64,000 bases of DNA from a virus: the IMG/VR virus record IMGVR_UViG_3300027659_000015, positions 1-64,000 of that record. The stretch is one strand, 5' to 3'. Both the position numbers and the translations under genes were made by a program. Positions 1 to 64,000 of the stretch are shown here, in pieces (the first letter of the stretch is position 1; each line of letters opens with the position of its first letter). The notes under the pieces were generated by a model. It worked only from the letters and a program-made list of their open reading frames with translations. It was not told the origin of the DNA and made no database searches.

Positions 1-108
1 GATGATGATATTTGGCAGGCAATTAAAAATGCCAAGTCCTACAGGTTAGATTCAGGTACAGGACCTGATTACTGCACACCTCATGTGGTAAAGTTCTTTT
101 ATACCTAA
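1..108 (+). CDS. 3' end of a hypothetical protein truncated by the window start
   Basis: Frame 1 is open (DDDIWQAIKNAKSYRLDSGTGPDYCTPHVVKFFYT) to TAA at 106-108, just before a promoter. Confidence 0.5.
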   Translation, partial: DDDIWQAIKNAKSYRLDSGTGPDYCTPHVVKFFYT

Positions 109-116
109 AAAAGTGC

Positions 117-145
117 TTGCCAATATTATGGTATTCATTTATAAT
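117..145 (+). promoter_or_regulatory. sigma70-type early promoter
   Basis: TTGCCA(117-122)-N17-TATAAT(140-145); the same architecture recurs at 2239, 3837, 5658 and 14303. Confidence 0.8.
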
Positions 146-218
146 ATCGGTGTAGCTGATGAATTATCTATTTTTATCCGATACCAGATAATTATTCGGA
201 TTCAATAAAGGTTAATAA

Positions 219-320
219 ATGCTGAGTAAAATACTTGCTAAAGAAGAAAAAAGAAAAACCATCATACACTATGTGGTAATTGTGTTGTTGGTATTGTTGT
301 TATTGAATCATTTGTTATGA
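219..320 (+). CDS. small membrane peptide (33 aa, not in the ORF track)
   Basis: MLSKILAKEEKRKTIIHYVVIVLLVLLLLNHLL*; AAAGG SD upstream; ATGA overlap with the next ORF. Confidence 0.6.
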   Translation: MLSKILAKEEKRKTIIHYVVIVLLVLLLLNHLL

Positions 321-610
321 ACATAAAAATACCAAACACCAATCAGATACCACCGATTGATACATCGGCTATGAACAACCTTAGAAAAGTTAAGGCTGAA
401 CATTTGCACAGATTACACCAAGAAAAGGTAAATGAATTCTATAAGGTTAAGAAGCAAGACTTTGAAACTAATCGTTCTCATCTAAATGATTTTAATTATA
501 AGAAAGATATTGATGAGGTAAACAAATACCTAAATGTTAAAAGAAATGTGGAATATGGATTGTATCAATACTCCAAACATTTAGGTAAACATATTGATGT
601 GGTTGTATAA
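317..610 (+). CDS. hypothetical protein
   Basis: 97-aa ORF, translationally coupled on both sides. Confidence 0.7.
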   Translation: MNIKIPNTNQIPPIDTSAMNNLRKVKAEHLHRLHQEKVNEFYKVKKQDFETNRSHLNDFNYKKDIDEVNKYLNVKRNVEYGLYQYSKHLGKHIDVVV

Positions 611-1182
611 TGTTTATATTTGATGTTGAAACGCTAGGTAAAAGATCCAATTCGGTAATTCTATCGATGGCTGCCATTCATTTTGATCCTGACACTAAGC
701 CATCACCACAAGAATTGCGTGATGGTGCTTTCTTTGCCAAATTTAATGTAGTTGAGCAGATGAAAGAATATCGCCGTGAAGCGAATCAATCAACTATGGA
801 CTGGTGGAATAAACAATGCCGTAATGTCCGAGTTGCATCATTCTTACCAAACTTTATGGATTGTTCATTTATGGATGGTTACGAATCTATGCGTAATTGG
901 GTAGATTCAAAGAATGATACCAAGTGTTGGGTATGGGCTCGAGGTAATCTTGACCAATTGGTAATGGATGACATTGAAGAACAATTAGGATTAGAACCAA
1001 TATGGCCATATGCCAGATGGCGTGACGTAAGAACTGCTGTGGATTTTCTATACAATACAACCAGTGGTTATACTGATGTAGATTATCCAGGTTTTAATTC
1101 AAAGAATGATATCACTAAACATAATCCAATTGATGATTGTGTATTGGATGCAATGCAACTTATGTATGGAGTTAAACGATGA
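610..1182 (+). CDS. dexA: DEDDh 3'-5' exonuclease, T4 DexA-like
   Basis: FDVETLG (ExoI), WARGNLD, RDVRT and HNPIDDC (ExoIII) motifs. Confidence 0.85.
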   Translation: MFIFDVETLGKRSNSVILSMAAIHFDPDTKPSPQELRDGAFFAKFNVVEQMKEYRREANQSTMDWWNKQCRNVRVASFLPNFMDCSFMDGYESMRNWVDSKNDTKCWVWARGNLDQLVMDDIEEQLGLEPIWPYARWRDVRTAVDFLYNTTSGYTDVDYPGFNSKNDITKHNPIDDCVLDAMQLMYGVKR

Positions 1183-1409
1183 ATGAACGAATTAAAGAAC
1201 TTGCTGAACAGGCTGGCTTCGATGATAGAGGCAGTAATCATACTGCTTATATGAATTTTGACCACGAAAAGTTCGCCGAGTTGATTGTGTTGGAGTGTAT
1301 GCATGAATGCCTGCGTATGCAATTGGGTAATCAGTATACACCAGAAGAACTGTTGTTTCAAACTAAGTATCGTAAGATTATCAAAGAACATTTTGGAGTT
1401 GAGGAATAA
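1179..1409 (+). CDS. small hypothetical protein, MNERIKELA family copy 1
   Basis: MNERIKELA...EKFAELIVxEC...IKEHFG, shared with the ORFs at 1769 and 1973. Confidence 0.8.
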   Translation: MNERIKELAEQAGFDDRGSNHTAYMNFDHEKFAELIVLECMHECLRMQLGNQYTPEELLFQTKYRKIIKEHFGVEE

Positions 1410-1412
1410 ATA
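1407..1412 (+). promoter_or_regulatory. T4-like late (gp55-type) promoter
   Basis: aTAAATA immediately upstream of the 1452 ORF. Confidence 0.55.
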
Positions 1413-1451
1413 TAGAAGTGTTAACATAACATATAAACAAGGGAGAACGCT

Positions 1452-1772
1452 ATGAAAACATTTATAAACTATATCAAATCGGAAGGTGTGGAGGAGTCCT
1501 CATTAGATGAAGAATTCAATCCAGAAATTGCCAAGATGGCGCATGATGATGGTCATGTCAAGGGAGTAAGCCTTGCTGACGGTGCCACGCTGAAACGAGC
1601 AACAGCAATTAACCACTGGCACAACCAACACGGTGGTATGTATAAAAAACACTTTGCTAAAGGTTTCAAAGCAGGTCGAAAGAATAAAATCGACCACGCT
1701 AATAAACATTACAATCTCAATTTGAAGTTGCACAAAGACGGCAGCATTATACGCAGTGAAGAAGAGAAATGA
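1452..1772 (+). CDS. putative internal head protein with a capsid-targeting leader
   Basis: N-terminus MKTFINYIKSE..EE..LDEE resembles the T4 internal-protein capsid-targeting sequence; late promoter; basic, His-rich remainder. Confidence 0.55.
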   Translation: MKTFINYIKSEGVEESSLDEEFNPEIAKMAHDDGHVKGVSLADGATLKRATAINHWHNQHGGMYKKHFAKGFKAGRKNKIDHANKHYNLNLKLHKDGSIIRSEEEK

Positions 1773-1969
1773 ACGAACAAATTAAACAACTTTGGGAAGA
1801 GGCTGCTAAAACAACTCAAAGTGATTCTTGGGAAGAGCAGACAAAGTTTATGGAACGGTTCGCCGATTCAATTGTATGGGAATGTATGAAAATCTGTGAA
1901 GATGTTATGAAAAAAGATAATTCTGCGCTTGGCTGTTGGAGTGAAATCAAAAGAACATTTCGGAGTTGA
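1769..1969 (+). CDS. small hypothetical protein, MNERIKELA family copy 2
   Basis: MNEQIKQLW...ERFADSIVWEC...IKRTF. Confidence 0.75.
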   Translation: MNEQIKQLWEEAAKTTQSDSWEEQTKFMERFADSIVWECMKICEDVMKKDNSALGCWSEIKRTFRS

Positions 1970-1972
1970 AGA

Positions 1973-2230
1973 ATGAACGAGCGAATTAAAGAATTGGCTC
2001 TACAATGTGGTGCATGGCACCAAGTGTATGATAACAAACGATTTATGATTAATGGTAAATTTGATGTAGAAAAATTCACCGAGTTGGTTATCAAGGAATG
2101 TATTGAGGTTGTAAAACCTACGCAACACCATGAGGCATGGGCACCAAGTTATCTCGGTGGTGTGGATGGATTGGAACTGTTAGATGGTAAAATTAAAATT
2201 ATCAAAACACATTTCGGAATTGAGAACTAA
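1973..2230 (+). CDS. small hypothetical protein, MNERIKELA family copy 3
   Basis: MNERIKELA...EKFTELVIKEC...IKTHFG. Confidence 0.8.
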   Translation: MNERIKELALQCGAWHQVYDNKRFMINGKFDVEKFTELVIKECIEVVKPTQHHEAWAPSYLGGVDGLELLDGKIKIIKTHFGIEN

Positions 2231-2238
2231 AGTGATAC

Positions 2239-2267
2239 TTGCCAACCACTCTAGGATATGTTATAAT
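2239..2267 (+). promoter_or_regulatory. sigma70-type early promoter with extended -10
   Basis: TTGCCA-N17-TATAAT with TGn before the -10. Confidence 0.8.
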
Positions 2268-2294
2268 TGACATACAAATGAAAGGAATTTTGTT

Positions 2295-2675
2295 ATGATG
2301 CCAGCAGGCAAATACTATGTCGGTGACTTATGTTATGTAATGACCGATGAAGAATGGGACGAAGTGTGTGGTTTACTATTTGAAGGCAGAAGTGACCATG
2401 GATGTAATGAAGGTGAATTCACATTGAAAGATGGTCGCCGATTTGCTAGTTATCATACAGCATATGGTGATGGTCGATATGAATCAAATATGTGGACTGA
2501 CCATTCAGTTGATTCTGGTGGTATTGGTTGTATTAGATTAGAAGATATCCGTAGAGGTGATACCTTTGATGATATTAAAACCTTTGGTGCTGTTATGAAT
2601 TTCCCAGTTGATTTTGTAACAGGTAAAGAAGATGGTGTGATACAGTTTGACCGTGTGTTGATTGATACTAATTAA
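2295..2675 (+). CDS. hypothetical protein
   Basis: 126 aa with AAAGGA SD; GxYYVGDLCYV and VDSGGIGCI motifs. Confidence 0.8.
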   Translation: MMPAGKYYVGDLCYVMTDEEWDEVCGLLFEGRSDHGCNEGEFTLKDGRRFASYHTAYGDGRYESNMWTDHSVDSGGIGCIRLEDIRRGDTFDDIKTFGAVMNFPVDFVTGKEDGVIQFDRVLIDTN

Positions 2676-2684
2676 GGATATATT

Positions 2685-3818
2685 ATGAGTTTAAATAAAA
2701 ATCAAGTCGCTTTTGTTAAAGCAGCAGAGCGTTTGTATGGTGTAGGTTCAGTATTGACCCGTGATAACATTCAGCATGTTGCACGTGAAGAAGATATGTC
2801 CTTTCCATTTTGGTTTGTAACCAAATCTGAATATCGTTCAGGTCGTGGCCAATACCAATTACCTGATATTGGCACCAAGCCAGTAGTTAAACAAGATGAG
2901 CCTGAATTAGAAATGGCCTTATCTGCACAAGTCCTGTCCTTCAAACAACCAAAGTTGATTGATGATTCAGATGTTTCAATACCTACAAAATATCCTGATT
3001 ATGTACCATTTGGCTTTTTTAAAGACCTTAGCAATATTATTAAGTCTACTCAATTTTATCCTGTTTTTATCACAGGTCTATCTGGTAACGGGAAAACCCT
3101 CATGGTTGAGCAAGTGTGTGCTGAGCTTAAGCGGGAATGTATCCGTGTCAATGTGTCTATCGAAACGGACGAAAGTGATTTACTTGGCGGTCCTACTCTT
3201 GTCAATGGTAATGTGGTTAACCGTGATGGTCCTGTTATTACTGCAATGAAGCGTGGTGCCGTTCTATTGATTGACGAAGTTGACCGTGGTTCAAACAAAC
3301 TAATGTGTTTACAAGGTATCTTAGAAGGCAAACCATATTTCAATAAGAAGAATGGCGAGTTGGTTCATCCAAAGAATGGCTTCAATGTGGTTGCAACTGC
3401 AAACACTAAAGGCAAAGGTTCAGAAGAAGGTCGTTATCTATCACAAATCCTTGATGATGCTTTCTTAGAAAGATTCCCAATTACTGTTGAACAGGAATAT
3501 CCTGATGCCAAGACAGAGAAAAAGATTCTTACACCATTGATTGCCGATGCTGAGTTTGTTGAGAATTTATGCCAATGGGCTGATGTGGTTCGTAAATCAT
3601 TCGAGCAAGGTGCTGTTGATGAGATTATCTCTACACGCCGTTTGGTACACATTGCACAGGCATTCAAACTGTTTGGTGATAAGATGAAGGCGATTGAGCT
3701 TTGTGTGTCTCGCTTTGATACTGAGACCAAGACAGCATTCTTGGATTTGTATTCTAAAGTGGATGGTAAAGTGGAAGCACCACAACAAGCACCAGCAACA
3801 ACGGATGACCCGTTCTAA
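2685..3818 (+). CDS. cobS: MoxR/CobS-like AAA+ ATPase (CbbQ/NirQ/NorQ-type C-terminus)
   Basis: Walker A GLSGNGKT, Walker B LLIDEVD, ATANTKGKG, AFLERF and ISTRRL. Confidence 0.9.
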   Translation: MSLNKNQVAFVKAAERLYGVGSVLTRDNIQHVAREEDMSFPFWFVTKSEYRSGRGQYQLPDIGTKPVVKQDEPELEMALSAQVLSFKQPKLIDDSDVSIPTKYPDYVPFGFFKDLSNIIKSTQFYPVFITGLSGNGKTLMVEQVCAELKRECIRVNVSIETDESDLLGGPTLVNGNVVNRDGPVITAMKRGAVLLIDEVDRGSNKLMCLQGILEGKPYFNKKNGELVHPKNGFNVVATANTKGKGSEEGRYLSQILDDAFLERFPITVEQEYPDAKTEKKILTPLIADAEFVENLCQWADVVRKSFEQGAVDEIISTRRLVHIAQAFKLFGDKMKAIELCVSRFDTETKTAFLDLYSKVDGKVEAPQQAPATTDDPF

Positions 3819-3836
3819 AATCCTACACAGGTATGG

Positions 3837-3865
3837 TTGCCAACATGCCATATTTGTGTTATAAT
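3837..3865 (+). promoter_or_regulatory. sigma70-type early promoter with extended -10
   Basis: TTGCCA-N17-TATAAT with TGn. Confidence 0.8.
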
Positions 3866-3908
3866 CCATATGTTGGTATCTTATTATTAAATTTTGAAAG
3901 GACATTAT

Positions 3909-4235
3909 ATGTCAAACACAGTTCGTAAAGGCAAACCAAATCGCCATGAGAAAATCACAGTAACCTTGCTTTCAGGCAAACCAGTATCTCCAGATGAAAT
4001 CAAATCTGTATTTGCTGGCACAGACCAAGAATCGGTTCTGTATCGCCTCTCAACAAACATTTACAATATCCGTAAAGACGGTGGTATTGTGAAAGTTCTC
4101 AAAGAAGGTCGTAAGGTCAAAGCATATCAATTGGTTAACCACACCGAGTTTGATGCTAACGGCCGTTATGTTGGCAAGCAAACTGTTTCTACCAATGAAA
4201 CAACTGTTGCTCCTACAGAAACAGTAACGGCATAA
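3909..4235 (+). CDS. hypothetical basic protein, possibly winged-helix DNA-binding
   Basis: ATG at 3909 after AAAGGA SD; YRLSTNIYNIRKDGG helix followed by a beta-hairpin. Confidence 0.7.
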   Translation: MSNTVRKGKPNRHEKITVTLLSGKPVSPDEIKSVFAGTDQESVLYRLSTNIYNIRKDGGIVKVLKEGRKVKAYQLVNHTEFDANGRYVGKQTVSTNETTVAPTETVTA

Positions 4236-4236
4236 T

Positions 4237-4437
4237 ATGGAAAAGATTGCACCAATTGTAGGTTTACTCGGCATTGTTATTCTACTTAGCTTCTTGTTAA
4301 GTTGGCCAGTAATGATTCTTTGGAATAGTTGCTTAGTTGGTGCTGTTACAGGCATTAATCAAATTGAATGGATGCAGGCATGGGGTATTAACCTATTGAC
4401 TGGTTTTTTATTCAAGAATAATGTAAGTACCAAATGA
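4237..4437 (+). CDS. small membrane protein
   Basis: Two hydrophobic segments; WN...I.W.QAWG pattern. Confidence 0.75.
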   Translation: MEKIAPIVGLLGIVILLSFLLSWPVMILWNSCLVGAVTGINQIEWMQAWGINLLTGFLFKNNVSTK

Positions 4438-4655
4438 ATGATTTTGACCGTGACAACCTTGAATTCTTCCTACATGGAGATGAGAAAGAATTTGAGGAAT
4501 GGATGGAACAGGCATCATCTGAAGATTTAGATTATGCACTTAAATTGATTCGTATTGCAAAAGCAGAAGTGCTTCAGCAACACTATGATTTTATTGATAC
4601 TGTTCCATTTCTGGATGATGCCAAAAAACTTTTGAAACAATTTACTAAGAGATGA
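4434..4655 (+). CDS. hypothetical acidic protein
   Basis: Coupled ORF with ATGA overlaps. Confidence 0.75.
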   Translation: MNDFDRDNLEFFLHGDEKEFEEWMEQASSEDLDYALKLIRIAKAEVLQQHYDFIDTVPFLDDAKKLLKQFTKR

Positions 4656-4888
4656 TTATGAGAGTAGTATATTTAATTTTACCATTGGTTGTATTGACTG
4701 CCTGTGGTTCTAATAACCTTAAAGGTTATGATGGTCCTAAAGCCATGGAACGCCAAGAAGTTGTGCATGCAGCTCGTGAGTGTATAAATGGCAAAATGAA
4801 ACCAGAAGTTGAATATCTATCACAGAAAACATCTTTTGGTTTGGTTTCAATACCAATCAATGTTCATTGCAATCCATATGTGAGGTAA
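4652..4888 (+). CDS. putative lipoprotein
   Basis: Signal peptide with lipobox VLTA-C-GS. Confidence 0.7.
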   Translation: MIMRVVYLILPLVVLTACGSNNLKGYDGPKAMERQEVVHAARECINGKMKPEVEYLSQKTSFGLVSIPINVHCNPYVR

Positions 4889-4890
4889 TT

Positions 4891-5265
4891 ATGAGTCCAG
4901 CTATGTCCGCTTTAGATAGTATTGGTGTAACACACACAATGCTTTTACTTGGTGTTTTGTTTGTTATTGTTGCAGTCATTCTCGGTATGTATTGGCATAT
5001 TATTGTGCCAGGTGCTGTTATGATTACAGTAGCAATGTTATTCATTCCACCAATTACAACAGCATCAAATCAACCAGTTAAGACTGAAGTTGTTGATGAA
5101 GATAAATTGGCATTCATGGAAGATTGTAAACTCGTAGCAGAGTATACCGATTCTGAATGCACAAAATTATGGATTGAACGCCAAATAGCTGAAAAGGAAT
5201 TGGCTGACGAACCTAAGTTTACGGATGTAAGTTATAAACAAGTCCGTCATGTTAAATATCACTAA
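4891..5265 (+). CDS. membrane protein
   Basis: ATG at 4891 after GAGGT SD; two TM helices and a Cys-pair soluble domain. Confidence 0.7.
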   Translation: MSPAMSALDSIGVTHTMLLLGVLFVIVAVILGMYWHIIVPGAVMITVAMLFIPPITTASNQPVKTEVVDEDKLAFMEDCKLVAEYTDSECTKLWIERQIAEKELADEPKFTDVSYKQVRHVKYH

Positions 5266-5284
5266 TAAGTTATAAAGGTAAATT

Positions 5285-5632
5285 ATGATGTTAAAGTTAT
5301 ATCGTGGGTTGGTTGATATCTTTATCAAGCAATCATTAGTTCAGGAACAAGAATTTGTGAAGCACGTGCGTAGTGATACGCCTGCTGTTGCTGAAGAAGG
5401 CACAATTGGCACTAGAGGATTCTGGAATCTAATGCTTGAGATTGTATTTGTATTGTTTACTAAAACTGTATTCTTGTTTGGTTTGATTACTGTTGGACTA
5501 TTGGCAATCATTTCATTTCCTTTGTATGGAATATGGCAAGGTGTTATGATGATGATTAACCATCGTGCATCATTTGAACCTGTTATGTTGGAAGAACCAG
5601 CCAAACAAGAACCTAAATTAGATAAAAAGTAA
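5285..5632 (+). CDS. membrane protein
   Basis: Long central hydrophobic stretch. Confidence 0.7.
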   Translation: MMLKLYRGLVDIFIKQSLVQEQEFVKHVRSDTPAVAEEGTIGTRGFWNLMLEIVFVLFTKTVFLFGLITVGLLAIISFPLYGIWQGVMMMINHRASFEPVMLEEPAKQEPKLDKK

Positions 5633-5657
5633 TCGTTGTATAAAAACAACAAACCAC

Positions 5658-5686
5658 TTGCCATATATACCCGTTTGTGATATAAT
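5658..5686 (+). promoter_or_regulatory. sigma70-type early promoter, probably giving a leaderless mRNA
   Basis: TTGCCA-N17-TATAAT with TGn; the ATG at 5693 is only 6 nt after the -10. Confidence 0.75.
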
Positions 5687-5692
5687 ACTACT

Positions 5693-6577
5693 ATGAAAAT
5701 CGCTCTCTGCTCTGACCTACACCTTGAATTTGGCCCCATCTCTCTACAAAATACAGAGAATGCCGAAGTGTTAATCCTGTCCGGTGATATTCTTGTTGCT
5801 GTCGATTTGAATGAACTTGGTGATGCTAATGGTATTATGGTGAACGGTCGTAATAAGTCTGAAATGTATCATAAATTCTTTCAAGAATGTTCTGAGCGTT
5901 TCCCTAATGTTATCTACATTATGGGTAACCATGAATACTATCATGGTGACTTTGCTACAGCTTTAGATATCATCCGTGAACGCCTGAGTTATCTGGAAAA
6001 TGTTTTTATCATGGAACGCCAGACCATGGTCATTGAAGATGTTACCTTTATTGCAGGTACATTGTGGACCGATATGAATAAGGAAGACCCACAAACATTG
6101 TTTGGTATCAAAGGTTACATGAATGATTATCGTATCATCAAAGATAGCCGTACCAATACAGAAACAGAAATCTGGATGTTTAATGAAAACAATGAACCAT
6201 ATACAGGTAAACAAAAATTGCCAAGTAAGTGGTCACCAGAAGCATCGGTTGTTGAACACAAACTAATGTTGGATACAATCAAGGCAACTGTTGAGTCTAA
6301 TGCCAGCAATAAATATGTTGTCATTGGTCATCATGCTCCGAGTAAACTAAGTACCAAACCAAAATATCAAAAAGATGTTATGGTAAACGGTGCTTACAGT
6401 TCTGAGTTGTCGGAATTTATTCTGGATCATCCACAGATTAAAGTATGGACACACGGACACACACATGAAGTGTTTGATTACATGATTGGTGGTACTCGTA
6501 TTCTATGTAATCCAAGAGGTTATGATGCGTATGAAGACCGTGCGGATCAATTTGAGTTATGTTTTTTTGAGGTGTAA
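5693..6577 (+). CDS. calcineurin-like metallophosphoesterase
   Basis: SDLH, GD, GNHE, HHAP and HGHTH motifs. Confidence 0.9.
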   Translation: MKIALCSDLHLEFGPISLQNTENAEVLILSGDILVAVDLNELGDANGIMVNGRNKSEMYHKFFQECSERFPNVIYIMGNHEYYHGDFATALDIIRERLSYLENVFIMERQTMVIEDVTFIAGTLWTDMNKEDPQTLFGIKGYMNDYRIIKDSRTNTETEIWMFNENNEPYTGKQKLPSKWSPEASVVEHKLMLDTIKATVESNASNKYVVIGHHAPSKLSTKPKYQKDVMVNGAYSSELSEFILDHPQIKVWTHGHTHEVFDYMIGGTRILCNPRGYDAYEDRADQFELCFFEV

Positions 6578-6578
6578 T

Positions 6579-6887
6579 ATGGAAAAGAAATTATTTGTTG
6601 TTGATGTTGTCTCTTCATTTCGCATGCGTTATGTTGTAGAAGCTAAAGAAGAATCTCATGCACTTGATGAGGTTGTATGCCGTGAAAGTGAAACTGAATT
6701 CAAAGAGTTTTCACAGGAACACCTTGGCACACACATCTTTGATTCCCGTGAGATTTCATTAGAACAATACCATGAGTTGTTTTTGAGAGATAATGATTAT
6801 CTTTCAAAGTGGTCGAAAGAACAACAACGAGTTTATATTAACAAAATAGAATATACTAAAGATGAAGAAAATTCTAATAACGGGTAG
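6579..6887 (+). CDS. hypothetical protein
   Basis: ATG at 6579 (MEKKLFVVDV) after GAGGTG SD. Confidence 0.75.
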   Translation: MEKKLFVVDVVSSFRMRYVVEAKEESHALDEVVCRESETEFKEFSQEHLGTHIFDSREISLEQYHELFLRDNDYLSKWSKEQQRVYINKIEYTKDEENSNNG

Positions 6888-7701
6888 TTCTGGTTACATT
6901 GGTCGCCATCTGGCGGCCTTGTTGGCTGTATATGAAGATGACTACCATTTAACTGGTGTTGATAAAATGTGGCGCAAACAATTGTGCCATGAATTCATTG
7001 GCCAAAACATTTTAGAAAACTCTGAAATTAATGGTGAATACGATACAGTCATTCATTTGGCTGGATTGGTCAATGTTGGTATGTCAATGCAGGCACCAAT
7101 GGAATATTACCGTAACAATGTTATTGGTACTTTGAATATGTTGGAGAGAGTTGACTATAAACATTTCATCTTTGCTTCTACTGGTGCTGCCACAGATCCT
7201 GCCAGTCCATATGGTATGTCAAAATTTGTATCTGAACAATTAGTTCGCCAGTATTGTAAATTGAATAACAAGAAATGCACAATATTCCGATTCTATAATG
7301 TGATTGGTACTAATGGTTATGAACCAACCAATGTGGATGGTCTAATGTATAATCTAATGAAAGCCAAAGAGACTGGTTTATTTCATCTGTATGGTATTGA
7401 TTATGATATGTTGCCTGATGGTTCTGCTATCAGAGATTATCTCCATGTTACTGAAGTATGTCTAGCAATTAAGTTTGCTGTTGATACACCAACATCTAAT
7501 TCTTTGATTGAAAACCTAGGACATGGTAAGGGACATTCTGTATTAGAAATGGTGAATGCATTTAAGAAAGCAAACAACTGTGATTTTGGTGTAAAGATTA
7601 TGCAACGCCGTGAAGGTGACGTTGCAAAAACTGTATTAGATGATGTTTCAACATATATGCCATTGGCCAATATTACAATAGAAGAAATGTTAAAGGTTTA
7701 A
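6862..7701 (+). CDS. galE: NAD-dependent epimerase/dehydratase, UDP-glucose 4-epimerase-like (extended SDR)
   Basis: TGSSGYIG, HLAG, YGMSK (YxxxK), FRFYNV, DGSAIRDYLHV and RREGD. Confidence 0.85.
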   Translation: MKKILITGSSGYIGRHLAALLAVYEDDYHLTGVDKMWRKQLCHEFIGQNILENSEINGEYDTVIHLAGLVNVGMSMQAPMEYYRNNVIGTLNMLERVDYKHFIFASTGAATDPASPYGMSKFVSEQLVRQYCKLNNKKCTIFRFYNVIGTNGYEPTNVDGLMYNLMKAKETGLFHLYGIDYDMLPDGSAIRDYLHVTEVCLAIKFAVDTPTSNSLIENLGHGKGHSVLEMVNAFKKANNCDFGVKIMQRREGDVAKTVLDDVSTYMPLANITIEEMLKV

Positions 7702-7703
7702 AA

Positions 7704-8348
7704 ATGAAAGTTTATAAGTCGAATTACCGCCATCATTGGATTTCTCCGTATATTATACTGGAGAAAGTATTCTTTTGGCGTGAGATTGATTATGATGAAC
7801 CTATCATTGAAAAATGGGCAGACCGTTTGTTGCCTTTCAGTAAGGCATATCAGGCTGTCATGGATTTCATTTATCCAAAAATTGATTATGTAAAGATTGA
7901 CCGTTATGATACTTGGTCAATGGATCACACATTGGCTGATATCATTCTTCCTATGTTGAAACAGCTGAATGCTGAGAAACACGGTGCACCTCATGTTGAT
8001 GATGAAGATGTTCCAATGGAATTACAATCTTGGACTTCACCAGCTAAAGATGAATATGATGTGGATGGCCAGCACTTTGCTCGTTGGGAATGGGTTATGA
8101 ATGAAATGATTTTTGCTTTTGAATCCAAAGTTAATGATGGATGGCAAGAAAAGTTTTATTCAGGTGTTTCTAATATGAAAAGTGTACCATGTGAATGGGA
8201 TGCAGAAGGCAAACCAACTTTGTATACATTTGAAGAAGGACCTAACCACACATACAAATGTGATTATGATGGCATAGCAGAGGTACAAAAACGAATCACA
8301 AATGGATTCCGTTTGTTTGGTAAATACTTTGAGGCATTGTGGGATTGA
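7704..8348 (+). CDS. conserved hypothetical phage protein
   Basis: 214 aa; DTWSMDHTLA..I.PML and GFRLFGKYFEALWD motifs. Confidence 0.8.
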   Translation: MKVYKSNYRHHWISPYIILEKVFFWREIDYDEPIIEKWADRLLPFSKAYQAVMDFIYPKIDYVKIDRYDTWSMDHTLADIILPMLKQLNAEKHGAPHVDDEDVPMELQSWTSPAKDEYDVDGQHFARWEWVMNEMIFAFESKVNDGWQEKFYSGVSNMKSVPCEWDAEGKPTLYTFEEGPNHTYKCDYDGIAEVQKRITNGFRLFGKYFEALWD

Positions 8349-8349
8349 T

Positions 8350-8565
8350 ATGACAGACAATAAAATTGAAGATATAGCATTTGAAGTAGATACTTTTATT
8401 TTGATGATGATTAACAAATACGGATTGGATCCATTAACATTGAGTTCAGTTATGACGGCTAGATTGGTATTGGCCAATGATGTTACAGGTTCTGGTGATG
8501 ACTTTAGAAAATTGCTGGAAAAAATACCAGCATTTAAACCAAAGGCTATTGAAGCGGTACATTAA
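8350..8565 (+). CDS. hypothetical protein
   Basis: ATG at 8350 (MTDNKIED), directly after the upstream stop. Confidence 0.7.
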   Translation: MTDNKIEDIAFEVDTFILMMINKYGLDPLTLSSVMTARLVLANDVTGSGDDFRKLLEKIPAFKPKAIEAVH

Positions 8566-8804
8566 TGATTAGTATTATACATTACATTTCAGCAAGCAGA
8601 CGATTGGAAGAATCTAAGAAAACTGTTATGATGCTAGGTGGTGAACGTGAGGCACCAGAGATGGTGAGAGCACAGCGTGATATGATTGCACTAGAAAAAG
8701 AATACTATGGTGAAAGAGTTACTGCTATGTTATTCTATTCTGGCATGGCAGCATTCATTAGTTTCGTGGCTTATATTTTTTATGATGTTGTAACAAGAGG
8801 TTAA
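8565..8804 (+). CDS. small membrane protein with a C-terminal TM helix
   Basis: Coupled ORF; hydrophobic C-terminus. Confidence 0.7.
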   Translation: MISIIHYISASRRLEESKKTVMMLGGEREAPEMVRAQRDMIALEKEYYGERVTAMLFYSGMAAFISFVAYIFYDVVTRG

Positions 8805-8806
8805 TT

Positions 8807-9052
8807 ATGTGGAAAAATATTATTAATATATTTGAGGGATTTCCTTGGTGGATGATACCTATAATAGTGGTGATTGTCGTTGTTGTATTATTTTTTCCAA
8901 TGCCACCAAAAGTAAATCCGGTACTAAAAGATTTTAAAGATGGTATCCAAAATCACCTGACCTGGTCAATCAAAGGTGAATGTTTTTTTGTACGACCTAA
9001 CGATGATGTAACCGTATATCTTGTACGGGTGCCTGATTGTGATAAAAAATAA
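8807..9052 (+). CDS. small membrane-anchored protein
   Basis: N-terminal TM helix and a C-terminal Cys pair. Confidence 0.7.
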   Translation: MWKNIINIFEGFPWWMIPIIVVIVVVVLFFPMPPKVNPVLKDFKDGIQNHLTWSIKGECFFVRPNDDVTVYLVRVPDCDKK

Positions 9053-9061
9053 GGAGTTAGT

Positions 9062-9358
9062 ATGAGTTTGTTTATTGAAGTCAATTCTATTGATAAAAAT
9101 TGTCCAGTTATTATTAATTTGGAATCTGTAATTGAGATTGCACCATTAGCCGCAGGCGGTTGTGCTTTGTTCTTTCCTGATGCTGCTGCCGTTGGCGGTA
9201 AAACTGCAATGAAAGTAACTGACACATATGAACAGTTTAAACAATTTGCTATTCAACCTGTAAGTGCTGAAGATATTGCTGCTAGATTTCCTAAAGTAAC
9301 GGCAGAAGCAAAAGGCAAGAAGTCTACAACACCAGAATACGACATACCTAAACTATGA
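9062..9358 (+). CDS. hypothetical protein
   Basis: AAGGAG SD; 98 aa. Confidence 0.8.
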   Translation: MSLFIEVNSIDKNCPVIINLESVIEIAPLAAGGCALFFPDAAAVGGKTAMKVTDTYEQFKQFAIQPVSAEDIAARFPKVTAEAKGKKSTTPEYDIPKL

Positions 9359-9552
9359 CAAAATTTGAATTTAAATGTATACAAGAAACTGGTGTAGGTG
9401 CCAGTCGAACTACAATTGTGCAAACTGATGCACACTTTTTACCTGAAGTAATTGAAGAATTTCAAACCTTTCTGCGTGGTTGTGGTTATTACTTCAATGG
9501 TGTTTTAGAATTTGTAGATGAAGATGATGGATTCTCTGAAACCAAGCTTTGA
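9355..9552 (+). CDS. small hypothetical phage protein
   Basis: EEFQTFLRGCGY motif; coupled ORF. Confidence 0.75.
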   Translation: MTKFEFKCIQETGVGASRTTIVQTDAHFLPEVIEEFQTFLRGCGYYFNGVLEFVDEDDGFSETKL

Positions 9553-9814
9553 GTGGATAAGAGATGACTGGCGCTCTAATACATATCGTTTTATGGTTGA
9601 GTGTCTTGCTTGGGCTATTAGTATTGGTTGTTCTATTACTATGGCTCTTACTGTACCTAATCCCCCTCTTCTTTTACTTTATCCTATTTGGATTACTGGT
9701 TGTGCCTTGTACGCTTGGGCTGCTTTTTCTCGTAAGTCTTTTGGCATGCTAGCCAATTATATGTTATTAGTTACGATTGATTTTATTGGTTTGATAAGGA
9801 TGTTATTGGTGTGA
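9518..9814 (+). CDS. three-TM membrane protein
   Basis: Three hydrophobic helices. Confidence 0.75.
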   Translation: MKMMDSLKPSFEWIRDDWRSNTYRFMVECLAWAISIGCSITMALTVPNPPLLLLYPIWITGCALYAWAAFSRKSFGMLANYMLLVTIDFIGLIRMLLV

Positions 9815-9939
9815 AAAAGTGGATAATTCGTATCCTTCTTTTACCTCTATGGTTGCCAATCATCTTTATTTGGGGTATAATAGCACCAGCATTAATTTTT
9901 GGCTTATTGTTTGCTTTCTTTAAACACCTGTTCCTATGA
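9811..9939 (+). CDS. small hydrophobic protein (42 aa, not in the ORF track)
   Basis: GTG start overlaps the upstream stop and the TGA overlaps the next ATG; MKKWIIRILLLPLWLPIIFIWGIIAPALIFGLLFAFFKHLFL. Confidence 0.6.
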   Translation: MKKWIIRILLLPLWLPIIFIWGIIAPALIFGLLFAFFKHLFL

Positions 9940-10481
9940 ATATCTTCTATCTTGATCCCGATCCACAGATTTGTGCTGAGATGCACAATAACAAACATTG
10001 CGTAAAGATGATTCTCGAATATGCACAATTACTCTCAACTGCTCATCGTGTTCTTGACGGGACTCTTATCGACCGCCTCAGTGCTTCTGGTCGTAAACAA
10101 AAAGCATATGTACTTGCCGATTACCGTGAGTCCGCTCTTTACTCTGCTACTCATATCAATCACCCATCGGCAATATGGGTAAGAAAGACACACCAAAATT
10201 ATATGTGGTTGGCTGAACTGCTTGAGATGTTATGTTGGGAATATACATATCGATATGAAAAAATACACAAAGTAGAACGTGTTGGACTTATGCAATTGTT
10301 GAAGAATGAATTTCCTAGAAACATACCAATTGGCCCCTTTACAGGTCCAACACCAGCCATGCCTGAAGATGTAAAAGTACCAGGCAATTCATTGGCATCC
10401 TATCGTAACTACTATAACAAAAACAAAACACATCTGGCAGACTGGAAGAAACGACCAGTTCCACAATGGTTTCAAGGATAA
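9936..10481 (+). CDS. pyrimidine-dimer DNA glycosylase / endonuclease V-like protein
   Basis: MNIFYLD...KHCVKMILEYAQLLSTAH, THINHPSAIW, EYTYRYEKIH and YRNYY motifs of the DenV-related family. Confidence 0.7.
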   Translation: MNIFYLDPDPQICAEMHNNKHCVKMILEYAQLLSTAHRVLDGTLIDRLSASGRKQKAYVLADYRESALYSATHINHPSAIWVRKTHQNYMWLAELLEMLCWEYTYRYEKIHKVERVGLMQLLKNEFPRNIPIGPFTGPTPAMPEDVKVPGNSLASYRNYYNKNKTHLADWKKRPVPQWFQG

Positions 10482-10489
10482 ATATTGAC

Positions 10490-10768
10490 ATGATATACGA
10501 TTTTTACAATAAACAAACCGAACAAATCGAAGAACATACTATGCGCCTATCGGAGTATGACGATTTCGTTGCCAACAATTCACACCTAGAGAGATATCAC
10601 TCACCAACAGGTCTTCCTGGTTTTGGTGATGGTATGCGTATGGACACACCAGGAACTGGTAAGGCAGACTCCACATTTGAAAAGTATGTCATCAATCGTA
10701 TGAAGGAAACCATACCTGGAAATACGATTAAGACTGGCCATAAAACCAAAATGTCAAGAGAGTGGTAA
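10490..10768 (+). CDS. small conserved T4-like protein (FmdB-like, lacking the Cys residues)
   Basis: MIYDFYNKQTEQIEE..MRLSEYDDF..N.HLE; ATG at 10490. Confidence 0.6.
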   Translation: MIYDFYNKQTEQIEEHTMRLSEYDDFVANNSHLERYHSPTGLPGFGDGMRMDTPGTGKADSTFEKYVINRMKETIPGNTIKTGHKTKMSREW

Positions 10769-10885
10769 TGGCACAGATTCCAGCATTATTTTTACCACCA
10801 TCAACAAGGAGCGTGCATGTTAAGAAAGCCTCCGTGAAACCTAATACTTCCAAGAAAAAGTCCAACAAACAAAAAGGAAGTATGA

Positions 10886-11038
10886 ATGAGCAAAAAAAGA
10901 ATGATGCCACGCAGTGTTCGTATCTACTACGAACAGATGAAGAAGAAACGTTTGGAACAAGAATTAGCGGAGTATGCTAAGAATTTGAAAGAGATGGAAC
11001 GATATAGAGACAGTTTGTATCGTGGTATGGACTACTAA
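10886..11038 (+). CDS. small helical protein (50 aa, not in the ORF track)
   Basis: AAGGAAG SD; MSKKRMMPRSVRIYYEQMKKKRLEQELAEYAKNLKEMERYRDSLYRGMDY*. Confidence 0.55.
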   Translation: MSKKRMMPRSVRIYYEQMKKKRLEQELAEYAKNLKEMERYRDSLYRGMDY

Positions 11039-11064
11039 ATAAAAATTTTAACCATGAGTATATT

Positions 11065-11715
11065 ATGTTTCACTATTGTCCCCCTAAAGATTTACAAGAC
11101 CTACAAGCAACCACCTTTCCTGATGGTAAGAGATACTACACTCTACCAGATGGCACAAGATTACCATCAGTCACCACAGTAATTGGTGCAAAAGGTAAAG
11201 AGGCCATTCTTAAATGGCGGCAGAGAGTTGGTGAAGAAGAGGCAAACAAGATATCACGGAAAGCATCAAGCCGTGGTACAAATGTTCACACACTATGTGA
11301 ACGATATTTAAACAATGAAGCACTTGGTGACATTATGCCTGATGCAAAGGCAATGTTTCTACCACTTAAACCCATATTAAATCGAATCAATAACATTCAT
11401 TACCAAGAATGTACACTTTGGTCTGTCAATCTTGGAATGGCAGGCCGTGTTGACTGTATTGGTGAATTTGATGGTGTTTTGTCTGTAATTGACTTTAAAA
11501 CATCCAAAAGAATCAAGAAAAAAGAAGATATTGACAATTACTTTGCACAATGTGTGGCATATGCCTGCATGTATGAAGAACTGATTGGAAGTGGTATCGA
11601 CCAAATCGTCATTATTATGGCTGTAGATAATGAGGAACCACTGGTTTTTATTGAGAAAACGGCAGACCACCTAAATACTTTATTGGAGTACATAAAGTTT
11701 TATAGGGAAAATTAA
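11065..11715 (+). CDS. PD-(D/E)xK exonuclease (Cas4/RecB-like fold, T4-like phage exonuclease)
   Basis: LPSVTTV, RGTNVH, AGRVDCI..IDFKTS and QCVAYA motifs. Confidence 0.85.
   Translation: MFHYCPPKDLQDLQATTFPDGKRYYTLPDGTRLPSVTTVIGAKGKEAILKWRQRVGEEEANKISRKASSRGTNVHTLCERYLNNEALGDIMPDAKAMFLPLKPILNRINNIHYQECTLWSVNLGMAGRVDCIGEFDGVLSVIDFKTSKRIKKKEDIDNYFAQCVAYACMYEELIGSGIDQIVIIMAVDNEEPLVFIEKTADHLNTLLEYIKFYREN
11672..11677 (+). promoter_or_regulatory. late promoter inside the exonuclease 3' end, serving the adhesin pair
   Basis: cTAAATA about 40 nt upstream of the 11716 ATG. Confidence 0.45.
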
Positions 11716-12579
11716 ATGGCTATATCAGCATCAGGAGCAGTTTCTTTTGCAGACATTAACACCGAATTTGGTAGAAGTTCAACAGCATCTATTAGTTTTA
11801 CTGATACTAGAACCCATTACATGTCTGCGGGTAATGCTTCGGGTCAAGCAGATTTTGCTGGATTTCGTGGTAAAACAGCAAGTCTAAACATAACGATTGC
11901 TTCAAATCAAACAGGATACAATGTTGCTGCATCTGCAGCAAGTTCTACTTATAATCCAAATTATCAATCATTAGCAGTTGTTGTTAATTCTGGTGTAACT
12001 GTTTATGGTCTCGGTGGTGACGCTAATGGTGGTCCTGGTGGATCAGGTTTGTACTTTTTTAGCACACAGTTAGGTGCAACTAGTTTTCCGTATGGAGTTA
12101 CATTAACAAATAACGGCACAATCGGCGGCGGCGGAGGCAACGGTGGTACTGGTGGATATAACTTTAATGATGGTTATCCAGGTAACAATGGTGGTGATGG
12201 TATTCGAGTACAAGGCACAGGAATGGCTGTCACAATCTACAACAATGGAACAATAAACGGCGGCGGCGGTGGCGGCGGCGGAGGACTCGGTACATCTTCA
12301 CCTGCTAGCGGCGGTGGCGGTGGCGCTCCAAATGGCGGCGGTGGGTATTCTTATGCTGGTGTTCCTGGTTATGGCCAAGCTGCAACTGCAACTACAGGCG
12401 GCAATGGTGGAAGTAGTGGTAACGCTGGCGGTAGAGGTGGTAACTTAGCGGCCGCTGGTTCCAAAGGATCTGGTGGAAACTTTAATGACGGCGGCGGTGC
12501 CGGTTATGCTTCTAGAATTTTATCTGGTGGATCAATTACATACGCTACAGCCGGTACAAGAAACGGCACTGTTGGTTAA
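11716..12579 (+). CDS. glycine-rich gp38-like tail fibre tip adhesin
   Basis: N-terminal MAISASGAVSFADINTEFG module, then repeated NNGTIxGGGG polyglycine motifs. Confidence 0.7.
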   Translation: MAISASGAVSFADINTEFGRSSTASISFTDTRTHYMSAGNASGQADFAGFRGKTASLNITIASNQTGYNVAASAASSTYNPNYQSLAVVVNSGVTVYGLGGDANGGPGGSGLYFFSTQLGATSFPYGVTLTNNGTIGGGGGNGGTGGYNFNDGYPGNNGGDGIRVQGTGMAVTIYNNGTINGGGGGGGGGLGTSSPASGGGGGAPNGGGGYSYAGVPGYGQAATATTGGNGGSSGNAGGRGGNLAAAGSKGSGGNFNDGGGAGYASRILSGGSITYATAGTRNGTVG

Positions 12580-12596
12580 TCAATAAGGAAAAATAA

Positions 12597-14297
12597 ATGG
12601 CATTACAGGCATCAGGTAGTATAAAATTTTCTGATATTGCTACTGAATTATCTTATTCTAGTACAAATTTTAGTTTTAGTAATACGGCGGCTAGACAACT
12701 TGCTGGTACAGTTGGTGTACCGACCAATCTAGGTTCATTTAGAAATAAATCTAGAAATTGGCATTTAACTCTACAAACTGCAAGTAATGGAACCACAGAA
12801 TGGTCGTATATTTCACATATGAAAGTTGGTCCTGATGGGTGTTTATATTTGTTAGATAGAACATATGAAACTACTGGTGGGAATGTCACCGCTTGTGTAT
12901 ATAAACTCAATACAGATGGTGCCTCTATTGTGTGGACTAGGACGATAAGTCCAGCAACAGCAACAAGTAATTTTTCACCAAAAAATCTAGATATTGATTC
13001 ATCAGGTAATGTATATGTCGTAACTTATGAGTGGGCAACTAGAGCTAGAGGTAATATTATTTTGGTTAAATTAAACTCCAGTGGAACTTTGGTTTGGAAA
13101 AAACAATATTATACCACAACTGCAACAGCATCCACAAATAGTTACAACGCAAGCGGAACTTACTCGAATGGTTTGCAAAGAATTGAAGGTTTTTCACCAA
13201 GAGTGGCTATAGACAATTCAGGAAATCCTGTAATAACGACAGAACAAACTAACGGCCGGACATATGATAACTATGCTTGGGGTAATGATAGTTGGATGTC
13301 AATAATAAGAATAAATCCATCTGATGGAACAATATTAAATAACTTTGCGCAAAGAGTTAAAGCTCCAACAGACACTACTGTTTCCTGGAATTCTGTTAAT
13401 CCAAGTTTACATTTTGATGCAACATTTAGTCCACAAGATATATTTTTTGATTCTTCGAACAATGGATATGTAAAATCATTAATTATACCTAAAGATGCAC
13501 GATATCAAGATTATTTTGAATGTATTACAAAATTTTCAACAACTGCAATAACAAGAAATACAATATTTTGTAATTATGGTAATGGATCCACACGGATGCA
13601 ATTAAGTTCTGATGAAAGTAATTTTTATATAGGTATTGATGGAAAGGTTGGTAAAATTGGTTCAGCTTTAACGGGTAGTTCTTATACCTATACAAAAACT
13701 ATTACTCAAACTGCAGCAAATGGTGGTGTAGATTTAGCAACAAATCTTTTGGCGACAAAAGATAATCGGTTTATACAAACTAGAGAAGTTAGAACTAATT
13801 ATGAATCGAGATTGGGACCAAAAATATTGGTATTTAATTCTGATGGTTCATTACAATATCAATTTATTAACACAGTCACATCTACTATAAACAATGCTAA
13901 CATGAGTTCTCTCGGAAACGGTATGCCTTCACCGGATTATTGTTCTTGTATTGATAGTTACAATCAAGTATACACTGCTGTTAGATTAAATGACTATAAC
14001 TTTTCTCCAACGAGAAGGTCTTATATTATAAGTAAAGTACCTATAGACAACACAAGAAAAGGTACGATAACAATCGGTAATTATACTGTTAATTTTAATA
14101 CAGATACAGCATATACAATAGGTACAGGCCCAGCTATACAAGCTGCATCTTTAGATTGTACAAGTGGTAATGCAAACCAACCACAGGATCCTACATTAGT
14201 TTCTATTAATACATCATTAGCATATTCTGTTTCAGATTCAACTGTTGGCATTACAAATTCTGGTATAAATAGCTTGGCGGTAAAGGCCAACATATAA
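12597..14297 (+). CDS. putative adhesin: shared N-terminal docking module plus beta-propeller-like domain
   Basis: N-terminus MALQASGSIKFSDIATELS matches the 11716 ORF; IDSSGNVYV and KLNSSGTLVW repeats. Confidence 0.65.
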   Translation: MALQASGSIKFSDIATELSYSSTNFSFSNTAARQLAGTVGVPTNLGSFRNKSRNWHLTLQTASNGTTEWSYISHMKVGPDGCLYLLDRTYETTGGNVTACVYKLNTDGASIVWTRTISPATATSNFSPKNLDIDSSGNVYVVTYEWATRARGNIILVKLNSSGTLVWKKQYYTTTATASTNSYNASGTYSNGLQRIEGFSPRVAIDNSGNPVITTEQTNGRTYDNYAWGNDSWMSIIRINPSDGTILNNFAQRVKAPTDTTVSWNSVNPSLHFDATFSPQDIFFDSSNNGYVKSLIIPKDARYQDYFECITKFSTTAITRNTIFCNYGNGSTRMQLSSDESNFYIGIDGKVGKIGSALTGSSYTYTKTITQTAANGGVDLATNLLATKDNRFIQTREVRTNYESRLGPKILVFNSDGSLQYQFINTVTSTINNANMSSLGNGMPSPDYCSCIDSYNQVYTAVRLNDYNFSPTRRSYIISKVPIDNTRKGTITIGNYTVNFNTDTAYTIGTGPAIQAASLDCTSGNANQPQDPTLVSINTSLAYSVSDSTVGITNSGINSLAVKANI

Positions 14298-14302
14298 GCC
14301 TA

Positions 14303-14331
14303 TTGCCAAACTAAAATAAATATAGTATAAT
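14303..14331 (+). promoter_or_regulatory. promoter for the tmRNA locus (sigma70-type, with a late TAAATA in its spacer)
   Basis: TTGCCA(14303-08)-N17-TATAAT(14326-31); aTAAATA at 14316-14322. Confidence 0.7.
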
Positions 14332-14413
14332 GGACTACTTCGAACCCATCATATTAATAATTTGCCTAATAACCATAGGATGGTTAATATGGTACTATAA
14401 TAAGATGGGTGAC

Positions 14414-14702
14414 TGAATTGTTGTATGAAGCAACTAGAAAAGTATTCTGGACGGGGGTGCGAATCCCCCCAGCTCCACCAGAAGCACATGTCTTAGATGA
14501 AAGAAACCGTTTTACGGGCTCTAATGGGGTGTGTTTCTGATGGGGCTGCATAGTTTCGACAGGGTAACAAGTATAGAAGTGGACAACTCACCAGAGTAGG
14601 TGTAAAAACTAAATCAAAGTAAACGCAAACGACTCACAGTTCGCATTGGCAGCCTAAACGCTGACTAGGGTTCGATAGGTTCCTCGTAACAGAATACCTA
14701 TC
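14414..14702 (+). ncRNA. ssrA: circularly permuted (two-piece) tmRNA: acceptor piece ~14414-14480, intervening segment 14481-14541, coding piece 14542-~14702; tag ANDSQFALAA
   Basis: T-arm GGGGG-TGCGAAT-CCCCC and 3' CAGCTCC-A-CCA (ending 14480) lie upstream of the 5' strand GGGGCTG (14542); 7-bp acceptor stem with G3-U wobble; PK1 CACC/GGTG plus AGT/ACT; resume codon GCA at 14625 to TAA at 14657. Confidence 0.93.
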
Positions 14703-14730
14703 AACATTTTCAATAACAATAGGAGTTTTA

Positions 14731-15267
14731 ATGAAGAAATTAGCAATCGCAACTTTGGTTGCATTAAGTGTATCAGCATATGCTGGTGATACCGTTACTG
14801 TTGAAGGTCAACGTATCAACAACGCTGGTGCAGCTGCACAACAACAATATGTTTTGGGTGTTAAGAAAGACTTCGGCAATTTCGCTGGTGATGTATCTTT
14901 CGCAAATGCGCAAACTGAAGGCACAAATGTTTTGAGCACTCGTTTAGAAGCAGGCGCAACAGTATCAGGTCCAGTTGGATTGTATGCTCGTACTGCTATT
15001 GGTCAAAAATATAGCAATACAGCCGACTTCAACTACTATTCAGTAGAACCAGGTTTTACTGCACCAATCGGTGCTGGTTTGACTGCTAAGGTTGGGTATC
15101 GCTGGCGTTCTGCTTTTGCTACTACAAACGGTGACCAAACACATACAATGCGTTATGCTGTGTCTTATGCTTTGAATAAGAACGATGCTGTTGCAGTGAA
15201 GTATGACCGTGTTCAAGGTGACAGCAATCAGAAAGTTGTTGCTGTAGCATACACAGTAGGTTTCTAA
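14731..15267 (+). CDS. outer-membrane beta-barrel protein (small porin-like)
   Basis: Sec signal (MKKLAIATLVALSVSAYA), about 10 amphipathic strands and a C-terminal beta-signal AYTVGF. Confidence 0.8.
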   Translation: MKKLAIATLVALSVSAYAGDTVTVEGQRINNAGAAAQQQYVLGVKKDFGNFAGDVSFANAQTEGTNVLSTRLEAGATVSGPVGLYARTAIGQKYSNTADFNYYSVEPGFTAPIGAGLTAKVGYRWRSAFATTNGDQTHTMRYAVSYALNKNDAVAVKYDRVQGDSNQKVVAVAYTVGF

Positions 15268-15272
15268 TCTAC

Positions 15273-15317
15273 TAAATAAGTATATGGGTTCGGTGGGACC
15301 CATTCAAATAATCCACT
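15273..15317 (+). promoter_or_regulatory. late promoter followed by an H-type pseudoknot leader
   Basis: TAAATA 15273-78; stem 1 ATGGGT(15284-89)/ACCCAT(15298-303); loop GGTGGG pairs with TCCACT(15312-17). Confidence 0.55.
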
Positions 15318-15347
15318 AACACACTTATCACAACACAGGAGAAAACT

Positions 15348-15626
15348 ATGTCAAACATGACACCCTTTGAAATCCGTCTCGAACTTTTAAAAATGGCTAG
15401 AGATATGTTATATGATGTATATCACGCAGAAACCAATCGAATACAAGAGACTTGGCATATGCAATGTGAAACGGCAAGGAATAAAGGTGAGACACCACCT
15501 GAACATCCAGGATTGCCAACAATCCCCTCAGAATCAGACATTATCAACAAGGCTCAAACCTTGAATGGTTTTGTGTCTAATATTATTACTGCACCTGAAG
15601 TAAAGGTCAGTAGAAAAACTACTTGA
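15348..15626 (+). CDS. conserved hypothetical T4-like phage protein
   Basis: PFEIRLELLKMA...P.E.DII.KA..LN.FVS; AGGAG SD. Confidence 0.85.
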   Translation: MSNMTPFEIRLELLKMARDMLYDVYHAETNRIQETWHMQCETARNKGETPPEHPGLPTIPSESDIINKAQTLNGFVSNIITAPEVKVSRKTT

Positions 15627-15631
15627 GGGTT

Positions 15632-15645
15632 GGGGCTTCGGCCCC
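15632..15645 (+). promoter_or_regulatory. stable cUUCGg hairpin (mRNA stabiliser or processing site)
   Basis: GGGGC-TTCG-GCCCC with no U-tract; followed by a CA-rich leader and SD. Confidence 0.6.
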
Positions 15646-15666
15646 TAACACACACAAGGAGAATTA

Positions 15667-16146
15667 ATGAAGAAATTCATTCTAATTACATTATTTGCTT
15701 TAACACCGGTAGTTGGTCATCAACAACCAGTAACAGAGGTACAAGAAGTATCAGGTGAACTAGGTCAACAAATTCTATGCATGGCTAAGAATCTATATTA
15801 TGAAGCCGCAAGTGAATCCTTTGAAGGTAAATTAGCGGTAGCACAGGTAACTATGAACCGTGCTAATTCAAAACAATTTCCAAAATCAGTTTGTGAAGTT
15901 GTTTATCAAAAAGTAAATCAAACATACCAATTCAGTTGGGTTGGTGAACGTGTCGGTCCTATCAGAAACAAATATGCATGGGAAGAGTGTATGATTGTTG
16001 CCAGAAAGGCCTTGACAGAAGGCGTATTACATGATATAATACACAAAACAAATTCAATGTACTATCATAATACATCGGTAAATCCGGCATGGAAACTGAA
16101 GTATGTTGCTAAAATTGGAAACCATCTATTCTATACAAGAAGTTAA
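15667..16146 (+). CDS. cell wall hydrolase, SleB/Hydrolase_2 family, with signal peptide
   Basis: CMAKNLYYEA..E...GKLAVAQVTMNR, FPKSVCEVVYQ, QFSW and IGNHLFY. Confidence 0.9.
   Translation: MKKFILITLFALTPVVGHQQPVTEVQEVSGELGQQILCMAKNLYYEAASESFEGKLAVAQVTMNRANSKQFPKSVCEVVYQKVNQTYQFSWVGERVGPIRNKYAWEECMIVARKALTEGVLHDIIHKTNSMYYHNTSVNPAWKLKYVAKIGNHLFYTRS
16012..16040 (+). promoter_or_regulatory. consensus sigma70 promoter inside the hydrolase CDS, upstream of gp33
   Basis: TTGACA-N17-TATAAT with TGn. Confidence 0.75.
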
Positions 16147-16147
16147 A

Positions 16148-16369
16148 ATGCCGACAAAAAATGAAATAAGTGAATTTAGTATGAAGATAGCAGAAATGGC
16201 TGAAGAATCAAATCTTACAATCATGGACGCTATCGTTGTATACTGTGAACAAACGGGCATAGAGATTGATGTGGCATCCACATTGGTTTCTTCTGCCTTA
16301 AAAGCCAAACTAAGAGAAGAAGCACAAGAACTCAATCTATTGAAAAAGAGTGCCAAACTACCCATATGA
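16148..16369 (+). CDS. gp33: late transcription coactivator gp33
   Basis: FS..I......MDAIV.YCEQ..IE......L....LKAKL..EA..LNLL; located before gp59 and gp32. Confidence 0.85.
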   Translation: MPTKNEISEFSMKIAEMAEESNLTIMDAIVVYCEQTGIEIDVASTLVSSALKAKLREEAQELNLLKKSAKLPI

Positions 16370-16986
16370 TTTTCAACTTTGAGGAAGGCTCTGGCTTCTC
16401 GGCCTTTGCCATGTTCAATGCGCTTAAACTTCATTTTACTACTGATTCTTACGATTATATTCGTTACCACGGAAAGTCCAATGTTACTGCCGATAATTTT
16501 GCCAACAGAAAGGACAAATATTCTTTCTATAAATTATCTCGTAAGTACCGACTGGAAGAATTAAAGAACTTCTATGTGTCAAACCTCCTAGAAAAAGATG
16601 TCAACTGGATCGGTGACATTAATAACCTAGATGGTGAAGAAACTTATAAGAAGTGGCAAAAAAGAAATCAGAGCTTGACATATCGCTTCGAACAAGATAT
16701 AATACACCTACTTAATGATGCACAATCACCAAATCAAATGTTGATGGTTGAAGATGGACAATATCCATCGTTGCTGAAAGAAGTAATGTATAGTAGTGTT
16801 GCGGTAGAAACCTTGGTTATATTGAATGACATTATGAATTTCTTTCCTATGTGGGACAAAAAGATTGCTGACACAATCGTATGGCCTTCTATGAGATTAA
16901 AATTTATAAAGTATACACCATTTATTGATTATGATAAGCCAAAGTTTACCACAATACTGAAGGAGTGTTTGAAAGAACACGCCTAA
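16366..16986 (+). CDS. gp59: helicase loader gp59
   Basis: ALKLHFT...YDY..Y.GK and RKDKY.FYKLS; synteny 33-59-32. Confidence 0.9.
   Translation: MIFNFEEGSGFSAFAMFNALKLHFTTDSYDYIRYHGKSNVTADNFANRKDKYSFYKLSRKYRLEELKNFYVSNLLEKDVNWIGDINNLDGEETYKKWQKRNQSLTYRFEQDIIHLLNDAQSPNQMLMVEDGQYPSLLKEVMYSSVAVETLVILNDIMNFFPMWDKKIADTIVWPSMRLKFIKYTPFIDYDKPKFTTILKECLKEHA
16675..16703 (+). promoter_or_regulatory. consensus sigma70 promoter inside gp59, upstream of gp32
   Basis: TTGACA-N17-TATAAT. Confidence 0.7.
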
Positions 16987-17015
16987 ATAAACCATATTAT
17001 GAATAATGTGGACAA

Positions 17016-17047
17016 TCCGTTAATACTCCGTTATATTCCGTTTATAC
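17016..17047 (+). repeat. three TCCGTT-containing direct repeats in the gp32 leader
   Basis: TCCGTT at 17016, 17027 and 17037, just upstream of the SD. Confidence 0.75.
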
Positions 17048-17063
17048 TAGAAAGGTAAAAATC

Positions 17064-17936
17064 ATGACAGATTTTTCAAAACTAAAAAAGAGTTCAGGCA
17101 ATCTGGACAAACTTACTAAAGCCATCGAGCAAATCTCAAGCTCATCAGAAGGTGGTAAATCCGACAAAGACAACTATTGGCGACCAGAAGTAGATAAAGC
17201 AGGTAATGGCCTTGCCGTTATTCGTTTTCTACCTGCTGCAGCAGTTGATGGTGATGATGGTCTTCCTTGGGCTAAAATCTTTGGTCATGGATTTCAAGGT
17301 CCAGGTGGTTGGTTAATCGATAATTGTTTGACTACTAAAGGTCAACAATGTCCAGTATGTGAACACAACAACAAGTTGTGGAACTCTGGTGTCGAAGCCA
17401 ACAAAGAAGTTGTACGTAAACAAAAGCGTAAACTCTCATACATTGCTAACGTGTATATCGTAAGTGATCCTAAGCATCCAGAAAACGAAGGACAAGTTAA
17501 ATTGTTCAAGTTTGGTGCCAAGATTTTCGAAAAGGTTACTGAGGCAATGAACCCACAGTTTGAAGATGAAACACCAATCAATCCATTTGATTTATGGAAA
17601 GGTGCCAACTTCAAGTTGAAGATTACTAAAGTTGCTGGTTATCAGAATTATGATAAGTCAGAATTCATGTCCTCTACACCATTGTTGGAAGATGATGATG
17701 AATTGGAAAAGATTTGGAAATCACAGCATTCGCTTACAGCGTTGACTGCTGATAAAGAATTCAAATCATATGATGACTTGAAGGCTCGTTTGGACAAAGT
17801 GTTGGGTGCTACTGATGTACCTAAAACTACTGTGGAAACTCTGAAGGCTGCACCTAAGAAGGCAGTAACAGCAGATATCTCAGAAGATGAGACAGATGAA
17901 GATTTGGCTTACTTCTCTAAGTTGGCTGAAAATTAA
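17064..17936 (+). CDS. gp32: single-stranded DNA-binding protein gp32
   Basis: DKAGNG.AVIRFLP, HGFQGPGGW..NC.TT....CPVC, NPFD.W.GANFKLK, YDKSEF and an acidic tail. Confidence 0.97.
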   Translation: MTDFSKLKKSSGNLDKLTKAIEQISSSSEGGKSDKDNYWRPEVDKAGNGLAVIRFLPAAAVDGDDGLPWAKIFGHGFQGPGGWLIDNCLTTKGQQCPVCEHNNKLWNSGVEANKEVVRKQKRKLSYIANVYIVSDPKHPENEGQVKLFKFGAKIFEKVTEAMNPQFEDETPINPFDLWKGANFKLKITKVAGYQNYDKSEFMSSTPLLEDDDELEKIWKSQHSLTALTADKEFKSYDDLKARLDKVLGATDVPKTTVETLKAAPKKAVTADISEDETDEDLAYFSKLAEN

Positions 17937-17954
17937 AAATTCCCATGCAAGTGC

Positions 17955-17978
17955 AACCCCGCTTCGGCGGGGTTTTTT
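17955..17978 (+). terminator. rho-independent terminator after gp32
   Basis: AACCCCGC-TTCG-GCGGGGTT-TTTT between convergent genes. Confidence 0.92.
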
Positions 17979-17983
17979 ATTGG

Positions 17984-19414
17984 TTAAACAACTCTCGTTG
18001 AATTGTATATTGTCCGTTGGAAAGTTTCTTCCATATTACGGACAGAAGGCATAACAATTTTCTTTTGTTGTGTTTGAGTTTTATTCACAACACTATTATT
18101 TGTTATTGTTGAATCAGTTGAATTTGTAACTGCCTGTAAATTCAATTTCATATTCTCATTTGTTTTGGCAGTTACAGCAGCTGATGTTGGTGCTGCTGTA
18201 ACTGGTTCTGCTGTTGAAGCCGGACCAATTAACTTAGGTGGTGATGTTTTTTCTGTATTTGCTGGTGATGCAGGTGCCGATAAATCTTTTCTTTTACCTG
18301 TTGTTGGATCATAATAGGCACCAAATTGTTCATCCCATTTAGCTTCTTTACTGGCTTTAGCAAGGCCTTGGCCGGCAAATATTGCTTTTGGTGTAACACT
18401 TGCTGCCATATCACTCATAGCGTTTCGTGCTTCTGGTACAGCAACTTGACCTGTTGCAATGGTGGCTTTTAATTTTTCTTCACCACCAGCAGCCAAGATT
18501 TCTTTTTTATCACCTCTATCTAAAATCTCTTGTGCTTTGGCTGGTCCTTCTTTGATAATGGATTCCAATTTTTCACGGCCACCAGCAGCATCAATATCTT
18601 TTTGACTTCCATTTTTTAAAATGTTGGCAGCTTCAGTTGGATCCAAAGCTTTCATATTTGATGTGTTCTTTGCTGCACTATCTAACAAGAACCATAAAGC
18701 AGCAAATCCAGAAACGGCAAGAAATGCAGGACTTAATAATAGACCTAACAGATTACTACTCATAAGTTTTAGTAGTGGTTTTAAATCTTTCACCCATTCA
18801 AAAACCCGCATGGATGTATCAATCATATCTTGAATCATTTGTTTGATACTATCAAAAATACCATCAAATAATCCTGGTCCTGATTTAACTTTACTAGCAG
18901 TTCCATTACCAAAGCCAACTTTTTCCAAGGTCTTTAATAGTTTTTTGTGCCGTCTTTCATCTTCATGTTTTTCACCTTCTCGGAGATTGTTTTCTTTCTC
19001 TCTAAGAATCATATCATCTTCATGGCTCTTGTGTAAGAATGTTAATATATCATCCAGAACTACTGACATTCCTGTAGTATCTTCACCACTACCTGGTAAT
19101 GAACCAATTCTTTTCTGCCGGCTTGTTACAGGTCGTGCACGACCAGCAAAGAACTCAATATCTTTTCTGGAACGACCCAACATTTTACCAAGAATAGCAG
19201 GACCTAAGCGGGAACCACCAGTAAGTATTTTAGCAATATTGAGTGGATCAAATTTCTGTTTGATACCAGTTATCTTCGCCTTTGTCTTTAATGATATAGT
19301 TTTACCAATGGCAGAACCATAACCTTCACCCATAATGAGTTGGTCAGCAAAAACGGAAGAAAGAGATTGTTCTCTTAATCTTTTGGCTTGTTGGTAATTT
19401 AGTTTATCATTCAT
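17984..19414 (-). CDS. tail/baseplate hub-associated protein, tape-measure-like
   Basis: Helical and low complexity with a central hydrophobic segment; downstream of the gp26 block. Confidence 0.55.
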   Translation of the reverse strand: MNDKLNYQQAKRLREQSLSSVFADQLIMGEGYGSAIGKTISLKTKAKITGIKQKFDPLNIAKILTGGSRLGPAILGKMLGRSRKDIEFFAGRARPVTSRQKRIGSLPGSGEDTTGMSVVLDDILTFLHKSHEDDMILREKENNLREGEKHEDERRHKKLLKTLEKVGFGNGTASKVKSGPGLFDGIFDSIKQMIQDMIDTSMRVFEWVKDLKPLLKLMSSNLLGLLLSPAFLAVSGFAALWFLLDSAAKNTSNMKALDPTEAANILKNGSQKDIDAAGGREKLESIIKEGPAKAQEILDRGDKKEILAAGGEEKLKATIATGQVAVPEARNAMSDMAASVTPKAIFAGQGLAKASKEAKWDEQFGAYYDPTTGKRKDLSAPASPANTEKTSPPKLIGPASTAEPVTAAPTSAAVTAKTNENMKLNLQAVTNSTDSTITNNSVVNKTQTQQKKIVMPSVRNMEETFQRTIYNSTRVV

Positions 19415-20949
19415 TTATTTTGACCCTTAGAGATTAATGCATTTGTTTCATTTGGTTTTGAAGTTGTGCCTTCTTCTGGTTTATTTGTATTCTGATTTAT
19501 AACACTTAGATTCTGTTGGTTTTCTACCTTTTGTTGTTGAGCATTAAGTTCTTTTTTACCGTCAGCATTTTCTTTAGATGATTGATTTAATTTTTCTCCA
19601 TTATCTTGTGATGCATGTGGTGACTTTAAACCGTGTTTATTTAATCTACCAGCTAATATACCTTCGAAACCTGAAGCTTTTATTGTTGCCAATTCTTTAT
19701 TCGTTTCACCGTGTACAGGATTAGGCAATTTAGCATCAAGTAATGCCTGTTGAACCGTCATATCGGAATCTTTTCTGTCATAGATTGCTTTAGCACCACC
19801 TGCGCCAATATAATGTGCCATGTATTCATAACCAGGAGTTGTTGGAACACCCAATCGTCTTAGTGTAGCAAGGTCTTGTTCATGCAACATATTAAAGAAT
19901 TTTTCTTGTACTTCTGGAGTAAATTTTGTGGTTTTGAGATCAAGTTTAGATTGTTGTACTAAGCCAGGCGCAAAATAATCTTTTCCAGTTTTATCTTTTT
20001 TAAATTGACCAAACAATGTTGAGTTCATAAATTGATATTTACCCATAGCACTAGTTGATGGTGAGATTTTATTTCTCTCTTTACCTAACATATCAACTTC
20101 TTCTAAAGTTAAATCAGTTAATTTTTTACCAAAACGTTTTTCTGGACTCATATTTTTGCCAGCAATAACATTTCCTTTTTTATCTACTTTATCACCAAAT
20201 GTAATATCATAATTTCCACCACCTTCCGCAGCACCAATTGCAGATGCTGCTGTACCAGTAACAACTGCTGTACCAGCAACTTTAGCTGCACTCGGTAAAA
20301 CTGATGGAGTTTCTTCTTTTTTTGCAGTAGTCTTTGTTACCTCTTGTGACTTTTTTGTTTCTTCTTTTTTAACTTTTTCAGCAGATTGTTCAGATTTCTT
20401 TTCTTCTACCTTTTTCTCTGGTGGTTTCTTTTCAGGTGGCTTCTTTTCTTCTACCTTTTTCTCTGGTGGTTTCTTTTCAGGTGGTTTCTTTTCTTCTACC
20501 TTTTTCTCTGGCTCTTTTTTCTCTGATGGTTTCTTTTCTTCAGGTTTCTTTTCTTCAGGTTTCTTTTCTTCAGGTTTCTTTTCTTCAGGTTTCTTTTCTT
20601 CAACCTTCTTTTCTTTTTTTACTTTTGGTGGTTTTGGTGGCTTACGAGCAGTTAACGCCTTGATGATTTCATTATTGCGTCTATCTTTTTCGTGTTTCTG
20701 TTCTTCAATATAAGAACTTGCCATTTCTTGTGTGGCTTTACGATCCTCATCCATAAGTTTCATCATCTTGAAGATTTCACCCAATGTCTCGGTTGGACCT
20801 GAAGGATGTGGTATGACGTTTTCTGGTTTCTTGGTGAATAATTTTCCGACAGACGAAGCCACCTTCTTGGCACCACCAAGAGCAGATTTACCGACACGAC
20901 TAAACATCGAGCTGGCTTTTTTCTTTGTATCGTCCGAAGGTTTTGCCAT
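19411..20949 (-). CDS. hub/tape-measure-associated protein with a KKPEE repeat linker and a lysozyme-like muramidase domain
   Basis: AEGGGNYD, TLEEV, SAMGKYQF...TL, FTPEVQE and YMAHYIGAGGA. Confidence 0.7.
   Translation of the reverse strand: MAKPSDDTKKKASSMFSRVGKSALGGAKKVASSVGKLFTKKPENVIPHPSGPTETLGEIFKMMKLMDEDRKATQEMASSYIEEQKHEKDRRNNEIIKALTARKPPKPPKVKKEKKVEEKKPEEKKPEEKKPEEKKPEEKKPSEKKEPEKKVEEKKPPEKKPPEKKVEEKKPPEKKPPEKKVEEKKSEQSAEKVKKEETKKSQEVTKTTAKKEETPSVLPSAAKVAGTAVVTGTAASAIGAAEGGGNYDITFGDKVDKKGNVIAGKNMSPEKRFGKKLTDLTLEEVDMLGKERNKISPSTSAMGKYQFMNSTLFGQFKKDKTGKDYFAPGLVQQSKLDLKTTKFTPEVQEKFFNMLHEQDLATLRRLGVPTTPGYEYMAHYIGAGGAKAIYDRKDSDMTVQQALLDAKLPNPVHGETNKELATIKASGFEGILAGRLNKHGLKSPHASQDNGEKLNQSSKENADGKKELNAQQQKVENQQNLSVINQNTNKPEEGTTSKPNETNALISKGQNK
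20396..20602 (-). repeat. in-frame tandem repeats (15-nt and 45-nt units) encoding KKPEE/KKPPEKKVEE
   Basis: TTCTTTTCTTCAGGT x4 at 20531-20590; 45-nt units at 20396 and 20441. Confidence 0.9.
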
Positions 20950-20950
20950 T

Positions 20951-21139
20951 TTACTTTCTTAGTTTTTCTTTTATCTTCTGGTTCTCTTCCTCAATATACT
21001 GTATCAGCATTGCAACATATATGTCCCTCTCCCATGGCATCATATTATCTAGTTCTGTCAAACTGTACTTATGGTGTTGCATCAAAGAAAAATTAGTTTT
21101 ATAATAATTCTTTAAATCGTCATGGCGAAAGGTTATCCG
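20951..21139 (-). CDS. gp51: gp51-like hub assembly ORF in the -1 frame of gp26 (not in the ORF track)
   Basis: RITFRHDDLKNYYKTNFSLMQHHKYSLTELDNMMPWERDIYVAMLIQYIEEENQKIKEKLRK*; first ATG only at 21082, without SD. Confidence 0.8.
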   Translation of the reverse strand, partial: RITFRHDDLKNYYKTNFSLMQHHKYSLTELDNMMPWERDIYVAMLIQYIEEENQKIKEKLRK

Positions 21140-21858
21140 AAAAAACTTTCGAGTCCCTCCACATTAATCACATGATGGAAACCACACTTGGTACAAGTCA
21201 TTTCGACTTTTTCTTTTAACTTTGGTAAGTTATTAAAGAATTCTTCAATCTTCATAAATTGTTCTTGGTTCATACCTTCAACAAACTGTACCATCTCAGC
21301 AATTGGTGTCTCATGTCCATAATAGAACTGTTCACCATCATAGATGTATTCAATACTTTGTGCCAGCATATTAAAGGTAATATCAGTATCACTTTCCATA
21401 TTGATAGAATCTTTGACAATACCAAACTCAGGGTATTTCATCTTAATCATTAATTTGTCGGTGAGTTGAATCTCCGGTGAAATTTTTTCATCGATTTCAA
21501 CCTTGACATTTAGCAAATTCAGATTTGACTCCATTAGGTTGTTACATTCTTTTTCATTCACAACATTGTTACAACGGTACTTTGAATCAACAACTTCACC
21601 AACAGATTTTGCTCTAAGGTTGATGAAATAGAATTCAACGTCAACTATAGGTAACTTCTCAATATCTACACCTTCAGTCAAGGTACAATTATAAAGAATG
21701 TCACGAATAGCAGAATGTGCGGCTGAAGAATCATCTGACTCCATAGCCATCAATAAGTTTCTTTGTTCTTTTACAAGAAACGGTCGATAACGAATTTGTT
21801 TTTTGGAAACTGGTAATGTGATATCATATGTTGGCACATCAATTTTTGGTAAAGCCAT
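21133..21858 (-). CDS. gp26: baseplate hub assembly protein gp26-like
   Basis: MALPKI..P.Y...LP.S...I.YRPFLVKE, RAKSVGE, CxxC and the EGLESFF end. Confidence 0.88.
   Translation of the reverse strand: MALPKIDVPTYDITLPVSKKQIRYRPFLVKEQRNLLMAMESDDSSAAHSAIRDILYNCTLTEGVDIEKLPIVDVEFYFINLRAKSVGEVVDSKYRCNNVVNEKECNNLMESNLNLLNVKVEIDEKISPEIQLTDKLMIKMKYPEFGIVKDSINMESDTDITFNMLAQSIEYIYDGEQFYYGHETPIAEMVQFVEGMNQEQFMKIEEFFNNLPKLKEKVEMTCTKCGFHHVINVEGLESFFG
21139..21160 (-). promoter_or_regulatory. candidate programmed -1 frameshift signal
   Basis: Slippery T-TTT-TTC (21145-21139), with GGAGG (21160-21156) 10 nt upstream. Confidence 0.65.
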
Positions 21859-21876
21859 AATAACTCCTTAATTTAA

Positions 21877-22407
21877 TCAAAATATAGAATTGTTTCTCCA
21901 ATAGGTATAGGCAAAGGTAACGGATAATTTATGTATACCGTCATTATTCCAATCCAAATCTAATTGGTTTACAGAAACAGGAAAAGCCTCAAACAAATCA
22001 ACAGAGTATGACATTTTGTTTGAAACATCATACTGATTGATTGTAATAGTTGTGGAATATTCATCCTTGTATGCGTAGTTGTTGTTTAGATATGGATTGA
22101 TAAAATCAAACCAAGCATCAAACATATACTTTTGCTTCATATCATCGTCAACCAAGAATGTAAGGTCGATATCTGTATATGATGTTAGGTGTGGATATTT
22201 TTCAATTGGACCATAAGTCTTTTGTTCGTGCATTTCAAATGTACGGCCAGGTAAAACAGCATTCTCACACCTGTACATCAAGCTTCTACTTGTAACCAAT
22301 GGTGTACCAAATAGAATAACTGGAACAGGAATAAGAACATCGAATCTGCTTGGCCTTGCTAAATCGGTTGTAAAACTTGCTTTGAAGTCATTAATTGAAC
22401 CTACCAT
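21877..22407 (-). CDS. gp54: tail tube-fold protein (gp54 tube initiator / gp19-like)
   Basis: ARPSRFDV, CENAVLPG, LFEAFP.SV..LDL.W and LSVTFAY.YW. Confidence 0.75.
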   Translation of the reverse strand: MVGSINDFKASFTTDLARPSRFDVLIPVPVILFGTPLVTSRSLMYRCENAVLPGRTFEMHEQKTYGPIEKYPHLTSYTDIDLTFLVDDDMKQKYMFDAWFDFINPYLNNNYAYKDEYSTTITINQYDVSNKMSYSVDLFEAFPVSVNQLDLDWNNDGIHKLSVTFAYTYWRNNSIF

Positions 22408-23028
22408 TTATGAGTTCCTTATTTCTTGTACTGATTCTTTCCACACATCTTGTGGCTTGGCTTTCTTAAATTGTTGTATTGGTAAGAATACAGCAATATC
22501 CCATTCATTATGTTCAACGGAAAGAATCCTGGACTTAACATGGCTGTAAAGATACTGTTTGATACAAGGTCTGAATTCTTTTAGTTTGGATGACGCATCC
22601 AACATCGGATACGTTATTCGGAGTCTCTTAATCTCGTCCTCATCATTATACATAGCATATGGCAATAATTTTTTGAGAAAATTAATACGATATCTAAGTG
22701 GTAAGTAATGTAAATTAAGTCCTATAAAACCATCAGATGTTCGTTTGAGTGGTATAACCAAAGGAAATCTGTCATAATATGGTAATTCTGCCTTACCTTT
22801 TGGATCATATACAAAAAAGTATAAACCACCCATCAAAAACTTTTGTCTATCGTTTGGTCTTATATAACGGTTTGTCTCTTTTGTCATAAGATTGGACATT
22901 GCTGCTGGATTTCGTAACGTAGAAATCTTTTGCATTAACCATTTATAAGATTCTCGACTATTCGTTTGATAGCTGAGTTCTGCTTTTTGTTCAGATAATG
23001 TGGTGAGTATTGATGGTCTTATTGTCAT
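22408..23028 (-). CDS. gp2: DNA end protector protein gp2
   Basis: YDPK.K..LPYYDRFPLV, GLNLHYLP, PCIKQYL.SHV.S and FLP.QQF.K. Confidence 0.92.
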   Translation of the reverse strand: MTIRPSILTTLSEQKAELSYQTNSRESYKWLMQKISTLRNPAAMSNLMTKETNRYIRPNDRQKFLMGGLYFFVYDPKGKAELPYYDRFPLVIPLKRTSDGFIGLNLHYLPLRYRINFLKKLLPYAMYNDEDEIKRLRITYPMLDASSKLKEFRPCIKQYLYSHVKSRILSVEHNEWDIAVFLPIQQFKKAKPQDVWKESVQEIRNS

Positions 23029-23032
23029 GGAC

Positions 23033-23038
23033 TATTTA
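23033..23038 (-). promoter_or_regulatory. late promoter for gp2
   Basis: cTAAATA on the minus strand, 4 nt before the ATG. Confidence 0.6.
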
Positions 23039-23039
23039 G

Positions 23040-23474
23040 TTAGAGGCCTAGGTGGTCTTCTGTCATCAACATGAATTTCCATCCACGGTCAAGGCAATAT
23101 TCTGTTGCTGCCTTCCACTTAGCTTGATTAACACCCCATGTAACCACTTCATTAATATATTGTTTAGTTACTCGTTTCTTTTTTTCTGGTTCTTGTGTTT
23201 GTTTTTTTGGTTTAACTTCAATCATCATTGTTTTGGTTGAACCATCTTTTCCACGGGATTTAACTACGAAATCTGGAAAGTATCTGTGCATTCTACCATC
23301 TACTGGAGACCTGTATGGAATGATTACCTCTTCTGAAGCCCATGATAATATGTCTGGATTTTTGTCGAGCCAGTTCATCACTCTACATTCCCAAGAAGAG
23401 CGATATATGATTTTTGTGTGGTCCCCAACATATTTGTGAGGATTATTAGGTCTAAATGTTCCAGAATACGCCAT
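23040..23474 (-). CDS. gp4: head completion nuclease gp4
   Basis: YRSSWE, WASEE..IPY.SP.D...HRYFPDF, IEVKP and NQAKW.AA. Confidence 0.95.
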   Translation of the reverse strand: MAYSGTFRPNNPHKYVGDHTKIIYRSSWECRVMNWLDKNPDILSWASEEVIIPYRSPVDGRMHRYFPDFVVKSRGKDGSTKTMMIEVKPKKQTQEPEKKKRVTKQYINEVVTWGVNQAKWKAATEYCLDRGWKFMLMTEDHLGL

Positions 23475-23479
23475 AAATA
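23474..23479 (+). promoter_or_regulatory. late promoter for the baseplate operon
   Basis: caTAAATA at the divergent gp4/gp48 junction. Confidence 0.65.
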
Positions 23480-23508
23480 GTATATATAACTTTTTTAAAG
23501 ATAGAACA

Positions 23509-24618
23509 ATGGCATTCGAACTACAAGAACAAAAGTCAGACGGAACATATCAAACTGTTGTCAATACAAATCAAAGTTCATATTACAATAGTGAATCTAC
23601 TGGTACAGAATATTCTTCAGATAATACTCCGATTGGTCCTAGTTTATCCGATTCTCTTGCTACTGGACCATTAAGTGCATTATTCAAATCAAAGTATAAT
23701 TATGATAGATTAGCATATCCAGCAGATTTGGGTTCTTCTGGTAAAGGACATATGGTACAGTTTGATGTTTATAACACACTTTCAACTGATATTAAGGACG
23801 TATCTACTTTTTTAACTACTCAAGCTAATAAATTATCGGCCGCTGCAACTTCTGTGTATAATGCAGGTGTGGGTGGTACAGTTCAAAATTTAGCTAATGA
23901 GGCAAAACAAGTTGTTGGACAAGCAATTGAATTATCGAATTCATTGGTCGAAAAAGGTTTAGATGGTGCATTAAACCAAGTAGTTGAAAGTGTGGTTGGT
24001 AAACAAACCGTTAGTGAATTTTTACAAACAAGAAAAGAACTTGTAAAAACAATGTATCTTTACATGCCAGATACTTTGGACTTCACATACTCAGCAACTT
24101 GGGACAAAACAGACCTAATGAAAGCGGCTGGTGCAGTACCGGTTGTTGGTGGTTTAGCGAGAGGTATTACCAGTATTATGGATAATGATGCGGTCAAATT
24201 AGCCATGAATAAATTTGGTTATGCATTTAATCCACAATCGCAAATGTTGTTTGAAGGTATAGATTTTAGAGCATACTCGATGTCATTTGTTTTTACACCA
24301 CGTTCAGCACAAGAAGCCAATATTGTAAAAGAAATAATTAAAACATTTAGAATGTTTGCTGCACCTACTGTTGTGAATGAAATTGGTGGTTTCTTTTTTA
24401 AGCCACCTGGTATTTTTGGAGTCAGTTTTTTCTCAGATGGTGCACCAAATTATAATATTAATAAATTGATGGATAGTGTGTTAGAATCAGTTGAAGTAAA
24501 TTATGCACCAAATGGTTGGTCAGCACACCGAGGTGGTAAACCAGTACAAACAACTATAACTTTAAGTTTCAAAGAAATGACATTGGTAGATAGAACAAAA
24601 ATTGAGAACGGTTATTAA
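23509..24618 (+). CDS. gp48: baseplate tail-tube cap gp48
   Basis: YPADL, LYMP, NPQ..MLFEG..FR...M.F.FTPRS..EA, VNYAPNG and L.FKE. Confidence 0.88.
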   Translation: MAFELQEQKSDGTYQTVVNTNQSSYYNSESTGTEYSSDNTPIGPSLSDSLATGPLSALFKSKYNYDRLAYPADLGSSGKGHMVQFDVYNTLSTDIKDVSTFLTTQANKLSAAATSVYNAGVGGTVQNLANEAKQVVGQAIELSNSLVEKGLDGALNQVVESVVGKQTVSEFLQTRKELVKTMYLYMPDTLDFTYSATWDKTDLMKAAGAVPVVGGLARGITSIMDNDAVKLAMNKFGYAFNPQSQMLFEGIDFRAYSMSFVFTPRSAQEANIVKEIIKTFRMFAAPTVVNEIGGFFFKPPGIFGVSFFSDGAPNYNINKLMDSVLESVEVNYAPNGWSAHRGGKPVQTTITLSFKEMTLVDRTKIENGY

Positions 24619-24619
24619 A

Positions 24620-25216
24620 ATGAAATACTTTAATACTTTACCAAAAATTGTAACTTCAGATTACAACAATAACACAATAGTTTTAACAAATTTATTGGCT
24701 CGAGCAAGTCTTATTGATAACTATTTGGATAATCCATTGATGTTTTATACATATGATATACAAGAAGGCGATACACCAGAAATTATTGCACACAAATATT
24801 ATGATGATCCTTATCGTTATTGGATAGTGTTAGTTTCAAATCAAGTATTAGATCCACAATGGAATTGGCCTTTGAATTCTGGCGTTTTTAACAAATATAT
24901 TGTAGATAAGTATACAACAATAAATCCATATTCAGATGTGCATCATTATGAAAAAATTATCACACAGTTTGATGTTGTAACTAAAACAACTACCAAAAAC
25001 ATAGTAGTTGTTGACCAATCAGCATATAATCTTGTAAATGAAAATACAAAGACAGTTACTTTACGAACAGGTAGTGTATCAGTAACAACATCAAAACGTG
25101 GTGTATCATTTTATGATTATGAACAAGAATTGAATGAGTCTAAACGTAATATTAAATTATTGAATAAAAATTATATGAACAATTTTGAATCACAGTTTTA
25201 TAAATTAATGAAATAA
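24620..25216 (+). CDS. gp53: baseplate wedge protein gp53
   Basis: MKYFNTLP, EGDTPE.IAHKYY...YWIV..N..DP..WP and NESKR.IKLL. Confidence 0.9.
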   Translation: MKYFNTLPKIVTSDYNNNTIVLTNLLARASLIDNYLDNPLMFYTYDIQEGDTPEIIAHKYYDDPYRYWIVLVSNQVLDPQWNWPLNSGVFNKYIVDKYTTINPYSDVHHYEKIITQFDVVTKTTTKNIVVVDQSAYNLVNENTKTVTLRTGSVSVTTSKRGVSFYDYEQELNESKRNIKLLNKNYMNNFESQFYKLMK

Positions 25217-25217
25217 C

Positions 25218-26585
25218 ATGGCAGATAATACAGATACACCAGAAGGCGTTGCTTATGGTCCAGAGAGTGCGAGTGTTGATAAGCTGACACTTATCACCGC
25301 TTCAGGCCAAGAAATTGATTTAAAGAAAATGATTATTGAATTTTCTTATTTTGAAGACATTTATAGTTTTGTTGTATCTGGTTCGGTATCGATTCGTGAC
25401 GGTCAAGGTCTAATTGAAAGATGGCAAATAACTGGTGGTGAATTTTTGGATGTTGATTTTGGTAGAGTAAAAGGTTCCGACACAAATACCTCCCGAAAAT
25501 TTCGAGTGTATAAACTAGGTGACAGAAAAGCTATTGAGAATTTGAACTCAGAAGTATTTACTTTACATTTTTGTTCTGAAGAATTACTTTTATCTGAACA
25601 AAACAAAGTTACAAAATCATACTCAAACAAAGGTTCAGGAGAAGAAATACACAAAACAGTAACTGCAATACTTAGAGAAGAATTGAAAGTTAAAAAAGAT
25701 TTATATATTGAAAATACCCGTGGAATTTATAGCTTTGTTATACCTAGAATTAAACCTTTGGAAGCCATAAGTTGGTTGTCAACATATGCAAGGCCGGAAT
25801 CACAGGCTTTGGCTGGTGCTGATATGTTGTTCTACGAAAATAAAGATGGTTTTAATTTTAAATCAATACGAAGCTTACTGAATCAAACACCTTATAGAAC
25901 ATATAATTATCAACAAAATAATACAGATTCAACATTAGAACAAAAAGCTTCATCAGTATTACAATATGAATTTATAAAATCCTATGATGCTCTGAATGAA
26001 ATTAGTTCTGGTACATTTGCCAACAGATTAATATCTGTAGATCCGGCAACAAGGTCATATAAGATTACTGATTTCGATTATAACAAATATAAAACAACAT
26101 CTAAACCCGCCAATGGTAGTGGTTTATTAAATGGTTATGTAAATAGATTGGGTAAGACAGATAATCAAAGTCCACAGAGTGTGGTCAAGGTTGTAATTGG
26201 TAATTCAGAACAATATAAAGTTGGTTATATTAAAGATAAACCTGGTTCTGTTGCAAATGATGTATTTGTGGAGAATTACATACCAAATAGAACAGCACAG
26301 ATTGCTCTAGCCAATTACACATTAGTAAAGGTGGTCGTTCCTGGTGATCCTAACTTGAAGGCCGGCATGACCGTGACCTTTAATATATACTCATTGGCGA
26401 TAGATGGTGATAAGAAAAGATTAGACACAAGATTTTCTGGCAAATATTTGGTTAATGCAGTTCGTCATATTATTCAATCACAAGGTGTATATCAAACAGT
26501 TATGGAATTAGCGAAAGAAAGTTATGAAACAGAATTATCAGCTATCAATAAAACAGCAGATTTACAGGCGGCAATAAATGAGTAG
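25218..26585 (+). CDS. baseplate hub protein (gp27-like)
   Basis: FEDI, FYENKDGFNFKS, VPGD..L.AG and SGKYLV..VRH; located between gp53 and gp5. Confidence 0.75.
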   Translation: MADNTDTPEGVAYGPESASVDKLTLITASGQEIDLKKMIIEFSYFEDIYSFVVSGSVSIRDGQGLIERWQITGGEFLDVDFGRVKGSDTNTSRKFRVYKLGDRKAIENLNSEVFTLHFCSEELLLSEQNKVTKSYSNKGSGEEIHKTVTAILREELKVKKDLYIENTRGIYSFVIPRIKPLEAISWLSTYARPESQALAGADMLFYENKDGFNFKSIRSLLNQTPYRTYNYQQNNTDSTLEQKASSVLQYEFIKSYDALNEISSGTFANRLISVDPATRSYKITDFDYNKYKTTSKPANGSGLLNGYVNRLGKTDNQSPQSVVKVVIGNSEQYKVGYIKDKPGSVANDVFVENYIPNRTAQIALANYTLVKVVVPGDPNLKAGMTVTFNIYSLAIDGDKKRLDTRFSGKYLVNAVRHIIQSQGVYQTVMELAKESYETELSAINKTADLQAAINE

Positions 26586-27765
26586 TTTTTTAGGTAAAGA
26601 TGGTTACGTTTGGTGGGTAGGTGTTGTTGAAAACATTGAAGATCCATTAAAATATGGCCGTTGTAAAATTAGAATATTTGGTTGGCATACAGAAAATTTA
26701 CAGTTATTACCAACCAAAGATTTACCATGGGCTGCGCCGGCTTCTGCAACAAATAGTTCAGGTTCTTTTTCTGTACCAACACCAGGAGATTATGTAACTG
26801 GTTATTTTGCTGATGATGGTTCTGGCCAAGTTCCATATTACACAGCAGTTTTACCTGGAATTCAAGCAAATCCACCAGATATATCTAAAGGTTTCTCACC
26901 ACAAAGATTAAATCCAGCCGCTGCGGAAACGCAAGAAGAGATTGCTACACCAAAATTACCTGCTGGTGTTATTGCCAATGCAATTGGTATGCCGACTATT
27001 GCACCTACTGCAATGGGTATTCTTGCTAATACAGGTATATCACTAACAAATGCTTCATTGGGTCATGCCTGTGATTTTAGATATGCATTCAATTTCAACC
27101 TTGGTGTTAGTTCATTAGGTTTAATTAATCCTGTAAGTGCTATTCAAAATGCCATGAAAAGCGGTAAGAATAAAGCAGCCATGTTAATATCAGCATTTAT
27201 TTCACAATTGAATGATACATTTAGGTTGACAATAAAAGGTATTCTATTCACATTAAATTTGGATCCTAGTGGCGTCTTAGCTGGTGCATATTCGTATGTA
27301 AAGAAAATTGTTAGAATGATTAATGAAATTACAATTAAGATTGCTAAAGTGGTTGAGATTGTTTCGGCTGTATATTATTTAATACAAGACATACAGAAAA
27401 TTATTGATTACTTAAAGAATTTGCCTGCTCGTTTCTTGGCGATGGTACAAGATTGTATTACAAACTTTTTAGGTGGTATCAAAAACTTCACTTCACAAAT
27501 TTTATCAATACCAGGTGCTGTTGGTAATTCAATACAAAACATTGCTTCTAGTTTGACTGGTTCAGCGGATAGTATGGTATCAACATTGAATGCTGCATCT
27601 TCTGCTTATCCATTACCAGATTCATTAAAAGGTTTGTTTACGGATCCTAGTTTAGACCACACAGTAGTATTACAACAACACATCAATGATACATATGATG
27701 CAAACACCGTGATTGCAACGGCTGAGTCATCAAATTTTGATCCGAATAAGGTACAATGGGCATGA
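26578..27765 (+). CDS. gp5: gp5 N-terminal part (OB-fold plus helical extension, no lysozyme)
   Basis: WWVGVVE...DP...GR..IRIFGWH...LPT.DLPWA. Confidence 0.85.
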   Translation: MSSFLGKDGYVWWVGVVENIEDPLKYGRCKIRIFGWHTENLQLLPTKDLPWAAPASATNSSGSFSVPTPGDYVTGYFADDGSGQVPYYTAVLPGIQANPPDISKGFSPQRLNPAAAETQEEIATPKLPAGVIANAIGMPTIAPTAMGILANTGISLTNASLGHACDFRYAFNFNLGVSSLGLINPVSAIQNAMKSGKNKAAMLISAFISQLNDTFRLTIKGILFTLNLDPSGVLAGAYSYVKKIVRMINEITIKIAKVVEIVSAVYYLIQDIQKIIDYLKNLPARFLAMVQDCITNFLGGIKNFTSQILSIPGAVGNSIQNIASSLTGSADSMVSTLNAASSAYPLPDSLKGLFTDPSLDHTVVLQQHINDTYDANTVIATAESSNFDPNKVQWA

Positions 27766-28598
27766 GTGAAATACCAAGTTTCTATAAAGGTTGGAACGAA
27801 CCGGAATCAGCAGCAAACACCGATTACAAACCGGTTTATCCATTCAATAATGTCACACAGACAAGGTCTGGACATATGTTTGAATTGGATGATACAAACA
27901 CAAGAGAAAGAGTTCGTTTACAACATCGTTCAAATACATTCTTTGAGATGCATCCAAATGGTGATTATGTACACAAGGTGTTTGGTGATGGTTATGAAAT
28001 CGTTGTTAAAAATAAGAATGTATTAATCAAAGGAATATGTAACATAACTATTGAGGGTGATGCATATGTTTATGTTAAGGGTGATAAGGTTGAACAAATT
28101 GATGGTAATTTAGAACAGCATGTAAAAGGTAATTACACACAGGTTGTAGAAGGTTTATCTAACATCACTTCACAAGGCAACATGAGAATTGATGCCGGTT
28201 CGGGATTAGTAGGTTCATTAACACTTAGTGCGGGTGATGTAGTGAACTTAAATGCTGATTTAAATGTTGATGGTGAGGTTGTTGCTGACAAAATATATTC
28301 TACTGGTCGTATTGATGCTTTTGGTGGTATTAGTGCTGGTCCCGCTGGTTTTGTTTCTATATTAGGTGGTTTATCAATAGGATATCCAGTTGCCGTGACG
28401 GGTCAAATACTTTGTATTGGTAGTATAAATTCAGCAACATTAATAAATGCTGGTATTTCTGTTAATGCGCCGACTGGTAAGTTTGGTTATATGTCGGCAG
28501 GATTAATGACAGACGTTGTGAATACATCAATATATGATTCTCACATACATATTGCAAGGTTTGGTCCGACAACACCTCCATTAACTCCAATGGTCTAA
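27762..28598 (+). CDS. gp5 C-terminal beta-helix spike protein with an HxH tip
   Basis: YPFNNV..T.SGH.FELDDT...ER....HRS, V.G beta-helix repeats and terminal SHIH...T.PP; ATGA overlap. Confidence 0.8.
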   Translation: MSEIPSFYKGWNEPESAANTDYKPVYPFNNVTQTRSGHMFELDDTNTRERVRLQHRSNTFFEMHPNGDYVHKVFGDGYEIVVKNKNVLIKGICNITIEGDAYVYVKGDKVEQIDGNLEQHVKGNYTQVVEGLSNITSQGNMRIDAGSGLVGSLTLSAGDVVNLNADLNVDGEVVADKIYSTGRIDAFGGISAGPAGFVSILGGLSIGYPVAVTGQILCIGSINSATLINAGISVNAPTGKFGYMSAGLMTDVVNTSIYDSHIHIARFGPTTPPLTPMV

Positions 28599-28607
28599 GG
28601 ATATAAT

Positions 28608-29402
28608 ATGAGTATTTTTGGTAGATTAGGATACGATTCCGCAAACACAGCAAGTGTTGTAACAGATTTGTCGGCAAATGTGGTTTTGACAATGAGTCAA
28701 ATGCCGGCTTTATTAAACTCATGGCAGACAGATGACGTATCCGATAACATTATTGGTGGTTATTTTTCAAATCCAGTCGCAAGTATCACACAAAACATTT
28801 GGTATACAGCAAATACAATTCTCGCTATACCAAATTTGAGCACGGCTCAAACAGCAATAAATGTGGCTGTAACCAATTTATCCGAGTCTTGTAATAGTTT
28901 TTTCTTACATACTAATAGAATATCGGGTGTGAGTTCAAATACAGATGAACCAACACAACCACACTATAATACAGCTATGGCCACCGCAAAAGTTATAATG
29001 TTCATCACATTTCAATCGGATGGAGTACAAAACAATGCGCCTTTGATGGGTAATTTTACCAGTTTGACTATCAGAGACACCTTGAGTACGATGAATACAA
29101 CAATTCAGTCATATCCTACGACTATCAAGAATAGTATTGTTGTAACCAGTGATGAGTTTGGAACAACTTATACAAGTAACCTGACTACAATTCAAGTAAC
29201 AACAATCATAAATGGTATAAACTCAATTAAAAACATTATGGATTCACGTAGAATTGGTGACGTTAACTTCTACAATAACTCCAGGTCTATCGTGGATGAT
29301 TACAATTCAGTCAAGCAGTTTGCTAATCCTGGTCAATCCGAGACATATTTAATCAATAATTACATAGGTACTGATAAATTAAAGTCCAGGATAAACTCAT
29401 AA
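28608..29402 (+). CDS. hypothetical baseplate-region protein
   Basis: 264-aa helical ORF between the spike gene and gp25; AAGGA SD. Confidence 0.75.
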   Translation: MSIFGRLGYDSANTASVVTDLSANVVLTMSQMPALLNSWQTDDVSDNIIGGYFSNPVASITQNIWYTANTILAIPNLSTAQTAINVAVTNLSESCNSFFLHTNRISGVSSNTDEPTQPHYNTAMATAKVIMFITFQSDGVQNNAPLMGNFTSLTIRDTLSTMNTTIQSYPTTIKNSIVVTSDEFGTTYTSNLTTIQVTTIINGINSIKNIMDSRRIGDVNFYNNSRSIVDDYNSVKQFANPGQSETYLINNYIGTDKLKSRINS

Positions 29403-29405
29403 ATA
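29400..29405 (+). promoter_or_regulatory. late promoter for gp25
   Basis: caTAAATA, 4 nt before the ATG. Confidence 0.55.
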
Positions 29406-29409
29406 AAAC

Positions 29410-29802
29410 ATGGCAACCATAAATAAAGTTTATTCAGACATAGATTTCACTTTCACAAAGAAACCTGTGACGGGTGATGTAGCCTTGAGTTATGATTCTC
29501 AGGCAGTTTCTCGTTCCATTAGGAACCTATTGAATACAAAAAACTATGACCGTTTATTCAATCCAGAGTTAGGTTCAAAATTATCTGGTCTATTGTTTGA
29601 TAATATGTCTCCTGTACTTTCAGTATCTATGCAAAATATGATAACAAATATGATTGATACATATGAACCGAGAGCCAGATTACAAAGTGTAACGGTAACT
29701 CCTAAACCAGATTTAAATGCATATGCAGTAAATATATCTTTTTATACAGAAAATACAACGATGCCAACAACTATAACAATTCTTTTAGAGAGAAACAGAT
29801 AA
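29410..29802 (+). CDS. gp25: baseplate wedge subunit gp25
   Basis: YSDID..F...PVT.D, SIRNL..T...R.F.P..GS and YEPR. Confidence 0.92.
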   Translation: MATINKVYSDIDFTFTKKPVTGDVALSYDSQAVSRSIRNLLNTKNYDRLFNPELGSKLSGLLFDNMSPVLSVSMQNMITNMIDTYEPRARLQSVTVTPKPDLNAYAVNISFYTENTTMPTTITILLERNR

Positions 29803-31878
29803 ATGGCTGGTGCTAACTCAAACATTCAAATGACGGATTTGGATTTTAATACAATTAAAAACAATCTGAAAACGTACCTACAATCACAAGATACATTAAA
29901 AGATTATAACTATGAAGGTTCAGCCTTGTCTGTTCTTTTGGATGTTCTTGCATACAATACACAATATAATGCATATTATTTAAATATGGTCGCCAATGAA
30001 ATGTTTTTGGATTCTGCAATTCAAAGAAGTTCGGTTGTTTCTCAAGCCAAATTATTAAATTACATACCAAAATCAGCAAGAGCACCAGAAGCATCAATTA
30101 ATTTAACTGTAAATGAAGTAACCAATCCAACTCTAACACTTCCCAAGTACACAGCATTCATGTCTGAAGCAATTGATGGTACAAACTATAATTTTGTTAC
30201 CCCAACATCTCAAACAGTACAAGTTGCTAATAACACAGCAACGTTTTCGAATATTAATATAAAACAAGGTATTGCAACCACCGTATCATTTATAGTTAAC
30301 AACTCAAATAATCCAAAATCAAAATTTACATTACCTGATTCAGCTATTGATACTACAACCATACAGATATTGGTTCAACAATCATCCGTAAATACAGCGT
30401 ATGAAATTTATAATTCTGGTGAAAATTATTTAACTCTAGATAATAATTCACTTGTTTATTTTATACAAGAAGGTTTGACTGGTAATTATGAAATTTACTT
30501 TGGTGATGGGATTTTAGGTAAAAAATTAACTGATGGTAATAAAGTAATTATTTCATATATTGTCACCAATGGAACCGCAGCAGCTGGTGCAAATAGTTTT
30601 GTCTTATTGGAAGCGGTAAATGGATATTCAAATACACAAATTAGTCCTGTTACATCAACCACTTCCGGTAAACTACGTGAATCTATAGAATCAATTAAGT
30701 TTCATGCACCAAAAGCTTATGCTGCACAAAAGCGTGCTGTTACTAAAGAAGATTATATTAACGCTATTAACCAAAATGATGCTGGTTATCCAATTGGTGC
30801 AGTCAACGTTTGGGGTGGCCAAGAAAATGTTCCGCCTGTATACGGCCAAGTTTTTATTGCTATTAAACCAGCTGGTGCATATACATTAACTGCAACTCAA
30901 AAACAAAGATTGGTTGATGATGTTATTAAACCAATTTCTGTTATGACAGTTGAACCAACGATTGTTGATCCGGATTACACATATCTTCAATTAACAGCAA
31001 ATGTTTTGTATGATTCGAAGAAAACAAATCTAACGGCCGGTCAATTAGAAAGTGCAATACGGGCAGTAATAACAAGTTTATCCGACCAAAGTTTGAATAC
31101 TTTTAATTCAACATTTTCTGCAACAGACTTTTCAAGCGCTATTGCTTCGGTCAATAATTCAATTATTACTAATGAAATTTCATTGGTCTTACAAAAGAAG
31201 TTTTATCCTAATTTATCTGGCGCTTCTACATATAAATTTTATTATGGTACTCCACTAAAACGTGGTATGTTTCAAAGTGGTGTAACGAGTAAACCATCAT
31301 TTCAATACTTTGATTCAACAAATTATTCAAACATTTTTGAATCTGTTTATATTGAAGAAGTACCAACATCCACAGGTGGCCTAGAATCTATAACGGTTAT
31401 AAATCCTGGTTTTGGTTACCAATATCCACCAACAGTAAAAATTCTAGGTGACGGTACTGGTGCTACGGCAGAAGCAGTAATAACGGGTGCCGGTGTAATT
31501 AAACAGATAAATGTTCTTACAACAGGAACAGGATATACAAGTATTCTTGTAGAAATTACACCTGCTGCAAATGATACCACAGGAAACCTTGGCGCAGCAA
31601 CCGCAACATTGATTGGCCGTTATGGTACACTTAGAACATATTATAATGATACAAAGAATGTTAAAACAATTTTGAATAGTTCTGCTGGCACAATTGATTA
31701 TGTTTCTGGTGTTATAACACTAGATGCTTTTGCACCATATCAAATAAATGACGATTTGGGTCAATTAACAATTAATGCTATACCAACAACAAGTATCATA
31801 TCTTCTGCATATAATAGAATCATTACAATTGATCCCTATGATCCTGCAGCTATTGTCGTGAATGTTACAGCCAAATAA
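29803..31878 (+). CDS. gp6: baseplate wedge subunit gp6
   Basis: LDF..IK..L..YL..Q....DY..EGS.LSVL.D.LAYNT, FGDG..G.K, RAVT.EDY and GTIDY.SG. Confidence 0.93.
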   Translation: MAGANSNIQMTDLDFNTIKNNLKTYLQSQDTLKDYNYEGSALSVLLDVLAYNTQYNAYYLNMVANEMFLDSAIQRSSVVSQAKLLNYIPKSARAPEASINLTVNEVTNPTLTLPKYTAFMSEAIDGTNYNFVTPTSQTVQVANNTATFSNINIKQGIATTVSFIVNNSNNPKSKFTLPDSAIDTTTIQILVQQSSVNTAYEIYNSGENYLTLDNNSLVYFIQEGLTGNYEIYFGDGILGKKLTDGNKVIISYIVTNGTAAAGANSFVLLEAVNGYSNTQISPVTSTTSGKLRESIESIKFHAPKAYAAQKRAVTKEDYINAINQNDAGYPIGAVNVWGGQENVPPVYGQVFIAIKPAGAYTLTATQKQRLVDDVIKPISVMTVEPTIVDPDYTYLQLTANVLYDSKKTNLTAGQLESAIRAVITSLSDQSLNTFNSTFSATDFSSAIASVNNSIITNEISLVLQKKFYPNLSGASTYKFYYGTPLKRGMFQSGVTSKPSFQYFDSTNYSNIFESVYIEEVPTSTGGLESITVINPGFGYQYPPTVKILGDGTGATAEAVITGAGVIKQINVLTTGTGYTSILVEITPAANDTTGNLGAATATLIGRYGTLRTYYNDTKNVKTILNSSAGTIDYVSGVITLDAFAPYQINDDLGQLTINAIPTTSIISSAYNRIITIDPYDPAAIVVNVTAK

Positions 31879-31880
31879 AC

Positions 31881-34631
31881 ATGATAGTTAATAATCAAAA
31901 AACATCTCTTTTAATAGACTCACAATTACCTGAGTTTGTTAGAGATAATCCAGATTATGGAAACTTTCGTTTATTCCTTCAGGCATATTATGAATGGTTG
32001 GAGGAAGAAGGTAAAGTAACAAATAGAACAAAGAATCTTTTAAGTTATAAAGATGTCGATACAACGACTAATGAGTTCTTGAGTTATTTCACGAATGATT
32101 TTTTACCTTATTTTCCACAAGATGCCTTAGTTGATAAAAAAGAGGCAATAAAAATTGCCAGACAGTTATATCAAACAAAAGGCACACCAGCGTCTTTTCA
32201 ATTCCTCTTTAAAATATTATTTGATTCCGACTTTGATTTGTTTTACACCAAAGAGGCTGTACTAAAAGCATCGGCCGGTACATGGTACGTAGCCAAAAGT
32301 TTGAAGTTAGCTACATATGACACCAATTTTCAAAATATAGATAATTATAGATTATTTGGTGAAACAACAAAATCTATTGCTACAGTCGAAAAAGCGTTTA
32401 CACTTGGCACAAAGACAGAAGTTTTTATTTCAAATATTGAACGTCTATTTCAATCAGGTGAATTTGTTAGGGTGGTTGACAATTCAAATCAAACTGTATT
32501 GTTTAATGGTCAACCACTCAGAGCAAAAATTATAGGTCAAATCAGCCAAATCAAAATTGATCCTAAAAACAGAGGACTTTTATATGTTACAGGTGATCCT
32601 GTCATTATATATGGTGGTTTGAATTCTGAAAATGGTTTAGGTGCTTCAGCTATAATTTCTGAAACGACCACTGGTTCTATCAGAAGTATTGGTGTGGTAA
32701 CAAGTGGTTTTGGTTACTCGGCTGAGCCGAATACACGTATTAATATAACAAATGCTCCTGGTGCATATGCAATTGTTGGTTCTTTAAATCCAGATCCAAG
32801 ATATACAATGAATGTTGCTTTTCTTGGTTCAGACACAATTGCATTAAAGAAAGATATTATTCTTGGTAATAGTAATTATTTTTTCGCCAATGTTGCAACA
32901 TCAAATGCAAACACAACTTTAGCCAATGCTTTTTCGTTTGTATCGTTCACAACATATCCAATATCGTCAATTGTTGTAACTAACGGAGGCGGCGGTATTA
33001 GAGATATACCAGAAATCACCGCACAATCTGGTTACCAAACTGACTTATTCACAGATGCTAGTATACCTGGCCTTGGGATATTAAGTCCAATACAAATAAC
33101 AGATGGTGGACATGGTTATCGAGTAAATGATAAAATTGTATTTTCTGGTGGAACTGGCCGTGGCGCATACGCTAATGTAACATCTGTTGCAGCAAATGGT
33201 TATATCACCGGTATTACATATGTATTGAATACTATACCAGACTTCCCGTTAGGTGGTATGGGTTACACATCAACAACTTTACCGGTTCTAAGTGTAGCCT
33301 CAGCCAACAATCAAGCAGCAAATGCAAGTCTTTATATTCCTGGAATATTAGGTACAGGCGCAACTTTCTTACCTACTGTTGACCGTGCAGGTTCGATAAC
33401 ATCAATTGGTATAACGGATGGCGGTGAAGATTATATTAGTGCACCAGTCATTTCATTAAAAGTACAAGATATCACTGTTTCGAATGTATCAACTTCAAAT
33501 CTACCAGTAAAAGGTAATGTGATTTATCAAGGCGCAAATACAAATACTGCAACTTACTTGGCCATGGTCGACTCAATAGAACAGTTGGCATCAAACCAAG
33601 ATCCACTATTATCTGTTTGGAATCTGAGAGTATTCAACTATAATTCAAATCCTGATAAAACCAAAAAATTGAATATTGATAGACAAGCTGGCGCAAATGT
33701 ATTCTTAAATATGACAGGTACAAGATATGATAATTCATATACAATAGATGGTTACAAAAATTATGGTGACGGCACCGCAAAGGCTACATCCTCTTTCTTA
33801 AATGGACTTGTTATCAGTCAAGGACAATATCTAACAACACAAGGTCAACCTAGTGGTTTTGATTTGTTACAGGATGATGTTTATAACAATTACACATATA
33901 AGATTACGGTCGAAAAAGAAATTGAAAAATATAGAGATGTATTATTAAACTTATTACATCCAAGTGGTATTAATGTGATTGGTAGATATGCATTGAAATC
34001 AAATACAGCATTCAATACCCTAGCGCAAGAAGGTGTATCAGGCGCTCATACATTGAGATATTATACAAATAACACCGGAACAACCGTTTCAATGACAACA
34101 GATTTTACAAATAAGAGTAATAATATTGTTAAAATTAATAATCTTTCTGGTGCAAATCTTTACAATTTCATTACCGTTGGAAATTCACAAATCTCAATAG
34201 TTCCGTTACATGGTGCAAATATACACGCAATTGTTGCTTCAGTAAATACAACATCAAATACCATTACACTTTCTTCTAATGTATGGTTAACTTTTGCTAA
34301 TGTCGCAAGAATAACAGGAAATTCTGGTTCGAACACGATAAATATTACATCATTGACTGGTGAATATGATATTTTAAATAATGGAAATTATAGTAATACT
34401 GCATATCCATTGATGGATATTGTGTATTCTGGTGATAAGATTCTAGTTGCAAATAACACATCTATGACAGTAGATTATGTGGATTATTTTACTGGCCGAG
34501 GCAAAATTTATTTGACTTCCAACTTAGCTTCAACCGCAAATTCATATCTATCGGTAAACAGAACATTAACAGCCAACGGGGCTGATGTTAAAATTTACAC
34601 TCCAATTGGACAACAATACACAGAAATCTAA
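31881..34631 (+). CDS. gp7: baseplate wedge initiator gp7-like
   Basis: QLPEFVR...F..FL.AYYEW.E, Y..KGT..S..FLF..LF and LLHPSG. Confidence 0.8.
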   Translation: MIVNNQKTSLLIDSQLPEFVRDNPDYGNFRLFLQAYYEWLEEEGKVTNRTKNLLSYKDVDTTTNEFLSYFTNDFLPYFPQDALVDKKEAIKIARQLYQTKGTPASFQFLFKILFDSDFDLFYTKEAVLKASAGTWYVAKSLKLATYDTNFQNIDNYRLFGETTKSIATVEKAFTLGTKTEVFISNIERLFQSGEFVRVVDNSNQTVLFNGQPLRAKIIGQISQIKIDPKNRGLLYVTGDPVIIYGGLNSENGLGASAIISETTTGSIRSIGVVTSGFGYSAEPNTRINITNAPGAYAIVGSLNPDPRYTMNVAFLGSDTIALKKDIILGNSNYFFANVATSNANTTLANAFSFVSFTTYPISSIVVTNGGGGIRDIPEITAQSGYQTDLFTDASIPGLGILSPIQITDGGHGYRVNDKIVFSGGTGRGAYANVTSVAANGYITGITYVLNTIPDFPLGGMGYTSTTLPVLSVASANNQAANASLYIPGILGTGATFLPTVDRAGSITSIGITDGGEDYISAPVISLKVQDITVSNVSTSNLPVKGNVIYQGANTNTATYLAMVDSIEQLASNQDPLLSVWNLRVFNYNSNPDKTKKLNIDRQAGANVFLNMTGTRYDNSYTIDGYKNYGDGTAKATSSFLNGLVISQGQYLTTQGQPSGFDLLQDDVYNNYTYKITVEKEIEKYRDVLLNLLHPSGINVIGRYALKSNTAFNTLAQEGVSGAHTLRYYTNNTGTTVSMTTDFTNKSNNIVKINNLSGANLYNFITVGNSQISIVPLHGANIHAIVASVNTTSNTITLSSNVWLTFANVARITGNSGSNTINITSLTGEYDILNNGNYSNTAYPLMDIVYSGDKILVANNTSMTVDYVDYFTGRGKIYLTSNLASTANSYLSVNRTLTANGADVKIYTPIGQQYTEI

Positions 34632-34633
34632 GA

Positions 34634-34639
34634 TAAATA
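34634..34639 (+). promoter_or_regulatory. late promoter for gp8
   Basis: gaTAAATA, 4 nt before the ATG. Confidence 0.55.
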
Positions 34640-34643
34640 AATC

Positions 34644-36038
34644 ATGTCAAACAAAATTATTCTCACAACTGGCGCCAGAGTATCACAGGTTGAATTGAGT
34701 TACAATTCACCACAAGTTGTATTTACTGGTACTGAAATTGCTTTGGCTTCAACATATTGTTTCTTGTCTAAAGTAACTCCATGGGCAAATAACGAACCAG
34801 AATTACCTAGAGGTGACATTAAATACCAAAAACAAGTATTGAAAAATATGTTTGTGGCAAAATTGGTCACAGCAAGTGACATTTCACCTGTAATCAAACG
34901 GATTGACTGGACTTCAGGTGTCGTATATGAACATTATAGTGATGATGTAGACATGGTTGAAGTTGATACAAACGGAAATCTTTTACATAATTTCTATGTA
35001 AAAAACAAATATGACCAAGTGTTTAAATGTTTGTGGAATAATAACAACGGACCATCAACAGTACAACCTTACTTTGAACCAGGTACATATAACGCTTTCA
35101 AAATATTCACTGGTGCTGACGGATATAAATGGAAATTTATGTTTACGATTGATGCCGGTTACAAAGTTAAATTTATGGATAAAGTTTGGATGCCTATTCC
35201 ATTGGGAGCAAACACACCGAGTCCATTAATAACAACGGCTGGTGCTGGTAGTATTGAAGCTATAAACATACTTACTGGTGGTTCGGGATATGATGATGTA
35301 AACTATCCTATTAGTGTTAATATAATTGGTGACGGATATGGTGCTGCTGGTACCGCAAAGGTTGTAGGTGGATCCATCACGGATGTTATCATTACAAACC
35401 AAGGTTCGGATTATACAACTGCTAATGTTGTGATTACATCTGCTGTTGGTTCTAATGCAACGGCATTTGCATCTACATCTCCTGTCGGTGGCCACGGTTT
35501 TGATCCAATATCAGAATTAGGTTGTTCACATGTCATGTTTACAGCTGAATTTTCTGGTGGAGAAAATGGTGACATACCAACAGATATTACTTTTTATCAA
35601 TTAGGATTAGTAACAAATCCATCATCACGGACTTCACAATTATATGCCAAGTCGATAGGCCTAAACTCTACATTGCCAACTGATGGTTTGATTTATAGAA
35701 CAAGTACAGATTTTATTGTTGCACCTGGATTTGGTTCATATACATCAGGTGATACTGTATTCCAAGGTCCAGATAATAATATAAACAATGCAACGTTCCG
35801 TGCGACTATCTTGAGTTTTGATGTTGCAACCAATGTACTGAGGCTAATAAATACATCAGGAGTTCCACTTCCTAATGGTCCAGTAAGAAACGCAGATAGA
35901 ACCAATAGAACTTTGTTGACATATACTACACCAGATTATTCTATATTCTCTGGTTATTTGTCTTTTATTGAAAATAGGTCTGGTATACAAAGAAGTTCTG
36001 ATGGTGTAGAACAAGTTAGAATGGTAATAGGTTACTAA
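34644..36038 (+). CDS. gp8: baseplate wedge subunit gp8
   Basis: R.DW.SG.VY..Y, VFKCL.N, DGYKWKFM and PVGGHG.DP..ELG. Confidence 0.9.
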   Translation: MSNKIILTTGARVSQVELSYNSPQVVFTGTEIALASTYCFLSKVTPWANNEPELPRGDIKYQKQVLKNMFVAKLVTASDISPVIKRIDWTSGVVYEHYSDDVDMVEVDTNGNLLHNFYVKNKYDQVFKCLWNNNNGPSTVQPYFEPGTYNAFKIFTGADGYKWKFMFTIDAGYKVKFMDKVWMPIPLGANTPSPLITTAGAGSIEAINILTGGSGYDDVNYPISVNIIGDGYGAAGTAKVVGGSITDVIITNQGSDYTTANVVITSAVGSNATAFASTSPVGGHGFDPISELGCSHVMFTAEFSGGENGDIPTDITFYQLGLVTNPSSRTSQLYAKSIGLNSTLPTDGLIYRTSTDFIVAPGFGSYTSGDTVFQGPDNNINNATFRATILSFDVATNVLRLINTSGVPLPNGPVRNADRTNRTLLTYTTPDYSIFSGYLSFIENRSGIQRSSDGVEQVRMVIGY

Positions 36039-36047
36039 AGGAAAAAA

Positions 36048-39000
36048 ATGGCGAAGAATTTTAACGTTGATCCGTGGTATGATGATTTTGACCAAACAAA
36101 AAACTTTCATCGTATTTTGTTCAAACCTGGCCGTGCGGTTCAAGCCAGAGAATTAACACAAGCACAAACAATCTTACAGGATCAAATAACTAAATTTGCG
36201 GATAACATCTTCAAACAAAACTCTCCTGTAACTGGTGGTGAAGTTACCACAAATTTTGGTTGTTATTATGTAAAATTACAACCAACATACAACAATGCTG
36301 CTATTGATATTACACAATTTGATGGTATTTTAGTTAGAAACACAACGGGTAATGTTGTTGCAAGGGTTATATCATATGTGGCTGCGACAGGAACAGATCC
36401 AGACACATTAATTCTTGCGTATACATCAGGTCAACAATTTCAAAATGGAGATGTTATATACGAAGCTGTAAATGGACTTTTGGCTGCTCAAGCAATTACA
36501 TCAGCAGCTACTGGCGAATCATCTGTAGCTTCAATTTCTCAAGGTGTTTTCTATGTCTTGGGTAATTTTGTACAAATTAGTCCGTCTACGGTAGTTTTAG
36601 ATCCATATGACAGTACACCAACAAAACGAGTTGGTTTAACAATCACAGAAACAACTTATGATTATGTAGATGATAACTCATTATTGGATCCTGCTGCGGG
36701 CGCTACAAACTATCAAGCTCCAGGTGCTGACCGTTATGTGATTGCTCTGAAATTAGATATACGAAATATCGCTTTAGGTGACGATAACGATTTTATTGAA
36801 TTGGTACGTGTCGAAGACGGCGTTGTATCGAAAATGGTAAATGGCTCTGTATATAATGTTATTGATGATTATTTTGCAAAACGTGATTATGAAACAAATG
36901 GTGATTATATTGTTGATGATTATAAATTAACACCAAGAACAAATACCGATTTGGACAAATATACTTTGACAGTTGGTAAAGGTTTGTCGTATGTTCATGG
37001 TTACCGAATGGAAAATCCAACTAATGTGGATTTAGTATCAAACCGTGCTAGAACAACCAAATTTCAAAACAACAATCCGGTTTATATAGACTATGGAACA
37101 TACTTCTATGTTGATACCGTGCGTGGAGGTGCGGCTGGATCATTCTTTGATGTAACAACCGCTCAGGCCGTTGACTTTCATTGTGTAACTTCATCAAATG
37201 TTAGAACCACAAATACAGCTACATACAGTTCTACTGTTGTGGCAACTGGTTACATCAGAAACTTTGCTTATGATTATAACACAAGTGATGCTGATGCGAA
37301 CACATATGTTTATAAAGCTTTTGTAAATGATATACAAAATGCTGTGGCAACAGCCAACGTAGTTTCAGCAACAGCCAATACAATTAAACTTCCTGGAACA
37401 TTCTCACAATCAAACACTTCATACGTTGGTGTAAACGTTACAATAACAAACGGAACAAGTTCCGGTGATTTCCGTACAATCACAAGTTATGATGGTGCCA
37501 CAAGAATTGCAACGGTCAATCAAAATTGGACAGTTATACCAGATACAACATCCGTGTTTGCTTTTAATTTTGATATTAAAGATATTGATACAATCGTATA
37601 TGCAGATAAAACATCTTATCCAGCTTCCATCAAATCTTATGCAAATATCAATAATGCTTCTGGTAGAATTGGTGGTGTTTCAACTGGTGCAACAATTCTA
37701 AAAAATCCAGGTGCACCGGAATTAATTTATAACATCGGTGCACCATATGTTGCATCAATGGTAGACGCTTCTTATAACACACAACATTTAAATCGTGGCG
37801 TTGTATTCAATGCTTCTGGTGGTGTAGTTGCTCAAGTACAAATTACATATTCAGATTCATATTCTGGTGTTATCCAGCATTTTGGTAGTGCGGGTGGTTA
37901 TTTAAGTGCGGATGTAATCAAACAAAACTTTTTGATTGTTGTTACCAATGCTGTCTCACCTTGTACATTATCTGTTGGCCAAGTAGTACCACTTTCATAT
38001 TTGGGTGGAACAATATTAATTAGTAATGATTTATCAACCGCAACTTTAAGTATTCCTGTTTCGGCAGTTGGTGGTACCTTTACGGCAGTTGTTTTAGAAA
38101 AAGTTTTTGTATCAAACGCTGATAACACAAGTCATTTCTTAAAATATAAGAATTTAATCACCGCTGACACATCCGTAATTAAAACCAACGGTACAAATAT
38201 TAATGGTCAATACTTTGTTGATGATGCATCACTAACCTCCACTGGCCAAATTTATATTCAAAATCCAGGTTTAGTTTCACCAGGTTTAAAACAAACTTTA
38301 TATTTGTCCGATGTAAAAAATATTGTTAAGATTATTGACACCAAAGGTGCTGGTTATATTCCAACATTAGGAATGTTAACTAATCCATCATATGATGTTA
38401 CAAAGAATTACTCATTTGATAACGGCCAGAGAGATAGTTATTATGACCATGCTTCAATAACATTAATTCCTGGTGCTCCACAACCAAAAGGAAATTTACT
38501 TGTATTTGTAAATTATTACCAACATGCTGGTGGCGATGGTTACTTTGCATTGAGTTCTTATTTGAATTCACAAAAACCAGAATCATATAAGAATATACTT
38601 TCGTATGTTAGTAAAAACGGAACAACTTATCCTTTGCGTGATTCTTTAGATTTTAGACCATCTAGAATAAATGCAACTACAACTTTCCAGTTTAATTATA
38701 ATTCAGTTGTCAACAGATATGGTATCTTTATACCAACAGACTTGTCAACTTTCAGAACAGATTATTCTTATTATCTTGGTAGAAAAGATAAATTAATATT
38801 AACCAAAGATAGAACATTTGAGATTATTGAAGGTGCACCTTCGGTTAATCCTTTAATACCATCTGAACCAGATGGTTCATTGGTTATAGCTAATATAACA
38901 CACGTACCATATACTGGTTATATTCCAACAGAATCACCAAATGGTACACTCTCTGACCTGTCCATTGAGAAAGTTAAACATAAGCGTTATACCATGCAAG

Positions 39001-42000
39001 ACATTGCTGGTTTGGAAAGCAGAATTAACAATATTCAATACTATGCATCTTTAAATTTGTTGGAACAGAAAGCAAGTTCATTACAAATCTCCGATGCATA
39101 TGGTTTAAACAGATTCAAGAACGGTATACTTGTTGACGATTTCTCAAGTTTTGCTACGGCAGATACTTTGAATGGTGACTACTATGCGACTATCAATCGC
39201 CGTGACCGCTTAATGACTGCTTCACAAAATGTTAAAAACTTTCAATTGAAATCTTTAGCTACAGCATATAACATGAATCAAATGGATTCTTCCATTTCTT
39301 TGGGTTATAATATTAGTACAGATGGTAATGTTAATTACTATACATTGCCATACACAACATCAAATGTAATTACACAAAAATTTGCTTCACGGACAGTTAA
39401 TGTAAATCCATTCTCTTTTTCAGTAATTGATGGTACAATTTCGTTGTCACCAAATATTGATAATTGGGTTGATACAACTTATTCTCCATCATTGTTAATT
39501 ACTGATCCAAATTTACAGGTGTTCCAAGCAGGTTCAACAAACAACATATTACAATACGGAGATTGGAAAGCAATTACTGGTGTACCAAGTGTTGTGAATA
39601 CTCAATTGACGGATCGTGGAAGAAATTGGGAAACATATACACAAACAACTTCCGTTTACATGAACCAAACAAATGTGATGGGTTCATATGATAAGATTGG
39701 TAACACATATTCATTGAATAACGGATATATTCAAGATATTTCTGTTTTGCCATATATCAGACCACAACAGATTGTTTCACGTGCAAAAGGTATGTTGATT
39801 AATGCAGCAGTAAATTACTATTTTGATGGTACAAATGTAAATAATTATATTCGTAAAGGAAACATTATCGAATTGATAGGTGTTTCTGGTACTTTCAAAG
39901 AAGGTGATATTATTGGTTATTACACAAGTGGTACATTTACACCAACAGCTAGGATTTTAGGTTTATTTAATAAAACTGCAACGACAACAAGATTGTATGT
40001 TGCTGCTGATCCATATACACAAAATTACACAACAAATGGTGTGATACAAAACGGATTCTTTAATGCTTCTGGTGTGTACACATCAACGACAGCAACTGGT
40101 ACTGTTTCAAGTCAATCACATTTTGGTGGTAGAATTAATGGCAGTTCCAATTCAACAACTATCACATTAAGCAATTTAGCTTCAACTTCCGATAATTATT
40201 ATAACGGAAATACAATTTACATTTGTGATGGAACTGGTGTCGGTTCTTCTGCTACTATTACAGGTTATCAAGGTTCAACAAGAGTTGCTACTTTAGCAAC
40301 AGGCATCACATTATCGGTTGATGATATCTATTCTATTGGTGGATTCAGTACTGATGAAACTGGTTCAACTTATGGTGTATTCAACTTACCAGAAAACACT
40401 TTCCACAATGGTCAAAGAACACTACGAATTGATAATAGGGTCAATGGTAATTTAGGTACAGAAACAACTTTTGCTGAAGGTGTTTATTATGCCGAAGGTT
40501 TGCAAACTAAGGCGCAGCAGATAGACTTTGGTGCTTCTCCGGCTGGTGCAAAGAACACCTTCTATAAAACTGGTGATCCAAAATTAGTACAAACGAATGT
40601 TACATCTTGGACAAATAGATGGGATCCTGTTGCACAAACGTTTATTGTTGATAAGGATAACTTTCCTAATGGATTGTTCTTAGACTCAGCAACATTCTTC
40701 TTCTCTAATAAACCAACTGGCGACAATTCACCAATTACATTATCAATTGTTGGAACACAAAATGGATATCCAAATGGTGATACACTCGACCATTCTGTTG
40801 TAACTTTGACACCAATATCGGTAAAAACATCATCATCTCCACAATATTTGGATAGTACCGCTGCAACAAAATTCAAATTCTCTGCACCAGTTTATATTCA
40901 ACCAGGTGTATTATATGCATTCATGTTGAAATCTAATTCAAATCAATATGAGTTGTGGTCAACTTCTAATGGAGATAAAGCATTATCATCTTCAGTTAAA
41001 AACTTGCCAACCGATCCAGCACCGTCAATCATTACTAAGATTGGTTCGGCACCATACGTTGGTGGTCTATTCATTTCACAAAATGCACAGACATGGACAG
41101 CAGATCAAAATCAAAGTTTAATGTTTGTTGTAGACCGTTGTGTGTTTAATACAACTGCTACACCAACAATTCAACACATTGTACCAAACAAATTGCCACA
41201 AAGAACTTTGATTGACCAAAGTATTAGATACTATCAAAATGCTAATGGTGTTTCCGGTACAACAGAAACAATCAGTTCAACTGATGTATTGGTAGACGCA
41301 TTTAATGTTACAACCACAGACTTTACTCCGTCTTCCACTTCAATCACTTATTCATATAATGCCACTTTACTTAATGGTACGGCAGCTGGAACAACATACA
41401 TAAATCCAGGTAAATATGGCACACCAACAAATGATGACATTTATTTGACTGATGGTAAAGGTGAGCGAATTTTGGTTGCAAACTCCAATACATCATTCTC
41501 ATTGTATACAGTATTGAATACAACATCTGACCATGTTAGTCCTGTAATTTCTGATGCTGGTTTATCAGTATTTGCAATTCAATGGAATATTAATAATGCA
41601 GAATTGTCTAATTCTGTTATAACATTAGCCAACACCGGTACAGGTTATAACGCATACACAACTACTGTAACAATTTCACCACCGAAAGATCCTAATGGTT
41701 CACAAGCTTATGCATCAGCAAATGTTGTTTCAGGTAATATTCAATCTGTTTACATAACAACTGCTGGTTCTGGTTATATTACGACACCTACAATTACAAT
41801 TACGGATGCTAATAATATTCCTGGTACAGGCGCAACAGCAATCATTACAGGTGAAACATCTAAGAATGGTGGCAATGTACTCGCTAAATATGTCACCAAG
41901 AAAGTTGTTTTGGATCCAACATTTGACTCCGGTGACCTGAATGTTTATCTAACTGCATATCGTCCAGTAAATACAGATATTCATGTGTATTACAAGGTTC

Positions 42001-42302
42001 TAAACAGAAATGATACACAGAAGTTTGATGACAGTTCATGGCAATTAATGACCAAAATTAATAACTCTGGTTCATTATTTTCTCAAGCAAGAAGTGATAC
42101 TTATGAATATGTGTTTGCTCCAGGAAATGCTGGTGTCGACCAAGGTTATGTAACTTATACAAGTACAACAGGACAAATATACACCTCATTTAGTCAATTT
42201 GCTGTCAAAGTTGTTTTGACTAGTTCCGACCATACGTATTCACCATTTGTAAATGATTTACGTGTGATTGCTTTACCTGCGAACGTTAATACTTCAGTAT
42301 AA
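36048..42302 (+). CDS. large virion structural protein (VrlC/DUF4815-like), 2084 aa
   Basis: NFNV.P.YDDFD..KNF.RILF.PG.AVQARELTQ.Q, APGADR, RYTM.DI..LE.RI, RFKNG..VD.F and DP.AQTF. Confidence 0.85.
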   Translation: MAKNFNVDPWYDDFDQTKNFHRILFKPGRAVQARELTQAQTILQDQITKFADNIFKQNSPVTGGEVTTNFGCYYVKLQPTYNNAAIDITQFDGILVRNTTGNVVARVISYVAATGTDPDTLILAYTSGQQFQNGDVIYEAVNGLLAAQAITSAATGESSVASISQGVFYVLGNFVQISPSTVVLDPYDSTPTKRVGLTITETTYDYVDDNSLLDPAAGATNYQAPGADRYVIALKLDIRNIALGDDNDFIELVRVEDGVVSKMVNGSVYNVIDDYFAKRDYETNGDYIVDDYKLTPRTNTDLDKYTLTVGKGLSYVHGYRMENPTNVDLVSNRARTTKFQNNNPVYIDYGTYFYVDTVRGGAAGSFFDVTTAQAVDFHCVTSSNVRTTNTATYSSTVVATGYIRNFAYDYNTSDADANTYVYKAFVNDIQNAVATANVVSATANTIKLPGTFSQSNTSYVGVNVTITNGTSSGDFRTITSYDGATRIATVNQNWTVIPDTTSVFAFNFDIKDIDTIVYADKTSYPASIKSYANINNASGRIGGVSTGATILKNPGAPELIYNIGAPYVASMVDASYNTQHLNRGVVFNASGGVVAQVQITYSDSYSGVIQHFGSAGGYLSADVIKQNFLIVVTNAVSPCTLSVGQVVPLSYLGGTILISNDLSTATLSIPVSAVGGTFTAVVLEKVFVSNADNTSHFLKYKNLITADTSVIKTNGTNINGQYFVDDASLTSTGQIYIQNPGLVSPGLKQTLYLSDVKNIVKIIDTKGAGYIPTLGMLTNPSYDVTKNYSFDNGQRDSYYDHASITLIPGAPQPKGNLLVFVNYYQHAGGDGYFALSSYLNSQKPESYKNILSYVSKNGTTYPLRDSLDFRPSRINATTTFQFNYNSVVNRYGIFIPTDLSTFRTDYSYYLGRKDKLILTKDRTFEIIEGAPSVNPLIPSEPDGSLVIANITHVPYTGYIPTESPNGTLSDLSIEKVKHKRYTMQDIAGLESRINNIQYYASLNLLEQKASSLQISDAYGLNRFKNGILVDDFSSFATADTLNGDYYATINRRDRLMTASQNVKNFQLKSLATAYNMNQMDSSISLGYNISTDGNVNYYTLPYTTSNVITQKFASRTVNVNPFSFSVIDGTISLSPNIDNWVDTTYSPSLLITDPNLQVFQAGSTNNILQYGDWKAITGVPSVVNTQLTDRGRNWETYTQTTSVYMNQTNVMGSYDKIGNTYSLNNGYIQDISVLPYIRPQQIVSRAKGMLINAAVNYYFDGTNVNNYIRKGNIIELIGVSGTFKEGDIIGYYTSGTFTPTARILGLFNKTATTTRLYVAADPYTQNYTTNGVIQNGFFNASGVYTSTTATGTVSSQSHFGGRINGSSNSTTITLSNLASTSDNYYNGNTIYICDGTGVGSSATITGYQGSTRVATLATGITLSVDDIYSIGGFSTDETGSTYGVFNLPENTFHNGQRTLRIDNRVNGNLGTETTFAEGVYYAEGLQTKAQQIDFGASPAGAKNTFYKTGDPKLVQTNVTSWTNRWDPVAQTFIVDKDNFPNGLFLDSATFFFSNKPTGDNSPITLSIVGTQNGYPNGDTLDHSVVTLTPISVKTSSSPQYLDSTAATKFKFSAPVYIQPGVLYAFMLKSNSNQYELWSTSNGDKALSSSVKNLPTDPAPSIITKIGSAPYVGGLFISQNAQTWTADQNQSLMFVVDRCVFNTTATPTIQHIVPNKLPQRTLIDQSIRYYQNANGVSGTTETISSTDVLVDAFNVTTTDFTPSSTSITYSYNATLLNGTAAGTTYINPGKYGTPTNDDIYLTDGKGERILVANSNTSFSLYTVLNTTSDHVSPVISDAGLSVFAIQWNINNAELSNSVITLANTGTGYNAYTTTVTISPPKDPNGSQAYASANVVSGNIQSVYITTAGSGYITTPTITITDANNIPGTGATAIITGETSKNGGNVLAKYVTKKVVLDPTFDSGDLNVYLTAYRPVNTDIHVYYKVLNRNDTQKFDDSSWQLMTKINNSGSLFSQARSDTYEYVFAPGNAGVDQGYVTYTSTTGQIYTSFSQFAVKVVLTSSDHTYSPFVNDLRVIALPANVNTSV

Positions 42303-42304
42303 TT

Positions 42305-42523
42305 ATGTTAATACCAATTACAGGAACAAGTTTAGTTCGTGATACGGAAAGTATGGCTTTGATTAATCGAGACATTTCTGGTTTACAAGATTATAAAACC
42401 AAACGAAAATTTGCTGAGTCTCAAAAAGAGCAAATAAATAAGGTTGAATCAGAAATTAATAATATTAAAAACGACATATCAGATATTAAAAAACTGATGG
42501 TAAAACTATTAGAAAAAGGTTAA
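42305..42523 (+). CDS. small conserved coiled-coil protein
   Basis: LVRD..S.ALIN.D plus a C-terminal heptad repeat. Confidence 0.8.
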   Translation: MLIPITGTSLVRDTESMALINRDISGLQDYKTKRKFAESQKEQINKVESEINNIKNDISDIKKLMVKLLEKG

Positions 42524-42524
42524 A

Positions 42525-45500
42525 ATGGCAAATACAGTAACGATTATAAGTTATGCCAATACATTTGGTCAATGGATGGTTGCGACAGATGCTCTTATTG
42601 CAGAAAACAATACATTAGCAACAGGTGATTACACCAAAAATTCTGGTACAATTTTCCTCAGCGAAACAACAAAAAACGCACTGCAGTCAAACGGTAATAT
42701 CATCGTACAAAAACAACTCAGAGTACAAGGCTCAGGTTCATCCGCTTCTATTGATAATAATTTATCGGTTGATGGCCAAGTTTATTTTGGTAATACAACA
42801 TTAGGTTTAACTAATTCTGGCCAAGCCAACATCAATGGTCTTTTAATTGCTCAAGGACCAGGTACTGGGTTATATGTTTCCAATAGTGTATATATTGGTG
42901 GTAATACAACAATACAATATAATATATTAACAAATTCAATCCAATCCAATACATCAGTAAATACAAGAACAATTAGTGTCACAGGTAATACATATTCAAA
43001 TAATTTTATTGCAAATTCTTCTGCACAAATAAACAATTTAACTGTCGGTGGTTTAAGTAATTTAATTGGTACGACAAATGTTGGTGACATATATGTTTCC
43101 GGCACAGGTAATTTTAATACAACAATTAACGTTGATGATGGTATAATTGTTGCTGGTATTAATGTGGCACCACAGCTTACGGCAGCTTTTGTTAAAGCGA
43201 ATTCTGCTTATGAAGCACAAAATACTACAGGTTCATATGCAAACGGTGCTTACGGCCAAGCAAACTCAGCGGCTACATATGCCAATGGTGCTTTCCTTCA
43301 TGCTAATTCATCATTCAATTCTCAAAATACAACCGGTTCATATGCAAACGGTGCTTACGGCCAAGCAAATTCAGCAGCCTCATATGCTAACTCGGCCTTC
43401 ACAAATTCAAATTCTTCTTATTCACTCGCAAACAATATAGTCACAGGTACACAAAAATTAGATTGGGTGAGTGTAGGTAACACAACATTCACTTCTTCAT
43501 TACAGGCTAATACAACTGTTAATACTTCTAGTGTCTCTGTCACAAATAGAATAACAACAAAAGATATTACAGCAAATAATTCAATCACCTCACAAGGTTC
43601 TGTTGTATCCAATACCTTCACAGCGAATATTAGTGCTTCGATACCAACACTTACAATATCAACGAAACTTGATGGTAATGATGCAGCATTTTTTGCAAAC
43701 AGTTTATCTGTAGGTTCTGGTGGTTTAAGTATTAGTGGTAACTTTACTTTGACTGGTAGTACAATCTACGCTGCTAATACTTTCCAATTGAGTACTGGCG
43801 TTTCTGCTGGTATTTCTAGTTATATTTCAGTTGCTCGTGGTTCTTCTGGTCCAAATGCTGCATTCCGTTGGAATGAACCTTTGTTGTATTGGGAAACACT
43901 AGATGTAACAGGTAACATCTATTCACGTGTCATTACAGAAAACTATTTGGCTAATCAAACGGGTTCATATGCTAACTCAGCATTTGACAAAGCCAACTCT
44001 GCCTATGAATCACAGAATACGACAGGCACTTATGCCAACTCAGCATATACACAAGCAAATACCGCATTTAATAATGCAGCTGGTGCTTCTCTGTATGCTA
44101 ACGGTGCTTTCATTCAATCAAATGCAGCGTTCATTAAATCCAACTCTGCCTATGAATCACAGAATACGACAGGCACTTATGCCAACTCAGCATATACTCA
44201 GGCAAATACAGCAGTTAATAATGCAGTTGGTGCTTCTCTGTATGCTAACGGTGCATTTACACAATCTAATGCTGCTTTCATCAAAGCAAACTCAGCATAT
44301 GATTTAGCAAATACATTTGCCAATACTTTTGTTGGTACACAAGGTTCTGTTACACATTCTGGTGGTGTAATATCATTCTCAAGTAATAATGGTATAAAAA
44401 TTGTAGCTACAAGTGCAAACAATTTTGCTATTAGTTCACCACAAGACTTACAGACAGCAAATACACCAACATTTAATGGTTTAATCTTAACTAATGCTTT
44501 ACCGTTAAATCAAGGTGGTACAGGTGCAACATCATCTTCTGGAGCATTAACCAATATTTTACCAACGGGTGCAACAGCAGGTTATGTATTAACTACAGGT
44601 GGTCCAGGTAACTTTTATTGGTCCGCAAGTTCTGGTGGCGGCGGCGGTGGTGGTGTAACACCAGGTACTACAATCAACTCAACTCGTTTGTCATACACAG
44701 CTAATGGACAATCGGGTTATACAGGAAATTCTTTTGTTATACCAACCGCAACAACCGGTACACAAGTTCGTGCTTATATTAACGGTGTTAGACAATTTGA
44801 ATCTGAATATGCTTTAGATTTAAGTGCCAACACAATTGCATTTACAACAACACCACCAAGTGGTGATTCGATTCTTGTTGAAGTTGATGGATATTATGTA
44901 AATCCATATTACGCAAATAATATTACATTTACTGCACCCCAAGGTGACATTCCATCTTCTGCTAATACAATTCAATTAGCAATCAACGATCTTGAGAGTA
45001 GAAAAGCTGCATTGACTGGAGGTTCATTTACTGGCCGAGTCTTTGGTCTTACACCAAGTGTGGGTAATAATGACACAACTTTTGCTACAACAGCATTTGT
45101 TAAATCTTTATTGAATAATAGTAATACATTTACCTTAAATGCTGCAACCGTGACTAACGGTGTATACACTACATCAACTGGTGTTGTTACAAGTGCAATG
45201 ATGACAACAACTGGTATTTCTGCAGGTCAATATGGTACTACAACAGCTATACCACAATTTACAGTAGATACGGCCGGTAGAATTACTGCAATCGGTACAG
45301 TTGGTATTAGTATTCCTGCAGGAACGTCAATTTATGCTAACACAAATCAATTAGTCGCTAATGTCGCAACAGGAACAGTACAGATTGGTTTAGCAAATAC
45401 CAATACAAATATAGGAACTTTTGGTGGTGCAAGTACAGCAACAACTTTTGCTGTTGACGGTTACGGTAGGATTACAAGTGTGGCCAACGTAGCAATAGCA

Positions 45501-46016
45501 ATTGCTTCTAGTGCTGTTTCTGGTTTAGCATCATCAGCTACGACAGATACAACAAATGCTGGTAACATTGGTTCTGGTACTTTGGCTGCAGCAAGGCTTG
45601 GTACAACAATGCAACCACAACTTGGTACACTTGGTGTTGGTACTGCAGCACCAACGACAACTGGTCAAATCCGTGCTTCTGACAACATTACTGCTTTTTA
45701 CAGTTCAGATAAGAGATTGAAAGAGAACATACAAGATATTCCGGATGCATTATCTAAAGTTGGCTGTATTGGTGGTAAATTATTTGATTGGACAGATGAT
45801 TACGTATCAAAACATGGTGGCGCAGATGGTTACTTTGTACAAAAATCAGATTTTGGTGTTATTGCTCAGGATGTTCAACAAGTATTCCCTGTTGCTGTTC
45901 GCCAGAAACCAGATGGAACATTAGCAGTTGATTATGAAAAATTATGTGCTTTAGCATTTGCTGCTATTAAAGAACTCAAAGCTGAAGTTGATGCTCTAAA
46001 AGGAAATAATAAATGA
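42525..46016 (+). CDS. tail fibre protein with ANxA heptad repeats and a C-terminal intramolecular chaperone (peptidase S74) domain
   Basis: N-terminal NTFGQW...T; SDKRLKENI...GVIAQDV...VDYEKL...AIKEL...V..LK. Confidence 0.85.
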   Translation: MANTVTIISYANTFGQWMVATDALIAENNTLATGDYTKNSGTIFLSETTKNALQSNGNIIVQKQLRVQGSGSSASIDNNLSVDGQVYFGNTTLGLTNSGQANINGLLIAQGPGTGLYVSNSVYIGGNTTIQYNILTNSIQSNTSVNTRTISVTGNTYSNNFIANSSAQINNLTVGGLSNLIGTTNVGDIYVSGTGNFNTTINVDDGIIVAGINVAPQLTAAFVKANSAYEAQNTTGSYANGAYGQANSAATYANGAFLHANSSFNSQNTTGSYANGAYGQANSAASYANSAFTNSNSSYSLANNIVTGTQKLDWVSVGNTTFTSSLQANTTVNTSSVSVTNRITTKDITANNSITSQGSVVSNTFTANISASIPTLTISTKLDGNDAAFFANSLSVGSGGLSISGNFTLTGSTIYAANTFQLSTGVSAGISSYISVARGSSGPNAAFRWNEPLLYWETLDVTGNIYSRVITENYLANQTGSYANSAFDKANSAYESQNTTGTYANSAYTQANTAFNNAAGASLYANGAFIQSNAAFIKSNSAYESQNTTGTYANSAYTQANTAVNNAVGASLYANGAFTQSNAAFIKANSAYDLANTFANTFVGTQGSVTHSGGVISFSSNNGIKIVATSANNFAISSPQDLQTANTPTFNGLILTNALPLNQGGTGATSSSGALTNILPTGATAGYVLTTGGPGNFYWSASSGGGGGGGVTPGTTINSTRLSYTANGQSGYTGNSFVIPTATTGTQVRAYINGVRQFESEYALDLSANTIAFTTTPPSGDSILVEVDGYYVNPYYANNITFTAPQGDIPSSANTIQLAINDLESRKAALTGGSFTGRVFGLTPSVGNNDTTFATTAFVKSLLNNSNTFTLNAATVTNGVYTTSTGVVTSAMMTTTGISAGQYGTTTAIPQFTVDTAGRITAIGTVGISIPAGTSIYANTNQLVANVATGTVQIGLANTNTNIGTFGGASTATTFAVDGYGRITSVANVAIAIASSAVSGLASSATTDTTNAGNIGSGTLAAARLGTTMQPQLGTLGVGTAAPTTTGQIRASDNITAFYSSDKRLKENIQDIPDALSKVGCIGGKLFDWTDDYVSKHGGADGYFVQKSDFGVIAQDVQQVFPVAVRQKPDGTLAVDYEKLCALAFAAIKELKAEVDALKGNNK
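43993..44265 (+). repeat. 147-nt (49-aa) near-perfect direct repeat in the fibre gene
   Basis: CCAACTCTGCCTATGAATCACAGAATACGACAGGCACTTATGCCAACTCAGCATATAC at 43993 and 44140. Confidence 0.9.
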
Positions 46017-46909
46017 CAACAAAAGTTAGTTCATCCACGTTAGCTAATACGGCGGTTACGGCCGGCACATATGGTGGTTCAATTCAGGTTCCTGTTATTA
46101 CCGTTGATCCACAAGGTAGATTAACTTCTGCAGCCAATCTTATCATCACACAAACTGCTGTATATGCAAACTCAGGTCAAATCAACGCAAATACCGCAAC
46201 AGGTGTTGTACAAATTGGTTTACCAACACAATCTGTTAATCCAGCAATATCTTATGGTTCAGGTACACAGACACCAATCATTCAAGTTGACCAATATGGT
46301 AGAATTGTTGGTATTTCAACCACATTGATTACTGGTGGTTCAGCAGGTATTGGTGCTACATCTTTTGTGAGAACAACATTTACCGCAACTTCGACACAAA
46401 CAGTTTTTTCTGCAAATTACACAGTAGGTTATTTACAAGTCTTTGTCAATGGTGTTTTACTTGGAACTTCTGATTATACTGCATCAAACGGAACATCTAT
46501 TACTTTAGGTGTGGCATGTATCGGAGGTGAAATAGTTGAAGTTATTGCTTATACCGTTACATTAGTTAATAATCTTTCTCCATCATATACTGGTGGACAA
46601 GGTGGTTCGGCTGGTCAAATATTATATCAGTCAGCAGCAAATACTACATCAAATACAGACGTTGGTACAACTGGTTATTTGTTAACAAGTGCTGGTTCAG
46701 GTAAACCAACATGGACAGCTCCATCCGCTTTAACAGTTAGTGCAGCTACTTCAGCCACTTCTGCTGGATCACTTTCAACTGGACTATGGTCTGTGGCAAA
46801 CACATCTAATAAATTGGTTTTCTCATATAATAGTGTGGCCGTTTTCTCAGTTGATTCATCTGGTAACATGATTGCCAAAGGTGATATAACTGGCTTTGGC
46901 ACTCCTTAA
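46013..46909 (+). CDS. tail fibre protein
   Basis: V.AG.YG....P.ITVD.QGR.T repeats, a VFVNGV..DY.A.NG beta-domain and an F.VDSSGN..A.GDITGF end. Confidence 0.8.
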   Translation: MTTKVSSSTLANTAVTAGTYGGSIQVPVITVDPQGRLTSAANLIITQTAVYANSGQINANTATGVVQIGLPTQSVNPAISYGSGTQTPIIQVDQYGRIVGISTTLITGGSAGIGATSFVRTTFTATSTQTVFSANYTVGYLQVFVNGVLLGTSDYTASNGTSITLGVACIGGEIVEVIAYTVTLVNNLSPSYTGGQGGSAGQILYQSAANTTSNTDVGTTGYLLTSAGSGKPTWTAPSALTVSAATSATSAGSLSTGLWSVANTSNKLVFSYNSVAVFSVDSSGNMIAKGDITGFGTP

Positions 46910-46919
46910 GGATAATTAA

Positions 46920-47327
46920 ATGACTATCGCACGTACTTTAGGCAACTTCGCAAACGTAGTTTTAGCGAATACTGCTATTGTTTCATCAAATCCAATCACA
47001 GCGTCATCACTCACAGATTCTAAAGGTGGTGTAAGAGCTTTACCAGTAAACACACAAAGTGGTGTTTACACATTAACTTCAGCTGATGTTGGTAAAATGG
47101 TAAGCACAACAGCAGGTGTTACTGTTCCAGTATCAACATTCGTTGCTGGTGATAATATCACTATTTACAACAATTCTGCATCTTCCATAACAATTACTTG
47201 TTCGGCAATTACAGTATATCGTGCTGGTATAACAACAGCATCTACATCTTTGGCACTTGGCGGTAGAGGTGTTTGTACATTCTTATTCTACGCAAGTGAT
47301 GCAGCGGTTGTGACAGGAACAGTCTAA
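46920..47327 (+). CDS. small fibre-end/adaptor protein
   Basis: YTL...D.GK.......VTVP...F..GD.I.I.N motif; its stop overlaps the next start. Confidence 0.7.
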   Translation: MTIARTLGNFANVVLANTAIVSSNPITASSLTDSKGGVRALPVNTQSGVYTLTSADVGKMVSTTAGVTVPVSTFVAGDNITIYNNSASSITITCSAITVYRAGITTASTSLALGGRGVCTFLFYASDAAVVTGTV

Positions 47328-48844
47328 TGTCATCAACAGCGGTTATGAGCAATCAAAGCTCAGCAGCTTTGATAAAATCAACATTCTGGCAAACAGGTAA
47401 TGTTAATAGATTAAACGACTGTTGTATTGATTCCGCAGGTAATGTTTACACACTTTATGAATGTAGAGAAATTCAAACCGATAATTCTTTTTGGAAATAT
47501 TCTTTACAAAAAACAAAATCTGATGGTACTGTCGCCTGGACAAAAATTTTGTATCAGGGTACTCAAAGTAATCAAATACAAAATAGTTATGTATTCATCA
47601 AAGCCATTGATAATGATTATTTGATTTTTGGTGGATCTTCATCGGCAGATGCATCATCAAAAGGTTATATTTCTAAAATAAATTCTTCTGATGGATCGGT
47701 TGCTCTGGCTAGAAATTTCACAAATACTGATGGTCGTGGGTACGGATTTCGAGGATGTCATATTGATTCATCAAAAGCTATATATTTAACTAGATATGAT
47801 TTGTATGGTTCTCCAATCATTTATAAACTCGATTATAATTGTAATTTAATATGGGCAAAATCATTACCGGTGGGTTTTTTTGATAGTGATGGTGCATCCA
47901 ATGAATATATTCCGATTGGTTTTTTTGGAAATTCTTTAGGCCAAACAGTGTGGTGTGGTAATTTTTATGGATATTTGGCGAGGAATGGATCTCCAGGAAA
48001 TAAGTACTGGAAACAATCAACTATGCTTTTTTCATTGGACAGTAATGGTAATCTTGTTTATTTGAAATTTGTAAAACCAATGCAGTTTTATTCTGGTTTT
48101 TTAGATGAATCTGGTGTTTCATACTACACCGGTTTGATGGGATATAATTATTATTCTAATGATAGCACCACTAGCAGTTATAATACCCTTAATAATAGAT
48201 ATAAAGGATTTTTAAAATTAGATGCGGCAGGAAACGTATCTTTTTATAAAACATCAATAAGCAACGATACTTCAGCGCAAAACACTTATGACGTAAGTTT
48301 GATTAACGACAAACAAGGTAATATTTACAGAATTAGTATTACACCTGATGGTTATGCAAAACCATATCTATGGATTAACAAATTTGATAGTTCCGGAAAT
48401 CTTATTTGGGGCAATTATTTAAAATTTAGTACAACTTGGCCAAACACAACAGGTGTTGGTATATGGGATAATAATGATGGCGGAACCACAACAAAAAGCG
48501 GCTTGACGCCGTGTTGGATAGAAAATAATAAATTAATCATTCCACTTACTGTTTATGCAACTGCTGCAACAACTGATACTTCCAGAAAATGGATGATACA
48601 CGTTAAACTACCAACAGATGGTTCAAAGTTGGGTTCGTATATACCAGCAACATATTTGACGATGGATTACTTAGCTCAAGATGTATCAAATAAGACTTGG
48701 GATTATTATGCAAACTCATCACCTGTAATGTCAGCAAATACACCAGGCTTGGTTACACTCTCAGATACAATAAGTGCATCACCTACAACTTATACTGTGG
48801 CAGATACAACTATATCAATTACAAATTATAAGGTGCCATTTTAA
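47327..48844 (+). CDS. beta-propeller-like putative receptor-binding protein
   Basis: IDSAGNVY, LDSNGNLV and KFDSSGNLIW repeats; KLPTDGS..G motif; resembles the 12597 ORF. Confidence 0.65.
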   Translation: MSSTAVMSNQSSAALIKSTFWQTGNVNRLNDCCIDSAGNVYTLYECREIQTDNSFWKYSLQKTKSDGTVAWTKILYQGTQSNQIQNSYVFIKAIDNDYLIFGGSSSADASSKGYISKINSSDGSVALARNFTNTDGRGYGFRGCHIDSSKAIYLTRYDLYGSPIIYKLDYNCNLIWAKSLPVGFFDSDGASNEYIPIGFFGNSLGQTVWCGNFYGYLARNGSPGNKYWKQSTMLFSLDSNGNLVYLKFVKPMQFYSGFLDESGVSYYTGLMGYNYYSNDSTTSSYNTLNNRYKGFLKLDAAGNVSFYKTSISNDTSAQNTYDVSLINDKQGNIYRISITPDGYAKPYLWINKFDSSGNLIWGNYLKFSTTWPNTTGVGIWDNNDGGTTTKSGLTPCWIENNKLIIPLTVYATAATTDTSRKWMIHVKLPTDGSKLGSYIPATYLTMDYLAQDVSNKTWDYYANSSPVMSANTPGLVTLSDTISASPTTYTVADTTISITNYKVPF

Positions 48845-48923
48845 AATTTCGAATTTTTGCGTTCCGGCTCAAGAATTTTCTCCGACAGTTTCGGGATTCC
48901 AAAAAGTGAATCCACTCCTAGAC

Positions 48924-48929
48924 TAAATA
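48924..48929 (+). promoter_or_regulatory. late promoter
   Basis: cTAAATA upstream of the 48955 ORF. Confidence 0.6.
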
Positions 48930-48954
48930 TAAGTATAATAATAAGAAGACTACT

Positions 48955-49296
48955 ATGCCAGCAGGTTACCAAGAATTATTTTTAGAACAAGGTTCGGAGT
49001 TCAACACATCCGTGACACTTGACAACGCCGATGGTTCACCTTATAGCTTGGTGAATTGTCAGGTTAAGTCATCTATGAAGAAGTCTTATTATTCAACTAA
49101 TTCCACGACAGAACTCACAGTTGACCTTAATAATCCATCACAAGGTATAATAATTTTAAGTTTAACATATAAACAAACAGCAAATATTGCTGCGGGTAGA
49201 TATGTATATGATGTTGCTGTTAAGGATTCTTCGAATACAGTATCCAGAGTTTTGGAAGGTATTGTAAACGTATCACCTAGAGTTACCGTATTTTAA
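48955..49296 (+). CDS. conserved T4-like virion protein (BppU-like Ig fold)
   Basis: L.LEQG..F, G.I.LSL....TA.I.AGRY.YDV and R.LEG.V.VSP.VT. Confidence 0.75.
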   Translation: MPAGYQELFLEQGSEFNTSVTLDNADGSPYSLVNCQVKSSMKKSYYSTNSTTELTVDLNNPSQGIIILSLTYKQTANIAAGRYVYDVAVKDSSNTVSRVLEGIVNVSPRVTVF

Positions 49297-49304
49297 GGTA
49301 GAAC

Positions 49305-49844
49305 ATGCCAACAGTAACAGTCAGACAACCAGCATCTGTCCGAGTAAAAATAGGTACATCTGCAAGACCAGAAACAGTACAAACAATTTCTTATGGTACA
49401 AAGACTTTAAGGAGTCTGAACGACCTAGGAATAACGGGTGCAAATACTGGTGATGTAATTGTGTATAATGCACAAACTGAAACTTTTAATGTCAGGCCTC
49501 TTGGTACTTCAACTCCAGTAACAGGTAATTTGTTACCATCACAACATCTAGAATATGATTTAGGATCACCAACACAGAGGTTCCGAAGTTTATATATTGG
49601 TTCAAACACAATTGATTTGGGTGGAACTATACTTAAAACTGATGCCAACACAGGTTCATTGGCCATTGCTGCTGCACCTACAGATAGATATCCAAATCCT
49701 GTAGCAATTTTGATAACACCACAAGGTGGATTTTCACCTGTACAAACGGTAGGTGGTGAAATTCCTGTTGGAGCATTAGACGCAACTGTATCAAGGTCTA
49801 TTACCTATTTGGCTTTCACAGGTGCTGATTCCGGATTCTTTTAA
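49305..49844 (+). CDS. short fibre/structural protein ending DSGFF
   Basis: L..L.D, GNLLP....YDLGS...R.RSLY...NTI.LG. Confidence 0.75.
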   Translation: MPTVTVRQPASVRVKIGTSARPETVQTISYGTKTLRSLNDLGITGANTGDVIVYNAQTETFNVRPLGTSTPVTGNLLPSQHLEYDLGSPTQRFRSLYIGSNTIDLGGTILKTDANTGSLAIAAAPTDRYPNPVAILITPQGGFSPVQTVGGEIPVGALDATVSRSITYLAFTGADSGFF

Positions 49845-50042
49845 ATGGCTAATACACACATACAAATATTAAGGTCGTATGCAAATACAGCACCAGAAAC
49901 TTTATTAGATGGTGAATTAGCGTATTCTTTTGTTTCACAAACATTGTTTATTGGTAATGTTTCCAATAATGTTGTGGGAATTGCTGGTCCGGGTTACTTA
50001 GCGAACTCAATTAGCACAATTGACGGTGGCAGTTTTTCATAA
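49845..50042 (+). CDS. 65-aa protein consisting of a fibre N-terminal module plus a DGGSF tail
   Basis: MANTHIQILRS....P..L..GELAYS.....LFIG...IDGGSFS. Confidence 0.75.
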   Translation: MANTHIQILRSYANTAPETLLDGELAYSFVSQTLFIGNVSNNVVGIAGPGYLANSISTIDGGSFS

Positions 50043-50087
50043 ATAGATAATAGGATTAAATCCAAACCAATAACAAGGATAATAATA

Positions 50088-52013
50088 ATGGCAAATACCT
50101 CAATCTTAATCAAACGTTCCACTACGTTAGGCAGACCAGTAAGCCTACAAGCTGGTGAGTTAGCGTACTCATACGCATCGAATACTATTTTTATTGGTTC
50201 ACCTGACGGTAATGGTGTTGTCAATGTTGGTGGTCAATACTACACCTCACAAATTGATGCAGCTACCAGTTCAAATACCGTAAGCACCATAGTTAAACGT
50301 GACGCAGCTGGTAACGTTTTCTTAGGCCACGCAAACGTCAGAAGTATTAGTTTCTCTGATGGTGGTGTATTAAGTAATACTTCTTTCTCAGGCAACGCAA
50401 ACTCAGCAACGCAATTCCAAACAGATAGATATATTAATGTTACTGGTGGTGACATTACTGCTTCTGCACAGTTGTTTAATGGTACTGCAAATGCAACATT
50501 AAGTGCTTCACTTAATACGATTGACGGTCTAACTGCTGGTGTCTATGGTGGTACAACAGTAATACCTATCATCCAAGTGTCTGCAAACGGTCGTGTTATG
50601 ACCATTGCCAACTCGGCAACTATCTCAACATCTTTGGGTATTGCTGGTGACACTGGTACCGATACTGTTTCACTCGCTACCGATACATTGACAATCACTG
50701 GTGGTGCAGGTCTTACATCAACCGTAACAAACAATCAAGTTTCTATTGATGTAGACAATACAGTTGTTCGTGCAAATACTGCATCATTGAATCAAACGAT
50801 TGATGGTAATATTACCATCAGCGGTAATCTTTCTGTCTTGGGTGATGTTACAAAATATGATGTAACAACAATGACAGTTGAAGATTCATTGATTGGTCTT
50901 GCAGCAAACAATTCAGGTGATGCAGTCGATATTGGTTTCGTTGGTTCATATAATGATGGTACGGCTCGTTCTGCTGGTTTGATTCGTCATGCTGGTGATG
51001 GTGCATACTATCTGTTTGATAATTATACAGGCGATCCAACAAGTAACGTAATTAACGTTTCATCTGGAACCTTCCGTCAAGCAAACTTGAGGTCAAACTT
51101 AGTTGCTGCATGGGCAAACACAACAGTATTACAAGTTGGTACATTAACAGTTGCCGGTTCGACAAACATCAAATCATTGTCATTAACTGATGCATTAACT
51201 GTTCCTAGTGGCGGTACTGGTGCAACTACATTCACCTCTGGTTCTATACTTGTTGGTGATGGTACAAGCTCATTAAAATTACTTGCAAATACAAACTTTG
51301 TTAAAACGGAAAGTGGTCCAACAACAGGCACACAAAATAATACTATCACATCTGTAACAGTAGATGCGTATGGTAGATTCACTGCTGCTACGTTCAATCA
51401 AATTTCTGGTCTAACAGTTGGCCAAGGCGGTACAGGTAAATCTACTTTTGCTGCTGGAAAAGTTGTTATTGGTAATGGCACAGGTGCTCTAGTAGAACTT
51501 GCAAATGTTACTTATGGATTGACTGGTACATTAGGTCAAGCTAAAACAATCACATCGTTAACAGTTGATGATTATGGCCGTGTAAGTGCAGCAACAGCAG
51601 AAGACATTTCTGGATTGACTGTTACACAAGGCGGTACTGGTGTAAACACATTCTCTTCTGGTAGAATGTTGATTGGTAATGGTTCTGGTGCAATTCAAAC
51701 AATTGCTAATGTTACTTACGCATTAACTGGTACACTAGGTGCTTCTAAGACAATCACAGCATTGACGGTTGATGCATACGGTCGTGTAAGTGCAGCTACT
51801 GCTTCAGATATTTCTGGATTGACTGTTACACAAGGCGGTACTGGTGCTTCTACATTTACCTCAAAAGGTATCGTATACGGTGATGGTACAAATGCTATGG
51901 CAGTTACTGCTGCAGCAGGTACGGCTGACCAAGCATGGTCTAACCAGATTCTTACAACAACTAATGCAGGTGTTCCTGTATGGACATCCTCTTTGGATGG
52001 AGGTCAATTCTAA
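50088..52013 (+). CDS. tail fibre protein with an Mtd_N-like N-terminus, V.QGGTG repeats and a DGGQF end
   Basis: MANTSILIKRS...GELAYS; LTVxQGGTG and TVDAYGR repeats; late promoter at 50040-45. Confidence 0.85.
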   Translation: MANTSILIKRSTTLGRPVSLQAGELAYSYASNTIFIGSPDGNGVVNVGGQYYTSQIDAATSSNTVSTIVKRDAAGNVFLGHANVRSISFSDGGVLSNTSFSGNANSATQFQTDRYINVTGGDITASAQLFNGTANATLSASLNTIDGLTAGVYGGTTVIPIIQVSANGRVMTIANSATISTSLGIAGDTGTDTVSLATDTLTITGGAGLTSTVTNNQVSIDVDNTVVRANTASLNQTIDGNITISGNLSVLGDVTKYDVTTMTVEDSLIGLAANNSGDAVDIGFVGSYNDGTARSAGLIRHAGDGAYYLFDNYTGDPTSNVINVSSGTFRQANLRSNLVAAWANTTVLQVGTLTVAGSTNIKSLSLTDALTVPSGGTGATTFTSGSILVGDGTSSLKLLANTNFVKTESGPTTGTQNNTITSVTVDAYGRFTAATFNQISGLTVGQGGTGKSTFAAGKVVIGNGTGALVELANVTYGLTGTLGQAKTITSLTVDDYGRVSAATAEDISGLTVTQGGTGVNTFSSGRMLIGNGSGAIQTIANVTYALTGTLGASKTITALTVDAYGRVSAATASDISGLTVTQGGTGASTFTSKGIVYGDGTNAMAVTAAAGTADQAWSNQILTTTNAGVPVWTSSLDGGQF

Positions 52014-52060
52014 GCTGACTATATAATGTAAATGTATTTTCTATATAATAGGAGTTTGAA

Positions 52061-52753
52061 ATGGGAAATGATAAGTATTTAAATCATTATGTTGAGATAT
52101 TGACCAGTACAATGACTGATTGTGTTGTTCGAAATGTCTCAATGCAAGCGAATGCTAAAATAACTGATGAGGTTGTAAAAGAACAGACTGAACAGATTGT
52201 TGAGTTGGTAAAGTTAAATGATGAACTAAAAGAAACAGTTCAACAATTAAAACAAACCAATTCTACAAATGAAAATAATGTCATAGAAGAGTTAAGGAAT
52301 AAGTTGGTTGAATCTGAAAGTCTTGTTACAAAACATAGACAAGAATATGAAGAATTGAACAACAAGTTTCGTGATTATGATAGTGTTAAGAATCAAGCAA
52401 TACACGTTGAAACTTTTAAAGGTGAATTGATTAGAGCCAGAGAAGAAACTAACCGAGTTCGAGTAGAACTTGAGAATGTAATCAACTCTACCAAGGCCGA
52501 AAATAATGGAAAAATTAATGGTATTACTGAACAGAATGAAAATTATGTTAAACAACTAATACAGTCACATGAAACCGAGAAAAGCAATCTAAACAATAAG
52601 ATTGCAGAATTGGTTGAAAAAATTGAATACTTACAACTACCTCCTGCCAAACGCAGAAAAATTGAAGAACAGCTTAATAAAGAAGTAGTATCAACGAACA
52701 TAATAAGTTTAGTTGATACTGAAAGTGTACTCAAGGATGGTGGAACGTTTTAA
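52061..52753 (+). CDS. coiled-coil protein ending DGGTF
   Basis: AGGAG SD; continuous heptad pattern. Confidence 0.8.
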   Translation: MGNDKYLNHYVEILTSTMTDCVVRNVSMQANAKITDEVVKEQTEQIVELVKLNDELKETVQQLKQTNSTNENNVIEELRNKLVESESLVTKHRQEYEELNNKFRDYDSVKNQAIHVETFKGELIRAREETNRVRVELENVINSTKAENNGKINGITEQNENYVKQLIQSHETEKSNLNNKIAELVEKIEYLQLPPAKRRKIEEQLNKEVVSTNIISLVDTESVLKDGGTF

Positions 52754-52757
52754 GTAA

Positions 52758-53231
52758 ATGTCAAACACAGCAATACAGTTAAAAAAATCAGGCGTAACAG
52801 GAAACACACCATCAGGTCTTGCATTTGGTGAGGTTGCTCTCAACTACGCCGATGGAAAACTGTATTATAAAAACAGTCTTGGTGGTAGTTCATATATTAG
52901 TAACCAATTCTCGTTTGATACAATCAACTCAAACAACTCCCTAATACTTGCGGGAGGCATTTCAGACACTCTGTCTATTGCTGCTGGTAATAATATAACC
53001 ATCAGTACTAATACCACCACAAAAACAATCACAATCAATGCTGTTGATTCTGTTACAGATGCGAGAGCATATGCACATGCCAATGCTGCGTATGCGTCTC
53101 AAAATACAACACTATCCTTTGCTACCGCAGCGTTTATTCAGGCTAATGCAGCCTTTGCCAAAGCAAATACGGGAACAACAGCTCTCGATGTGAACTCCGA
53201 TATTGTTGCATTTACTATCGCATTTAGTTGA
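52758..53231 (+). CDS. short fibre protein with an Mtd_N-like N-terminus
   Basis: IQLKKS....P..L..GEVALNY.DGKLYYK; ANAA repeats; AFTIAF end. Confidence 0.8.
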   Translation: MSNTAIQLKKSGVTGNTPSGLAFGEVALNYADGKLYYKNSLGGSSYISNQFSFDTINSNNSLILAGGISDTLSIAAGNNITISTNTTTKTITINAVDSVTDARAYAHANAAYASQNTTLSFATAAFIQANAAFAKANTGTTALDVNSDIVAFTIAFS

Positions 53232-53262
53232 TGTAATAAATAGAAGATAATAGGAAATTCAA

Positions 53263-53589
53263 ATGGCAAATACATTTAAAAATCAAGTAAAGGCGGCAGT
53301 AGGAACATCACCACAGACCATCTATACTACTGCTGTTGGTGTATCAACTACAATCATTGGTATGACGATTGCTAATCTACTGAACACAACAATAACGGCA
53401 AATGTAATTCTAAACTCTGGTGGTACAGACTATTACATGGTTAAAATGGCACCAATTGATCCAGGTAATTCTTTGATTACTATTGGTGGTGAACAAAAAT
53501 TAGTAATGACAGCCAACGATGTACTTAAAGTTTCAACAAGTAATGCTTCATCAGCTGATGTTATTTTAAGTTTATTGGAATTAACATAG
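53263..53589 (+). CDS. small beta-sandwich virion protein
   Basis: MANTFKN...IYT...GG.QKLV....D.LKV...S.LE.T; late promoter at 53237-42. Confidence 0.8.
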   Translation: MANTFKNQVKAAVGTSPQTIYTTAVGVSTTIIGMTIANLLNTTITANVILNSGGTDYYMVKMAPIDPGNSLITIGGEQKLVMTANDVLKVSTSNASSADVILSLLELT

Positions 53590-53590
53590 T

Positions 53591-53857
53591 ATGAAATTCG
53601 CATACATTGGTGACCAAGGAAATAAAGAAATACGGATAGTTGGAACTACCGCCAACAGTTCTTTCCAAAAAGCCAATTCAGCAGCAGTTGCCGCACAAGC
53701 GGCCTTCAATCAGGCCAATGCTGCATATGCCTATGCAAATACCGGTGGTGCTGGTGGAACCACAATTAATAATTATCTTGGTTTTCCTTTCCTTGATTTA
53801 GGTTTCATTAGTGAACCTATAGAGAATCGAACAGTTGATTGTGGAACACTAGCATAA
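53591..53857 (+). CDS. small structural protein ending DLG...DCGTL
   Basis: YIG N-terminus, ANxA heptads. Confidence 0.75.
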   Translation: MKFAYIGDQGNKEIRIVGTTANSSFQKANSAAVAAQAAFNQANAAYAYANTGGAGGTTINNYLGFPFLDLGFISEPIENRTVDCGTLA

Positions 53858-53886
53858 ATATTAAATAATATACGGATTAACCATTC

Positions 53887-56800
53887 ATGTCTACACAGTT
53901 ACAATTTAGAAGAGGTAATACGACACAGACAAGTGCCTTCACGGGTGCTGTGGCCGAAATTACCGTCAACACGGACAATTATAGCATTGTTGTACATGAT
54001 GGAAATACTCCTGGTGGTTTCCAGGTATCAACGGCAGCACAAGGTGCAGCTACTTTAAGTATCGCTACTGGTGCTTTCACCAAAGCCAATGCGGCTTTTG
54101 AAGCAGCCAATAATGTGGCACCACAAATTGCACCGGCTTTTAATACTGCCAATTCGGCAGGTATCTATGCTAACGGTGCCTTTACACAAGCAAATGCTTC
54201 TTATGGTCAATCAAATTCTGCTGCATCATATGCCAACTCAGCATTCACGGCAGCCAATACTGCTGATAGTAAAGCAGTTACTTCTGGTTCATATGCTAAT
54301 TCCGCTTTAACGGCAGCCAATACGGCAGAGTCAAAAGCGATAACAGCAGGATTATATGCCAACTCAGCTTTCACAGCAGCCAATACTGCTGATAGTAAAG
54401 CAGTAACAGCCGGCAGTTATGCCAACTCAGCGTTCAATACGGCTAATTCAGCATTTGATGTAGCTAATTCAGCAAGTATCTATGCTAACGGTTCTTTCAA
54501 TCAAGCCAATGCTTCATATGGCCAAGCAAACTCTGCTTCGTCATATGCTAATGCTGCTTTCTCTACGGCAAATTCTAAATTTAATTCATCTGGCGGTACA
54601 ATATCAGGTGACACACTCGTTGCTGGTAATCTAACTGTTACAGGTACAACATTCTATGCTAATACAGTAAACTTATTAGTAAAAGATAATATCATTACAT
54701 TAAATTCTAATGTAACTGGTACACCAACACAAGATTCTGGTATTGAAGTTAATCGTGGCAATCAAACAAACACAGCTTTGATATGGAGTGAATCTAAGAA
54801 ATACTGGCAGTTCACTAATGATGGTACGAACTATAGTAATATAGCTGCTTCATCAGCAGAATCATACGCTAACTCAGCATTCATTAAATCTAATTCATCA
54901 TATGGTCAGGCCAATTCAGCATCATTATATGCTAATGGAGCCTTTGAACAGGCTAATGCAGCATTTGCATCAGCTAATAATGTAGCACCACAAGTTGCAC
55001 CAGCATTTAGTACTGCAAATTCGGCTGCCTTGTATGCTAATAGTGCATTTGTCCAGGCCAATGCTTCATATGAAAAGGCAAACTCAGCTGGCATTTATGC
55101 TAATGGTTCTTTCATACAATCAAATTCTTCTTTTGGTACTGCCAATTCTGCGGCAAGTTACGCTAACTCAGCCTTCTTAGCAGCCAACACAGCAGATAGT
55201 AAAGCAGTAACAGCTGGTAGTTATGCTAATTCATCTTTCTTGGCCGCAAATACTGCTGATTCCAAGGCAGTAACAGCAGGTTCGTATGCTAACTCATCTT
55301 TCTTAGCAGCAAATACGGCAGATAGTAAAGCAATAAGTGCTGGCAGTTATGCTAACTCAGCATTTATAGCAGCCAATATAGCTGACAATAAGGCGGTAAC
55401 GACAGGTATATACGCCAACTCAGCCTTCTTAGCAGCCAATACGGCAGATTCAAAGGCAGTAAATGCCGGATCATATGCTAACTCAGCCTTTACATCAGCT
55501 AATACAGCAGACAGCAAGGCAGTAACAGCAGGATTATATGCTAACTCAGCATTCACGGCAGCCAATACGGCAGATTCAAAGGCAGTAACAGCAGGTTCTT
55601 ATGCTAACTCAGCCTTTACAGCAGCTAATACGGCAGATTCAAAGGCAGTAACAGCAGGTTCTTATGCTAACTCAGCATACACTCAGGCAAATACTGCCAC
55701 CACTAATGCAGCAACTGCTGATTCTAAAGCAGTAACATCAGGTAGTTATGCTAATTCAGCATTCACAGCAGCTAATACGGCAGATTCAAAGGCAGTAACA
55801 GCAGGTTCTTATGCTAACTCAGCCTTTACAGCAGCTAATACGGCTGATTCTAAAGCTGTTTCTGCTGGTACATATGCTAACTCTGCATATGCTCGTGCTA
55901 ATAATAGTATCAATGCAAATACTGGTGGTACAATTACCGCAGATTTGATTATTACTGGTAACTTAACAGTTCAAGGTAATACGACTTATGTTAATACACA
56001 AACAATCGCCACACAAGACTCGTTAATTCGTCTTGCTAATAATAATACTATTGGTGATACAGTTGATATTGGTATTTACGGTGCATATAATCCTGGTGGT
56101 GGTGTAAAGTATACCGGTCTTGTTAGACAAGCTGGTGCAAATTATTTCTTATTTCAAAATTTAACTACTGACCCAACCGCAAACGTATTATCTCCGGGGT
56201 CATTGACTGCTGCTAACACAGGCACATTGACTGCCAATTTAACATCGTATGCTGTTTCAATTAATGGTATTGATGTTGAAACAAATCAAACTAGAATTTT
56301 TACACAAGCAAATTCAGCATTTGCAACTGCTAATTCTGCTGGTGTTTATGCCAACTCTGCCTTTACTGCAGCTAATATATCAGACTCTAAGGCAGTTACG
56401 GCTGGCAATTATGCCAACTCGGCATTCACGGCAGCCAATACTGCTGATAGTAAAGCAGTTTCTGCTGGTTCATATGCCAACTCAGGATATATTCAAGCAA
56501 ATACGGCTACTACCAATGCAGCAACGGCTGATAGCAAAGCAGTAACAGCTGGTTCATATGCCAATTCAGCATTTGGTGTTGCTAATACTGCTGTAAGCAA
56601 TGCAGCTGGTGCTTCTCTGTATGCTAATGGCGCTTTCAGTCAAGCAAATGCCGCTTACGCAGCAGCTAATGCAGCAGGATCTAGTGCAACAGTTGTTGCT
56701 GCCTTCATACAAGCAAACTCGGCATTTGGTACGGCAAACTCAGCAGCACTCTATGCTAATGCTGCGTTCTTAGCAGCCAACAATTCTTCAGATTCTTGGG

Positions 56801-57867
56801 TTAGAGGTCAAGCAAATGCGGCCTTCATACAAGCCAATGCAGCATTCGCAGTAGCCAATTCTGGTTCAGGATCAGCATCATCTGGTGTGTATGCTAACGG
56901 TGCTTTTGCTCAAGCCAATGCAGCATTCAATAAGGCAAATACACTTACAACTACCGGTTATGTTGATGCGTTTACCGCTGATGGTGCCAACAGTAGTTTC
57001 GTATTGTCAACGATACCGGCTAATAAGAATGTAACCTTTGTTGCTGTACAAGGTGTCTTACAACCTAAATCAACATACAGTTTAACTGGTTCTACATTAA
57101 CATTTGATTCGATTCCACCCAATACTGCTATTATTGAAGTTACAACTCTAGTAACAACTGGTGGTAGTAATGCTGGTGGTGCAGGAAATATAACATACAG
57201 AAGTTATACAGGTAATAATACAACATCAAGTTTTACCGTAACTTCTGGTATGACCGCCAACACAATATTCGTGGCAGAAAACGGTATTCTACAAAGACCA
57301 GGTACAGATTATACAGTATCAGGTACAACTCTAACATTCAATACAACTCCAGCTACTGATGTTGATATTCAAGTCCGTGAATTGTCATTAGGTGGTGATC
57401 CAAGTTTTGCTTTTGATGCAGCTAACTCAGCAGGATTATATGCTAACGCTGCCTTCTTAGCAGCCAATAATGCTTCCGATTCATGGGTCAGAAATCAGGC
57501 GAATGCTGCATTTGGTACGGCTAACTCAGCAGCATCGTATGCTAACTCAGCATTTGCAGCAGCTAATACATCTTCAATTACATGGTCTATTGTAAATACA
57601 AACAGTACAATGGCAGCGAGACAAGGTTATTTTGTTGATACAACAACTGCTCCTATAACAATGACACTACCAACAAGTGCAACACTAGGTGATACTATTC
57701 GTATCAATGATTTGGCGGGAACATTTAGTGCAAATAATTTAACAGTAGCAAGAAATGGTCATAAGATTCAAGGTATTGCTAACGATTTATTAGTGAACGT
57801 AAACCAAAGTAGTTTTGGTTTGGTATACAGTAACAGTACATACGGCTGGAAGGTAATAGAACTATAA
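53887..57867 (+). CDS. long coiled-coil fibre protein (1326 aa)
   Basis: QFRRG...FTGA.AEITV.TD....VVHDG.TPGGF N-terminus; 21-aa repeats; C-terminal LP.SATLGD.I...D....F..NNLTV.RNG.KI.G domain. Confidence 0.85.
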   Translation: MSTQLQFRRGNTTQTSAFTGAVAEITVNTDNYSIVVHDGNTPGGFQVSTAAQGAATLSIATGAFTKANAAFEAANNVAPQIAPAFNTANSAGIYANGAFTQANASYGQSNSAASYANSAFTAANTADSKAVTSGSYANSALTAANTAESKAITAGLYANSAFTAANTADSKAVTAGSYANSAFNTANSAFDVANSASIYANGSFNQANASYGQANSASSYANAAFSTANSKFNSSGGTISGDTLVAGNLTVTGTTFYANTVNLLVKDNIITLNSNVTGTPTQDSGIEVNRGNQTNTALIWSESKKYWQFTNDGTNYSNIAASSAESYANSAFIKSNSSYGQANSASLYANGAFEQANAAFASANNVAPQVAPAFSTANSAALYANSAFVQANASYEKANSAGIYANGSFIQSNSSFGTANSAASYANSAFLAANTADSKAVTAGSYANSSFLAANTADSKAVTAGSYANSSFLAANTADSKAISAGSYANSAFIAANIADNKAVTTGIYANSAFLAANTADSKAVNAGSYANSAFTSANTADSKAVTAGLYANSAFTAANTADSKAVTAGSYANSAFTAANTADSKAVTAGSYANSAYTQANTATTNAATADSKAVTSGSYANSAFTAANTADSKAVTAGSYANSAFTAANTADSKAVSAGTYANSAYARANNSINANTGGTITADLIITGNLTVQGNTTYVNTQTIATQDSLIRLANNNTIGDTVDIGIYGAYNPGGGVKYTGLVRQAGANYFLFQNLTTDPTANVLSPGSLTAANTGTLTANLTSYAVSINGIDVETNQTRIFTQANSAFATANSAGVYANSAFTAANISDSKAVTAGNYANSAFTAANTADSKAVSAGSYANSGYIQANTATTNAATADSKAVTAGSYANSAFGVANTAVSNAAGASLYANGAFSQANAAYAAANAAGSSATVVAAFIQANSAFGTANSAALYANAAFLAANNSSDSWVRGQANAAFIQANAAFAVANSGSGSASSGVYANGAFAQANAAFNKANTLTTTGYVDAFTADGANSSFVLSTIPANKNVTFVAVQGVLQPKSTYSLTGSTLTFDSIPPNTAIIEVTTLVTTGGSNAGGAGNITYRSYTGNNTTSSFTVTSGMTANTIFVAENGILQRPGTDYTVSGTTLTFNTTPATDVDIQVRELSLGGDPSFAFDAANSAGLYANAAFLAANNASDSWVRNQANAAFGTANSAASYANSAFAAANTSSITWSIVNTNSTMAARQGYFVDTTTAPITMTLPTSATLGDTIRINDLAGTFSANNLTVARNGHKIQGIANDLLVNVNQSSFGLVYSNSTYGWKVIEL
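55160..55880 (+). repeat. tandem 63-nt repeats encoding YANSAFxAANTADSKAVTAGS
   Basis: About 11 tandem units; further copies near 54230-54430 and 56340-56560. Confidence 0.9.
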
Positions 57868-60800
57868 TGGCAACGACAAATTTAACGAATTTAAAAGCAA
57901 ATGCTTTTACTGATGTTGTAAGTACAATTGTAAATACAACTAGTATTATATCTACAACTCCAAAAGTTACAAGTATAACTTATCCAGGAAATGATACTGC
58001 GGCTAATACAGGTGGTGGACAAACAATTACATTAACTGGAACAGGATTTAGTTCAGGTGCTTCGATTCTTATCAATGCTACATATGCTGGTGTTGTAACA
58101 GTAGTCAGTAATACAACTATAACATTCACTTCACCAGCACAAAATGCTGGTACTTACACACTATATGTTATTAATTCTGATGGTGGTACAGCCATTTCTA
58201 TTCCTGGTATTAGTTATAGTGGAACACCAACATGGACAACTGCGGCTGGTACTTTAGGAACAAGTTACGAAACTGCTGCAATCAGTAACAGTTTGACTGC
58301 AACTGGTGATCCAACAATCAGTTATAGTTTATATTCAGGTACATTACCACCAGGAAGTTCATTGAATTCTTCAACTGGTTTATTATCTGGAACATCACAA
58401 GCAACAGCTAGTTCCACAACTTATAACTTCACAATTCGTGCTACTGATGGACAGAATCAGGACACAGATAGAGCATTTAGTATTACCATAAGTCCAGATG
58501 TTGTAAGTTGGAGTTCTCCTGCGGATAATTCCAGCACTTCTGTGTATGAATATGCTACAATAACACCAGTCACACTAGCCGCTTCTAGTGCAGCAGGTAA
58601 ATCTATTACATATACAGCGAATACTTTACCAACAGGTTTGACGATAAGTGGTAATACAATTTCTGGAACACCGACTGTAGTTGCTAATACGTTTACACAA
58701 GTTACTGCTAATTCAGCAAACACTTTCAGAACAGCCACTAAAAATATTAGTTTCATTGTTAATCCGGATGTAGTCACTTGGAGTTCACCTGCTGACGGTA
58801 CAAGTACCTCTTTGTTTGCAGATACAGCAATGTCAAATGTTACATTGAGTGCAGCTTCTGCGGCAGGTAAATCAATCACATATAGTGCGAATACTTTACC
58901 AACCGGAGTTACTATTACTGGTGCGGTAGTTAATGGAACACCAACTGTTCCTGGAACAACTAATAGTTTGATTACAGCAACAGCTGCAACGACAAATAGA
59001 ACTGCTACAAGAAACTTTACATGGGTAGTTAGTGTTGCTAACGATACTTACTTTAAATATACCACCTTGTTATTGAACGGTGAAACAACTTCTAATTCAT
59101 TCATTGCTGATGCAAGTACAAATAGTTTTGGATCAAATATTAATGGTGATACAAAACCTGTGTTGTTTAATCCATATCAAGGCGATGGGTATTATAGTAA
59201 TTACTTTGATGGTACCGGGGATTATCTATCGCTATCGTCTGCTATAGTGCCGGCTACTGGTAATTTCACTATTGAATTTTGGATTTATAGCTTGACCAAT
59301 GCAGGCTCAGCCCAACGTGCAGTTTATGCTCAGTATTCAGGTGGCACGAGCGGACGATTTATGTTTGGTCTAGACCAAAGTTCCTCTTCTAGAATTTGGC
59401 TACATTATAATGGTACCGACTACGTTGGAACGACCAATGGCATACTTCCTAATACTTGGACGCATCTTGCTTTAGTAAGAAACGGAGATGTATTCAATAT
59501 GTATGTGAATGGTGCACTGAACGCTACTAACACTTTTGCAGGCGCATCATTACAACAAATTGCTGGCAACATTGGTGGTATGGGTGGCAGTTTTAATGTT
59601 AATGCACAAGTTAGCAACTTACGAATTGTAGTCGGCACCGCAGTCTACACCGCTGCATTCACTCCAAGCACAACACCATTAACAGCGATAGCAAACACAA
59701 GTTTATTAACATGCCAAAGTAATAGATTTATTGATAACTCAACTAACAATTTTGCAATCACTAAAGTAGGTGATACAACAATATCACCCAACATACCATT
59801 CACTGCAAACGCTAGTTACAGCACTTATGGTAGCACATACTTTGATGGTACTGGGGATTATTTAAGTATAGCAAGCAATAGTGCATTTGCTTTTGGAACA
59901 GGTGATTTTACTGTTGAAGGATGGTATTATTCAACTGCCGGAAATGGAAGATTTACTTTATATGATTCTGGTTCAGGTGGCGGAAACGGACAATTTTCTA
60001 TATTCCAAGATAGTGCTTCTGGTTTTTATGTACGCATGGGAGGTGATATAACGTATGCATCTCCTCCAGGAAATAATCAATGGGTTCATTTTGCTGTAAC
60101 AAGATCCGGTACAACTGTAAGATTATTTTTTAATGGAATATTGGCTGTTAGCGGAACTCAATCTACTAATATAACAAACAATACACCGTACATTGGTTTA
60201 TTAAATGGATATGGTTATCCAATGAATGGTTATATTTCTGATTTGAGAGTAGTTAAAGGTACCGCAGTATACACAACAACCTTTACACCACCTACATCAC
60301 CACTAACAGCAATAGCAAACACAAGTTTACTAACACTACAATACAACGGTGGCGCAACTAATCAAGGTATTATAGACAACAGTAATTTCAACAATATTAT
60401 CACACGTAATGGTAACACAAGTCAAGGCACATTTAGTCCTTATAGTGTGACAGGTTGGAGTAATTACTTTGATGGTACAGGCGACTATATTAATGCAGGT
60501 TCGGGTGCATCGGTAAATATGACTGGTGATTTCACAGTTGAAATGTGGATATATGGTACTAATACAAGTTGGACTGGCGGAGATGTAATTGGCGCCACTT
60601 GTTTGGTGGACACAAGAGACCAATCAAACGCTACAGAAAATAATCGACTTGCACTTTCCATGAACAGTACTGGATCATATCCTAGTTTCTATAATGCGGG
60701 AACAAATGTATCAACCGCTTCAACTATTCCAGCTAATGTTGGTGTGTGGAATCATATTGCTTATTCACGCAGTGGTTCTACTATAAAGATTTTTGTAAAT

Positions 60801-62981
60801 GGTGTTCAAGGCGCTAGTTTTACGGATAGTACAGCATTCACGGCTGTAAGATGGGTTATTGGTATGTATGCATCTCAATCAGGTGGTACTAATAATAGAG
60901 GTGGATTTATAGGTTATATTTCCAACCATCGTATAATTAATGGTACTGCACTTTATACAACAGCATTTACCCCACCCACATCACCGTTAACTGCAATATC
61001 TGGTACAAGTTTATTAACTTGCCAATCAAATAGATTTATTGATAAATCAACTAATAATCTTACACTTACTAAAGCAGGTGATGTTTCAGTTCAAGCCTTT
61101 GGTCCATTCGGTGGTATAAGTGAAGCAGTGCCAATAAGTTATAGTAACTACTTTGATGGTACTGGGGATTATTTAACTGTACCGGACAATGTTGTCTTAC
61201 AATTAGGATCTGGTGATTTCACTGTCGAATTTTGGATTAATTATAATTCTATTACGGGATATCAGTCACCTTTCACTAAAGGTTACACCGCCGCAGGTGA
61301 TATCTTGCTTCAAACAGGTAACGGTAACGGAGCACTCATAGTTTATCTGAGTGGATCAGTAGTCATCACAGAATCTACCGGAGCAAGTATCGGGACGTGG
61401 TATCACTATGCATTGGTACGAAGCGGAACAACAGTAACATTATATCGTGATGGAGTGTCACGTGGGACTGCAACCAGTTCAGTCAACTTTAACACTACAA
61501 ATCAATTAGGCATAGGTGCAACAGGCAAAGCACCAGGTGGCGGAGCAATTGGTGATTTCACAATCAACGGATACATGAGTAATTTTCGTGTAGTCAAAGG
61601 TACCGCAGTATACACAACGGCATTCACACCAAGTACAACTCCATTAACAGCGATAGCAAATACAAGTTTATTAACCTGTCAATCAACTAGAATGATTGAT
61701 AATAGTACTAATGCATTTACAATAACTGCTGCCGGCAATGTTGTGCCAAGAATATTCAACCCATTCGGATACACCGCACAGAGTGCAACAAGTTATACCC
61801 CAAGTTTGCATGGTGGTAGTGCATACTTTGATGGTACTGGGGATTATTTAAATATACCATACTCACCATCATTTAATTTTGGGACAGGAAACTTTACTGT
61901 TGAAGGATGGATTTATTTAAACTCACTGGCTTCTAGTTATTATGTAATGGCCGGTACATACACTACAGGAACTACAGACGAATGGCTAATTCAAATTTCT
62001 AACGGAAACACGATTAGATTTTTGACTTCTGTGGGAACTTCTTTTTATTCCGCAACAATAACAACTAGCACTTGGTATCACATTGCCGCTGTTCGAAATG
62101 GGTCAACAATAACTTTATATGTAAATGGTACGAGCGTTGGTAGTTATACCAACTCCAATTCAATTGGTTCTGTATCTAAAGTTTTATACATTGGTGTTCA
62201 AAACATCAGCACTTGGCCAATGAATGGTTACATAGACGACCTAAGAATAACTAATGGTACGGCAATATACACCAGTAACTTTGTACCACCTACAACACCA
62301 TTGACAAACTACTCTACAGCTTATCCTGCAAGTCTATTGTTGAATTTCAATAACGGTGGTATAATAGACCAACATTCTACAAATGTATTAGAGACGGTGA
62401 GTAATGCACAGTTAAGCACTGCGGTTAAGAAGTATGGTAACGCTAGTATGTATTTTGATGGTACCGGGGATTACCTTTATGGGTCTCCAAACCAGACTTT
62501 TAATTTATCAGTAGGTGATTTTACAGTAGAACTTTGGGTATATTTTACCGGCTCTAATAACAGTAGAGGAATATGGGCAGTTGGTAATGCAAGTAGAAGT
62601 GGTGTATGTCTTAATATAAGCGCTACCGGTCGCATTCAAAGTGTGTATGGTGACGGTGTGAACTGTACTTACACAGACGGCACGACTGTTGTACAATTGA
62701 ATACATGGAATCATATTGCTCTTTCTAGAGCTGGGTCTACTAATAGGATGTATCTTAATGGTGTTTTGGAAAATACATTTACATCATCTAATTTTGGAGC
62801 CGGATCATATTCGGGTTATGTTGGAGATGGTTGGGGAATAAGTTCTGGTAATTTAGTCTTTATGTCTGCTGCGGCCTCAGGACCAATTTTAGGATATATA
62901 GATGACTTCAGAATCACTAAAGGATACGCCCGTTACACAAGTAACTTCACCGCCCCAACAAGTGCGTTGATAACCAAGTAA
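57867..62981 (+). CDS. large virion adhesin: IPT/TIG, Ig-like repeats and six LamG/concanavalin-A-like domains
   Basis: YFDGTGDY at 59202, 59838, 60465, 61149, 61824 and 62451, each followed by FT(V/I)E.W and W.H.A..R.G motifs. Confidence 0.88.
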   Translation: MATTNLTNLKANAFTDVVSTIVNTTSIISTTPKVTSITYPGNDTAANTGGGQTITLTGTGFSSGASILINATYAGVVTVVSNTTITFTSPAQNAGTYTLYVINSDGGTAISIPGISYSGTPTWTTAAGTLGTSYETAAISNSLTATGDPTISYSLYSGTLPPGSSLNSSTGLLSGTSQATASSTTYNFTIRATDGQNQDTDRAFSITISPDVVSWSSPADNSSTSVYEYATITPVTLAASSAAGKSITYTANTLPTGLTISGNTISGTPTVVANTFTQVTANSANTFRTATKNISFIVNPDVVTWSSPADGTSTSLFADTAMSNVTLSAASAAGKSITYSANTLPTGVTITGAVVNGTPTVPGTTNSLITATAATTNRTATRNFTWVVSVANDTYFKYTTLLLNGETTSNSFIADASTNSFGSNINGDTKPVLFNPYQGDGYYSNYFDGTGDYLSLSSAIVPATGNFTIEFWIYSLTNAGSAQRAVYAQYSGGTSGRFMFGLDQSSSSRIWLHYNGTDYVGTTNGILPNTWTHLALVRNGDVFNMYVNGALNATNTFAGASLQQIAGNIGGMGGSFNVNAQVSNLRIVVGTAVYTAAFTPSTTPLTAIANTSLLTCQSNRFIDNSTNNFAITKVGDTTISPNIPFTANASYSTYGSTYFDGTGDYLSIASNSAFAFGTGDFTVEGWYYSTAGNGRFTLYDSGSGGGNGQFSIFQDSASGFYVRMGGDITYASPPGNNQWVHFAVTRSGTTVRLFFNGILAVSGTQSTNITNNTPYIGLLNGYGYPMNGYISDLRVVKGTAVYTTTFTPPTSPLTAIANTSLLTLQYNGGATNQGIIDNSNFNNIITRNGNTSQGTFSPYSVTGWSNYFDGTGDYINAGSGASVNMTGDFTVEMWIYGTNTSWTGGDVIGATCLVDTRDQSNATENNRLALSMNSTGSYPSFYNAGTNVSTASTIPANVGVWNHIAYSRSGSTIKIFVNGVQGASFTDSTAFTAVRWVIGMYASQSGGTNNRGGFIGYISNHRIINGTALYTTAFTPPTSPLTAISGTSLLTCQSNRFIDKSTNNLTLTKAGDVSVQAFGPFGGISEAVPISYSNYFDGTGDYLTVPDNVVLQLGSGDFTVEFWINYNSITGYQSPFTKGYTAAGDILLQTGNGNGALIVYLSGSVVITESTGASIGTWYHYALVRSGTTVTLYRDGVSRGTATSSVNFNTTNQLGIGATGKAPGGGAIGDFTINGYMSNFRVVKGTAVYTTAFTPSTTPLTAIANTSLLTCQSTRMIDNSTNAFTITAAGNVVPRIFNPFGYTAQSATSYTPSLHGGSAYFDGTGDYLNIPYSPSFNFGTGNFTVEGWIYLNSLASSYYVMAGTYTTGTTDEWLIQISNGNTIRFLTSVGTSFYSATITTSTWYHIAAVRNGSTITLYVNGTSVGSYTNSNSIGSVSKVLYIGVQNISTWPMNGYIDDLRITNGTAIYTSNFVPPTTPLTNYSTAYPASLLLNFNNGGIIDQHSTNVLETVSNAQLSTAVKKYGNASMYFDGTGDYLYGSPNQTFNLSVGDFTVELWVYFTGSNNSRGIWAVGNASRSGVCLNISATGRIQSVYGDGVNCTYTDGTTVVQLNTWNHIALSRAGSTNRMYLNGVLENTFTSSNFGAGSYSGYVGDGWGISSGNLVFMSAAASGPILGYIDDFRITKGYARYTSNFTAPTSALITK

Positions 62982-63029
62982 TACATCTATCATAAATATC
63001 CAGTATCAAACTAAAAAGAAAAATGTGAT

Positions 63030-64000
63030 ATGACTTTAAAAATTTCATCGACTAATATACAAGGTTCAACATTAGATGTACTGACGGCACCTGCAGCTAT
63101 TGCTAATGCTGCCTTTGCAGCTGCTAATGTGGCATCCGCAGCAGCTAATACGGCTGCAGCTGCAGCAAATGTGGCAACCGCAACGGCAACATCAGCATTA
63201 ACAGCAGCAAATACAGCAGTTGCTGCTGCTGCAAATAGTGCACCTAGAGTTTCCTTGATATCATATCCAGGAGATGATACTGCTGCTAATACAGGTGGTG
63301 GACAAACAATCACATTAACAGGAACAGGTTTCGCTTCTGGTGCCACAGTTCTTATCAACGGCACATATGCTGGGGTTGTATCGGTAGCAAACAGTACAAG
63401 TATGTCCTTTGCGGCTCCTACTCAAAGTGCTGGTACATATACGTTGTATGTTATTAATACTGATGGAGGTACTGCTATCTCCATTCCAGGTATCAGTTAT
63501 AGTGGTACACCAAATTGGACAACTGCGGCTGGTAGTTTAGGAACAAGTTACGAAACTGCTGCCATTAGTAGTACACTAACAGCAACTGGTGATGCACCAA
63601 TTACATATAGTTTATACTCAGGTACATTACCACCTGGAAGTTCATTGAATACATCTAGTGGTTTGTTATCAGGAACATCACAAGGTGTTGCAAGTTCAAC
63701 CACTTATAATTTTACCATTCGTGCTACTGATGCACAAAATCAGGACACAGATAGAGCATTCAGTATAACACTCAGTCCAGATGTGGTTACATGGAGTTCT
63801 CCTTCAGACAACTCAACCACGACTGCATATGAATATGCACCTATATCAAATGTAACAATGTCTGCCACATCGGCTGCTGGCAAATCAATTACATATACAG
63901 CGAATACTTTACCGACTGGTGTAACCATAACAGGTAATACAATTTCTGGAACACCTACAGTTGTTGCAAACACAAATACAAGATTAACAGCTAATGCAGC
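63030..64000 (+). CDS. paralogue of the 57867 adhesin, truncated by the window end (not in the ORF track)
   Basis: MTLKISSTNIQGSTLD...YPGDDTAANTGGGQTITLTGTGF...; open to the window end; late promoter at 62993-98. Confidence 0.85.
   Translation, partial: MTLKISSTNIQGSTLDVLTAPAAIANAAFAAANVASAAANTAAAAANVATATATSALTAANTAVAAAANSAPRVSLISYPGDDTAANTGGGQTITLTGTGFASGATVLINGTYAGVVSVANSTSMSFAAPTQSAGTYTLYVINTDGGTAISIPGISYSGTPNWTTAAGSLGTSYETAAISSTLTATGDAPITYSLYSGTLPPGSSLNTSSGLLSGTSQGVASSTTYNFTIRATDAQNQDTDRAFSITLSPDVVTWSSPSDNSTTTAYEYAPISNVTMSATSAAGKSITYTANTLPTGVTITGNTISGTPTVVANTNTRLTANA

Follow-up and report, generated by a model that had tools for sequence, protein, structure and literature searches.

tmRNA (SsrA) is the RNA that frees stalled ribosomes. 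Does the locus at 14414-14702 of this viral DNA encode such an RNA in two pieces, with the halves of its tRNA-like domain in reversed order, does the gene belong to the phage, and what would it do there? The window analysed here comprises the first 64 kb of an IMG/VR record of 105.7 kb, classed as linear by IMG/VR and estimated by CheckV to be about 63% complete. The results presented below indicate that the locus is very probably a functional two-piece tmRNA gene resident in an uncultured T4-like myophage of aquatic type.

Within the 64-kb window, ARAGORN calls a permuted tmRNA (tmRNA*) at 14388-14748 with the tag ANDSQFALAA, and it finds no other tRNA-type gene. Rfam matches the same RNA to RF01850 (beta_tmRNA) at 122.4 bits (gathering score 84, E 9e-37) over model positions 1-331, which is the full model, and to RF04321 (tmRNA_permuted) with 117.9 bits, well above its gathering score of 47. 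The RNA scores above the RF01850 threshold, genuine Rhodocyclaceae members of which reach about 300 bits. As expected for RF04321, the tRNA-like domain is split, and its 3' half lies upstream of its 5' half with a spacer between them. The tRNA-Ala-like domain consists of a 7-bp acceptor stem with G3:U70, a T-arm and a 3' CCA, and the short internal frame opens with a GCA resume codon, lacks an ATG or Shine-Dalgarno sequence and closes with a hydrophobic degron end. A sequence-only reading of this DNA had proposed a phage-encoded, circularly permuted tmRNA, to be checked with the tmRNA mode of ARAGORN and with permuted covariance models. Both searches were positive (tmRNA*, RF01850 and RF04321), and together with the flanking genes and covariation they uphold the proposal and show the gene to be complete. 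The same reading expected annotation to miss the gene, which is contradicted by its detection with ARAGORN and Rfam, both standard annotation tools. The parts of the gene are as follows.

14419..14480, + strand: acceptor piece, comprising the 3' strands of the inter-piece helices, the T-arm, the acceptor 3' strand and ACCA
14420-14424 and 14443-14449, + strand: 3' strands of the inter-piece helices, GUUGU and UAUUCUG
14453-14457 / 14465-14469, + strand: T-arm stem, with the loop UGCGAAU at 14458-14464
14470-14476, + strand: acceptor 3' strand, followed by the encoded ACCA at 14477-14480 (+ strand)
14481..14541, + strand: intervening segment of 61 nt with a covarying closing helix, predicted to be excised on maturation
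14481-14489 / 14529-14537, + strand: spacer-closing helix, GAAGCACAU / GUGUGUUUC
14538-14541, + strand: 4-nt leader UGAU, directly before G1
14542..14706, + strand: coding piece, from the acceptor 5' strand through the 3' pseudoknot
14542-14548, + strand: acceptor 5' strand GGGGCUG, followed by UUUCGA
14560-14566 and 14583-14587, + strand: 5' strands of the inter-piece helices, CAGGGUA and ACAAC
14590-14593 / 14600-14603, + strand: hairpin at the PK1 position, CACC / GGUG
14625-14657, + strand: tag ORF, GCA AAC GAC TCA CAG TTC GCA TTG GCA GCC TAA, encoding ANDSQFALAA*
14668-14671 / 14682-14685, + strand: stem A of an H-type pseudoknot, AGGG / UCCU
14675-14681 / 14697-14703, + strand: stem B of the H-type pseudoknot, GAUAGGU / ACCUAUC

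The sequence-only reading had located the T-arm together with CAGCTCCACCA (ending at 14480), GGGGCTG, the tag and GATAGGT/ACCTATC, and each of these positions was verified in the sequence. Covariation, the further check that it had called for, was assessed in sets of about 100 homologues from viral contigs, among the matches listed, and is present in four elements: the acceptor stem, the principal helix between the two pieces, the PK1-position hairpin and the 3' stem. The acceptor stem is formed by seven pairs between 14542-14548 and 14470-14476, including G3:U70. Its five major variants are all compensated and G3:U70 occurs in 109/109 family members (both among the matches listed), which backs the claim of an Ala-type acceptor stem with a G3-U wobble. 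The inter-piece helix UAUUCUG/CAGGGUA exists in at least 30 covarying variants, nearly all of them with 7/7 pairs, and had been identified correctly. The outer helix had been read as TGAATTGTT/GACAACTCA, a register that is off by 3 and is not the conserved pairing; the conserved helix, which matches the covariance model, is (N)GUUGU at 14420-14424 with ACAAC(N') at 14583-14587. The base 5' of GUUGU and the base 3' of ACAAC covary as A:U, U:A, G:C and G.U, and form a U.U mismatch in the window copy.

Downstream of these helices, the sequence-only reading had placed a PK1 pseudoknot before the resume codon. The 4-bp hairpin at this position covaries (CACC/GGUG, UGUC/GACA, UAUC/GAUA, UAAC/GUUA and CGAC/GUCG) and this part of the claim stands, but the second stem has at most 3 bp in the subgroup of the window. 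A genuine PK1 was rejected for that subgroup, which has only the hairpin and a possible 3-bp second stem. Similarly, the stem of the 3' hairpin GATAGGT/ACCTATC is supported by covariation, but it is in fact stem B of an H-type pseudoknot. Stem B is represented by 38 distinct helices in 64 sequences (median 8 bp), and the pseudoknot loop CGUAACAGAAU is strongly conserved. Stem A is invariant across the family (among the matches listed), therefore covariation is uninformative about it. The pseudoknot that contains the 3' stem is one of two elements that the earlier reading had missed, the other being the spacer-closing helix. A single-sequence minimum free energy fold, with a modest z of -2.5 against shuffles, did not reproduce the canonical structure and was dropped as evidence.

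U55, the site of pseudouridine-55, is almost universal in T-loops. In the T-loop UGCGAAU of the window copy it is replaced by G, which is unusual; a G55 T-loop is present in 35/109 phage copies (among the matches listed) and in 0/56 bacterial permuted tmRNAs, and by this distribution it defines one phage subclade. The tag ANDSQFALAA* was read directly in the sequence at 14625-14657, and the ARAGORN call gives the same tag. Across the family, among the matches listed, AND is contained in 93/104 tags and ALAA ends 80/104, with the general pattern AND-x-x-(F/Y)-ALAA, and at least 16 contigs have a tag identical to that of the window. Four viral contigs (L096, L117, L121 and L122) have aberrantly long tags, about 27-31 residues, with AV at the end (ANANTTVTVSGKNIKFSARTAKESLAV, ANASKGEVTVSAGKGIRFSARGSVKAETFAV) in place of ALAA; these tags could be miscalls by ARAGORN or belong to another type.

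The segment between the two pieces, which in the window is short and contains no gene, is itself structured. The spacer-closing helix covaries in 102 family members (among the matches listed), with a mean of 10.7 bp compared to 3.6 +/- 1.5 in shuffled spacers, and it nearly always begins right after the CCA and stops 4 nt before G1. Indirectly, this helix is a good argument that the precursor has a defined structure and is processed at 14480/14542, and a mature RNA in two pieces would be expected from it and from the order of the halves in the gene. The full CCA is encoded in 107/109 phage genes (among the matches listed) versus 2/56 Rhodocyclaceae genes, and the median spacer is 74.5 nt in the phage family (among the matches listed) versus 29.5 nt in bacterial two-piece genes.

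Two further features precede the acceptor piece.

14303..14331, + strand: sigma-70-type promoter TTGCCA-17-TATAAT (11/12 match), from which the tmRNA precursor is likely to be transcribed early
14330..14416, + strand: 28-codon ORF for a small, single-helix hydrophobic peptide, MDYFEPIILIICLITIGWLIWYYNKMGD, predicted and conserved at the protein level

The closely related contigs L013, L038 and L044 carry a perfect TTGACA-17-TATAAT at the same distance upstream, and a promoter with a match of at least 10/12 precedes 58/118 family copies (among the matches listed) versus 19/246 control windows. The element at 14303-14331 is likely to drive early synthesis of the tmRNA precursor. From the end of the -10 hexamer to the first helix there are about 10 nt in most members and 88 nt in the subgroup of the window, where the 28-codon ORF occupies a subgroup-specific 5' leader of ~80 nt. 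The frame is open and its protein is conserved in L013, L038, L044, L065 and L085, with 11/6/15 variable sites at the three codon positions. The ORF stops 3 nt short of the first tmRNA helix. The ATG overlaps the -10 hexamer, so that the transcript from the early promoter would lack the start of the ORF. Other subfamilies have different small ORFs that end 3-11 nt before the tmRNA, and an ORF for a basic 43-aa protein precedes the tmRNA on seven contigs (L026, L031, L046, L074, L103, L109 and L112). Downstream of the gene, no intrinsic terminator was found on the + strand after the window tmRNA, and the gene that follows (14731-15267, predicted to encode a secreted or outer-membrane protein) starts about 25 nt past the pseudoknot. 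The missing terminator and the adjoining gene suggest that the two are co-transcribed. Unlike the subgroup of the window, contigs L005, L008, L027, L050 and L051 have a tmRNA closed by a clear GC-rich intrinsic terminator.

To see how far the gene type extends, phage and bacterial collections were searched. In 50,697 phage records, blastn gave partial matches in Stenotrophomonas phages of the genus Menderavirus and in Synechococcus phage BUCT-ZZ01. An alignment of these with the window revealed the signature GTTGTATGA, which sits 21 nt before the T-arm. A scan of IMG/VR with this signature yielded at least 119 viral contigs with the same type of tmRNA, and for about 104 of these contigs the permuted form is also called by ARAGORN. 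A broader pattern, run on one genome per species for 185,579 bacterial and archaeal species, gave 97 matches. About 70 of these are Rhodocyclaceae two-piece tmRNAs, which have the signature GTTGTAATTCCGGC and the tag ANDERFA[L/I]AA, and most of the remainder are the 3' ends of ordinary tmRNAs. The phage signature itself was present in only one fragment among the 185,579 species genomes, a 563-nt MAG piece binned as Nitrosomonadaceae (L203). In addition, a 46-kb contig binned as Alteromonadales (L185, CALMJT010000228.1) groups with the viral sequences; both are probably mis-binned phage contigs in MAGs or prophage-like DNA.

The surroundings of the gene in the window are those of a T4-like phage.

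11065-11715: exonuclease gene, a T4-like neighbour, followed by a fibre or adhesin cassette and then the tmRNA
15667-16146: endolysin gene, downstream of the tmRNA
16366-16986: gp59-type helicase loader
17064-17936: gp32 single-strand-binding protein

The gp32 protein shares 52-60% identity with its counterparts in cyanomyophages and in Pelagibacter phage HTVC008M, and by this comparison the lineage belongs among the aquatic T4-like phages. No close cultured relative of the phage was found by blastn against the 50,697 phage records or by the gp32 comparison. A cluster of four tRNA genes lies near the far end of the record (105114-105547), about 90 kb from the tmRNA, and no composition break was seen at the tmRNA gene. 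Homologues of the neighbouring proteins were counted at the at least 119 viral loci; the fetched loci are short, hence the counts are lower bounds.

Exonuclease homologue adjoining the tmRNA: at least 53 viral loci
Endolysin homologue adjoining the tmRNA: at least 46 viral loci
gp59 homologue adjoining the tmRNA: at least 36 viral loci
92-aa ORF homologue adjoining the tmRNA: at least 35 viral loci
gp32 homologue adjoining the tmRNA: at least 23 viral loci

The identity of these neighbour proteins across loci ranges from about 35% to 98%, with 50-95% given for the recurrent neighbourhood, and some relatives with this type of tmRNA are complete, terminally repeated genomes. Judged from this conserved setting, the tmRNA is a long-standing resident of the phage lineage and no recent pick-up.

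Trans-translation also uses AlaRS, EF-Tu and RNase P in addition to tmRNA. No SmpB-like gene was found on the 105.7-kb record, which is about 63% complete, and none on four complete, terminally repeated relatives (124-363 kb) that have the same tmRNA family. A smpB could lie in the part of the genome that the record lacks, but the complete relatives have none. This extends the earlier observation that the window has no smpB, and it means that host SmpB is needed; the phage RNA would likewise use host AlaRS, EF-Tu and RNase P. From these features we infer processing, charging, tagging and a benefit to the phage, and the following pathway can be proposed. One precursor RNA would be made from the early sigma-70-type promoter, and the helix at the ends of the spacer, stacked under the acceptor stem, would present it for processing. 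Host RNase P would cleave 4 nt downstream of the closing helix to generate G1, and trimming would expose the CCA end that is already encoded, with the spacer being discarded. The acceptor stem and the two inter-piece helices would then hold both pieces together, and host AlaRS would charge the RNA via G3:U70. Host SmpB and EF-Tu would bring it to ribosomes stalled on broken mRNAs, where translation would resume at GCA and append ANDSQFALAA, a mark for ClpXP-type proteolysis, and the ribosome would be released. The likely benefit to the phage is extra ribosome-rescue capacity while mRNA is being degraded during infection. A role of the phage tmRNA in counter-defence is speculation.

The alternatives to a working phage tmRNA concern its ownership, its purpose and its integrity. 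A bacterial ssrA might have been carried at a prophage border or mis-assembled into a viral contig, given that tmRNA genes are known integration sites (PMC9004378; PMC11915505) and that the IMG/VR record is linear and 63% complete by CheckV. Such an origin is extremely improbable: T4-like replication and lysis genes stand on both sides of the tmRNA, composition shows no break at the gene, the same locus recurs in dozens of viral contigs, some of them complete and terminally repeated, and the signature occurs only in the one 563-nt MAG scrap among the 185,579 species genomes. The flanking genes, the synteny and the near-absence from bacterial genomes effectively refute host DNA at a prophage border as the source.

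If the gene is the phage's own, its RNA could still act against the host machinery as a decoy, either by titrating host SmpB or blocking host trans-translation, an action put forward for the TLD-only RNA of mycobacteriophage DS6A, or by re-targeting tagging to host proteins. A TLD-only molecule is reported to inhibit tmRNA (PMC4131195), and selective tagging of host proteins has been suggested by Buchholz et al. (PMC9004378). Furthermore, without a phage SmpB there would be competition for that of the host, and the unusual G55 T-loop could change how the RNA behaves. However, the tag frame with its conserved AND...ALAA degron, the resume context and the downstream pseudoknot are kept across a diverse family, and a pure decoy would need none of them, which makes this role quite unlikely. 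There is even less reason to regard the gene as a decaying relic that is non-functional in this phage, a very improbable reading. The U.U mismatch in the outer helix, G55 and the reduced PK1 might be taken as signs of decay, as might a score of 122 bits on a model that gives Rhodocyclaceae tmRNAs about 300 bits. These features are, however, common to the whole subclade (G55 in 35/109 members, the identical tag in at least 16 contigs), which retains compensatory changes and an intact tag, and the changes in the nearest relative fall in paired positions. A functional tmRNA gene that belongs to the phage remains the preferred reading.

Genes of this kind have been described in phages before. Phage tmRNAs have been known since the Bxz1 group of mycobacteriophages; as in the window, Bxz1-group phages and Bacillus phage G have an ssrA without a phage smpB, but theirs has the standard, unpermuted gene order (PMC4131195). 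Buchholz et al. (2022) reported a two-piece tmRNA with an early promoter upstream in the OM43 phage Melnitz, and found tmRNA genes in 402/18,146 phage genomes, 53 of them two-piece, with 50/53 of these from aquatic samples (PMC9004378). Melnitz, the pelagimyophages and others share with the window a permuted ssrA in a lytic, T4-like aquatic myophage, an early promoter and the lack of a reported phage smpB (PMC9004378). The Melnitz tmRNA, in contrast, is reported to be of alphaproteobacterial type and is accompanied by a glutamine riboswitch (PMC9004378), whereas the window RNA fits the beta model and a riboswitch was rejected, as Rfam finds none in the window. Likewise, blastn over the 50,697 records of the phage collection gave no link between the window and the Melnitz tmRNA. 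RF04321 was introduced with a tmRNA database of 2025, which contains 79 sequences from phages (PMC11915505).

The closest named counterparts are those of Menderavirus (Marzo, Yut2, IME-SM1, Moby and others) and BUCT-ZZ01, T4-like genomes of about 160 kb, which share with the window the GTTGTATGA-N21-T-arm signature and a permuted call by ARAGORN. In several GenBank records the Menderavirus feature is already annotated as tmRNA, and ARAGORN and Rfam show it to be permuted. These copies score about 94.5 bits with RF01850 and 112-119 bits with RF04321, have about 65% mean column identity with the window and encode the tags VAANDDSYTVRIAA and ANDETFSMALAA. They lie inside a tRNA cluster, whereas the window gene is located between the exonuclease and the gp32 block. 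The novelty that the sequence-only reading had implied is therefore not sustained, as two-piece phage tmRNAs were published in 2022 (PMC9004378) and the same family is annotated by GenBank in Menderavirus; the window gene is a further member of a large and widespread family. Several points go beyond the published work consulted: how large and coherent the family is, how rarely it occurs in bacterial genomes, that its sister group is the Rhodocyclaceae lineage, and that it has a conserved spacer-closing helix and a G55 subclade. A single gene of this kind matters little alone, given that two-piece phage tmRNAs are published and routine tools detect the one in the window. Of moderate value is a very common, well-conserved phage family whose members have a helix-closed spacer, an RNase P leader with a constant length of 4 nt, a CCA end encoded in the gene and one 3' pseudoknot, and which includes a subclade without U55. 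Being nearly absent from bacterial genomes and without a phage smpB, it offers a clean system for asking why lytic phages invest in ribosome rescue and where the third bacterial two-piece lineage originated.

Compared to the Rhodocyclaceae two-piece tmRNA (RF01850), the window gene has the same gene order, the same 25 nt from GUUGU to GAC and the same tag style, AND-E-x-F-A-L-A-A, but it scores 122 bits with RF01850 versus 293-305 bits, and phages have the motif GTTGTATGA where Rhodocyclaceae have GTTGTAATTCCGGC. A tree of the tRNA-like domain and the coding piece was calculated with IQ-TREE for 147 unique sequences. The 51 Rhodocyclaceae sequences form one tight clade with a support of 100 on a stem of 0.87 substitutions per site, and the viral sequences form a far more diverse radiation. 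The window tmRNA lies inside the viral radiation and outside the Rhodocyclaceae clade, which separates it from RF01850 by clade membership. To learn the direction of transfer, rooting was attempted with standard tmRNAs of the same GTDB order, 30 in number, that had been rearranged into the permuted order; none of the conclusions depends on a genome flagged there as unpublished. Viral, Rhodocyclaceae and standard sequences fell into three groups, each on one side of a branch, and this three-way split makes the phage clade sister to the Rhodocyclaceae lineage with neither nested in the other, in a short alignment whose viral set was gathered by sequence signature, which favours viral monophyly.

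Recent capture from Rhodocyclaceae is ruled out by the long separating branch and several fixed differences. The phylogeny that the sequence-only reading had proposed as a test for an independent permutation makes such an event unlikely, as the RNA is matched by the betaproteobacterial model and the Rhodocyclaceae lineage is its sister group. A more far-reaching and rather unlikely history is that of a separate, old phage lineage that has been inherited vertically at a fixed locus in aquatic T4-like phages and shares one permutation event with Rhodocyclaceae; in its boldest form, the Rhodocyclaceae ssrA would have come from such a phage. The tmRNA of Stenotrophomonas is generally regarded as one-piece, yet phages of this host carry the two-piece type. 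Within the viral radiation, the window belongs to a well-supported subclade of eight, in which all tags carry ANDSQFALAA and one ARAGORN call adds an N-terminal VN. The nearest relative of the window tmRNA is 96-99% identical to it, with the changes in paired positions.
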